DNA from: Octopus vulgaris | Lineage: Eukaryota | Direction of reading: 5' to 3' | Length of the DNA: 64,000 nt | Assembly (NCBI GenBank): GCA_951406725.2 | Contig: OX597833.1 | Location: 15,748,001 to 15,812,000, forward strand | Shown here: positions 1-64,000 of the stretch, one piece after another | How the letters are laid out: the number at the start of each line of letters is the position of its first letter | Numbering within the stretch: the first letter of the stretch is position 1 | Translations under genes and position numbers: made by a program | The notes under the pieces: generated by a model | What the model saw: only the letters and a program-made list of their open reading frames with translations | Database searches by the model: none | Told to the model about the DNA's origin: nothing

Positions 1-112
1 TAGAAGAGCATAGGCTCGAAACATAAAAGTGTTTTTCTGTTATTGAGCGTTATACTAATACATCTGTTTGTTTTCTACACCACCTGTCTTCGTATTTTTT
101 TTCGTAAACTCT

Positions 113-116
<4 letters not shown>
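1..116 (+). mobile_element. 3' part of hammerhead-like non-coding element (family F), cut by window edge
   Basis: GAAGAGC-ATAG-GCTCGAAAC plus T-rich tail closely matches 59795-59910; ends in (TA)n. Confidence 0.6.
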
Positions 117-199
<83 letters not shown>

Positions 200-843
200 A
201 ATAATTGAGACACTACTCTGTGTTTTGCTTCAGATCAACCAGTACTTGACCGTCTATACTGATGTGAACAGCGTATGTGTATTTCTGAATTATTTTCTCG
301 AAATCTCTAAAAGGAAGGGTGTATTCATGTATATTAAACTGGGTAAGAAACTATTTATATACCTCTTTATTCTTCTGTTTCTGGTAAGTGCTATTTACTC
401 TGTTTCTATCTAGAAATAAACGGAAATTACTGTTATTCCCTTCAAACTATCTGTTGGGACTTGTACATCAATGTTTTGAAAATTAATTATTTTCCATTAT
501 ATTTCACACAGAATGAGCGCCGAGTTGCTGATGCACAAATATTGTTATACCAAATATTCTACTCGAAACCTCATATTGAAGATGTTCCTTAATGGTTGGC
601 AATCATGTATAGGAGGACTTGGGGATCATCACAGCCTTGTGTTGAGAAGGGTAATTTGGGATTTGAATGAATGTATAATAAAGCAAAGATCGGAGGAGAT
701 GTTATCCATCTTTTATACTTTATCGGAGTAAGCAAATAATAAATAACACACGCTACCCAAAGACAAAAACCATGCTATACAACATTATAATTGGCCATAC
801 TCCACAAAGAATTACGGAATTTTCAGTTATTTATAGTATGGTT

Positions 844-1054
844 ACTCTTTTACTCTTTTACTTGTTTCAGTCATTTGACTGCGGCCATGCTGGAGCACCG
901 CCTTTAGTCGAGCAAATCGACCCCGGGACTTATTCTGTTGTAAGCCCAGTACTTATTCTATCGGTCTCTTTTGCCGAACCGCTAAGTGACGGGGACGTAA
1001 ACAAACCAGCATCGGTTGTCAAGCAATGCGAGGGGGACAAACACAGACACACAA

Positions 1055-1085
<31 letters not shown>

Positions 1086-1256
1086 CATATATACGACAGG
1101 CTTCTTTCAGCTTCCGTCTACCAAATCCACTCACAAGGCATTGGTCGGCCCGGGGCTATAGCAGAAGACACTTACTCAAGATGCCACGCAGTGGGACTGA
1201 ACCCGCAACCATGTGGTTGGTTAGCAAGCTACTTACCACACAGCCACTTCTGCCCC
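844..1256 (-). mobile_element. tRNA-derived SINE family A, full length
   Basis: A box TGGCTGTGTGG, B box GGTTCAGTCCC, internal (TA)/(TG) tract, tail GAAACAAGTAAAAGAG repeats; TATGGTT on both flanks. Confidence 0.9.
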
Positions 1257-1285
1257 TATGGTTGTATCTTTCTGATAAGAGCACT

Positions 1286-1286
<1 letters not shown>

Positions 1287-1372
<86 letters not shown>
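1287..1372. repeat. (CT)n microsatellite
   Basis: Perfect dinucleotide run. Confidence 0.95.
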
Positions 1373-1377
<5 letters not shown>

Positions 1378-1876
1378 GCTTCATATGGTATGGAAGTAGA
1401 ATTAAAAGTGCATAAACCTGAGCAGTGGTTTCGTGAATGAAACAAAAATTTCGAAGCAAGTTTGCGCAATGACGTCAAATGCAGTTCCGATTTTTTTTCT
1501 CTCATTTTTTTCTTTAACCTTCATTATTCTTTTTATATCTGTATCTCCATTTTTCCATCACTCATTATCTCTCACTCTCTTTCTGTCATTCTTTCTGTCT
1601 TGCACTCATTTTCTCAATGGAAAATGCAACATAGAAAAAGACGGCGGGAGAAATGCATAGAGACGGTGAGAACTGATGGTAATGATGACAGCTGCAGAAA
1701 ACTGTTTTTTATTCAATATTCCAATACACAATACAAGTAAACTGAACATGTTTCTCTTCTCTTTCATTTCGTCATCAATCTTACACAGACACACACAAAT
1801 ATTCTCTCTTTCTCTCAATCTCTCTCTCTCACTCTTTCTCCACCTCACTACCTCCGTATATAGTGATATATATATA

Positions 1877-1933
<57 letters not shown>

Positions 1934-2294
1934 AGGGTAAATAATTTCTATAATGGTTTTTAAAAAAAGACCACAATTATTTACTGGTAGAATTCGGTAT
2001 GAAATATATATCAAAAGTATATATGAAATATATATTCAATATGTTTATAATCCAGAAACATGATGTTCACAGATAACCACTAGACTTCGTTTTCGAATAT
2101 CTATCCCTTCTGTTTTGCATATGTGAATTACAGGGTTTGTCGTGCCTGGAGCCCCATTTGTGGAAATTAGAAATAAGCATTTTTGACTGCTATTTCTACT
2201 TTTTTCGGTATGCGGTCAAGCAACCTGTTGCCTGTCCCTTTTTCTTATATACAATATATATACTGAACTTTACAGAAGTTCCTGCCGGTAATCG

Positions 2295-2314
2295 GCTATA
2301 TATATTTATATCGG

Positions 2315-2362
<48 letters not shown>

Positions 2363-2405
2363 CTATGTATATACATATGTATCTAAGTATATATATATAT
2401 GTATG

Positions 2406-2440
<35 letters not shown>

Positions 2441-2613
2441 GTGTGTGTGTGTATATATATATATGTATATGTATATATGTATATATAAATATATATATAT
2501 GTATATACATATATATGTATATACATATATATATGTATATACATATATATATATATGTATATATATACATCTATATGTATATACATATATATATATATGT
2601 ATATATATACATA

Positions 2614-2690
<77 letters not shown>

Positions 2691-2751
2691 GTGTGTATAT
2701 ATACATATATATATATATATATACATATATATGTATATATATATATACATA

Positions 2752-2796
<45 letters not shown>

Positions 2797-2939
2797 GTAT
2801 ATATATATATATATATTATATATTTATATATATATATATATATTCATATATATGTATGTATATATATATAATGGCATTATTAAATTAATATCAATTTTTC
2901 ACCCTCGTTTATAAATATATGTATATATATATATGTATG

Positions 2940-2979
<40 letters not shown>

Positions 2980-3022
2980 GCACACACACGTACACACGCA
3001 TATATATATATATATATATATA
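2295..3022. repeat. Compound (TA)n/(TATG)n microsatellite
   Basis: Direct reading; source of the YI-repeat ORFs. Confidence 0.95.
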
Positions 3023-3504
3023 TGATGGACTCTTCCATCGGTTTTGATGTACGTGGATCCGACAACCTGTATTTTCTTTGTCAGTGGTAAAGCTTTAAAT
3101 ACATGTGTGTGTGTGTGTGTGCATGAATATATGTGTGTGTAAAATTGACAGAATTAATAGGTTATATGAATTTACTCAGTCATTATATACTCGCAGCTGT
3201 TTTAGATATGCTATCCATAACTCTGGAATAAATAAATAAAAGTATATTACAGATTTGACAAGGCAAAAAGCGAGAGTAGATCTCAAGACATGAGTGTATA
3301 TATGTATATATATTTATTTTATTAACGCTTACAAGAAGCAAGAAACTGAGCAAAGGGTTATACATATATAAACCTGTCATAAAGATATTTCCCTGAAAAT
3401 TTCATACGTTTCGAAAGGTTTGTCCGTTCAATAAGTAAATACGTAAATACATAAATAAATAGGAAAAAGACTGGGAAAGCCAGTGAATATAGATGCAGTA
3501 TATA

Positions 3505-3830
3505 TGCAGGAGTGGCTGTGTGGTAAGTAGCTTGCTTGGCACAAGGACAGTAATTCTATGGGTGGGAAGTAAGTTATTTACATCGACTAGTACTTTTTTT
3601 TTGTCTCTGAAAGAATGAAAGGCGGAATTTGAACTCAGAGCGTAAAACTGCCCTCGTGGCAAATTATAATGAAATAAAGTAGCTTGCTTACCGACTACAT
3701 GGTTCCGGGTTCAGTCCCACAGTGTGGCAACTGGGGAAAAGTGTCTTCTGCTATAGCATCGGGCCGACCGAAGCCTTGTGAGTGGATTTGGTAGACGTAA
3801 ACTGAAAGAAGACGTAAACTGAAACATGTG
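3505..3830 (+). mobile_element. SINE A 5' half interrupted by a 139-bp insertion
   Basis: Head split by 3538-3676 with duplication AAGTAGCTTGCTT (3525-3537 and 3677-3689); the insert includes a minus-strand SINE-D fragment. Confidence 0.8.
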
Positions 3831-3848
3831 TGTGTGTGTGCGTATGTT

Positions 3849-3933
<85 letters not shown>

Positions 3934-4804
3934 TGTGTGAAATATTTCTATTTACTATATATTAGCGTACAGAAATCCAGTCACTATCATAGAAGAACGT
4001 TTATGTATTGTATTAAATTTTAGAGATTAGTCAAATCACAACATTGATATAGTTTAACCGATCAGTGGCGTGATATTCATTCTACAAATCCTAATCTAAC
4101 GCGTATTTAACTATCGGCTATTTCTCTTCTATGGACAACGTCGTGTTGAGACAATCAAACCGATTCCAGGGCATAAATTTTTCAACTGTGGGTCCCGTTG
4201 CCAAGCTACCAAGTTTTGGAAAGTAAACAAATCAACTACCAAATTCACACACAATGTATTGGTCATCTAGTGACTATACTCGAAGACACATGTTCAAGGT
4301 GCTCCGCAGTGGGTCTGAACCCGGAACTATCTGGTTGCAAAGTGAGCTTCTTAACTAGACAACCAGGTATAAATATTACATGACATTTGTCTTGTATCTT
4401 ACAACCAATTACTCGAGTCAGCCTTAGATTCTTGGCTCAATATATTCATTCACATGAAAAACACTTGCTAACAAGACTTGTATCAGAGTTTACAACGAAC
4501 GCCTGTATTATCTAATTTAAACATGGAAAATGAAATATATTTTCTATTCTACGTGTTATCAGTTAATCGTAAGAGAAACTAAATTAAGTTTTCAACTAAC
4601 AAATTATAGATTCTCAGAGATTATTATAGTTCTTGCCAAACCCCACAAAAATATCACAAATAATATGCATTGGTGAGCACAACATTTTTAGAAAGAGTCA
4701 GAAATCCAACTGTTACATATAAATTTATGTACTTAAATGTTTATACATATATATATGGAAAGACATACGTAAGGATACATAAAGTCACACACACACACAG
4801 AGGC

Positions 4805-4840
<36 letters not shown>

Positions 4841-4843
<3 letters not shown>

Positions 4844-5332
4844 AGAAAAAAGCAACAAGAATGGTTTAGATGTTCAGTACAATTGTTTCATACGAAGAAC
4901 AGCTTTATTAAAAGCTGCAAATATTTCCTGATTTATATCAGGAAATTATACCTACTTTATTATGGATAAATTCATCGTCTCTGAGTATGAAATATCTCCT
5001 CATATCTCTGGAAATTACACCTACATTATTATGGATGGATTTACCTTTTCTGTGAAGCTAACAAGCTTTTTTAAAACCTTTTATAAAACTGTTCATCATT
5101 TGAGAACTTTGGAAGTCTGCTTACAATCTAAATTTGCTTTTTATAGAACGCTCTTCGATACTTCATGAGTGTAGCCTTACCCCCTAGGATGTTTGGAAAA
5201 CTAATATGTGTTTTGGCTGAGGAATACGGGACACTTGTATTTGCTGCAATATTTGCAGCTTTTAATAAAGCTGTTCTTCGTATGAAACAATTGTACTGAA
5301 CATCTAATCCATTCTTGTTGCTTTTTTCTTGT
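4841..5332 (+). mobile_element. Penelope-like non-autonomous element with ~85-bp inverted repeats
   Basis: 4841-4925 is the near-perfect reverse complement of 5248-5332; left end abuts (TA)n; carries a hammerhead motif. Confidence 0.7.
5209..5302 (+). ncRNA. Type I hammerhead ribozyme candidate with long stem II
   Basis: CUGAGGA (5217-5223), stem II AUACG/CGUAU, GAAA (5284-5287), palindromic CAAUUG, GUA site, wobble-rich stem I. Confidence 0.65.
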
Positions 5333-5454
5333 TTATAATTACCCCACATTATTTTATGGTTAATACCATATAGATTTCTGGTGCATCTAAGTTAAGTACC
5401 GCATTCATGTGAATTCATTGGAACTCACTTGAATTTTAATTGCTTTTACTGAAA

Positions 5455-5533
<79 letters not shown>

Positions 5534-5534
5534 G

Positions 5535-5728
5535 TAGACGTAGGAGTGGGTGGTAGTTTACATGGCAAATTTAATGAATAAAAGTAGTTTCCTTATCAAC
5601 CACGTGGTTTCGGGTTCAGTCCCACTGCGTGTTAGCTTGGGCAAGTGTCTTCTACTATAGCCTCGGGCCGACCAAAGCCTTGTGAATGGATTTGGTAGAA
5701 GCCTGTCGTATATATGTATATATACATA

Positions 5729-5763
<35 letters not shown>

Positions 5764-5974
5764 CTGTGTGTCTGTGTTTGTCTCCCCAACATCGTGTGAC
5801 AACCAATGCTGGTGTGTTTACGTCCTCGTAACCTAGCGGTTCAGCAAATGAGACCGATAGAATAAGTACTATGCTTACAAAGAATAAGTCCTGGGGTAGA
5901 TTCGCTCGACTAAAGGTGGTGCTCCAGCATGGCCACAGTCAAATGACTGAAACAGTTAAAAGAGTAAAAGAGTA
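5535..5974 (+). mobile_element. SINE A with a short insertion in the head
   Basis: Matches other A copies; extra GGCAAATTTAATGAATAA after the A box. Confidence 0.85.
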
Positions 5975-6558
5975 TATAATATGAAAAGGCTTGGATGTAC
6001 GTTTACAATGCATACTTCCCTAACATGGGATCTTCGCCCACTCCCACTGCGTGGAACCTCGGACTGGTTTATCAACCTCGGGCTGAACCACTGATAGGAT
6101 GATAGAAATCACTTATAGGAACTAAAGTTATTCTAGAAAAGTCTATAAAATTCGACCTTTGACTGTCCTCTTACATTTCACTTCCATTAAATATATGTAC
6201 TTCTCAGTTTTTAAGCTTTATTCGTATTCACCTATCGCTCTATATCTCTCCACTATTAGTTTTCTGCTAATTTCTTTCTTTCTCCTCCTTCTCTTTCTAT
6301 AAACGTCCTTGACGTTGTATGTACTAACGTTTTTTTTTTTTTTTTAATTTGCTAGCGTTCCCTTTATCATATACGTAGTCATCACATTCTGTTAAAATGG
6401 CTTATTGATGTGTTTGCTTTTGCTTTCTTTCTTTCCCCCTAATGAGAAAATTGTATTGTTTTACAACATTTTATTCCTTCTGGAATAATAGCAATGTTTT
6501 CTTTGAAACATATGTCAGAAGTAAAAAGATTTAAATATAGCACCTGCATTTAGATCTC

Positions 6559-6651
<93 letters not shown>

Positions 6652-7294
6652 TTATATTGAAAATTGTATATTTATTTCGTCATTATATTTACTGCGGTGA
6701 TATTTTGACCATATCGCCCGAGGAGTTATAGGCGAGCAATGTAGGCTGGTCGTGTTGCTTACGTGCATATATATGTGTCTATACGTTCGTATATGTAAGT
6801 ATTCGTATGTTAAAAGTATATATATATATGTGTATTTATGTTACTATCTGTGTATATTCCACTGATGAGGCAAAGCATTTCTTATGCAGAATCAGAAATG
6901 CGGGATCTGGAATTATCCAGTAATTTTTTTAGCTAGTTTATTTTGTCCCTTTATCTTCTCTCCTACTGTGGTTTTAAAGTGAAGTTTTGTCTGCTATTTC
7001 CAGCGCGGTGGTTTCTCTTAGTTACCCTAAATTATAATTTTAATATTAATAATATTTATACATATATATGGAGGGTGAATAATAAGAGGGTTAAGGAGGT
7101 TACTTGGAAGAGGGTGAGGGGAAGTGTTGGAAGGGTAGGAGAGCGGTTTTCGCAACCTACTTCCCCTTTACCCAATGGTATAATTGAGAATGTTATAGAA
7201 GGGAGCTTCTGCCCCCTTCTTGGAGGGAAGGTGTCACCTCCTCCTTTTACTGTCTAGTATGTAATATTAGTCATCGGTATACAATATTTTTATT

Positions 7295-7600
7295 ATCTCA
7301 ATCCAAGTATAATTACTCACATCTAACTTAAAGTAGAAATATCCAGTTTTCGTAAGTCGAGTTGCTCCAAGAATATTAAAAATAAATAAAGTACGTTATC
7401 AGCATATAATAATTCTTTTGAATCACTATCCAAGGATAAATATTCACATCGGATTTAAGTGTAAAATATAAAGTATTAATAAGGCGATTTGTTCCAGAAT
7501 TATCTAGAATATGCATCGGAAGTTTATCAAGATATAACATTCTCTAATCCCTATCCAAGTAGAAATAATCATATCGGATTTAAATATGAAATATTGAGCG
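7295..7600. repeat. Degenerate ~126-bp tandem repeat, about 2.5 units
   Basis: ATCCAAG...CAYATC...TTAA recurs at 7301, 7428 and 7553. Confidence 0.65.
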
Positions 7601-7665
7601 TACTCTAGCTAATTATATTTGGTATATTCCTCGAATATATATATATTGTTATCTTACCGTTTTAT

Positions 7666-7701
<36 letters not shown>

Positions 7702-7702
<1 letters not shown>

Positions 7703-8139
7703 AGTACAGTTGTCACTAAAGTGACGGAGGGTGTTAGTAAGCGCCAGCATTGCTAGAAATAAATGTCAAAACAACTCTTAGCTACATGAGAGCACTTTTA
7801 TAATGGCTGACAAGGGAGACAGGCTCCCTCCTCACGAAAAGCGAGATGGAGTTATATCAGCGCTGATTTCAGATTTAATCAATCTTCATCAGTGACCAAT
7901 TTCTTCATCGCCAAGGGTTACGGAACCTAAGTAATCCTGTCAGCCTTACTTAGATTCTTTAACACTTGGCGATGAAGTAATGGATCACTGATGAAGATTT
8001 ATTAAGTCTGAAATCATTCATGATATGATTCCATCTCGCTTGTCGTAAGGAGGGAGCCTGCCTCCCTTGTCAACCGTTGGAAATGTGCTCATGATGGAGA
8101 TTACTAACACCCTCCGTCACTTTGGTGACGACTGTACTT
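7702..8139. mobile_element. Foldback element with ~200-bp imperfect arms, each holding a hammerhead motif (Penelope-like)
   Basis: AAGTACAGTTGTCACTAAAGTGACGGAGGGTGTTAGTAA pairs with TTACTAACACCCTCCGTCACTTTGGTGACGACTGTACTT; pairing continues to a short loop near 7935-7945. Confidence 0.8.
7982..8032 (+). ncRNA. Minimal type I hammerhead ribozyme candidate
   Basis: GGAUCA-CUGAUGA-AGAUU/AGUCU-GAAA-UCA(UUCA)UGA-UA-UGAUUCC; all core nucleotides present. Confidence 0.75.
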
Positions 8140-8383
8140 TCAGCTTAATGTCATATATACACGTGTGTGTGTATATGTGTGTAGGTGTCTTTGTGTATGT
8201 GGTTGTCTCCCACTACCGCTTGACAACAGGCATTGGTGTGTTTACGTCCCTGTAGGCTAGCGGTTCAACAAGGAAGAACCGATATAAAAAATAAATTCGC
8301 GTGCTCCAGTATGGCTGTCGTCATACGGCTGAAACAAAACAAAAGGAATAGAAGGATATATACATGTATTTATATGTATTTAT

Positions 8384-8710
8384 GCATGGCTCAGTGGTTA
8401 GAGCGTCGAGCTTACGATCGTGAGGTTGTGAGCTCGAATCCCGGACCGGGCTGCGTGTTGTGTTCTTGAGCAAAGCACTTTATTTCACGTTGCTCCAGTT
8501 CACTCAGCTGTAGAAATGAGTTGCGACGTCACTGGTGCCAAGCTGTATCGACCTTTGTCTTTCCCTTGGATAACACTGGTGGCGTGGAGAGGGGAGGCTG
8601 GTATGCATCGGCGACTGCTGGTCTTCCATAAACAACCATGCCCGGACTTGTGCCTGGGAGGGTAACTTTCTAGGTGCAATCCCATGGTCATTCATGACCG
8701 AAGGGGGTCT
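8384..8710 (+). mobile_element. tRNA-derived CORE-like SINE family C
   Basis: A box TGGCTCAGTGG, B-box-like GCTCGAATCCC, CORE-like TGTGTTCTTGAGCAA..CACTT, tail ATGACCGAAGGGGGTC. Confidence 0.85.
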
Positions 8711-8774
8711 TTTATGCATGTGTTTATAAATATGTATATATGTATGCATACATGTGTGTATTTAAAAAATTAAA

Positions 8775-8960
8775 CACGCCTGGCAAAATGCTAAGCGGCA
8801 TTTCGTCCGTCTTTACGTCCTGATTTCAAATTTCACCGAGGTCGACTTTGGCTTTCGTCAGCTCAGGGTCGATTGAATAAGTACCAGATAGACAGGGGTC
8901 GATCTAATAGAGTTACCCGCTTTCCCCAAAATTGCTGTCCTTGTGACACAACCTGAGATT
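8775..8960 (+). mobile_element. SINE D, older copy with non-Tx1 tail
   Basis: CCGAGGTCGACTTTG...GGGTCGAT..AATAAGTACCAG central domain. Confidence 0.75.
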
Positions 8961-8984
8961 AATCTTCTTTTAGTCTCTCAATAC

Positions 8985-9110
8985 AGCCAACTGTCGGATC
9001 CTCCCTAGATTTTCTAGAGAAATGACACAGGTTTTGGTTGGGTTTGGAAATCCAATGGAATTTCTTCGGATATTGCAAAAGTCTTCGATTGCTGGCACCC
9101 AATATTTTCT
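8985..9110 (+). pseudogene. Decayed LINE reverse transcriptase fragment (CR1/L2 group)
   Basis: Translates as SDIAKVFDCWH, resembling the LDISKAFDRVWH RT motif. Confidence 0.45.
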
Positions 9111-11606
9111 CGTCTCGGAGCATGTATAGTAATTTCCCGCGCGATATGTATTAACTCAATTCCACTTTTTGAATACTGCTCCAGTAAGGCCGCAGCCTAA
9201 TAACTAAAACGAAAGAAAAAAGATAAATGATAAGTGTTTTATTTATTCAAATCCAGCAACACCGAGGTCCTGATAGCGTCTATTGTTGATGATCATAGAA
9301 AAAGGACCTCACTTAGGAGCTGGGATTATTTTTAACTTAATGGTATGGTAAGCATATCGAGAATGGAACCATTTTCTCCCTCTGGAGTCAAAATGGTGAG
9401 TTCGACCTCATAGTTAATAACAACCATAGAAGCATATTTTGAACTGAGTTTGCTTCGTATTCTTCAAGCGGCTGCCACGAGGATGCGTTTCACCAAACTT
9501 AATCGTAAGCAATTTTCTACCCGACAACCCACAATTTCTTATGCTACTCCTTATTGTCAACTTATAAATAACTCAACTATTTTATGTAGTTGAGTGTTAT
9601 TCGCCGTGTATTGGGGCGCAAACCTCAAAAAAGTATAACATCTGATTCAATGTGCACTTAGTATGATAGTTGTAACCGACAACGCCTATCTTCTGCGAAT
9701 GTACCCATAAATCCCAAAATATTCTATTTGATCTTATGTCCAATCAAAACGTTTTGAGAGCTCATGAGCAGCCTGATGAACGTACCACTAAGTCGAACTT
9801 TTCGCTCATTTTCCATAGCCAAAATATTGGCTCCATGTACAAGATGCAATCGTCCTACTTTCTAAAACAAGATTAGCTTTCTTGTCTCTGAAGTTCTTGA
9901 TTACTAAATGTTGTGAATATTATTTAAAAACATTCTAGGATTATTTAGTTTAGAGTTATCGTGAAAATCTACTTATCATTGAACATATAGGATTTTTGGC
10001 GCTTGAAGTTACTGAGCATCTTGCCTTTTGCGCTGAAGTTGGGGCAAATTAATGGGTGGATTTCTTCCTGAATAATGGCCACATCTTCAGATGTCATTCT
10101 ACTGACAAACAAAACTATTTCGAAAATAAGCTGTTACTTCTATCGGAAAAACAACTTAACTAGACAATTTTGATGAGTGTCTAGTATTTATTGAATACTA
10201 CATATTGTAATATAAGTTCTTCCGTAGAATATCCAGTTTTATCATTTCTTCGTCTCAATTTATTTTCAGTGAGAGGCTATGGGAAATCTGTGTTTCTTTC
10301 ATCATTAAACCTCTGTAATAATTACATCTAACACACGATAGAGAGAATGAACATTAAGCATACAGCTGTAACATTTCGATTAACTTTGGCAACAGTTGCA
10401 GTGAAACACTAACAGTTTCTGGATAGTTTTATTCTTCCCCTACGAATAGCAGATTCGTAATACATTAGATAGTTATCATTAATTTGGTTACAGATAACAG
10501 AGATAACAATAGTTATCATTAATTTGGTTACAGATAACTGAGAGATAATAATCAATGTGCTGCAGTTTTCTAGGAGATTGTCGCATCTGTGTAGACAGAC
10601 GATAATTTAACTATAAACAATATGGCGTTCAAATCGTCTGCCTATAGTTGGTCATAATGTGATATTGTAAAGCAAATCGATCGTCTGGTGATTTGTTGTT
10701 GCAAAAATCAGAATCTGCCATAAGTAATAAATAAAAAGAACTAAATATAAGACTTATGTTTATCATTTCTCTTAAGCATATCATGAGTGACATGTTGTGA
10801 TATTTTAATAAGAATTTATCATCATCATTTTATCCAGTCAGTAGTAAACATGACATAATTTGATAAGAGTATTTCCTCTCTAGACACACTACAATTGTAA
10901 TTCAGTTTTTAAACAGATCGGACATCGTGACAAAAAAAGAAGAGAAAACTACATTAATAGAAATACATACAACTATATACAAAAACGTTTGGACGTGTGT
11001 GTGTATGTGTACAATATATGCGCAGCGTGTGTCTGTTCTAGGGAAGATTTTCTTTTAGACTTATGGAGTTGAAAACACGATTGAGTTCTAATGTTTTTTT
11101 CTTTTTTGTTTATATTAACAAATTCTCATTTCGATGAATCTTACGCTTATATTTCGTTTGGAACGATAAGGTTATGAAATTTCCTCTTTACAAAAGTTTG
11201 CTGTCTATCTCACCTAATCTTCTGGGCGAGACGATGCTTTCCCATCTCTGCTCCTCCTTTCGTATAAATTTCCCCACCATATCTTGAGAGTGACAGCTTT
11301 GGTGTTCTATGAGATTACATTTAATGTTGTAAAGTATATATGTTGTGTGCTTATTTTACACTTTAAATCTAGCGCATTGTCTTCTATTTATAATTAAAGA
11401 GATAAAATGCAGTATTATTTTCCATAATATTTTACGAAGCGGCTTTTTGTACGGTAGGTGACATAGTACGTTATAAATTCTTCTTATATTAAGGGGTGGG
11501 GGAGAAAGCGTTGTACTCGTCTAACTAATATATATACCTATCCTACTATGTATATACACCACACACATGCACACACACACACGTATAGACACTGACATGC
11601 GCACAC

Positions 11607-11677
<71 letters not shown>

Positions 11678-11686
11678 CAGCCTTTA

Positions 11687-12040
11687 GTGAAGGCGCGTGG
11701 CTCAGTGGTTAGAGCGTCGAGCTTACGATCGTGAGGTTGTGAGCTCGAATCCCGGACCGGGCTGCGTGTTGTGTTCTTGAGCAAGACACTTTATCTCACG
11801 TTGCTCCAGTTCACTCAGCTGTAGAAATGAGTTGCGACGTCACTGGTGCCAAGCTGTATCGGCCCTTGCCTTTCCCTTGGACAACATCGGTGACGTGGAG
11901 AGGGGAGGCCGGTATGCATGGGCGACTGCTGGTCTTACATAAAAAAAAAAAAAAAAAAACCCAACCTTGCCCAGACTTGTGCCTCAGAGGGTAACTCTCT
12001 AGGTGCAAACCCATGGTCAGTGTCTGACCGAAGGGGGTCA
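11687..12040 (+). mobile_element. SINE C, full length
   Basis: Close match to 8384-8710; ATACAATCA near both ends. Confidence 0.9.
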
Positions 12041-12098
12041 CCATATACAATCAAAGCAATTGTACTAAAAACTAATCCATTCTTGTTGCTTCTTTCTC

Positions 12099-12132
<34 letters not shown>

Positions 12133-12236
12133 CGAGTTGCATGTGATTCATGTCCTAAAGCGAGAGTGTTATACTCGCCTAGCTAATGTAACGATATTCC
12201 CACGTACACACACACACACAAATATATATATATGCT

Positions 12237-12563
12237 GAGACCCCTTTCGGCCATGACTGACCATAGGATTGCACCTAGAAAGTTACCCTCCGAGGCACAA
12301 GTACGGGCAAGGTTGTTAATGGAAGACCAGCAGTCGTCCATGCAAACCGGCCTCCCCTCTCCACAACACTGATGTTTTCAAAGGGAAAGGCAAAGGGGCC
12401 AATACAGCTTGGCACCAGTGACGTCGCAACTGATTTCTACAGCTAAGTCAACTGGAGCATTGTGGAATGGAGTGTCTTGCTCAAGAACACAACACGCAGT
12501 CCGGTTTGGGATTCGCGCTCACAACCTCACGATCGTAAGCTCGACGCTCTAGCCAGTGAGCCA
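12237..12563 (-). mobile_element. SINE C, inverted relative to its neighbour
   Basis: Reverse complement of the 11687-12040 family. Confidence 0.9.
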
Positions 12564-12819
12564 ATCAGAAGCATAACAGGAAGAATACAACAGACGGAAA
12601 CCAACAAAACACAACATGCGGGGAAAAAGACGATAGCAGGACAAACGGCAAACATGACAGAAACAAGATACACGGATCGTTCGCAGCCGATTCCCTTAAA
12701 GTCTTTGTAGTTTCGCCCATCCACCCTTACATATAATGCCATTGACAAAAACTAGGCAAACATTACGGGTGATTAACATGAAACCTCTCACACATTGGCA
12801 TTAGATTTTCTCAACCTGA

Positions 12820-12957
12820 GCTTTGACACTTTCATCCTTTCGGTGTCGATAAATAAAGTACCAGTTTCTCACTGGGGTCGATGTAATCAACTTAATCCCT
12901 TTGTCTGTCCTTGTTTGTCCCCTCTATGTTTAGTCCCTTGTGGGCAATAAAGAAATA
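12820..12957 (+). mobile_element. 5'-truncated SINE D with Tx1-like tail
   Basis: Central domain plus TTGTCCCCTCTATGTTTAGTCCCTTGTGGGCAATAAAGAAA. Confidence 0.8.
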
Positions 12958-13335
12958 TATATCGCATAACATACATATATTATTTGATGAATGTACGTAA
13001 ACATACACTCATCGTTTAAACTGAATGAATGTTTATTAAAATGAATAAACATACATTAATTTTCGTTGATGAATATGCATCAAATAAAATTATAAATGGT
13101 GATGGAATGGGAACAACTCATTATACTTGCAATATAACGTGCACTTAATGTCTCATTAATGTGTGTTCAATACATTCTTTGTTTGTTGCAACTAGATTGT
13201 GCTGAGAATGAATTTGGTTAAATAGCAAAAAAAAAAAAAAAAATGAAACAGATCTGGGGAAATTATTGTCATATTTTTTGCTAGCTACTCACAGATGTAT
13301 AGAAATTATGAGTGGCCTTAGGGACGTGCCGTTCC

Positions 13336-13773
13336 CGATATTTTCGGTTTGAACGGCAGTTTTTTAACATAATTTCTAGTTAACTAAACACTTTTAAACT
13401 TCGTATACTGGTAGAATGTGTTTATAAAACATATTTTTCTCTTGGCTTTATTGAGAAAATTCTATAGTTTGTAAAGTATTTGTTGTTTTTTTCTTCAATT
13501 TCTGCAATTTCAACCAATCAATGACGTCTATTGAGGTGAAAACATTCTTGCCGTATGGATATGCCCCTCGTTTAAGAAACAGATAGGGTTTATTTACATT
13601 TCTGAAGAAAAAAAGATACCCTTACCACCACCCCTAACTCTAACCCAAACCTTAACCAACCCTAACCTTAAAACAGATTTGAAATGCAATAGATCGATAC
13701 TGGGGTCATAATTACGTGTGACAATTTCATATGACACCGCTAGAAAAAACTGCCGTTCAAACCGAAAATATCC
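13336..13773. mobile_element. Non-autonomous DNA transposon (MITE) with ~30-bp TIRs
   Basis: GATATTTTCGGTTTGAACGGCAGTTTTTT and its perfect reverse complement; internal CCCTAA-like repeats. Confidence 0.85.
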
Positions 13774-14202
13774 TGGAACACATCTGAGGAAATTATAGTC
13801 ATATCTTTTGCTAGCTGCTCACAGCTTTATAGAAATGTGTTCCATCACAAATGTAAATAAACCCAATCTGTTTCTTAAACGAGGGACATATTCATACGGC
13901 ACAGAATGTTTTTACCTCAAAAGACGTCATTGATTGGTTGAAATTGAATTCGTAATCTACTAGCACTCGTTTATTTTTGTACTTGGCCTTATGAATGCTA
14001 CCAGCTTCCAAATATTTTTTATATTATTTCAATTCTCGCGAAATCACCGCTATCTCACTTCATTATCTATAAGTAGGAGTGGCAGCACCAATGTCAGAAC
14101 AAACTTCGAATGCAGCAAAATTCTGTTATATCTGATACACAGGACGCGTGAACATCGACTGGAAATCCTTGATTAGAATTTAATGTTACAGAAATTTAAT
14201 AA

Positions 14203-14415
14203 AGGCAGCGTCCTGGCTGAATAGTTATTTTATCGGTTAAAATGCTTATCGGAATTTCATCCGATTTTTGCGCTTGAGTTCAAATCCCGCCGATATCAAG
14301 TTTGCCTTTAATCATTTCGAGATCGATAAAATAAGTACAACTTGAGCAGTGGGGACAATGTAGTCGATTATCCCTCTCACGTAAAACTGCTGACCTTATT
14401 CCAAAATTTAAAACA
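14203..14415 (+). mobile_element. Old SINE D copy
   Basis: AAGGCAGCG head, GAGTTCAAATCCCGCC B box, diverged central domain. Confidence 0.7.
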
Positions 14416-14778
14416 TTTGTCAGTCTCTCAACTCATGATCGTAAATCTTGATTTTCTATGAAGTTGCGAACTCTCTCCAGGCAATTGTATCACCAACATT
14501 ATATACTCTTTCTACTATTTCATGATGAAATGGGTACAGATTCTTCAACGTCTCTCGCTGAAGCGTAATCGAAATGAAGTAAATGTAAAACTGCATATTC
14601 TACGGATAAATTTTTATAACTAGAAATATGCAGCATTCAACTACATAACAGCATTTAACTAAATACCAGGTACAAGTGAAAATTATCCAGTTAACTGCAG
14701 CTTGTCTGACAGAAGTAGCATCGCGTTTCCTCTAATTGTGGCAGAGACCAAATTTGAAGCAGTTCCTTAAGCAAAGAG

Positions 14779-15420
14779 TAGGTACAACTGTGGGTACGTC
14801 GTAAGAAGTTTCCTTTTTCGGATAACCTGAACGAGTCTAGAAAATGTGAAACATGTGAATTTTTGTGTGTTTTAAAAAAGGAAAAAAAGAATTCTGAACA
14901 TTGTGTTGTTTAAATAAGAGGTTTATTGCCTCATTGTGTTTTGGGGAAAAAGGGAAAAAACATTGTTTTAGAGAAGTGAATGTCAGCGGGCGCTTTTTGT
15001 CTTCTCCCATCATCATCATTTTTGTATCACCATCATTCATACCATTAATGTCCATGTCCAGCCCGCAAAGCTTCTTTCTGTGTGATGCCCTTGTGGCAAA
15101 TTATATGAAATAAAGAAGTTTCCTTCTTAACCACATAGTTTCTGGTTTATTCCTACACTTTGGCACCTTCGGTAAGTGCTTTAAACTATAGCCCCGGGTC
15201 GACTTGTTTCTTGCGGGTGGATTTAGTAGAAGAAACTGAAGAAACCCGTGATTGCCACCCACAACTGTTTGACTACCGGTGTCGGTCTGTTTACACGCAA
15301 TAACTCAGCAGTGCAACAACAGAAGTGGAATAAAGAGCATAAGATTTTAATAAAACCTAATAACAAAACGGTTCCCTATCATGGCTGCAGTCCAAAAAAT
15401 GTCAAAAACTGAAAAGATAA
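14779..15420 (+). mobile_element. Old SINE A interrupted by a 297-bp LINE-like 3' end (14816-15112)
   Basis: Duplication AAGAAGTTTCCTT at 14803-14815 and 15113-15125; diverged A head before, A body after. Confidence 0.75.
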
Positions 15421-15845
15421 GAAATAATTTTGTTAATGATTTTTGCTATTTTCCAAGTTGAAATTATTTTCTTAACAGCTTCGAAGTAGAATTTAATATT
15501 CTTTTACTTATCCTACTTTGGAATAAATATGTTGTTTACACCAAAAGAAATAATTCGGAAAATAAAATTATCTAAGTCTCAGATAGGTGAATGAGTACAT
15601 ATTTTATATTCAATATCTGATAAGCAATGAGAAAGATCACACCACTTTCAGCAGCCAATCAGCGTCGAGGCAGTGCAACACCGCGTTGGCCAGCCAATCT
15701 TCGTGAAGACATGCGGTTTTTTCTGGCGCACGTACTTCAACCTAATTTCTTCACCTATCAACAAGTTACCGTACCTTAGGAAACATTGAGTACCATGTAT
15801 ATGAATAATAAATATAAGTTGTCATGCAGAGAGGTACAGCTTTGA

Positions 15846-16576
15846 AAGGCAGCGAGCTGGCAGAAACGTTAGCACGCTGGGCGAAATGCTTAGCGCTATT
15901 TCGTCTGCCGCTACGTTCTGAGTTCAAATTCCGCCGAGGTCGACTTTGCCTTTCATCATTTCGAGGTCGAATAAATAAGTACCAGTTACGCACAGGGGTC
16001 GATGTAATCGACTTAATCCGTTTGTCTGCCCTTGTTTGTCCTCTCTGTGTTTAGCTCCTTGTGGGTAGTAAAGAAATAAGTATTTCGTCTGCTGTTACGT
16101 TCTGAGTTCAAATTCCGCCGAGGTCGACTTTGCCTTTCATCCTTTCGGGGCCGATAAATTAAGTACGAGTTATGCACTGGGGTCGATATAATCGACTTAA
16201 TCCATTTGTCTGTCCTTGTTTGTCCTCTCTGTGTTTAGCTCCTTGTGGGTAGTAAAGAAATAGGTACTTCGTCTGCCGTTACGTTCTGAGTTCAAATTCC
16301 GCCCAGGTCGACTTTGCGTTTTATCTTTTCGGGTCGATTAAATAAGTACCAGTTATGCACTGGGGTCGATATAATCGACTTAATCCGTTTGTCTGTCCTT
16401 GTTCTGAGTTCAAATTCCGCCGAGGTCGACTTCGCCTTTCATCCTTTCGGGGCCGATAAATTAAGTACCAGTTACGCACTGGGGTCGATGTAATCGACTT
16501 AATCCCTTTGTGTGTCATTGTTTGTTTGTTTGTCCCCTCTGTGTTTATCCCCTTGTGGGCAATAAATAAATAAAAA
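15846..16576 (+). mobile_element. SINE D tandem array (one head, four body units)
   Basis: Units restart at GTATTTCGTCTG after the tail AAAGAAATA; flanks AGGTACAGCTTT / AGATACAGCTTT. Confidence 0.9.
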
Positions 16577-16749
16577 AGATACAGCTTTCAGCAAGGTGAA
16601 AGTAGATCGGATGAAATTCCAGCAAATCTCATCCTGAGAATTTTTATTCTTTTACTTGTTTCAGTCATTTGACTGCGGCCTTGCTGGTGCACCACTTGTT
16701 TGTCAAGATTTTAAACTATATAGTTCTGTGAAACCTGTAATTTGAATGG

Positions 16750-17640
16750 AAACTGATGCAAAGGAGGGAGTTAGCGAACAGACATTATATTACACTACAG
16801 CTAAGTGATCGTTGGTTGACATCAAAAGAAATACAGGAAAACGTTCCATGGCAATGTCTATAGTTTAAGTGACAGAGCTTCAAGATGAAGACTTTTCGAA
16901 GTGAGAAGAGAAAAAACACGAGAATATTCTTCAGAGAAGTAAACATCTTTTTATGAGCAGAATTTTAGCACTAATTTGCATGAAATTATGAGAGGAAGTT
17001 ATCAAATTTTTTGGAAGCCATGAATTGAAATATGGGAATTACTGGGAAAATGAAGATTTGTTGTGTTAATGCATCCCAACTAGAAAAAAATAATAATAAT
17101 CTTGTCAGTATGACGCTATAAGGTTGTACGTCTGATCGTATTATAATGGTAAATGGAAATTTAGATGCTGAAAGTTGTCAAAAGACTTTTATAAAAACCA
17201 TATTTCTCCCCTCGCTAATTGAGAGCAGGAATTTGGTCTCAACATGATTTGAATAAAGAATTTGTTTTCAGTTCAACGGCGCTTAATCTGTACTGAAAAA
17301 TCCAGAACGAAATAGTAGAAAGAGCATTTAATATTTGTGATACAATTGCCTTGAGAGAGTTGGCAACTTCATAGAAAATCAAGATTTACGACCATGAGTT
17401 GAGAGACTGACAACGGTTTCTTAAGTGAGCAGCATATCTCCATTAAATGAAGCAATGATCAATATCTGATTCAGAACAATAAATCCAAAAGCGCTGAAGA
17501 ATTTTATGGCTCCCATGCAAAGATGAAATAATACGATCGCCAAAGACCAAGACGATCCTATAAAATATTGACGTAAAGTGTCATTCGTAAACTAAATATT
17601 ATTTTGCTTTATAGGGTGATGCCATTCATATATGACTAGT
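16750..17640 (+). pseudogene. Heavily decayed Tc1-like transposase
   Basis: Frameshifted remnants resembling VNGNLDAEK, NHILPS, FVFQ.DGA and IEN motifs at 17140-17380; ends uncertain. Confidence 0.5.
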
Positions 17641-17779
17641 TTAGGTTAAAAAGCATTTGTTTTAGTATTATAAAACATCAATTTTAAAGTAACTAAGAAT
17701 ATAAAACTATATAATAAAATTTGCAGAAGACTAATAAAGTATCTCCATGTAGGAAAATTATGAGAATTTTTTAGTAAAG

Positions 17780-18270
17780 GAACAGGAGTGGTTGTGTGGT
17801 AAATAGCTTGCTTACCAACCACATGGTTCCGGGTTCAGTCCCACTGCTTGGCACCTTGGGCACGTGTCTTCTACTATAGTCTCGGGCCGACCAAAGCCTT
17901 GTGAGTGGATTTGGTAGACAGAAACTGAAAGAAACACGTCGTATATATATATATATGTACATATATATATATATGTATATATATGTATATATATATATAG
18001 ATATATAGATAGATATAATGTATGTGTGCGTGTGTGTGTATGTATATGTCGGTGTGTCTGTGTTTGTCCTCCCAACATTACTTGACAACCGATGCTCTTC
18101 TGTTTACGACCCCGTAACTTAGCGGTTCGGCTAAAGTGATCGATAGAATAAGTACTAGGCTTACGAAGAATAAGTACGGGGGTCGATTTGTTCGACTAAA
18201 ACCCATGAAGCCATTGTTCCAGCATGGCCGCCGTCCGATAACCGAAACAAGTAAATTAAAAAAATAAAAG
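17780..18270 (+). mobile_element. SINE A, full length
   Basis: Head, internal microsatellite and tail match the family. Confidence 0.9.
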
Positions 18271-18689
18271 AAACACTAATGCAAACCAAACTGTATTTAC
18301 TAGACCGTGAAGATGATGTTTTTCTCCCTGCTACGTTATCCCCCAAGTGGAATAACATTAAATTCGCTCCTTTGACAGTTAAACGCGGGAGCATTTTTGA
18401 TTTATGAATACAGTTCACATAGATATTTACGTGGGTAACTGGTAAAACTTCCCGTATTTCTTCATTTTTCCCATGAAAATCATACGTACTTGTGTCCTCT
18501 AAGATCCCACTTCACTCTTTTAAAAAAGCAATTTCTTCGTGTAAAATAACCCAGCAGTAATTTTAACCGTTATGCTGTAACTAAAACTTTTGCGGAAAAT
18601 ATTTGAATTCGTAGAACAAAGAAACTGTCCTGGCTAGTGTGTATAGCAATTTCTAATTCATGTTTCTTAGTCGCTGGATTTCCATTTTG

Positions 18690-18960
18690 TGCCTTGTTCA
18701 TATAATGCTACCGAATACCACTTCGGCATGAAAACGTTGGATTATTATGTTACATTTATTGAATTATATAATGTGAAAACCAAGAATCCTAACACATTAG
18801 ATGCGCCATTGGATATACAACCAAAATTAGAAATCATAATAATGAACTTATTTGAAAAGAGCCGAATTTATTTGTAAGAACTTCATTATTCAATTATCAG
18901 AGTCGTTAGTATTTGGAACAATTATTCTGAAATTTCGATTGAATGTAATGAATGAAGATT
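18690..18960 (+). pseudogene. Decayed CR1-like ORF2 C-terminus
   Basis: SY...GMKTL...IELYN and IRVVSIWNN resemble the CR1 motifs SYEERL..L.L.SL and RVV..WN.LP. Confidence 0.5.
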
Positions 18961-19359
18961 AAGGTGAGTTGTTTGTTTTCTTTTTTTACTCGCATTACTC
19001 AAGAGTGGAACTACAGTCGATGCGGAGTTTTGGATTTGTTGTTGATGCATAGAAATGCATCGGTAATAACCAAGTAACGTAGTTTTATTTGAAAATTAAC
19101 GTCACCTCATACACACTTAACGAACTTCAGTATTCTATACTCTCGACATAGATGTATATCTTTGTAACTTATATATGCTTGTGGTCACATTTCCTATGTC
19201 TCTTGTAATGCATTTGTTAACTGTCTTTCCCATATCCTCCATTCTCACAATTAAGTCATTCCTCCCGCTGGCGAAGAACTTGAGTGTAATACGACGATTG
19301 AAAAGAGAAGTACATTCAACGTGTGAAAGTGAAGGATGTACATGCAACAATTATATGTG

Positions 19360-19399
<40 letters not shown>

Positions 19400-19400
<1 letters not shown>

Positions 19401-19670
19401 TTAATAATTAGGGTTCAGCAAAGATTTGCTTTACCACATACCGAAGTTTAGAAATAGCAGCCAAAAAACGTTAGCTATTTCTTCTACTTTAAAAAGGGAC
19501 TCCCAGAAAAACCAGAATACTTGAAAACAATCCACACAGGATCTTTGCTGAACCCTAATTATTAAGCATTACTTAAGTTTACCATGAACGGTCCTTTTTT
19601 CATACCGAATTCTACTTGGCGAAATTATTGATTACTTCTTAATTAATTAATTTTAACCTTTGTTATTATT
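19400..19670. mobile_element. (TA)n-flanked element with 26-bp inverted repeat; related to 1930-2310
   Basis: CTTAATAATTAGGGTTCAGCAAAGAT / ATCTTTGCTGAACCCTAATTATTAAG; shares CATACCGAA and TAGAAATAGCAG with the reverse complement of 1985-2215. Confidence 0.6.
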
Positions 19671-19671
19671 A

Positions 19672-19702
<31 letters not shown>

Positions 19703-19704
<2 letters not shown>

Positions 19705-19903
19705 ACCTCGTGAGTACGGCTGGCGATTTGTTTTCCTCTGTCTTCCCTTCTCGGGATCTTTCCTCCTCCTATGTTTCCGACGAAGAGCTCCGCTCGAAAC
19801 GTAAAACCCTCCTTTCCTGAGCGTCCAATAATACTTTATTTGTTCCACGTCCTCGCGTTGTTGTGTTTTTTTTTTGTTTTTTTTTGTGTTTTCTTGTTTG
19901 GAT

Positions 19904-19910
<7 letters not shown>
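19703..19910 (+). mobile_element. Hammerhead-bearing non-coding element (family E)
   Basis: GUUU-CCGACGA-A-GAGC(UCC)GCUC-GAAA-CG-UA-AAAC at 19773-19807; T-rich tail ending in (TA)n; second copy at 51297. Confidence 0.7.
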
Positions 19911-19934
<24 letters not shown>

Positions 19935-20111
19935 GCGACGTGTATGTTTCAGTTTCCGTCTACCAAGTCCATCTCACAAGTCTCTGGTTGGCCCGAAGTT
20001 ATCGTAGAAGACACTATAGTAGACTACCAAGGAGCCACACAGTGAGACTGAATCGGGACCCATACAGCCACGCTTGCATATATATTATTGATGTATATTT
20101 ATTTATGTATC

Positions 20112-20320
20112 TGTTTTACTCATTTACTTGTTTCAGTCATTTGACTGCGGCCATGCTGGAGCACCGTCTTTTTAATCGAGCAAATTGACCCCAGGACTTA
20201 TTCTTTGGAAGCCTTGTACTTATTCTATCGGTGTCTTTTGCCGAACCGCTAATTTACAGCATCGGTTGTCAAGCGAAGTTGAGGGAACAAACACAGACAT
20301 CCAAGCATATACACAAACAT

Positions 20321-20385
<65 letters not shown>

Positions 20386-20538
20386 ACAGGCTTCTTTCAG
20401 ATTTCTTCTACCAAATCCACTCACAAGGCTCTGGTCGGCTCGAGGCTATAGTAGAAGACACTAGCTCAATTTGCCACGCAGTGGGACTGAACCCGGAACC
20501 ATGTGGTTGATAAGCAAGCTACTTACCCCACAGCCATG
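20112..20538 (-). mobile_element. SINE A (a partial second copy lies at 19935-20070)
   Basis: Family match. Confidence 0.85.
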
Positions 20539-20833
20539 CATGACCTCAGTAAAAAGGCTGAAATTAATAAAAGTATACCGTAACGTATGCATAGTTTCCG
20601 TCTTCCAAAGTCACCCTTCCCTCACAACGCACCGGTCCGCCTGGGTCTATAGTTGAAGACACCCAAAGTGCTACAGCATAGCTCTAAAGTCGAAGCCATA
20701 TAGCTGCAAGTTAAGCTTCCTAAACATACAGCCAAATCTTCATTAAATATGTACAATATAAATCTTTGATCTCAGAGATACAGTTAATTCAAAAAGCACG
20801 TAGTAAACAATGTTTTTGAGATTGCATAGAAAT

Positions 20834-21220
20834 GGAAGCACTCCGTCGGTTACGACGACGAGGGTTCCGGTTGATCCGAATCAACGGAACAGCCTGCTCG
20901 TGAAATTAACGTGTAAGTGGCTGTGCACTCCACAGACACGTGCACCCTTAACGTAGTTCTCGGGGATATTCAGCGTGACACAGAGAGTGACAAGGCCGGC
21001 CCCTTGAAATACAGGTACAACAGAAACAGGAAGTAAGACAGAGAGAGAAAGTTGTAGTGAAAGAGTACAGAAGGGATCACCACCATCCCCTGCCGGAGCC
21101 TCGTGGAGCTTTTAGGTGCTTTCGCTCAATAAACACTCACAACGCCCGGTCTGGGAATCGAAACCGCGGTCCTATGACCGCCAGTCCGCTGCCCTAACCA
21201 CTGGGCCATTGCTCCTCCAC
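20834..21220 (-). mobile_element. tRNA-derived SINE family B, full length
   Basis: A box TGGCCCAGTGG, B box GGTTTCGATTCCC, tail CGACGGAGTGCTTCC; TSD TGCATAGAAAT. Confidence 0.92.
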
Positions 21221-21964
21221 TGCATAGAAATAATATGAAGCCGAATAATGACAAGATAATTTTTTTTGTTCTAGAGTCTGTTATCCTGAAATTTATTATC
21301 GTTCTGCATATAAGTACTTATTTTGAATTAATTAGGCGTCAACAAACCAATCTGTGTCTTGGTGCTTTATATATCCAAATTAATAAATGAGAGACATATC
21401 AAATGTATTACTGAATAAAATATTTATCTTCATTTTCGTTACTACTACGCGTGAATATTTGAATATTATTTATTTTTATCATAGCATCACAGCGCCATTG
21501 GTATATTTATAAATTTTTATGAAGTATATTTGGAATTTTTATGAAGTATATTTGGAATTTTGTATGTAAAAGTACATTACCATATTTTACATGGGTTTCA
21601 TTTGAAATGTTAGGTCTTACACATGATTTCGCATGTAACATGTATATTTAATTATAGTTGGCGCATGAAAGTGAATTTCATTGGCAGCGCCGTTTCGTTA
21701 CTCACGTTATTGCCATATTTTAATTATTGCCAATATACAGTAAAACTTCGTAATATCATTTGTTATTGACATTTTCTGATTTTACAATTGGGGAGCTTTC
21801 ATGTATATATTACTATTGGCGATGTATTTCCATGCAGTTTCCCCATTGGATTAAATTTGATCTATATCCTTGCTGTAGGCTCGTTGCAGCTGCATTACTG
21901 CCGCTAATTACAGGGACCACAAAAGTACGACTATAATAGCTATATATCAACAACGAAAGTAATA

Positions 21965-22530
21965 CTGGGTTGTCCGGAAAGTTCGTGCTGATTTTTAAAG
22001 GAAAGAAAATGGTCAATAAATACTTGCCATTACATTTTTAATAAACCAAATATGAACCATTTTGTTACACAATGCGTCTCCATCTTTCCTTTAACTTGAA
22101 AATATCCTCTTCCCAGAATTGAGGTGGTTTCATGGCAAAGAATCCATCAAGGTATCTTTATACGTCATCCAAGGAATTGGAATTTTTACCATTAAGACTA
22201 TTCTGCAGAGACCTGAATAAGTGGAGATCCGAAGGAGCAATATCTTGTGAAAATGGAGGGTGGGGTAACACATCCCGGCCGAACTACAGCAATTTTTGTC
22301 TGGTTGCCAAAGCATCAAGTGCCGAAAATGAACTTTCTTATCTTTCATTTTAAAGGGTTACAGAATTAACACAGGTTATAGGAACATAAACCTTCTTCCA
22401 CGAAAAGATAGCTTAAGCTGTGCTCTGAATGGAGGTGTAGTCAAATCCTGTTTTACAGACTCAACCATGTTCTAAAATAAGTGGAAATGTAGGCTACTAT
22501 AAATCGGCACGAACTTTCCGGACAACCCAA
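21965..22530 (-). mobile_element. Internally deleted mariner element
   Basis: TA TSD, TIR GGGTTGTCCGGAAAGTTCGTGC; N-terminal MKDKKVHFRHLML joined to C-terminal WDVLPHPP.S.DIAPSD.HLFRSLQN. Confidence 0.92.
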
Positions 22531-22858
22531 TATTTTCTAATCCTTCACATTAGATATTGCACACCAGATTTCAGCAGTATTTCAGTGCTATACGCGCCTC
22601 TATAAGCCATTGTTCAGTGTATCTTCACGCTCTTCTGTGTCCTCCAGATGTTAAATCTAAAAGAACATCACCACCACAACCACTACGAACACCATTATCA
22701 TCATCAATATTACTACTGGTTTCACTAGGCCAGCAATTTCACGAGAGGGGTTAAGTCGATTACAATGACACCAGTACTTTCTAGCACTTATTTTATCACC
22801 GCCCCAAAAGTATGTAATGCAAAGTTGACCCCAGCGGAATTTGAACACAGAGTGGGAA

Positions 22859-22984
22859 ATCACCATAATTAATATTATTTGCCGTCATCAGTGGTAGCAT
22901 CACCATAATTAATATTATTTGCCGTCATCAGTGGTAGCATCACCATAATTAATATTATTTGCCGTCATCAGTGCTAGCATCACA
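22859..22984. repeat. 40-bp minisatellite, three copies
   Basis: CACCATAATTAATATTATTTGCCGTCATCAGTGGTAGCAT repeated. Confidence 0.9.
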
Positions 22985-23547
22985 ATTATTATCAACAATT
23001 TTTCCTCCTCTTACCTTAATATGTGTGAACATTTGTTTATCGCTTACTAGAATTCAATAACGTCTTAACTGCTGACAGTTTTGTTCCCCCGTTTGAGCTG
23101 CTCTCGTGGTTTTCGACGAAGGATGTATTTGCATACGCCGCTCCTCTCATCCGTCTCTTATATTAACTAATATCGGTTGATATGTTGACGGATATGGTAA
23201 TTCCAAGCAAATGGACATTCGTTAGAATATTTCGTCATTGAACAATATTCTACCTTATATCATTCGTATTTGTCTTTCATTGTAATGGAATTCTTTTTTC
23301 GTTGGTTTCTTTTCGTTTAAGCTTGCTTATCTTAAAGCAAACAATCACTCGTAGATATTGATTTCTTACGCTGAGCCAAACCACAGCGGTATTGACAAAA
23401 GTAGTTGATGGAATTAATATATGGAGTGTTTCGTTATTTAAAACAGTCATAGAATGATAACAATCAGTCTGTATCGAACAGCATCAAGATCAAATTTACA
23501 TACACACCAAAAAAGAAATTCTGCTACTAACACAATATTAAGTCTAT

Positions 23548-23912
23548 CTTGTACTTGTTTCAGTCATTTTTCTGCGGTCATGCTAGAGCACCGACTAGAA
23601 ATTTTACTCGAATGCATCAATCCCAGTACTTACCGTTTTTTTGGAAAACTGGCACTTACTCAATCGGTGTCTTTTGCCGAGCCGCTATGTTACGTGAACG
23701 TAATCATAAGAGCACCGGTTGTCAAGCGGTGGGGGAGGAGAAATACATATATGCAACGCGCTTCTTTGTGAGTTTCCGTTTGCTAAATCTACTCACAAGG
23801 CTTTAATCGACCCGAGGTTATAGTAGAAGACACTTACCCAAGGTGCCACGCAGCGGGACTGAAGCCGGAACAATATGGTTGGGAAGCAAGCTTCTTACCA
23901 CACAGCCACGAC
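23548..23912 (-). mobile_element. SINE A, diverged
   Basis: Family match. Confidence 0.8.
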
Positions 23913-24279
23913 TGTTGTATATGTTAAATCGACACCTTTACGCTATGAGCAAAAGAATTGTTGATCCCTATGCCATACAAATTATCCATCATTAGTATCC
24001 CTCTATGCAGACGCCAAGGCGTATAGTTCAGTTGAATGTCAGTAAAAGATAGTAACAATACATATTACACTATTTTACTCAGTGCTGCCCGACCTACTTA
24101 TGACTAGCACACTGTTCATTTAGGCAACAGTGAGTCAATAAAATCGAACTTACTGTCCTAGAAATGAAGAGCACCTTTTGTTATGTCTCACATAATTGTG
24201 TGAAAAACATACCGAGATTATGTTTGCTGGATTAGGTTTGACTTGAGGCTGTACTGCATCGGTAACAAGAACACCTTAA

Positions 24280-24700
24280 CATAAAGTGATAGGACTTTCA
24301 TAGAAAATTTCCAATAACGAATTGATTTTATAGAATTCCAAGCATTTTGCAATCCAGCGATGGGGAAGGCTTACAGACGCGATTTTGTAAATAATGTTTT
24401 CCTATCAAGCCATACAATGGAAGAATTTGTGTGTCGTTTGTGGCACTTTCCTAGAATAATCTTATTAATTCAATGCTGGGTTTACACCCATACGAGCCAC
24501 ATTTGCATTCTGTCCGTCCCTTAGTAATATCTTGTTATCAATCAGAAAGATCTATATGTATCCATCAATGATGGATGTTAGTATTTTATCATTTTAAGGC
24601 ATGATATTGGTCAATAGTTCTGGGCGTTATTTTTTTCAACACTTTTGAAAAGTAAGGTCGTCCACTCACCAAACAAGGACGGATATTACCGGGATCATAC
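24280..24700 (-). pseudogene. Very decayed CR1-like ORF2 remnant
   Basis: Stop-riddled SLPHRWIAKCLEFYKI resembles SL..RR...DLIE.YKI. Confidence 0.35.
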
Positions 24701-25798
24701 ATAATATTATTGTACTGATTGGTTTATCTCTCACGAGAATTAAAGTGAGCTTCAGTTCAAGGTTAGAAATTCCACCTCATACGGGAGATTTACGTTTGTT
24801 ATATATCATCATCGCAGCCCTGAGATCTTCAACAGATATATTTTTCCATACTTTCTCTTTAATACATTCCATATCTCAGAATGGCTGTAAAATGCCGAAA
24901 GCATTTCAGTTGTATTCCTTGGGTTTTAACACTCATGTTTATCTTAGCTATTTATCACTACAATTTTTTAGGATTATTTCGGAATATATCGTTATCCTTG
25001 AGGGAAATTCGTCTTTTCTCGAACCACTTTATACTTTCTGCTTGGATTATTTATCGGTTTTCTTTGATTGCTCCATGGAAAATGGCGAATGAGTATTACA
25101 ACGATGACGAGGAAAAATTTAGGAGGACGTAGAGAGGAATGGTTTGACAAGCCAATGAGAGATCCTCTAATATGTTAGCTTGAAATTCTGGAAATAGCAA
25201 CCGCATCTTCAAATTTCATCCCTGTCATGTCGAAAAGATAACACGGATAATGTAGCCCTTGATATGCAACGTTTCACAGAATAAAATAGTCAAGGCTGAA
25301 TCACTTCAATCAAATAGGATAGCATCTAATAGCTGTATTTTACAGTGATATAAATGCAGATGGAAGTATTTATCAATTTTACAGCAAATCATCAAGAGAA
25401 CTGAGTAACATAATTTATATTTGACATCATGCATACGAAATGAAATACATACATTAATGCTTTGTATTTTGCAGTAGTGTAAATTCTCTTAGAGGCGTTT
25501 AACAATTTTACAGCAAACCACGTGAAAAAATTAATAATTTTATTACAATCCGTATTTCTCATGACAGATAGAGAAATAGATAAATATATACACTACTGAT
25601 GTATTTAATGGGTCTATTTTTCACTGGTATAAATTCTGTTGGGGGTGTTTTTTGCAGTTCTGTAAATTTGTAGAATTTTCGGCTGTACATTGCAGATATG
25701 GTATCTCGTAGTTTAAGATATCATCTGTTCATCTTTTATAGTTGAATTCAGTTTCTGGAGCGTGTTCTGAATTCTGAGGTTTGTCAGCTAGCTATACC

Positions 25799-26864
25799 AC
25801 ACACTATCTGTGTCCGTATATTTTCGAACAGGGGAGTTTATCATCCCCGCTCAGCGCAAAACAATATCTGTGTATTGCGATTATCTGTCGTATAGCCAGC
25901 TAGAGACTATGTTTCATGGGATTAATTAGCGGTAAGTTTCGACTGCCACGTTATCTTTACTCTAGAGTTTAGACATTTACAAATAGAAATTTTCTAGTTT
26001 ATTATATCAGAGACAGTGTGTCATTTTAAAAACTATATATTTCGAACAAGAATTTAACAGCGCCGAACAGTTATTCTGAGATGACGAAGAGAAATAACAC
26101 AGAAATCGCGATACTCAGATATTGTTTTGTGCTGAGTTGGGATGTTCAACTCCCTTGTTCGAAAACATAAGGACACAGATATTGTGTCGTATACCCAGCT
26201 GAAGACGATGTATCCTGGGGCTAAATAATAGTAACGTTCGACTGTCACGTTATATTGGCAAATAATCTTTACTCTAGAGTACTGTTACTGAATGCCTCTC
26301 GTTTAGACATTTACAAGTAGAAATTTTCTAGTTTATTAGATCAGTGACAGTGTGTCATTTTGAAAACTATCAATTTCGAACAAGAATTTAGCAGCGCCAC
26401 CGTTAGCCGAACAGTTATTCTGAGCTGACGAAGGGAAATAATGGATGGAAACACTCCGTCGGTTACGACGACGAGGGTTCCGGTTGATCCGATCAACGGA
26501 ACAGCCTGCTCGTGAAATTAACGTGTAAGTGGCTGAGCACTCCACAGACACGTGTACCCTTAACGTAGTTCTCGGAGATATTCAGCGTGACACAGAGAGT
26601 GACAAGGCCGGCCCTTTGAAATATAGGTACAACAGAAACAGGAAGTAAGAGTGAGAGAAAGTTGTGGTGAAAGAGTACAGCCGGAGCCGCGTGGAGCTTT
26701 TAGGTGTTTTCGCTCAATAAACACTCACAACGCCTGGTCTGGGAATCGAAACCGCGATCCTATGGCCGCGAGTCGCCTGCCCTAACCACTGGGCCATTGC
26801 GCCTCCACTAAGGGAAATAATACAGAAATCGCGATACTCAGATATTGTTTTGTGCTGAGTGGGG
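25799..26864 (+). mobile_element. Penelope-like composite: inverted partial repeat plus two ~300-bp direct repeats, each with a hammerhead-like motif
   Basis: 25799-25888 is inverted relative to 26099-26187; 25887-26186 repeats at 26187-26864 once the SINE is removed; UCUGAG-CUGACGA...GAAA-UCGCGA-UA-CUCAGA. Confidence 0.75.
26443..26809 (-). mobile_element. SINE B inserted into a hammerhead-like motif
   Basis: TSD AAGGGAAATAAT at 26431-26442 and 26810-26821. Confidence 0.92.
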
Positions 26865-26869
26865 ATTTG

Positions 26870-27315
26870 TTTTGCGCTGACTGCCCAGATAGTCATTACG
26901 GTAATGAAATGTTTGGCATTCAGGCTGCATTTCAACACCATCGTCACCCTTTTTTGATACGCCTCGCTGAACTTGACTTCAATTTGTCTGTGTAGAATGT
27001 CATCCAACTCCAAAATCCCTAAATATTTATACTATCGGGTTCACCCATGGTCTCTCTTCATGGTAACCGCGATCCTGCGTTCTTACCTCTCTTCGTATTA
27101 CGTACTGAGCATTTCGTGATCCCAAATTGCATACCGATATCACTACCACACTCCTAGACTGTTTTGGTTAGGTAAACTATCTGTTTTTTTCAGATTTCCC
27201 AAATAATTTCAGGTCATCCATAAACAGAAGATGATTTACAGATGGACCTTTCTTCTCACATCGGTAACCCATCTTAACTTTCCAACGTGTCATTGTTATG
27301 GGTTTTAGTGCAATT
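26870..27315 (-). pseudogene. Decayed non-LTR RT fragment, R4/Dong-like
   Basis: VNHLLFMDDLKLFGKSE (catalytic DD) and YLGILELDDILH...LNA......TIWAVS, with frameshifts. Confidence 0.75.
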
Positions 27316-28450
27316 ACATAAAGTAACATTTGCACGCCAAAGAGAAAACTTAGCGGCATTTCGTCCGCCTTTACGTTCTGCAGTGGTCGAATTTACCTTT
27401 CATCATTTTGCGGTCGATAAAATAAGTCTCACCTGAGCACTGAGGACCCCGAAATTTCTGGCACTGTGCAAGAATTCGAAACTATTATTATTGTTACTAA
27501 TGCTTCAATTTAGGGATACGGCTAAAACTGATGTTATTTAATAATGGTACGGCGTCTCTCATTAAAGGATGTCCGATTAATTAATGCATGAGTTATGAAT
27601 GTGGTAGATAATTAATTTAATTAATTACACTGCGAATATAATCCAGGTGATCAGTATCTGTATGAATAAGTTAGAACAATTAAAGCTAACAAATATGTTA
27701 AAATACAACATTTATTAAAATAACTAGACTTTTTTATGAATTAATATTGTTAAAAAAATTACCATTATTGAAATATTTGTTGGCGCCATGTTTTCTCGAA
27801 TAACATTTATTCGAGTTTTATTTTTCGTTTTGCAAAGTGCCATTCATACATTTGTGGGGAATATTGCGACAGAGCAGTGAAATAAACTATATAGAGAAAA
27901 ACAAATGACAATTATTTCGTTCAACGTTATTGATTAATAATAATTATTAGCATAAGGTGAACCGTATTAAACATTAATGTTGAGAATATTTCCAAAATTC
28001 ATTCTGAATGATCAATATGATTTCAGTCGAGATTTTGTGTGTAATAAATTAGTAACCTCCTAAATAAAATTATAATAAAAATTTGTTTTTAGTAATTAAT
28101 GCCAAAAACATATGAATCGTAAATGGCGCATTGTACGATGTTTGGAATATTTGTTCTAGCGTAATGTATATAATAAATGTATAAGCAATGCCTGTGCTGA
28201 AACGAACTTTACGTGTATTGTACAACGGTGGATTCGATCGTTTTGTAAGTACAGTATTCAGAGTTTGTGTAGGTAAACTGTTTCATACTGTCTCTATCAG
28301 AAGTACTTCGCTCGCTCCTTTACAGCTCAATGTATGAGTTAAAGACCCAAACGATATGCATACAGTGAAGAGATTTATATACACCCACGCACATACTTGC
28401 AAGTGATATTGCTCCCACATATACATACAAACACCGGCACATACACACAC

Positions 28451-28505
<55 letters not shown>

Positions 28506-28544
28506 CAATTTAGGAATGGCTTTAACAGGCCATTCGTCCACTAA

Positions 28545-28576
<32 letters not shown>

Positions 28577-28579
<3 letters not shown>

Positions 28580-28883
28580 AGGGGCACTGGCCCAGTGGTT
28601 AGGGCAGCGGACTCGCGGTCGTAGGATCGCGGTTTCGATTCCCAGACCGGGCATTGTGTGTGTTTATTGAGCGAAAACACCCCTAAAAGCTCCACGACGC
28701 TCCGGCAGGGGTCGGTGATCCCTGCTGTACTCTTTCACCACTCTTTCTCTCACTCTTTCGTCTGTTGGTCTGCTCGCTTAACCAGCGGGGTGGCGTCATT
28801 CGAAGGCTAAAACAATGCGAACGCATTGTGACCAGCGATGTGTAACAACATCTGACGGTCTGGTCGGTCACGTGATCACGTGA
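28577..28883 (+). mobile_element. SINE B head with alternative tail, inserted in (TA)n
   Basis: B head to CTCACTCTT, then a distinct tail ending GGTCGGTCACGTGATCACGTGA; same type at 59931. Confidence 0.85.
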
Positions 28884-28944
28884 TATATATATATATATAT
28901 ATATACGTGCACACACATATGTGATCATAAGATCGAGTTTCCGG

Positions 28945-29265
28945 AATCTTTACTTCCAAATGACATGGCTCCAGGTTCAGTCTCAGTGTGGCACCTTCAG
29001 CTAGAGTCTCCTACTATACCTCGGGGCCGACCAAAGTTCGTGAGTAGATTTCGTAGACGGAAACTGAAAGAAAACCCATCGAGTGTATATATAGAGGGGG
29101 GTTATCTTTGTGTCTGTGTATGTCCCCACTACCGCTTGACCACCGGTGTTGGTGCCTTTACGTTCCCGTCATTTAGCGTTTCGACAAAAGAGGAGGATAG
29201 AATAAGTACTTGACATAACAGTTAAGTCTTAGGGTCGATGTGTTCGACAAAAACCCTTCACAGCC
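28945..29265 (+). mobile_element. Old SINE A
   Basis: Diverged family match. Confidence 0.75.
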
Positions 29266-30588
29266 CCATCTTGGAAGAATCAAACCTGTAGGTAGCACAA
29301 ATGTAGACTACAAATAGGACGTAAATTCGCAGTGAACAAGGTTATAAAACTCTATGGTTGTATTTACAGGAATGCATGCACCATATCCAAAAAGGAAGCA
29401 TTTCCGGTGTTGCCAAAGGGTTTTCTTAAAATGAATATTCGACCAGCTAGAAATAACAGCTAAATGGCTTTGTCGACTTACTATTTAGATAAGCTTGAAT
29501 ATATTACATAATTTTTTTCTTAATTGCTCAATGCTCTAGAAAAAAAAAATCAAAGTTACTTTTGAAATGTTGCTGATTCCATGTCTCTTCTTTCAAAATT
29601 GATCTGGATCAAAAATATAATTTGTTGGAATTTATGGATGGTTTGGTACTCCGGGAGGAGAAACATCAACGCCACAACAAATATCTGTTTATACGCCAAA
29701 TAACCATATCAGTATAGGCAACATTTTTTCCCTAGTGGTACATTTTTATTATTTTCAAAATCCGGTGACGCACCTGAACTAAAAGTATAAGGAAAAGCTT
29801 ATATTTAAGATACAGTGCGGCACACCTAGCATCGTCTCGTGGCACATTGCTGCTGAGTGCTCTGACCCATTAAGCTAGAAGATCCCTGACTCGCTCAAGA
29901 ACACAACGCACCATTCGGTCTGGGAACCGACGTCACTTTCTTGCTAGCGTGAGTGCAATGTCCTCTAATCTGCAGCCTATGAACCAACGGTTACAAACAT
30001 CATTACAATAATTGCCAAAAGAGAACGTGATTCAGAGATAATCAATAGGCGACAAAATTCTTTCGTTCGTCATAATTAAGAAGAAAATATACTGATAATT
30101 GAAATCCTAGGGCTTTAGTATTTTTGCAAACACGTATCTCGAGCATGTCTAAAGGAATTATTACACTTAAAACACTGACCGTTTCATGTAAATTTTGAAA
30201 CCTACAGAATATGCAAACTGAATAAACTAATTACAAGGATGAGCCAAGATAATCCTAGATTTTTCTAATTTTATTGCAATAAGATTATTTTAAAATTAGC
30301 ATTTTGATAAAGTAGTATAATGCTGATAAGAATATGTGATACTAGTTTCTCTGGTATGGAGACATGAATCGTGAATTTCCATTCATTATTCATTTATTCT
30401 GTATGTCTCTTAGGTGTTTTAGTCATTAGACTGTGGCCATGCTGGGGCACCGACTTGAAGAATTTTAGCCGAAAGAATCGACTCAAGTACTTATTTTTTA
30501 AGCTGAGAACTAGTTCAGTCCGTCTCATTTAAGAAATGTAGTCACTAACACCAGTTTTCATACGGTGGATAGGAGGGAGAGCCAAGCA

Positions 30589-30682
<94 letters not shown>

Positions 30683-30734
30683 AGAAGAAATGAGGTACAT
30701 ACATATACGACGGGATTCTTTGAGTTTCTGTATT

Positions 30735-30922
30735 GTCGCCCCCAACATCGCTTGACAACCGATGCTGGTGTGTTTACGTCCCCGTAACTTAGCGCTTCGG
30801 CAAAAGAGAACCGATAGAATAAGTACTAGGCTTACACAGAATAAGTCCTGGAGTCGATTTGCTCGACTAAAGGCGGTGCTCCAGCATGGTCACAGTCAAA
30901 TAACTGAAACAAGTAAAAGAGT
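30735..30922 (+). mobile_element. SINE A 3' half
   Basis: Family tail match. Confidence 0.85.
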
Positions 30923-30934
30923 AAAAGAATATAT

Positions 30935-31305
30935 GGGAAGCACTCCGTCGGTTGCGACGACGAGGGTTCCGGTTGATCCGATCAACGGAACAGCCTGCTC
31001 GTGAAATTAACGTGTAAGTGGCTGAGCACTCCACAGACACGTGTACCCTTAACGTAGTTCTCGGGGATATTCAGCGTGACACAGAGAGTGACAAGGCCGG
31101 CCCTTTGAAATACAGGTACAACAGAAACAGGAAGTAAGAGTGAGAGAAAGAGTAGAGCAGGGATCACCACCATTCCTGCCGGAGCCTCGTGGAGCTTTAG
31201 GTGTTTTCGCTCGATAAACACACACAACGCCCGGTCTGGGAATCGAAACCGCGATTCTACGACCGCGAGTCCGCTGCCCTAACCACTGGGCCATTGCGCC
31301 TCCAC
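30935..31305 (-). mobile_element. SINE B, full length
   Basis: TSD AAAAGAATATAT. Confidence 0.92.
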
Positions 31306-31797
31306 AAAAGAATATATATATTGAAATACATACGATTTGTTGTAGATGGTGATGATAATAGCTATCACCATAGCAACAGAAATCTCTGTAATGGACAGTA
31401 AGCTGGCCATTACATGTTCACTGAATTTTTTCCTTTGCTAGAAATAACAGAGAAATCTTCCTCAAATCGTAACCCAATCTTTTATGTAACGCAATGACGT
31501 ATAGATAGTGTAGACATTCTAAGCCTTGACACACAGACTAGAATGACGACAAAATCGCTTTTGACTATATTTCTGCTTCGCCAGGCTTCACATGGATAAG
31601 CATCAATAACATTTTACCGTATTCATTTTATTTTATTTATTTTTGATATCGCGTCCACATTCCAATACTGCAGAAAAGCACTTAATGCCGTAGCGATTAT
31701 TGAACAAATATCTACTCCATTTTGTATATTCTATTCCATTGAAGATTACAACATACTTCAAACAAATATATTTAACTCTATCCATCTAACTCTCACT

Positions 31798-31885
<88 letters not shown>

Positions 31886-31939
31886 TAATATATACATATA
31901 TATAAATATATATGAATATGCATATAAAAATATATGCGA

Positions 31940-32003
<64 letters not shown>

Positions 32004-32014
32004 ATATATACATA

Positions 32015-32054
<40 letters not shown>

Positions 32055-32329
32055 TATATACACATTTTGATACGCATAGATACATATATAATGTATACAC
32101 ACATATGTACACATATGCACACACACATTTACATATATATAGAGATATACACTCACAACTGGAGAGAAATAAATATATATATATGCATACATATACACAC
32201 GTATATACATATGTATGAAAATGCACCATAAAGATAGAATAATTGTGGGTATCTTAATGGAAAAATTAAACGACAAAATAGATATAGTATTTCGCCTACA
32301 TGTGTTAGATATGTATATGTATGCATAGC

Positions 32330-32932
32330 GAAAGAGCGTGGCTAACTGGTTAGCATATTCGCTTCATGAATGTGAGGCCATGAGTTCCATTCCGCGCGAC
32401 ACGTTGTATCCTTGGCCAAGACATTTTATTCGACTTCACCCCAGTCCACTCATCTGGCGAAAAATGGGATTGTACCAGTATTTGAAAGGATCAGCCTTGT
32501 CACACTCTGTGTCACGCTGAATCTCCTTGAGAACTACGTTAAGGGTGTACGTGTCTGTGGAATACTCAGCCACTTCCACGTAATTTTGGTGCATCTGTCG
32601 TTAGTGATTTCGAAGGCGCATGGCGTAGTGGTTGGGGTATTTAGCTCACGATTGTGAGGTCGTGGATTCAATTCCCAGTGATGCGATTTGCCCTTGAGCA
32701 AGACACTTTATTTCACGTTGAACCAGTCCACTCAGCTGGCAAAAATGAGTAGTACCTGTAATTGAAAGAGTCAGCCTTGTCACACTCTGAGTCACGCTGA
32801 ATCTCCCTCCTTCGTTAAAGGTACACGGTGCCTGCAGAGTGCTCAGCCACTTGCAGGTTAATTTCAAGGAGCAGATTGTTCCGTTAATCGGATCAATTGG
32901 AACCCGCGTCGTCGTAAGCGACGGATTGCCAG
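32330..32932 (+). mobile_element. Two adjacent SINEs with C-like CORE head and B-type tail
   Basis: 32330-32590 and 32612-32932: CTTGRSCAAGACA CORE-like block followed by CAGCCTTGTCACACTCTG...CACGCTGAATCTCC. Confidence 0.75.
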
Positions 32933-33781
32933 TAGGGTGTGCGTGCATGCGTGTGTGTGTATGTGAGTGTGTGTGTGCGTTTGTGTGCGTGTATGTGTGT
33001 ATGTGTGTGCGTGTGTTTGTGTGTTTAAGTTTGTCTTTCATCTTTCAGACGCCATCAATGCCGGTAATGTAGGAAATGATATAATCAAAAATACCCTAAA
33101 GAACTGTATCTGACATGGCTCCTAAAAGATTAAAGTTTTTAAGAGAAACATATAACTACATATATATACTTGTCTAGCATATGTATATATATATATTTGT
33201 CTAGCATATGTACATACATATGTACATAGCTTGTCTAGCATATGTACATATATTTGTAGAGAAAGATAAACAGGGAGATAGAGATCACGATCTGTTTATG
33301 TATGTACAATGCTTGTAAGTGTATACACATCCATCTCAAAGTTAAAAGGAAATATGATGTAAATCCAAGTCTCCCTGTAGTAATATGCAATGCAAGTTTG
33401 CGGCAGGAGCAGCTCTTATCTGCTGCTTCTGTATCGTTACCGAAGGAGATGAGAGAGTGACGAATGTGTTTCTGAATATTGATTGGAGAAATTATTTGCA
33501 AAACATTGGGCGTCGGTATCTTGTAGCTTAAGGAACTGCAGAAATCTGCAATAAGAATTATAATCCAACGCGGTAATCACCGGCACGTCAGCAGAAACTA
33601 TGCGCTCCGAACACACACACAGACACAGACACGTATTCGCACACACATTCATGCATATCTGTCTATGTGTGTGTATTTGTGCGTGTGTGTGCGAGACGGA
33701 TTGAACTAGTTCTCGGCTTAAAAAATAAGTACATAGGTCGAATAACTATAGGGTCCTGTACAAATCATAGTATATATATTG

Positions 33782-33827
<46 letters not shown>

Positions 33828-33871
33828 TATATCTATCTATATATGTATGTGTATACACATATAGAGAAATA

Positions 33872-33923
<52 letters not shown>

Positions 33924-34000
33924 TAGGCGCAGGAGAGGTTGTGTGGTAATTAATTTGCTTACCAACCGCATGGTTTCGGGTTCAGTCCCAATGCGTGGTA

Positions 34001-34102
<102 letters not shown>

Positions 34103-34376
34103 TGTGCATACACACATATATTTATATATGTATATCAATGTTTGCTTTTATGTCAAATTGTATGAAGAGCAATTTAACATTGCAGTTAACTATTAACAAG
34201 AGAATGGCAGACAGTAACTCCGAAGTTTCGTCTTCTTCGCTCACACTTACATCATACCGTACTTTACATGAGTTCTGTCGGACTTCATGTAGTCTTTGTC
34301 AGATTGTTTCGCTTTCTGGTGAGGTAGGGATATGTGAATGAAAAACAGGTATGGTATAACTAGATTTCCGGACAAC

Positions 34377-34940
34377 TAGGGTTGTCCGGAAAGTTCGTGC
34401 CAATTTATAGCAGTTTACATTTCGACTTATTTTAGAACATGGTTGAGTCCAAAAAATTGGGCGACTACACATACATTTAGAGCCCAGTTTAAGCTATCTT
34501 TTCGTGAAAGAAGGTTTATGTTCCTATAATCAGTGTTAATTCTGTAATCCTTTAAAATGGAAGATAAGAAAGATCATTTTTGGCACTTGATGCTTTGGGA
34601 ACCAGGCAAAAATTTCTGCAGCTCAGCTGGGATGTGTTACCCCACCCTCCATATTCACCAGATATTGTTCCTTCGGATTTCCACTTATTCAGGTCTCTGC
34701 ATAATAGTCTTAATGGTAAAAATATCAATTCCTTGGATGACGTAAAAAAGATACCTTGATGAATTCTTTGCCATGAAACCACCTCAATTCTGGGAAGAGG
34801 GTATTATCAAGTTAAAGGAAAGATGGTGACGCATTGTGCAACAAAATGGTTCATATTTCATTGATTAAGAACGAATGGCAAGTATTTATTGACCTTTTTC
34901 TTTCCTTTAAAAATCGGCACGAGCTTTCCGGACAACCCAG
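34377..34940 (+). mobile_element. Internally deleted mariner element, copy 2
   Basis: Same TIRs and same deletion junction; HPPYSPDIVPSDFHLFRSL remnant. Confidence 0.92.
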
Positions 34941-34980
34941 TAGTTAGTTGCGTAGGAATAATTAACCTGAACATTTCTGT

Positions 34981-35261
34981 TGTGGTGAGAGTCACGACGC
35001 CCCCTTGCGTGAAATGCACTGGGCCGAGCGGTTATCAATAATAGCGGTCAGTATGAAGCTTGTATTAATTCGAGTTGGATTCGCAGTGACGTCGGAATGT
35101 GTCGGTTGGTTAGTTCGTTCGTTTGGAATATCGATTGTTGATTCGTGAAGAGATTGTTGGTTAGTTACTTGTTATTACGGCTGCATCGTTAACTTGTTTA
35201 CTGCTACTACGCTGGTACAGTGTATCTAAATCATATATCAATATAACGTGGTACCATTACA
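34981..35261 (+). mobile_element. Possible solo LTR
   Basis: TGT...ACA ends and CpG-rich interior; no convincing TSD. Confidence 0.3.
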
Positions 35262-35433
35262 ATGGAGATTAGAGAATGCAAAAATCTCTAACAACGAAAC
35301 TATATTTTTCTAGGCTGTGATTTGATAGAAAATCAATCAGATCAGTGACAGGTTTCTCCTTTCTAAACGAATGCCACTAAACTTGTTTTGAGTTCGTTTG
35401 ACTTTTTAGAATTATTAGTTATATCTTTAATTA

Positions 35434-35574
35434 TAAGGTTGTCCCAAAAGTACGTAGAAAGTCTTGGAAAATAATGGTCTTTATTTTGAGGAATAATTTT
35501 TGTTGTTTTTGTTAGTACTTGGCGAGTAAAAATTCAATTTTCGCAAGTGTTTACGAACTTTTGGGACAACCTAA
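35434..35574. mobile_element. 141-bp mariner-type MITE
   Basis: TA flanks; TIR AGGTTGTCCCAAAAGT(A/T)CGTA, related to the mariner TIR. Confidence 0.8.
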
Positions 35575-35764
35575 TATTAATCAATGTCGAAGATTAAAAT
35601 TTTACAGTCATTATTTTATTTATATTTCTACAGTAGTGTTTTAGGTAATCAAGAGACAATTTGTCATTTATTGGGTTACAGATGGAAACAATTAGTAATA
35701 AAAAAACATGGAATATCAAAGTAATTATTACGGTCATAATAATCATCCTTATAATGAAAGTACT

Positions 35765-36270
35765 GTGGAGGCGCAATGGCCCAGTGGTTAGGGAAGCGGA
35801 CTCGCAGTCGTAGGATCGCGGTTTCGATTCCCAGACCAGGCATTGTGAGTGTTTATTGAGCGAAAACACCTAAAGCTCCACGAGGCTCTGGCAGCGGGGG
35901 TTAACCTTGCTCTACTCTTTCACCACAACTTTCTCTCACTCTTTCTGCCCGTTTCTCTTGTACCTGTATTTCAAAGGGCCAGCCTTGTCACACTCTGTGT
36001 CACGCTGAATCTTTCCGAGAATTACGTTAAGGGTACACGTGTCTGTGGAGTCCTCAGACACTTGCACGTTAATAAATGAGCTGCGATGTCACTGGTGCCA
36101 AACTGTATCAGACTTTGCCTTTCCCTTGGATAACATCGGCGGCGTGGAGAGTGAGGCCGGTATGTATGGGCGACTGCTGACCTTCCATAAATAACCTTGC
36201 CCAGACTTGTGCCTCGGAAGGTAACTTTCTAGGTGCAATCCCATGGTCATTCATGACCGAAGACGGTCAC
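35765..36270 (+). mobile_element. Chimeric SINE: B head and body fused to C tail
   Basis: B sequence to CACGTTAAT (~36073), then AAATGAGCTGCGATGTCACTGG C tail. Confidence 0.85.
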
Positions 36271-36288
36271 AATGAAACTCCTATAGAA

Positions 36289-36627
36289 CTTGGTTCTCAA
36301 CCGGGGTCCATATGAACCTTGGTGACCCTTATGAGATTATTTGGAGGTCCACACTAGCAAAATCGTAAATGAAGAACCCACAGTATTATTTTAATTATCC
36401 ATGAAAAGTTTTGTTTTAAATATCTATATTACAAGAAACATCTGGGTTCCTTTCTCTAGCGTTTTACATATTTGAATCTATGCATATGAATGTATGAATA
36501 ACAAAATAGGGATTTTGAAAGAAAGAACTATAATATTAGTACTTAAACATCGAATGGTTATGGGTTTCCACTAGTGTAAAATACTAAATAAAAGGGGTCC
36601 TAGATAAAAAATGGTTGAGAACTACGG
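36289..36627. mobile_element. hAT/Charlie-type MITE
   Basis: TGGTTCTCAACC / GGTTGAGAAC termini; imperfect 8-bp flanks CTATAGAA / CAATAGAG. Confidence 0.65.
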
Positions 36628-37205
36628 CAATAGAGTAACATGGTTGTCCATTAGAAATTTAGCAGAGAAGACAGAATACACGTATTAGATGTGTTAATCT
36701 TTAAACCGTTTTTCAGGCCCATTTCTGTCCAATTTTAGTCATCAATGCAAGTAGATTTACGTATATAATGAGATGTATTTTAGAAGTCCTGTAAGCGATG
36801 TTACGCCTGCTGTGCATGTCCGAGCATCTTTATATTCATTATCAATGAAATATAATGATACAATACCAATGAAAACCTGATCACTTACCTACTAAGTCAT
36901 TACTAAGACGTCGTGGGACCGACTTAATAATGGAATATTGCATTAATATGCAACATTATAATAAAATGAATATCAAATAATGATATGAAACCTTACATTG
37001 AATCCGATCAACAGCATATGAATAATAATGGGCTCATAATATATATTGGGCTAATTGGCTGCATTCTACATGTATTGTATTGTCGTATGGCTGACGGCAT
37101 GTGAAGTCATATTAGTCTGTAAATATTCTAAAGAAGCAGTCAGGAACTCGTTGTTGAGGGATCACTAAATGGCAATGATTGTGCTCATAGAAGAACACAT
37201 ACGCA

Positions 37206-37249
<44 letters not shown>

Positions 37250-37636
37250 GCTCGAATGGAAATAACATAGTTTCGGTGATTTCAAAGAGCAGACGTCATT
37301 ATAGTATCGTTGAATAAAATAGAGATGACAGACAGCAGGGAGTTCGAATAAGCTGGAAAAATGTTTGTTAATTATTTCAGGTCAAGCAATCGAATGATCT
37401 TTTTATCGATGCTTCTGGATGTAGCAACGATACTGTTACAATTGCGGGATAAATACTAAATTGTGAACCGCGCATCGATTCTTCGACATCCTTTGATGGT
37501 GAGTAATGAGTTATTTTCTATCCTTTGAAGAAAAGGACAAGACTTTGTGATGGATTTCTAGCTATGTTAACGATGTGCATCCGACAGCCATGAAACTTGA
37601 TGATAGGGCAAATGCACGGTTGCGTGCTGCACTTCT

Positions 37637-38047
37637 TATTTCTTTATTGCTCACAAGGGGCTAAACATAAAGGGGACAAACAAGGACATGCAAAGGGATT
37701 AAGTCGATTAGATCGACCCCAGTGCGTAACTGGTACTTATTTAATCGACCCCGAAAGGACGAAAGCAAAGTTGACCTCGGCGGAATTTGAACTCAGAAAG
37801 TAGCGGCAGACGAAATACCTATTTCTTTACTCCTCACAAGGAGCTAAACACAGAGAGGACAAACAAGGACAGACAAACGGATTAATTCGATTATATCGAC
37901 CCCAGTGCGTAACTGGTACTTAATTTATCGGCCCCGAAAGAATGAATGGCAAAGTCGACCTCGGCGGAATTTGAACTCAGAACGTAAAGACAGTCGAAAT
38001 ACCGCTAAGCATTTCGCCCGGCATGCTAACGTTTCTGCCAGTTTGCA
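37637..38047 (-). mobile_element. SINE D dimer with Tx1-like tails
   Basis: Junction AAAGAAATAG-GTATTTCGTC on the minus strand; TSD CGT(G/T)CTGCACTTCT. Confidence 0.88.
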
Positions 38048-38699
38048 CGTTCTGCACTTCTGTAGGAGAATGGTGATATGAGATGGACTTGGGTTATATT
38101 ACGTGATAGCAAGTAGGTCATTAATGTAAAGAGCGTAGAGAATGCAAGACACGTATGTGAACTCTGAAATACAACAGCGTAGATTGAGAATGGGACAGAG
38201 TGTTTCCGCAGCACATCCCTGAACAGTACGTTATGTTAAAGCGTCACTGAAACAAGAGATGAGTAGAGCCTGTAGTTGGATATCTTTTATATGATATCCA
38301 AGCGCCAAACACAATCGAAAACATGGCAAACGAGAAAGAATTATAAAATTGCTTTCAATTTAGTGAACGGTATAGGAAATGTACACTGCGTTTGTATCGC
38401 TCTTTCAGATTCACTACAAATGGTCGTTAAATGAAATGAGAGTGCAGTTCAGATCTTTGAAAACGGTGTTATTCATTGTTGTCTTCCTTATTTTGGAGGT
38501 ATTTTAAATCACTGCAATGCAACAATCGTTGGTAAGGTCACGGGGCTGATTTTTGTGGCAACAATGCGACGCTTTTTAGTGTCTTTCAATGGGCAGAATT
38601 TTTCGCTGTGGAGTGAAAAAGACTGGAGAATTTCTTTTGCGTAGCATCTGATAGTTTCACGTTGCTGGTGTTATTGAAATAAGGAAAATAAAGTAAATT

Positions 38700-38940
38700 T
38701 GGTCCCCGAGTCATGGACTCATGGGGCCGGTTTGCAGGTTTCCATGGTGTATAAATTCGCACCTGGACGGGTTGCCGGTCCCTCACGGGATTACTCATTT
38801 TTCCCAGCTGAGTAAATTGAAACAACGTAAAATGAAGTGTTTTGTTCAAGAACACAATATGTCACTCGGTCCTAGAATGGAAACCGCAATATAACAATCA
38901 TAAACCCGACGTCCAAACCACTAAGCCAACACGCCTCTAC
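38700..38940 (-). mobile_element. Old CORE-like SINE with V-domain-like tail
   Basis: tRNA head, TGTGTTCTTGAACAAAACACTT, GGACCGGCAACCCGTCCAGG; similar to 60306-60553. Confidence 0.65.
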
Positions 38941-39956
38941 CATTGAACTAAAGCGACCGATGAAACAATCGCATTTAGTATTCGTGTGTGTGCTTGTATG
39001 AGCGTGCACTACGGTGAACCTGGCGGAGTAGAATGGGATACCTTTGAAGAAAGTATGTTTGCGTACATGCAGTTTACAGACGGATACAAAGTAAGCAGGG
39101 AGAGTGAAGGTTTCCATCGCGAATAATCTTTGAGATGTAGAGAAGAATCCGATTCTACAAAGCTCGTGATGATAATTTTTGCAAGTTTGCAGGAATAATC
39201 TGTGGAAGTTTGTGGACAGTTAATTGCACGAAGGCATTCTTCGTGTTTCGGTTGCGATATTACAATGCTTTGTGTACTGAGTGCATTTCGAAATTTACCT
39301 TTCCCAGTACATAAAATATTCGGCAGTATGCTGTATATATTGATAATTTAATTTGCAAAGCGATGATGATATGTGATTTCAAAGTAAATATTCATAATCA
39401 TGTCTGAGATGGGTTGACATATCTAATCGTTCGCTTAATCCGTTTAAGACTTGAAATATAAATAATTTCTTCCTTCCCAGTTTGAATTATATCTATCAGG
39501 CTTTTTCAGAATGACGTAATCAAGTATTTACAACAAGATTTTAAAAGCCGTTGCAAAACGCAATGTACTTAAGAGGCTTGGTTACATTTTTTTTATATTT
39601 CTTTACGCATTAATAAAGATGATAGAATAAGATGATAAATGTTATCACACTTCTTGCTTAATTCAATATCATTTCCAAGCAGACTATTGTGATGTGTTTG
39701 TTCTTTGGCCCAATGTTTACAAAGCTTTCGAAAGTCTATTAACGAAATTTCGAATAGTTTGTATGCAACGTCAAATAAATTCATAAATTTTATTTATGTA
39801 CTGATTATCGTTATGTTCTCGACTTGTAAATTTTCACCGTAAACAAATTACAGGCAAGCGAGGGATTTTCTCCGTAACAAAACACAATAAATGGTTTACT
39901 TTCGGGTTTGAATATGCCTCATGCATATTTGAATTGATGATAGCCTTGTAATTATC

Positions 39957-40171
39957 CTTTCCTACTCTAGGCACAAGGCCCGAAATTTTGGGGGCGGGGG
40001 CCAGTCGATTAGATCGACCCCAGTACGTACCTGGTACAGAATTTATCGACCCCGAAAGATTAAAAGGCAAAGTCGACCTCGGCGGAGTTTGAACTCAGAA
40101 CGTAAAGACAAACGAAATACCGCTAGGCATTTTGCCAGGCGTGCTAACGTTTCTGCCAGCTCGCCGCCTTG
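39957..40171 (-). mobile_element. SINE D monomer with alternative tail
   Basis: 16-bp TSD TAGCCTTGTAATTATC; tail CCCCAAAATTTCGGGCCTTGTGCC. Confidence 0.9.
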
Positions 40172-40329
40172 TAGCCTTGTAATTATCTTTTATGTTTTGT
40201 AGTTAGTCGGGACAGTTTGTTAAGGTCATCTGAAAAGCTCGAAGCTGGTCTTCTTCAGACCTGATTTTGGAAGAGTGACCTCTCTGTGTCTTTTCCCGAT
40301 TGCCAGTTTGCTGAAAAGGATTTAACTAC

Positions 40330-41160
40330 GAAGACGGACAACATACATTGTTCATCCTGGTGACATGACTCAAACACGGAAGACGATGCTTTATGATTAA
40401 AGATTCAATGCTCTGTTTATTCACTATTTCGATCACGAAGATATTGGACCGATAGTCAAATCGCTTGATGCTCAACAGGGAACGAAGTTCCAGTTGATGA
40501 AAGCGTTCAAGGTTTTGATGTCGAGACGATACAAATCCCTACCTTTCTCAACCCTATTGGAGCGTGGATATAGCAACAATCTGGTAGACTACAATCTTCG
40601 TCTTCAAAATTAAGGCTTTGATGTTCTTATCATCCCTTCTCCTCAATCCAAGCCCACCTTCGCGATGGTATGAATGTTCATCGTGAACGACTCTTGGAAT
40701 TCTCATTTCCATATGGACTGAATCAAACTTACGTACTCGCTCCTTGTTGCAATGATCTTTGAACCTCCTAAGGATCAGCTAGGAGTCTGGATATAAAATA
40801 TCGTTTTGATGAAGTTTGGCATGGTTTTGATCAAAAGAAACTCACCAATACTATGCGGATCTCAGAACTCCAATATGTTGATTACAAAGAGGCGCCCAGT
40901 TATTCATGCTTCGAACTACAACATGCTGTCAATAATTTCACCAATGCGTATCACCATTTTGGGCTCACCCTAAGTACTAAAAGATCTCAAATACTCGTCC
41001 TGCCAACCACGAATTCTGGCCTCCAGGACTCTAACATCGTCGTTTCGGAAACAGTTTGAAGAATTTGTTCATTTTGCATACCTTAGAACTGTGCTCTCCA
41101 CCAAATACAATTCTGAGGAAGAAGTGGAACAAAGGAATAGGAATGGTAAAATCCAGGCAA
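40330..41160 (+). pseudogene. Decayed RTE-clade LINE RT fragment
   Basis: ISELQYVDY...ELQHAVNNFTNAYHHFGLTLSTKRSQIL resembles RTE ELQYADD...LQ...F......GL.....KT.V. Confidence 0.7.
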
Positions 41161-41307
41161 ATATTTTCTTTCATTTTTTCTTTTTCTTTTTAGCGTTCTC
41201 TAGTGAAACAACTTGGCTAACTAGGTCCACGATTCAGAATTGTCTGGAACCATGTTGTGCATACGCTTACATTCTCCCTACTGTTTGATTGGTTCAGAGA
41301 TAAGCTG

Positions 41308-42592
<1,285 letters not shown>

Positions 42593-43267
42593 AAAATCAG
42601 TAGATACTGATGAAATTAAATGGTCTATGTATTAGAATGTACTTGGATGTTTTACAATATGTATGCAAGTGTTTTTTCTATGTAAAAACATCTTTAGACG
42701 AATACATGGAAGGATTATTTAGAGATAAACATATACACATCACCATGCACACATATACGTTGCATTACTCTAGACTTGCACATTATTACACGCACCAATG
42801 TGTGTACATTCGCGTATTTGTTGAGGTGTGTCTGTGTGACTGTGTCTCTACGTACAAGTGTCTACTTATTAGGAAACTTTCCAAATATGAGAATGAGAGA
42901 CTGTTCTGTGTCTTGACAATGGGCCATAGAATAATAGATATGTTATTGCTGTTGCAATTACTCAGAACCGTATTCTTCTACAACAATCGTTAAGTTTGAC
43001 AGAGGGGAAAATGCCTACTATTTTGCTCTTTTTGGTTTGCACTTTCTATGTCTTTTCTTTTTGATATAACTGCTTTCCTTATCTTCCTTCTCCTTTCATT
43101 TGTACTTTCCTTCCATATATTTTGTCTTTATTTTAAATTCAGCTTATTTTTATTTCTATCTTCTTTCATTTTGATTTTTTTGTCTTTACTTTCTATGGTT
43201 TTTACGATGTGCTTTTCTTACTGAATTCTTCATTATTCTCGTTCCTTCTTTCTTTCTTACAGTCTTT

Positions 43268-43268
43268 C

Positions 43269-43345
<77 letters not shown>
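43268..43345. repeat. (CTTT)n microsatellite
   Basis: Direct reading. Confidence 0.95.
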
Positions 43346-43346
<1 letters not shown>

Positions 43347-44835
43347 AAGTGCAGTTTTTTCTTATTGTCTGTCATTCTAGCTACAACATTTCCTTCTGTC
43401 ATTCATGTTATAAACTTTCTCGCATTTCAACTAATATTTTCTTTTTAAACTTTCTTCGTATTTTTTCTCCTTTCACAAATAGACTATTTTTACAGTTTAC
43501 TATAATTTTTGTCTTACTGGCTTTTTTTAACATTGTCCTTTACTTCTCCTTTTTCGTGTTTTCTTTTCTTAAATTTTTATTTTATAAATCACATTTTCAA
43601 AAAATCATATTCATTTTCATCAAATAAATTTTAAAATATTGAGAAATACTAATAGGCTACGAAGCGTGATAGAAAAATCTACCTTGTAAACAAATGAGAA
43701 GAACTCAATGCATTTTTATCTGTTTTCGTTTGTTTTTAATTTTAAAACATATTTCACACTATTCTTATATTTAATAAATAATAAATGTTTTACCTACATT
43801 TATATTATATTTGTATTTGAATATATTTACCTAGATATGGACAGTTAGTTACAAATGTCCTTTATTTCAATAAACGATAGAAGAGTGAATGCAATATTTA
43901 TGACAGTAAAAGAAAGCAACTTATTGGTTTCTACCAGAAAACGGAACCAGCACGAAGATTGAATTTCTGATGAGTTTATAAGCTGCCCTATTGGCCCCCG
44001 ACACATATATATGCTTACACTAAAATCTTATGTTACTACACGACATAGAAGCAATAAGGAACGCCAATCATTTGAATGGTATTCAGTGTTGCCTTTATAT
44101 TTATTCCTTTTGTTAACGAATGCCTCACTTCAAATATATATATATCAAAGTGTCATGAACAGACAAGACAAAACCACTAGGGGAGATACGAAATATCTTG
44201 TTGACTTCAATTCCATTTACCTTTAACATAGTTTAGTAAAAGTTCCATTGATTTCATATTTCCGTTCCTTATCTCTAAGATTCAGAAGTACCACTCAAAT
44301 TTTCAGTTATTGCATGTGTGTGTTTTTGTGTGTAAGTAACCCATCTATATATGTGAGAGTGTATATATTTATATATATGAATGGTGCGATGAGTAAACTG
44401 TCGCTATTCTATAATTTTTTTATTTCGTGCATGCGCATTGCTTGTTTATGATTTTGTCGATTGCACAGTAATGTGGGGCCATTTGGGCACCATCTGTGAG
44501 AACAAAAGCCGAATGACGCATTTCACTCTGTCGCAAATTTGGAAATGACATGCCGTACTGCAAGGCATTCCCGCCAGAAACTCAAATACCAACATTTCAG
44601 TGTGTTTGGGTGTCGATCTGAGGACATTGCAAAGGATTGCGGAAGAGTTGGATGAATCTAATTGTGATTACAAACACACGGTAGCTAGGAAATTCCCGAA
44701 TCTGGTGGTGAGATTCAAGGCATGATTGACAACGATCCTTCCAAGACAATCGGGACCGTCACTAAGGAACATAGGTGTGTCTGAGTTTCTTATCAGGCAG
44801 GTAGTGCATAAAGACATTCGGTATTCTTCATACAA

Positions 44836-45256
44836 AAAAGGCGGCGAGCTGGCAGAAACGTTAGCACGCCGGGCGAAAAGCTTAGCGGTATTTCGTCTGC
44901 CGCTACGTTCTGAGTTCAAATTCCGCCGAGGTCGACTTTGCCTTTCATCCTTTCGGGGTCGATTAAATTAAGTACCAGTATTGCACTGGGGTAGATATAA
45001 TCGACTTAATCCGTTTGTCCGTCCTTGTTTGTCCACTCTGTGTTTAGCCCCTTGTGGGTAGTAAAGAAATAGGTATTTCGTCTGCCGCTACGTTCTGAGT
45101 TCAAATTCCGCCGAGGTCGACTTTGCCTTTCATCCTTTCGGGGTCGATTAAATTGAGTACCAGTTATGCACTGGTGTCGATATAATCGACTTAATCCCTT
45201 TGTCCGTCCTTGTTTGTCCACTCTGTGTTTAGCCCCTTGTGGGTAGTAAAGAAATA
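44836..45256 (+). mobile_element. SINE D dimer with Tx1-like tails
   Basis: 16-bp TSD GGTATTCTTCATACAA (44820-44835 and 45257-45272). Confidence 0.92.
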
Positions 45257-45548
45257 GGTATTCTTCATACAAGATGAGGCCAATTTTTATCACAAACCAT
45301 CATTGACAATAGGAAGGACTGTGCTACGAAGCTTTCGAACAAACTCAAGCATCCCCTCCAACAGAACATGTTTTGGTTTTTCTTAGACGAGAAAATAATT
45401 CTGCCAGGGTCAGATTGTGAATACACAGCGCAACCGTTGGTTTGTCGTGTCCCCAAAACATGTACTGAGAATGAGGAAAATGAAACATCCGGTCAACATC
45501 ATAGTGGTTGGAGTAATCACTAGTAATGGTGACGTTATGCCTCCATTC

Positions 45549-45932
45549 GTGGAGGCGCAATGGCCCAGTGGTTAGGGCAGCAGACTCGCGGTCGTAGAAT
45601 CGTGGTTTCGATTCCCAGACCGGGCGTTGTGAGTGTTTATTGAGCGAAAACACCTAAAAGCTCCACGAGGCTCCGGCAGGGGATGGTAGTGATCCCTGCT
45701 GTACTCTTTCACCACAACTTTCTCTCACTCTTACTTCCTGTTTCTGTTGTACCTGTATTTCAAAGGGCCGGCCTTGTCACTCTCTGTGTTACGCTGAATA
45801 TCCCCGAGAACTACGTTAAGGGTACACGCGTCTGTGGAATGCGCAGCCACTTACACGTTAATTTCACGAGCAGGCTGTTCCGTTGATCGGATCAACCGGA
45901 ACCCTCGTCGTCGTAACCGACGGAGTGCTTCC
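45549..45932 (+). mobile_element. SINE B, full length
   Basis: TSD ATGCCTCCATTC. Confidence 0.92.
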
Positions 45933-46476
45933 ATGCCTCCATTCATCCTCCCCCAAGGCCTTACATTCAACACAGTACACTACTTCAAGTGCCGACTGGA
46001 AGATGTAGAGTATCCCTGCATCAAGACAGAGGATGCTGGAAGATCCTATGTCTGGTAACAGGACTCTGCACCGTGCCGCACAAGCAGGAAAACCCAGTCA
46101 TAGCTGTCAGACAATTTCTAATTCCACATTATTCCTAACATCTGGCCACCTAACTCCCTAGTCTTTAACACCCTTGAATCTTATGTGTGGGGGTGCATTT
46201 GAGCGAGAGACCAGCAAAACTCCTAGCACCGAAGATGAAATGAAGGGAAGGATTAGTGCAGCATTCACCAAGAAGACCGTCAAGAATGTTGCAGGAGATT
46301 CCGAAGTCGCCTGGAGGCCGTCGATTTTATTGAGTAAATTAGCTCTTTAGCATTTCAAGATATTTTAAATGTAATTTTGGTAAATATATCTGTTAAAATG
46401 AGACGTCAATATTATTTTTATTTTTGCGTAATTTGGACGACAATATATTCAGCGAACTGTCTGTGTGTGTGTGTGC

Positions 46477-46562
<86 letters not shown>

Positions 46563-46565
46563 CTG

Positions 46566-46616
<51 letters not shown>

Positions 46617-46873
46617 GTATGTATATATATTAGCAATAATAAAAATGTGACAACAAAATAATGAATGAGACCTCAATATACTGCTGGTAGAATACCCAGT
46701 TATGAATACGCACATGTTTTTTATTGCATTGCAATTACATTACCTAGTGTACTAAATGGGTGAAAGTAAAGAGATATTTTATTATTAATTTATAGAGCAA
46801 TAAGAATATGGAGTACAATAGGTGGTTCATCAACTTTTAGACATTATATCATATCAACTTATTTATTTATTGC

Positions 46874-46937
<64 letters not shown>

Positions 46938-47668
46938 AACATAGATATCTTAGCATAGATACATACATACAAGGTAAAATGGCGATACATTCAACATATT
47001 TCCATCAATCTATTAATGAATATGCAACTCCAGTTTTCCTAATTAGCAGTATTTACTTTGGTTTCTTGCGTTTCTAAGAAACCCCTACTCCAATACACTC
47101 ACGCACATCCCCCTTTGTTCCCGATGTCTACAATTACAAAGAGTGGCAAGAAATTGTCGAACATTTTTCAGACCACCTATCAATTGTAATTAAAACAGAA
47201 GCACACATCAATAAACAAAATAGAAATCCTCCTTTGAATATTTTTTTTTACCAAAAAAAATAAAAGAAAGAAAGAAAGCGGAAAAAATTCAGAAAAAAAG
47301 CAAATGGTTTCAGAGCAGAAAATAGCCGTTATCAACCTAGACAATGCACACATTGTCAGATATCCAGACAAACTAAATACAATCGCGTCTCCAAAAACAT
47401 CAAAATTCAGTGTTAAAAAATACATACAACAGAAATACATTCTAAAAGACAAATGTTGAATATACAACCAAGACAAAAAGTTAGCAGCAGAAGAATGGAC
47501 TGCAAAAAAAGTAAAGACAATAGTGAAAATAATAAGACATATGTGCAGAGAATACTAGCAAGTATTAGTATTGATGATAAATTATAGGGATACCGGTACA
47601 ACTCTACGCATATTAATTATTATCACCAACACAAAATCTTCATTATCATTATCATTAACAACCACAAT

Positions 47669-48048
47669 GGAAGCACTCCGTCGGTTACGACGACGAGGGT
47701 TCCGGTTGATCCGATCAACGGAACAGCGTGCTCGTAAAATTAACGTGTAAGTGGCTGAGCACTCCACAGACACGTGTACCCTTAACGTAGTTCTCGGGGA
47801 TATTCAGCGTGACACAGAGAGTGATAAGGCCGGCCCTTTGAAATACAGGTACAACAGAAACAGGAAGTAAGAGTGAGAGAAAGTTGTGGTGAAAGAGTAC
47901 AGCAGGGATCACCACCATCCCCTGCCGGAGCCTCGTGGGGCTTTAGGTGTTTTTCGCTCAATAAACACTCACAACGCCCGGTCTGGGAATCGAAACCACG
48001 ATCCTACGACTGCGAGTCCGCTACCCTAACCACTAGGCCATTGCGCCC
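47669..48048 (-). mobile_element. SINE B, full length
   Basis: TSD ACAACCACAAT. Confidence 0.92.
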
Positions 48049-48368
48049 ACAACCACAATAAGCACATGTGATGCTATATCATAATAATACAAATAATATT
48101 CCAGCAATGCCGCTCCAAGCAAAGTCTTTCCACAGATATTTCCAAAAATAAAAATCGCTCTCAAGAGTTAGAACTTAAAAGCTACGTTTGATACACAAGT
48201 TTCACGAGTCAACTATTTTTTTTTTTGCCATTCACCCGAACAAGAAATAATAAAATCGAAAAAGTCATTTGCATTGATAAATCATAAATACAAATTGTCA
48301 GAAGAAATCAATGCATTATGGGGACATTTAGAGCGACTCTCGCCAAAAGCGCTATTATTTCAGGATTC

Positions 48369-48499
48369 CGCATCCTTTCGGGGTCGATTAAATAAGTACC
48401 AGTTACACGCACTGGGGTCGATATAATCGACTTAATCCGTTTGTCTGTCCTTGTTTGTCCTCTCTGTGTTTAGCCCCTTGTGGGTAGTAAAGAAATAGG
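48369..48499 (+). mobile_element. 5'-truncated SINE D with Tx1-like tail
   Basis: 16-bp TSD TATTATTTCAGGATTC. Confidence 0.9.
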
Positions 48500-49655
48500 T
48501 ATTATTTCAGGATTCAAGGAGCTGGTAAAAATGATGATTATTTGAAGGCCCAAGCAATATAACATCATACAGGCCTTTGCCCTCATATTAAATGCACTCA
48601 AACATTTCAGAAAGTGTAATTCATTGTATTACTAACCCACGCACCATCTTCACCGAAGGAAACACCGGGATAGACCACTATACTCAACTGATAGAAAACT
48701 CAAAACACATAGAATAAACATTTTACTTTTATGCCAGCACAACCCCTCAACTGTAAAAGGGCCTTGGAAAATAACGGTCATACATTCACAAAAACAGTAT
48801 CCGTAAGAAAAATCACGGGTGTCATCGAAAGCTAGAACTACTCGGACTGAAACAAAAAAAAATCTGGAACATGCACAGCACACCTCCTAGATATAACACA
48901 GAAATATAAATGAGGAACACGCATAAAAACAGCAAATGCACGTAACATTTTGCAATTGCGAGTTCCTAGTTTCGATCTCACTGGGTGGGGTTTTAGGTAA
49001 GACGTTACTATCATAGCATCGTTTGATCCCCCATCCCCGATAAATAACATCGTGGGTGAAATTGTAGAGATGGTCCATGTAATTCACACTGAAGCTTCGT
49101 TAGAAATGATTTGTCGATGTATATTTGTACTGTTACACACAAATTCAATGTACAAATAGTTAAGCTGGTCGAACAACCAAACAGTAAACGTTGAAACCGA
49201 AGGGAATTCATTTTATGATTGTGTGCATGAACTAGTAACTTACAAATTAAGTGTTACGATGGAATTCTAACATTTAGCGATTGTCTGAAATAACATGAGA
49301 GCGAAGGGAACACGAACTGACATAAACGTTCCGCATTGTCAACAGTTTTCTCGTCTCCATCACAAAAACGATTCGAATACTATTTAGAAAGTGTCATTTA
49401 CTTAGAAATAATTAGAAACACTTGGGAGAAGTCATGCAAATTATAACAATAATGCGTGTCCTTATAATTAACCTGCTGCATAGTGGCGTGTGTTTAGCTT
49501 AAGAACTTAACAGAGATTAGCTGTCACTGAACGTAGAGAAGATGGAAAACAGCGACTCATTAGCTACGAAGGAAAATATGGCGTGCTGAAATCAACAGGA
49601 GGTTAGGTAGAATATATAGAAATACAGTTCTATATTTAAGAGATGAGGAATTATG

Positions 49656-49933
49656 TACATTATTTACATTTGACGGATATTTCTCCTCATCTTGTTTGTT
49701 GTTAATGCAACGTCTTGGCTGATATACCCTCCAGGCTTCATCAGGTGTCTTGGGGGATATTTCGAACCTGGGTTCTCATAAAATATACCTTCGGAAAAAA
49801 TACCTCAGGAACGAGAACCCGAGTTTGGAATTTCCCCAAGACACTTGAGGAAGGTTTGGGGGTATAACAGCCGAAACGTTGTGTTAACAACAAACAAGTT
49901 GAGGACAAATATACGTCAAGTGTAAATAATGTA
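49656..49933. mobile_element. Foldback element with ~120-bp arms, each with a partly mutated hammerhead
   Basis: 49656-49777 is inverted relative to 49813-49933; consensus GACAC-CUGAUGA-A-GGCUG/CAGCC-GAAA-CG-UU-GUGUU. Confidence 0.75.
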
Positions 49934-50198
49934 AAATATATAGAAATTTAGTAAATGATTTGAGAAATCCTTGAGCCATGCAGAAAATCTAAAGGCAAGG
50001 TTTACAATTTTTTGTTCGAGATTGTCAATCAGGCTGCAAGGTGGTGATGAAATGCACAAAATACATAGACACACGACGAATTATTCAGTGGGTGAGAGGC
50101 AGGAAGACTTCATCATATTTTAACAATTGGGATATATATAAGCATATATATGTGTATGTTCATACACACATACATACATACATACATCTTTATATATA

Positions 50199-50261
<63 letters not shown>

Positions 50262-50343
50262 AAAAACGGTAAGATTTCTACCTCGACATCCGAAACTCAG
50301 AGTTTTATCTTGGCTCTTGAATATTTGTCACGTATTATTTTAC

Positions 50344-50399
<56 letters not shown>

Positions 50400-50402
<3 letters not shown>

Positions 50403-50586
50403 ACCGTTACGAAATATTTACCCGACGTGTTTCTTTCAGTTTCCGTCTGCCAAATCCACTCACATGGTTTTGGTCGACCCGAGGCTATAGTAGAAGACAC
50501 TTGACCAGGGTGCCACGCAGTGGGACTGAACCCGGAACCATGTGGTTGGGAAACAAGCTTCTTGCCACACAGTCACGCCCGCGCCT
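50400..50586 (-). mobile_element. SINE A 5' half
   Basis: Family match. Confidence 0.85.
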
Positions 50587-51064
50587 ATATGTATCCCTAC
50601 GTGTATTTATATGTACGTATATATGTATATTCAAGTACATGTGTGTACATATATATATATATATATTAATTTATCCACGTTATACAAAGATATTTTATTT
50701 AAACCTGTAATTTCTGCGTTTATAAGTAGGCTATTATATCCTACGCACTCAACTGAATTTTTGTTTCCCTGGTAACTATTTGTATTTTCATTGTTTCTTG
50801 TACACATTGAGAAGATATTTGAATTTTCTTTCACGGATTAGTACGTTATGTACACAAACACACACACACACACATACATAAACATATTATGTGGGTGATA
50901 AATTCAGCCGAGACGTTAGCATCCTATTTGATTCTTCAAAGGCTTCAAAATGTAAATATATTTACTGGCTTGTGGACATTTATTAATGGTTTTCCCATTG
51001 CGTTGATGAGCGATTTTCTATCATTAATAAAGATGTCGGCAGTTTCTCCGACACGGGAATTGTA

Positions 51065-51114
<50 letters not shown>

Positions 51115-51116
<2 letters not shown>

Positions 51117-51699
51117 TCTTTTACTCTTTTACTTGTTTCAGTCATTTGGCTGTGGCCATGCTGGAGCACCGCCTTTAGTCGAGCAAATCTTACCCCAGGT
51201 CTTATTCTTTGTAAGCCTAGTACTTATTCCATCGGTCTCTTTTGCCGAACCGCTAAGTTACGGGGACGTAAACACAAACACACACACACTTAGTATGTGA
51301 CCTCGTCTGTATCACTAGCGATTTTTTTCCCCTGTCTTCCCATCTCGGGATCTTTCCTTCTCCTATGTTTCCGAAGAAAAGAGCTCCGCTCGAAACGTCA
51401 AACCCTCCTCCTTCCCTTCTTTCCTGAGCGTCCAATAATACTATATTTGTTCCACGTCCTTGCGTTGTTGTTTGTTTTTTTTTGTTTTCTTGTTTGGATT
51501 AACTTTATATATATATATACATATATATATATGTACGACGGGCTTCTTTCAGTTTCCGTCTACGAAATCCACTCACAAGGCTTTGGTCGGCCCGAGGCTA
51601 TAGTAGAAGACACTTGCCCAAGGTGCCACACAGTGGGACTGAACTCTGAACCATGTGGTTTGTAAGCAAGCTATTTACCACACAGCCACTCCTACGCCT
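51115..51699 (-). mobile_element. SINE A carrying a family E insertion in its internal microsatellite
   Basis: A tail 51115-51290, A head 51535-51699. Confidence 0.85.
51297..51506 (+). mobile_element. Hammerhead-bearing family E, copy 2
   Basis: GUUU-CCGAAGA-AAA-GAGC(UCC)GCUC-GAAA-CG-UC-AAAC at 51367-51403. Confidence 0.7.
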
Positions 51700-52009
51700 A
51701 TATATATATATGAACAATATTTTCAAAGCAAAATTTTTAATATATCTGTGTTGATATACTTGTGTGTGTTTTTCTGTATGTATATGTGTGTGCATGTGTG
51801 TGTATGTGTTTGAAACCGATAAACTAATATAAATTAGGATCAAAATTTGAAGTTTTATTTTGATTGAATTTCCAGCATCTTGAGAGGAAACCTTTGAATG
51901 GTATTCTTCTCTTAGAGCAGCTGAGACTGTCATCATTCCCATATCGTTTGTTGTTTGGTTCTTCTCTCTCTGGTGTGACAGTCGAGGTACATTTTGTTTC
52001 ATTATACGC

Positions 52010-52520
52010 ATGTATGTATGTATGTATGTATGTATGTATGTATGTATGTATGTTTGTTTGTTTATATGTATGTACGTATGTATGTAGGTATATATGTATG
52101 CATGTATGTATGTATGTATGTATGTTTGTATGTATGTATGTATGTTTGTTTGTTTGTTTGTATGTATGTATGTATGTATGTATGTATGTTTGTTTGTATG
52201 TATGTATGTATGTATGTATGTATGTATGTGTGTGTATGTATGTATGTATGTATGTATGCATGCATGTATGTATGTGTGTATGTATGTATGTATGTATGTT
52301 TGTTTGTTTGTATATATGTATGTATGTATATATGTATGTTTGTTTGTATGTATGTATGTATGTATATATGTATGTATGTATGTATGTGTGTGTATGTATG
52401 TATGTATGTATGAATGCATGCATGCATGTGTGTATGTGTCTATGTATGTTTGTATGTATGTATGTATGTGTGTGTGTATGTATGTATGTATGTATGTATG
52501 TATGTATGTATGTATGTATT
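52010..52520. repeat. (TATG)n compound microsatellite
   Basis: Direct reading. Confidence 0.95.
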
Positions 52521-53578
52521 GATGGATGGCTGGATGGATGGATTGATGATTTTCCTTTTTAATATTCCACATCAATTTTCACTTTCTTGCAAAAATCTCT
52601 TGAGTTTTTTAAACAAACCACTGATTCATTCAGTCTTTATTCTTCTCTATTTCTCCATTCATTAAAAAAAAAAATCCACCCGTCTTTAAAAATTTAAATA
52701 ATCTTTTCAAATCTCTTCAATTTTTTTTTTGTTGTTGTTATTTCTACGTTTCCATCCCATATGGCTAATGCCATTATTAGAGATTATTAGAAGCTTAGAG
52801 TGATCCCCAATTCTTTTTACATCGTTTACAAAATAAATCTTCACATGATCTCCACACATAAAAAGTTAATGAGGAAGATTTAAGAGAACTGCGCCTTCCA
52901 CTACCCCTGCCTTTACATCATCGTATATCCTAATATGTCTGTGTATGTGCTGTTACAGCGTGTCTTCCTCTTTAATCAACTGTGTGTGCTTATTAATGTC
53001 TTGAGGTGTTATCTCTAAGAGGACATACTATTTCTAATTGAGATCTGTTTTTCTATTTGTTTGCATGTGTAATATCCTCTGTTCATGTTTCCAGTCAGGC
53101 TGCCTTTTATTCTATCGTCCTTATATTTCTATCAGACCCTTTCTCTCTTTCAATACGCGTTGTTTTCTTGCTATCATGCACTCTTAAAAATGCAACGCAA
53201 AGATTTCCATTTCATAAAAGTGTGCTAATTCAAATGTCTAATAAACGTGAAATAAATAAATAGATAAGTGTATTGTGCACGCCTCATTTTTAGTGTAAAT
53301 GTATTCAATCGTTTATGAAGTAGATGCCGTTTTAAAAAAATATATATATTCAATATTGTAATTGATATAAAATGTTTGGACATGGACAGAAAAACATTTT
53401 AAAAAGAGAAATGTGTTTTTGATTAAATTTCTAAACTGAGTGCTAATACAAATTGAAGATGAATATAATATTGACACAGCAAAGTAGAACAGATGATGTA
53501 TTCATTAGATAAAGCCTAAGTACTTTATGTCCAATATCGCAAATGGGAAGTTTATTTATGTGTGTTGAAGTGTGGATG

Positions 53579-53630
<52 letters not shown>

Positions 53631-53694
53631 AATGTCGAACGACGAGAATGAGTGCTCAACACTGCATCGAAGGATAAAAGTTATTTAATTGTGA

Positions 53695-54062
53695 ACTAGC
53701 AGTATCGCCCGGCGTTGCTCGGGTACGTTTCCACCTTTTAGAATTGGAATTTTTGAAAAGTTAAAATTCTGAATTATGTAGCTTGTTATTCTCTTTAAGT
53801 GAACATTCTTCTCGTTGAAATACACCAACAAATGGCGATAGAGCAGTCAATAAATTGTAATAAAATAGGGATTTTCATAGAAAAAAAGCACCTTTTTGAT
53901 GTAAATAATTTTTGGTGTTAACATGGTCCGATTTGAAGTCTCTTTTCTATCATACTTTCAATTTTGGTCAACTTGTGCCGCAGGGTCTCGGAGGAGATAG
54001 TGTTAGTTGAAGGCTACGAAACCTGCCATACACAGACAACTTCAGCTTTATATATAGGGAGA
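53695..54062 (+). mobile_element. Non-autonomous rolling-circle-type (Helentron/HINE-like) element
   Basis: 5' ACTAGC with hairpin CCCGGCGTTGCTCGGG; 3' CAGCTTTATATATAG; a similar start at 56908. Confidence 0.55.
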
Positions 54063-54111
54063 TTAAGGCTATCATTCTACCATTAGTTTTATGTTAAGAA
54101 AAATATATTAA

Positions 54112-54520
54112 TAGGCGCAGGAGTGGCTGTGTGGTAAGTAGCTTGCTAACCAACCACATGGTTCCGGGTTCAGTCCCACTGCGTGGCATCTTGGGCAAGT
54201 GTCTTCTGCTATAGCCCCGGACCGACCAATGCTTTGTGAGTGGATTTGGTAGACAGAAACAGAAAGAAGCCTGTCGTATATATGTATATATATATATGTA
54301 TGTGTGTGTATGTGTTTGTGTGTCTATGTTTGCCCCCCCTAGCATTGCTTGACAACCGATGCTGGTGTGTTTACGTCCCCGTTACTTGGCGGTTCGGCAA
54401 AAGAACCGATAGAATAAGTACTGAGCTTACAAAGAATAAGTCCCGGGGTCGATTTTCTCAACTAAAGGCGGTGCTCCAGCATGGCGGCAGTCAAATGACT
54501 GAAACAAGTAAAAAAGTTTT
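54112..54520 (+). mobile_element. SINE A, full length
   Basis: Intact uninterrupted head TGTGGTAAGTAGCTTGCT. Confidence 0.92.
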
Positions 54521-55394
54521 AAAAAAAGTAAAGTAAAGTACTATCTTTATTTTTCAGGCAGATCACATGGATGAATGATGTTCGTTTCCCTTAATGCCTA
54601 ATCAGAAGATCCATGCCTCACGTCTATTGATATTCATTTCAATGCGTAGGACTGAGGTGTAAACACAGAAACTAAACATTTTAGACTCGACCAGCAGGGA
54701 GCTGATTGCATTCCGCACACAAAAACGTACAGAAACAAACATGCGCCGATACACACAAGCATCGCACACAGATACACAATGAGGGATTTAATTTGCAAAT
54801 TTGTAAATAGTAGACTGTTTGCAGACGAAATAATCGTCATATTACGGGACCAATGTTGGAAACGTATTGACTGTACAGAGCGAAATACTCCAACATTAAT
54901 TCCACGTTTGCACAGCATAACAGATTCGACTGAAATATATATTTTAAAACTACACACAGTCCAACGTTGACTGAGAGCGTTAATTCAACATTACTGACAT
55001 GATAAATATATTTCCACTGGCAGCTGAATGAAGTAATTGCCAGTAAGACACGTAATTGATTAGTTATATTAATTAAACATTCACTTTAGTTGAATTAGCC
55101 GAGTTTTATAATCAATTTGCAATAGTGTCAGAATTGTACAATAATATACACAATACTAGGCTGTAATAAGTTTCTCACTTGATTTAGTATTCAAGTTGCA
55201 ATGTTGATAATTTCTTGTCCATTCCTTCGAAGTTAATAAACCAGCTGCCATTTTAATCAACAAGGTCATTTATAATTATTGATCAAATTTAGATTTCACA
55301 GCTAAACCGAATATACATTACTGGGGATGTTTAAATAACGAAACACGTCTTTTGAATAAAGCACTCAGTTTTAAGTAAGATTCGCTCCAAAATA

Positions 55395-55958
55395 TTGGGC
55401 TGTCCGGAAAGTTCGTGCCAATTTATATTTGCTTACATTTCGACTTATTTTAGAACATGGTTGTGCCCATAAAATAATATTTGACTACACCTGCATTTAG
55501 AGCACAGTTTAAGCTATCTTTTCGTGGAAGAAGATTTATGTTCCTATAACCTGTGTTGAATCTGTAACACTTTAAAATGGAAGATAAGAAAGTTCATTTT
55601 CAGCACTTGATGTTTTGTGAACCAGACAAAAATTGCTGTAGCTCGGCTGGGATGTGTTACCCCACCCTCCATATTCACCAGATATTGCTCCTTCGGATTT
55701 CCATATATTCAGGTCTCTGCAGAATAGACTTAATGGTAAAAATTTCAATTCCTTGGATGACGTAAAAAGATATCTTAATGAATTCTTTGCCATTAAACCA
55801 TCTCGATTCTGAGAAGAGGGTATTTTCAAGTTAAAGGAAAGATGGAGACGCATTGAGCAACAAAATTGTTCATATTTGGTTTATTAAAAATGTAATGGCA
55901 AGTATTATTAACCTTATTCTTTCCTTTAAAATCGGCAGGAAATTTCCGGACAACCCTA
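55395..55958 (+). mobile_element. Internally deleted mariner element, copy 3
   Basis: TA TSD, TIRs, HPPYSPDIAPSDFHIFRSLQN. Confidence 0.92.
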
Positions 55959-56164
55959 TATATTGTTTGTAATAATTTAAAATTTCATGAACTGATCTTA
56001 TTCGGGACATCACTCTTGCATTTTCGTTCTGAAATCTGAAATGGCCGGCGAAGAATTTTTGTCTGCTAGTAGATCGCATAATCTCGCTTTCCATGATCGA
56101 GATTTTTTAACAGAGAAAGAGAGAGTTGCACAAACATTAGCATGGTTTTCGATTCTAGCACTTT

Positions 56165-56559
56165 TACTCTTTTCTCTCTTTTACTTGTTTCAGTCATTTG
56201 ACTGCGGCCATGCTGGAGCACCGCCTTTTTATCGAGCAACTCGACCCCGGGACATATTCTTTTGTAAGCCCAGTACTTATTCTATCGGTCTGTTTTGCCG
56301 AACCGCTAGGTAACGACATAAACACAACAGCATCGGTTGTCAAGCAATGATAGGAGGACAAACATAGACACACAAACATATATATACATATATACGACGG
56401 GCTTCTTTCAGTTTCCGTCTACCAAATCCACTCACAAGGCTTTGGTCGGCCCGATGCTATAGTAGAAGACACTTGCCCAAGGTGCCACGCAGTGGGACTG
56501 AACCCGGAACCATGTGGTTGGTAAACAAGCTACTTACCACACAGCCACTCCTGCGCCTA
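56165..56559 (-). mobile_element. SINE A, full length
   Basis: Family match. Confidence 0.92.
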
Positions 56560-57035
56560 TGTGTGAAGATTGGAACAACGGGAAATAAAGCGCTTTGTTA
56601 AAGATCACTCAATTGACACCTTGACCAGAAGACGAACCCAATAATTTACGATCATGGAACTCCTAGAAAATGTGATATTTTGAGCGATAACGATGTAGTT
56701 CACGCTTTCTAGTGTGACACTGAGAACATCTGTTACATTAACGCGTCAAATCTCACCAAAATGCCAACGAGTGAACAATCAAACTATTTAGATTGGGGTA
56801 ACATTCTTAATTGGTTTATTCATATTATTCCATATGTTTCTGATTTATTATGTTTGCCCGATTTATGAAGTCAGCTTATAGTTAAAATTTATTGCACTTT
56901 ATTATGAACTAGCAGTATAACCCGCCCTTAACCGGGATTAAGTTATGATTATTAAGCTAATCAAGTTCTTTATTTCAAACCAAACTAAGTAATATAGACG
57001 TCAAATTTGGGTGAAATCCGTTGAAATTAGTTATG

Positions 57036-57093
<58 letters not shown>

Positions 57094-57220
57094 AGAGAAG
57101 AACGAGATGGACGCTTCAATTCTATGCTGCTGCCGCATTATGTCGTACGCGAATGAGAGGATTTGCATCCCCAACCAAGGATTTTTGATGTAACACATGT
57201 CCTTGTGGAAGTTGTTGTGC

Positions 57221-57298
57221 GCGGCTGAAGAAGGCCACAGACATACATTATGCATTGTTATAAATCTGTCTAATAAAGGCCCGAAACATATGTACCGC
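57221..57298 (+). ncRNA. Type I hammerhead ribozyme candidate inside a ~245-bp insert (57091-57335) in (TA)n
   Basis: GCGG-CUGAAGA-AGGCC...GGCCC-GAAA-CAUAUG-UA-CCGC; distal CCAAGGAUU/AAUCCUUGG helix. Confidence 0.75.
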
Positions 57299-57331
57299 TG
57301 AATCCTTGGCATCATGTTTTTATTTTGATCA

Positions 57332-57380
<49 letters not shown>

Positions 57381-57522
57381 AAATGAGAAAATGGAGAAAT
57401 ATATCTAGATCAATCATCAACTTTCAGATAATACCCAATCAATACTTTATTAAACCACTACATAATAGCAATGATATTATACATTAATATAGTACAAATA
57501 TAACAAGACATAGAAATACATT

Positions 57523-57586
<64 letters not shown>

Positions 57587-58488
57587 CATATATACATATA
57601 TATATATATTGTATATATTATATATATATAATATAATATAAATATATATGGCCAACAGACACGAACATACATACACACACGTACTTACATCTATTGCATG
57701 TTTTGTGCACGCATACATGTTCATAAACAGAAATGAATGGAAAAATGTTGTTAAATTTGCAGATTAACACTCGCTCGATTTTCACTGAGAAAAAATCGGT
57801 CTTTGTTTTGCGTGGAATCAACTACTCTGGCCTCAAAACCCTTTTTGTGGTCCGTGAAACGGAGTGGGATGTGGTGGAAGCCTCGCAAATTGTACCCATT
57901 TATATAGTGTAATTCACTGACAAATTGTTACTCACCTCTTTGTTTCTTTGTTGTTAAATTAATGGATTGTCAACAAAACACTTTTTTACTCGGTGTAAAA
58001 TAAAAACAAAACTCTTTCGCACCCAAATAAATGTGTGTGAGAGAAAGAGTGTGGAGAAAGATGAAAGATTTAAAATAAATAAATGATTTAAAATAAATAT
58101 ATTGTAGTTGTTGTGTAAGGAAGTATATATACTATGATTATAAAATACCGTATCTTTCAAAAACAAAAAACAAAACATTTTACATTTTATTTTTTATGAA
58201 CGTCATAACTTACTCTCTCTCTCTCTCACTCACTTTGACTTTCCCGTGAAACACTCTGCCTCCTTCTTCCACTTTTCTTTATCTTTTTTTTTGTTAGACG
58301 CCATCAAAAAAGCTAAGACTGATCATTTTTGTGGCTAAAAGCTATGTCTGAAAATAGATATTTACGCTATCCACGGGTGCCTCGGGGAAAAAATAAGTCG
58401 ACAAAACCCAGATAGGGTGTTCACAAATGTGTTCCTAAAATTGGAGCGACATGCGTGCTAATTTGTGGACGTGCATAAATTACAATCA

Positions 58489-58532
<44 letters not shown>

Positions 58533-59724
58533 CATCATCCCTTTTATAGATATGATTTTATATGTGTTGGGTCAACTCGTCGTTCTGAATTCCTTCAACT
58601 TGTTCAACCACTCTAGCTTGAATACTTACTCATTAGATCAAAGTGATATTTGTTTTCATATTGAAGAAGCGTTTTACCAGATACCAAGCGATTTATGAGC
58701 TCTGCCTTTATTCACAAACCCGTCTTTTAGAAACACTCGTTTTCGTTTCTAATCAATAGGTTACACGTTAATATCTTCATGATAAACATTATTTCAGTCA
58801 TTCCAAATTTAGAGGACACTTCAAGCCGTTATATGAAATCAATACATTTTAAGCTTTGGACCATTTAATTGAAGATATCCTAATGTTTCACACGATTCTT
58901 TGATAATTGCATGTCATCTCTGTGTCTTATTTGAATAATCTAAACGTCTGCATATGATTCCTTACTTCCATTATTTTCTTTCTTCAATTTTACAAATTTT
59001 ACGAACGACAATCTCTACTCTTCTAATCTTCAAAATAAAAACGTCGAATGCAGAGAATTTCTGATATTTAGATAATAATCTGACCCTTTCATCCATTATC
59101 CATTTCATTAAGGGACAGAGAAATGGCATTATCGCAAATCCTATACTATTAAATTTTATTACTTCATTTTCCATGATTTACAATATTCAAGAATCCATAA
59201 TAACCATCATGCCTGTCTTTGATAAAAAACAAATGTAATTCGTTAATGCGTTGTTCTTTTATTGTTTGTAACTAAAGTCTAAATGTTCGTTCATCCTTGC
59301 TCTAGTAGCGAAGTAATGCAACCAAGCTACCATCACCAGCCAGTGTTGCCATGCAAAGTTTAGATGTTATTAATAGACGATGCTATTGCCATGTTCCACT
59401 GTATCTTAATAAAGGCATATTTGCTCGCGATTCTATAGAGGAAGAAATGTTATTCGACAGAACAGATTTGAAAATTACACAGGCGTGGATAGGAGCAGAC
59501 ATGGCTGCGTGTTTAAGAAGCTCGCAGACCCACTTTGCGACACATTGTTTCACCATAGGATCCCCAGTGCTTTGTACGTTATTTAGAAGACGTATAAATA
59601 TGTGGAAGCCAGTCGTATATATGAATCTATCTGTCTATCTATTTATCTATAAGTCTATCTATCTGTTTCTTTATCTATCTATTTATCTCTATGTATTTAT
59701 CTACATATCTATCTATATTTCGCC

Positions 59725-59915
59725 ATGATAGATCGCTAGCCCCTAAACCTTTTTCTATTTTCTCTCCCTGTTTATTTCTGTGCTCCTTTCTGTCGAAGAG
59801 CGAAGGCTCGAAACGTAAAGGACTTTCATACTTCCCGAGCAATAAACTAATGCATCTGTTTTTTTGTTTACACACCCGTCTTCGTCTTTTGTGTTTTTTG
59901 TAAATTCACACACTA
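59725..59915 (+). mobile_element. Hammerhead-like element family F
   Basis: CUUU-CUGUCGA-A-GAGC(GAAG)GCUC-GAAA-CG-UA-AAGG at 59785-59821, with a variant core. Confidence 0.6.
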
Positions 59916-59930
59916 TGTATATATATATAT

Positions 59931-60218
59931 ATCACCGTGATCACCGTGACCGACCAGGCTATCAGATGTTGTTACACATCGCTGGTCACAATGCGCTTCG
60001 CATTGTTTTATCCTTCAAATGACGCCACCCCACTGGCTAAGCGAGCAGGCCAACAGAAGAAAGAGTGAGAGAAAGTTGTGGTGAAAGAGTACAGCATGGA
60101 TCGCCACCACCTCCTGCCGGAGCCTCGTGGAGAATTAGGTGTTTTCGCTCAATAAACACTCACAACGCCCGGTCTGGGAATCGAAACCGCCATCCTACGA
60201 CCGCGAATCCGCTGCTTC

Positions 60219-60220
<2 letters not shown>
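59931..60220 (-). mobile_element. SINE B head with alternative tail, in (TA)n
   Basis: Matches 28577-28883. Confidence 0.85.
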
Positions 60221-60269
<49 letters not shown>

Positions 60270-60305
60270 ATATAATGATAATAAATAAATAAATAAATAA
60301 ATAAA

Positions 60306-60553
60306 TGCGCCCTTTTAAAGCCTAGCCAGGCTCATGGCCCCGGTTTCCTGGTTTCAATGGCGTATGTGTTCCCCAGCTGGACAGGATTCCAGTCCATCGC
60401 AGCGTTACTCATTTTTGCCAGCTGAGTGGACTGGAGCAGCGGGAAATGAAGTGTTTTGCTCAAGAACACAACGCGTCGCCCGGTTCAGGAATCGAAACCA
60501 CAATCTTACGATCATGATGCTGACACCCTAACCACTAAGCCATGCGCCTCCAC
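60306..60553 (-). mobile_element. CORE-like SINE with V-domain-like tail ending in (TTTA)n
   Basis: tRNA head, CORE-like block, CTGCGATGGACTGG..TCCTGTCCAG. Confidence 0.75.
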
Positions 60554-60649
60554 ATATATATATATATATATATATCCAGCTATCTATCTATCTATCTTTT
60601 CATCTACCTCTCCATCAATCTGTCTATCAAAGGTTCTATCTTTTATATG

Positions 60650-60747
60650 CGTATGTTTGTGTGTGTGTATCTGTATGTTTGTGCGTGTGTGTGTGTATGT
60701 GTGTATGTGTGTGTGTGTATGTGTGTGTATGTGTGTATGTGTGTGTA

Positions 60748-60786
<39 letters not shown>

Positions 60787-60954
60787 TTGTGTGTTTGTAT
60801 GTGTGTGTGTGTGTGAGTGTGTGTGTGTTTGTGTGTGTGTTTGTGTGTGTGTGTGTATGTGTGTGTGTGTTTGTGTATCTGTATGTTTGTGCATGTGTGT
60901 GTGTATGTGTGTATGTGTGTGTGTGTTTGTGTATGTGTGTATGTGTGTGTGTAC

Positions 60955-61022
<68 letters not shown>

Positions 61023-61045
61023 GTGTGTTTTGTGTGTGCGTTTGC
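60650..61045. repeat. Compound (TG)n microsatellite
   Basis: Direct reading. Confidence 0.95.
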
Positions 61046-61646
61046 GTTTGTTCATCAACCCATTAGGTTTACATTCTAGCAACTTAGCGTTTCGGGGAAG
61101 ATAGAAAAAAGAGAAACGGCAGGATAAACAGCATACTTATAAAACTAAATATAGAGTTCGAATTTGTTCAACTAAACTCGTCCAGCTGCTATACGAAACA
61201 AATGAAAATTGAATCCTTTGCTGAGTGACAGCGCAAGTAACTGACACAACACTTTATATTGGGGTTAGATATTTCATAAATCTCGAAACAATGACATTCG
61301 CATTGATTAATGGCAAGTTTTAAATGCACAATCATCAGTGATAAAACTGTACAGAGGAAAGTAATGAGTAACTTTGCCTTACGCATTCAGCAAGAAATAA
61401 TTAAACTAAATTAAATCAATTAAAATCAATGATTAATATAACGAATTGGTTACGTGTCTTACTAGCAATTACATTATATACATTAGTCAGTTGCCAATTA
61501 ATTTTTTTTTTAATCAATGAATGCGTTCTGAATTAACACGTCGACTGTGTGTGCAGTATGAAGACATAAATAAATCATTGTTCAAAGATAAGATTTCTCG
61601 TATTGTACTATTGACATACATTGGCCTACATATATATGTATATACG

Positions 61647-61694
<48 letters not shown>

Positions 61695-61700
61695 TACATA

Positions 61701-61811
<111 letters not shown>

Positions 61812-61864
61812 CATATATATTCTATATATATATATATATATATATATACATACATATATATTCT

Positions 61865-62030
61865 ATTATTTGTTTCAGTCCCTTGACTGCAGCCATGCTG
61901 TAGCACCGCCTTGAGCCAAATTAATTGACCATAGGACTTATTCTATGTAAGCTACAGCTAAGTAAACACACCATCATCGGATGCAAAGCAATGGTGGACG
62001 GACAGACACAGACACAGAAATACATACATA

Positions 62031-62069
<39 letters not shown>

Positions 62070-62560
62070 GACGGGCTTCTCTCAGTTTCCTTCTATCAAT
62101 CCACACACAAGGCTTTGGTCGACCTGAGACTATAGTAGAAGACACTTACCTAAGGTGACATGAAGTGGAACAGAACCCTGAACTATGGATTGGGAAACAA
62201 ACTTCTTATCACACAACCACTACTGCGCCTTATTTCAGTCATTAGACTGTGGCCATACTGGGGCACCGCCTTGAGGAATTTTAGTCAAGCTAATTGACAA
62301 CAGTACATATTTCTCTTTCAAGCCTGGAATATATTCTATGGTTTTTTCTTTGTTTTTTTTTTTGCCGAATCGCTAAGAGACGGAGATGTAAATATACCAA
62401 ATGTTCAGTCGGTGGTGGGGAAGAAACACAAACACAAAGACACACAAATAAGGCCCAGATGTCTTGTGTGTGTTTCTGTCTAACAAATTCATTAACAAGG
62501 CGCAGGTCGTTCCGACGCTATAGTAGAAGACGCTTGTTCCAGGCTTCACGCCGTACGACG
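61865..62560 (-). mobile_element. Two adjacent diverged SINE A copies
   Basis: 61865-62230 and 62232-62560 family matches. Confidence 0.75.
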
Positions 62561-62759
62561 CCCACCAGAACCCTGTTGTTGAGAACGATTTTAACTTTTG
62601 ATCCTTTCGGAGTCGATGAAACAAGTACCAGTGGAGCACTGGGGTCGATGTAATCGACTTAACCAAGGCACCAAAATTGCCGGCCTTGTGCCAAAATTTG
62701 AGCACAATATATACATATATATATGTGTGTGTGGGTGGGTGTATATATATATATATATA

Positions 62760-63017
62760 TACATAAATATAAGAGGGAATTTCTTAACCACTATGTGGAA
62801 ACCTTTATGCTAGAAGAAGATCCGCTATGGTCTTAACCACTAAGAATTGTTCTCCAGAAAATTTAGCACACCAGAAACCTAAGCGAGCAAGAAAATTGAA
62901 AAGGAACAAAAATATAGATTAATCATAAACAATTGTTTCAAAGACCACAGAGGATCTTCTTCTAGCATAACGGCTTCCACATAGTGATTAAAAAAAATTC
63001 CGACTTATATTTATGTA
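62760..63017 (-). mobile_element. (TA)-flanked element with ~75-bp inverted repeats and a hammerhead-like motif
   Basis: 62760-62834 is inverted relative to 62941-63017; minus strand UUAUG-CUAGAAGA-AGAUC/GGUCU-UU-GAAA-CAAUUG-UU-UAUGA. Confidence 0.65.
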
Positions 63018-63117
63018 TGAAATACTATTTACTGAATATCAGTTTTTTCTTTTAACATGCTACACTTCTGGTTTTAAAATTGATGTTATCAAATTAATAT
63101 CCAATTTTTTCACCCCC

Positions 63118-63264
<147 letters not shown>

Positions 63265-63526
63265 TATACGTTTAAATATTTGTTGTGCAAGATTTTTTTT
63301 ATGTAAACACGTGAACAAAATAAGAATAAACAAAAACAAAATACAAATTACATGAACACGTATAAACAGAAGATACAAATATTACAGGCATCCCCCACAT
63401 ACACACACTAAATAAACATAAACGCACATAGAGATATAAGCATGCGCAAATGAAGACATAGAATAGAAATACAAAATGGCTAACGGTTAGTAAGGAGAGA
63501 CACAAATAAGAAAGATGAAAACAAAG

Positions 63527-63570
63527 GACCACTGATGCGGTCACAGGAGTGTGACGAAAGAACTTTGGCC
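63527..63570 (+). ncRNA. Hammerhead-like motif with one core substitution
   Basis: GACCA-CUGAUGC-G-GUCAC(AGGAGU)GUGAC-GAAA-GAAC-UU-UGGCC. Confidence 0.5.
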
Positions 63571-64000
63571 GAAATAAGATTAAGATTAATGTAAAAAATA
63601 AATAACACTGAAGCAAAATAATACCAAATATATAGTGCGTGTGTTTTTATTGGCTAAACTGGCAATATATATATAATACGCGCAGAAATTCCCTACATTT
63701 ATATTAACAGCCGAAGGTCACATGTGTATGTAAATTTAGTAGCCAGTGTTTTAAAACCAGTCTTAAATAATACCTGACTTATTTTTTAGCATAAGACGTT
63801 TCTTAAAATGTATACAACCATTGAAATGTCAACGGGGAAAATGAAAGAATGCATTTTATTTTCCACGCTCGCGTATAAACGTATAAACATTTCGTTGTTT
63901 TATTGGTAGTTTCATATTTTTAAACTTGATCAACAAGCACAATTTCAACCTTTTAAAATGTTCTGTTATTTCAACACTGCTTCAATTAAGCAACTTCAAT

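Follow-up and report, generated by a model that had tools for sequence, protein, structure and literature searches.

Several LINEs of the Tx1 clade insert into other transposons: Tx1L of Xenopus enters Tx1D, crocodilian Tx1-Mar enters Mariner-N4_AMi, Tx1-8_Crp and Tx1-4_AMi target LTR elements and Tx1-9_AMi targets Harbinger (PMC4494074). In the same source, target preference is assigned when over 20% of flanks agree, Keno is given as targeting U2, and Kibi and Koshi as targeting microsatellites (PMC4494074). Non-autonomous LINEs that retain only ORF1 are described for L1 (HAL1), Jockey (HeT-A) and CR1 (Ag-Sponge) (PMC5786205, PMC5753468), and Dada DNA transposons are described as inserting in tRNA genes (PMC8869645). 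Transposon-targeting Tx1 elements and ORF1-only LINEs have each been described before; the literature searched yielded no system that combines the two at a SINE promoter.

The octopus system considered here resembles the transposon-targeting Tx1 LINEs in its APE-RT LINE, its fixed site in a multicopy mobile element, its tandem insertions and the presence of non-autonomous followers at the same target, a role taken by SINEU in Tx1 systems (PMC4494074). It differs from the Tx1 systems described there in that the target is a tRNA-like SINE, entered in the gap between the predicted promoter boxes with a specificity of about 90%, in that the followers are protein-coding ORF1-only elements, and in that preference shifts with SINE subfamily age. 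Like HAL1, HeT-A and Ag-Sponge, the followers encode one ORF1-like protein and no ORF2, and would rely on an autonomous partner. Unlike those elements, they are L1/Tx1-type and SINE-site-specific, have an RRM-like and CCHC ORF1, end without a poly(A) tail, have an ORF1 27% identical to that of the partner and about 45 nt in common with it, and outnumber the young helper about 8 to 1 in exact tails, counted with patterns of unequal strictness. Octopus sister families lie in (ATCT)n and, once, at a U2 gene start, recalling Keno, Kibi and Koshi, but these sites are targets of the sister families and not of the SINE-targeting family. As with Dada, a tRNA-type sequence is entered in or close to its Pol III A box, but Dada is a DNA transposon that enters real tRNA genes inside the A box.

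The window, a stretch of 64,000 nt of Octopus vulgaris contig OX597833.1, contains three SINE copies that a sequence-only reading had described as split at the same nucleotide. All three are indeed interrupted at the same base, GTGGT^AAGWAG. At the first locus the SINE head (3506–3524, forward strand) includes TGGCTGTGTGG at 3513–3523, which we take to be A-box-like, and the SINE body carries GGTTCAGTCCC, presumably a B-box-like element. The 13-bp duplication AAGTAGCTTGCTT is exact (3525–3537 and 3677–3689), the last 2 nt of its left copy also fitting the inserted sequence, and its right copy continues into the body (3677–3810, forward). The insert at 3538–3676 had been read as a 139-nt truncated copy, but only 3648–3676 (29 nt, forward) is element, a 3′ tip with the ORF1-only type of loop (GCC-CTCGT-GGC). 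The remainder, from 3538 to about 3646, is an antisense (reverse-strand) fragment of a different, older SINE family. This chimera may have arisen by template switching or 5′ transduction; no source locus was found among the 40 scored of 175 candidates.

At the second locus a decayed head and partly deleted left duplication (5540–5562, forward) precede a 19-nt tip (5563–5581, forward) that is too short for subfamily assignment. The right duplication and SINE body follow (5582–5700, forward; the SINE runs to about 5975), and a private AGTTT variant is common to the decayed left and the right copies. At the third, the 13-bp duplication AAGAAGTTTCCTT is exact (14803–14815, forward, after a decayed head, and 15113–15125). 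Between its copies lies the 3′ end of an ORF1-only element (14816–15112, forward), comprising the last three codons and stop of ORF1 (14819–14830), the 3′ UTR and the tip, 81–94% identical to 29 other fetched copies. The body of an old-class SINE copy follows the right duplication (15113–15260, forward). Since the host SINE bodies differ by 15–31% and the flanks align only at background scores, the three loci are not duplicates of one insertion. The common tail-like motif occurs three times in the window, each time at the SINE target, and was absent from both strands of 400 kb of unselected DNA. Split copies amount to 3 of 16 SINEs in the window versus 0 of 76 in unselected DNA (Fisher p 0.004). 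As these insertions were the reason for choosing the window, we do not read the excess as a hot spot.

The SINE head is tRNA-like with predicted A and B boxes, and insertion splits this predicted promoter. Among the seven isotypes sampled its best alignment was to tRNA-Lys(TTT); ARAGORN called no tRNA in the window, and Rfam gave no match at one intact SINE copy.

Site specificity holds genome-wide. AAGWAG directly follows 142 of 156 exact tails, far above the share of flanks used to assign preference in Tx1 elements, and is missing after 14; the flanks are otherwise unrelated and the 5′ truncations varied. Exact tails of the ORF1-only type number 889, and AAGWAG follows 89 of the first 100 listed, with 6 more within one change by hand count. 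In the fetched loci, which are best-scoring matches and not a random draw, 86 of 90 distinct 3′ ends lie at the motif and 67 of the 90 continue into SINE body. The 5′ ends range from less than 20 to more than 1400 nt upstream of the query, or reach full length, and inserts span 19 nt to 5.45 kb in many subfamilies. The proposal of a sequence-specific L1/Tx1-type LINE entering the A/B-box gap in independent, 5′-truncated events is thereby supported beyond the window. As an overall reading, the site-specific LINE in the SINE stands, but the longest insert in the window belongs to a family that has no reverse transcriptase.

The young intact LINE is 5.45 kb long and has two ORFs. ORF1 (466 aa) contains zf-CCHC, and ORF2 (1133 aa) has an N-terminal APE, an RT and a C-terminal zinc motif (PF03372, PF00078 and zf-RVT PF13966 were the only Pfam matches), with no RNase H. 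Among solved structures the closest relative of ORF2 is human L1 ORF2p (E 1e-66 over residues 6–870); the match to R2 is weaker (E 2e-19), in a library whose matches held no other clades. The RT tree was made by a quick method from unnamed relatives, with no named Tx1 references; the class is stated as L1/Tx1-type. A Type I ORF1 (RRM plus CCHC knuckle) has been described as consistent with Tx1 (PMC5203782); here the zf-CCHC is found in the helper ORF1 and the RRM-like folds come from the ORF1-only model. All 16 young LINE loci end at the SINE site, their copies being 98.5–99.8% identical, and an older member of the lineage, L134, likewise lies in this SINE. Of 96 young copies, 62 lie in the youngest SINE subfamily, a preference over the 5 of 33 seen in a small background sample.

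The sequence-only reading had also likened the longest tail to one at 41733–41790. The similarity is weak (31 nt, E 0.009), and the two do not share a target: 41733–42180 (reverse strand) corresponds to the 3′ terminus of a sister LINE family that inserts in (ATCT)n, and we rejected it as the partner of the inserts. The tail was seen at 16 of 20 loci, all continuing into microsatellite-like (ATCT) sequence. ORF2 of this sister is 49–66% identical to that of the helper over the longer matches.

Extension of 14816–15112 recovered a full-length element of about 2.0–2.2 kb, but not a normal LINE: it carries a lone ORF1 and no reverse transcriptase. Full-length copies, bounded by duplications, occupy about 2.0–2.5 kb between SINE head and body, have no ORF2 and fall into several subfamilies. 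The lone ORF1 is under purifying selection (median dN/dS 0.22; 55 pairs from 11 copies, N-terminal half). Its predicted structure has two alpha/beta domains (pLDDT about 60–84 over residues 20–160, mean 50) whose best matches, at E 4e-5 to 1e-3 and with low TM-scores, are tandem-RRM proteins, and the protein also has a CCHC knuckle; Pfam gave no match on the 397-aa ORF and a weak zf-CCHC in another subfamily. It is homologous to the helper ORF1, with 27% identity over 196 aa (27–28% across comparisons). In a tree, it sits on a long stem and is not resolved as sister of the helper ORF1. The LINE and the ORF1-only elements have in common only the insertion site and about 45 nt of 3′ tip, in which TGCC-N5-GGCA precedes an A-rich spacer; their 5′ UTRs are not shared. 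On these grounds we rejected an origin by recent internal deletion of the helper. Of 5 tails folded, 4 gave the proposed hairpin; the locus-3 tail took another fold. Full-length copies also carry a short target-like leader at their own 5′ end. Variants of this leader reappear at loci that are not linked and where the 3′ copy is different (L097/L101, L100/L102, L098/L108, also L110, L114 and L131). Exact tails number 889 for the ORF1-only type versus 115 for the young helper, and one SINE contains seven ORF1-only units and one LINE, mixed trains reaching 8 units; near-identical tandem units (0.1–0.8% apart) may reflect DNA duplication instead of serial insertion. In sequencing runs, contigs of three labelled as other organisms span 30 of 30 bins of an ORF1-only copy, and one run, guessed to be RNA, spans 8 of 30; no RNA data set was listed as carrying the element, and these matches speak neither for nor against its expression.

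We consider it highly probable that a young L1/Tx1-type LINE and RT-less ORF1-only subfamilies insert at one base of the SINE head, the LINE ORF2 protein likely cutting and copying for both RNAs. The account builds on the shared site, duplications, 3′ tip, mixed trains and target-like leader, on the two structures and on ORF1 purifying selection. The two-ORF LINE is the likely helper, as site, tip and timing suggest. Other explanations fare less well. Amplification of one old insertion, within a composite SINE or by segmental duplication, accounts for L005, L011 and L017, which have long flanks in common and are duplicates of one locus, and tandem units can exceed 99% identity; as a general account it is already refuted by the different 5′ breakpoints, host SINE classes, insert lengths, locus-specific duplications and many subfamilies, and we give it next to no credence. 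It is very unlikely that a tRNA gene is the true, conserved target and the SINE copies are look-alike decoys. The resemblance to tRNA-Lys would fit, and in 1 of 20 loci a sister family immediately precedes a U2 gene, so targeting of small-RNA genes does exist in the lineage; but preference follows SINE subfamilies, each of the 67 ends followed by an identifiable body continues into SINE, and no sign of the suggested source tRNA gene as a target emerged from 41 distinct tRNA calls (30 loci, seven isotypes only), which held no target motif beyond one weak 3-mismatch flag and no element tails in their 10-kb surroundings.

Another source of ORF2, an unsampled one or earlier, now extinct helpers mobilising the ORF1-only elements with the same targeting, seems unlikely, although the low ORF1 identity, the short common tip and the long stem leave room for it. 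In the old subfamily of locus 3, moreover, 17 of the 21 rows listed lie in the oldest SINE class, which hosts 0 of 79 young LINE tails among those listed. Against it, young ORF1-only copies (97.5–98.7% identical) use the site and SINE class of the young LINE and share trains with it, and L134 shows the LINE lineage in this SINE at an older date.

Under the preferred reading, with the LINE as helper, its APE endonuclease would nick the bottom strand immediately behind the A box, at CTT^AC, and target-primed reverse transcription would begin on RNA recognised by its 3′ hairpin. The leader would anneal to the top strand, completing the 5′ junction. The duplication would restore the site, so that later copies could stack. 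ORF1-only elements would bring their own RNA-binding protein and, we infer, borrow ORF2 in trans. Separation of the A and B boxes would silence the SINE copy hit, and the elements would be transcribed from Pol II promoters of their own. We rejected transcription by Pol III reading through from the A box of the SINE, given that each of the 6 copies checked has T4 runs 26–164 nt from its 5′ junction and that no B box was found in them. As insertion is almost exclusively in a SINE whose predicted promoter it splits, these elements are likely parasites of a parasite. More tentatively, LINE recognition and leader may have tracked the SINE through three successive subfamilies, splitting the promoters of the youngest, probably active copies first, with an ancient ORF1-only lineage riding the LINE and now outnumbering it in a three-level chain.

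A predicted SINE promoter joins the known targets of site-specific LINEs, and many subfamilies of an RT-less, protein-coding follower are seen to be maintained by selection. As one genome holds dated subfamilies of target, helper and follower alike, it can be tested directly how endonuclease specificity follows a changing target, and the intact young copies make cleavage and trans-mobilisation assays feasible. Octopus repeat annotation can be corrected, since elements of 2 kb that lack an RT readily escape classification. Insertions affect few of the SINE copies, as the unselected DNA indicates, and we therefore claim no large effect on SINE numbers. If the LINE has indeed chased its target, it would be a natural brake on the SINE and could serve as a safe-harbour integrase of single-nucleotide precision, its landing sites numbering in the hundreds of thousands.

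Three copies of one SINE in the window, at about 3505-3810, 5540-5700 and 14803-15260 (loci 1, 2 and 3), are split at a common point, GTGGT^AAGWAG, bearing out the sequence-only reading that all were broken at one nucleotide. The target site duplications that it described are exact, at 13 bp, at loci 1 and 3, but at locus 2, where the tail is 19 nt long, the left duplication has decayed. Divergence between the three host SINE bodies is 15-31%. The tail-like motif occurs three times in the window, every time at a SINE split site, and was absent from 400 kb of unselected DNA. Interrupted SINEs are rare, with none among 76 assessable copies (87 SINE matches) in 400 kb and 3 among 16 in the window, which was picked for them. 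Insert 1 (3538-3676) had been taken for a simple 5'-truncated copy. Alignment shows instead that 3538 to about 3646 is an antisense match to another SINE family and limits the tail to 3648-3676, with short shared letters at both junctions. This insert is a chimera, which may have been made by template switching.

A search of the 2.8-Gb genome with the locus 3 insert (14816-15112) returned 1549 candidates, 40 of which were scored. Most copies at the 30 fetched loci share the 3' end base before AAGWAG and their upstream reach is highly variable, the pattern of common ends and diverse 5' lengths proposed from the three inserts. Contig C20, which contains the window (15748001-15812000) and makes up 2.6% of the genome, carries 7 of the 40 scored matches of this subfamily, two being duplicates of one locus. 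Extending the fetched copies recovered a full-length element, placed between SINE head and body. It is an ORF1-only type of ~2.0 kb, with a 5' UTR of ~540 nt, a single ORF and a 3' UTR of ~300 nt, and both poly(A) and ORF2 are absent from these full-length copies. One copy retains an intact ORF of 397 aa. A protein search with this lone ORF listed 150 relatives, with identity down to 65%, and all 20 that were fetched are ORF1-only elements, of several subfamilies, at the same SINE site. An Octopus sinensis protein matches at 65% and groups with the ORF1-only proteins in one clade on a long stem (quick tree, 31 rows). Among 11 intact copies the median dN/dS is 0.22 (range 0.14-0.29) as far as the knuckle and 0.45 past it, and the youngest subfamily is 97.5-98.7% identical across 2.2 kb. 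The predicted ORF1 structure, only partly confident (mean pLDDT 50), matches tandem-RRM proteins. The subfamilies (L097-L116, L067-L096) begin with 5' UTR sequences that are unrelated to one another and have exchanged C-terminal halves, which suggests promoter replacement and recombination.

At L101, a two-ORF LINE of the L1/Tx1 type, the probable helper of the ORF1-only elements (below, the helper), is flanked on both sides by ORF1-only units. Its endonuclease has 151 matches listed, ~75 of them at least 95% identical. Full copies (5.45 kb) encode an ORF1 of 466 aa (zf-CCHC), homologous to that of the ORF1-only type at 27% identity, and an ORF2 of 1133 aa (APE, RT, zf-RVT), whose RT is 64% identical to an Argonauta hians protein; like the O. 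sinensis match, this indicates an octopod genome. In each of the 16 young loci fetched the element terminates at the SINE site, and in 14 the SINE head lies directly upstream; 12 young copies compared are 98.5-99.8% identical. Four further loci are older or more distant: L134 lies inside a copy of this SINE, L133 is a fragment, and L135 and L136 have other flanks.

Genome-wide, the exact tail TGCC-N5-GGCAAATTATATGAAATA was found 156 times (control, 0) and is followed directly by AAGWAG in 142 cases. ORF1-only-type tails, counted with a looser pattern, number 889, although some with TTTAT loops could come from unseen two-ORF variants; AAGWAG follows 89 of the 100 listed (hand count). At fetched loci, 67 of 90 distinct 3' ends run into the motif and SINE body, 19 into the motif and then mostly another element, one has a doubled tail and three are off target.

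Judging by the junction, the bottom strand would be nicked at CTT^AC, which is a T^A step like that of the L1 endonuclease. The 4-bp stem TGCC/GGCA is conserved across subfamilies and the 5-nt loop is variable, with folding supporting the hairpin in four of five tails. In full-length copies, positions 9-14 of the 5' junction often do not match those of the 3' copy, and the same variant reappears at unlinked loci within a single subfamily. A short target-like leader therefore belongs to the element itself. Insertion would rebuild the target site each time, so that further copies could stack into trains. One train (L217-L219; G000:C1:223689300-223708760) holds seven ORF1-only units and one LINE within ~19 kb in a single SINE, and a second (L220) holds four units in another; the units differ by 0.1-0.8%. 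Pol III read-through from the SINE was considered as the elements' promoter, but T runs near the 5' end argue against it.

Uninterrupted SINE copies make up three classes, whose median pairwise divergence is 23.9% (n=21), 10.2% (n=58) and 5.5% (n=15). Of the young-LINE-type tails (100 listed of 115, hand count), the youngest class holds 62 and the middle class 34, three lie elsewhere and one, an ORF1-only copy, lies in the oldest. They differ from the background of 5 youngest, 28 middle and 7 oldest (Fisher p 7e-7). The preference should not be pressed too far: that background is small (40 heads), with 30 of its 40 loci picked around tRNA genes; the sites of older copies have decayed, and tandem neighbours inflate the youngest class. 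The old ORF1-only type has 17 of 21 listed in the oldest class. As a lead, the host may be the octopus OK (tRNA-Lys) SINE described by Ohshima and Okada (1994).

The LINE tail at 41733, read earlier as a relative of the inserts, belongs to a sister family (41733-42180, minus strand; L177-L196) placed in (ATCT)n microsatellites, resembling Kibi/Koshi. Another sister (L200-L216, 20 loci) mostly ends before a repeat starting ATCG, unnamed by Rfam; among its loci, which include L211, a complete U2 snRNA gene lies just downstream in one (L213:1968-2161) and a U2 5' stub in one. A quick RT tree groups the SINE-targeting copies into a single clade among these sisters. The same insertion had been envisaged in tRNA genes. 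Thirty loci, covering the surroundings of 31 out of 34 tRNA matches, yielded 41 tRNA calls in seven isotypes, and neither the target motif nor any tail was present. At L141:1512-6331, tRNA-Cys genes and variants are clustered.

A second SINE family (15850-16575, 37660-38046 and 44887-45256; many of L137-L170) has a 3' tail resembling the helper 3' UTR, TTTGTCTGTCCTTGTTTGTCCCC followed by a GCCC-CTTGT-GGG hairpin. GGTAT follows 14 of 45 ends, and the family often sits within its own copies, forming ~185-bp tandem arrays; its mobiliser is probably a Tx1-type relative that has a weaker site preference. A third, older SINE (14392, 62682; L137-L175) terminates in GGC-CTTGT-GCC, the ORF1-only hairpin with its stem reversed, possibly a compensatory change.

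In the available text of PMC4494074, Tx1 targets comprise DNA transposons, LTR elements, U2 and microsatellites, with SINEs not among them. Accessible parts of other sources give HeT-A, HAL1 and Ag-Sponge as examples of ORF1-only LINEs (PMC5786205, PMC5753468), link RRM/CCHC ORF1 to Tx1 (PMC5203782) and put the number of L1-Tx1 families active recently in O. vulgaris at 13, their targets unmentioned there (PMC13282606). Our literature searches turned up no SINE-targeting or ORF1-only Tx1, although Repbase, Dfam, subscription papers and supplements may hold such families. Insertion at the SINE site is real and genome-wide, and is a variation on known kinds.
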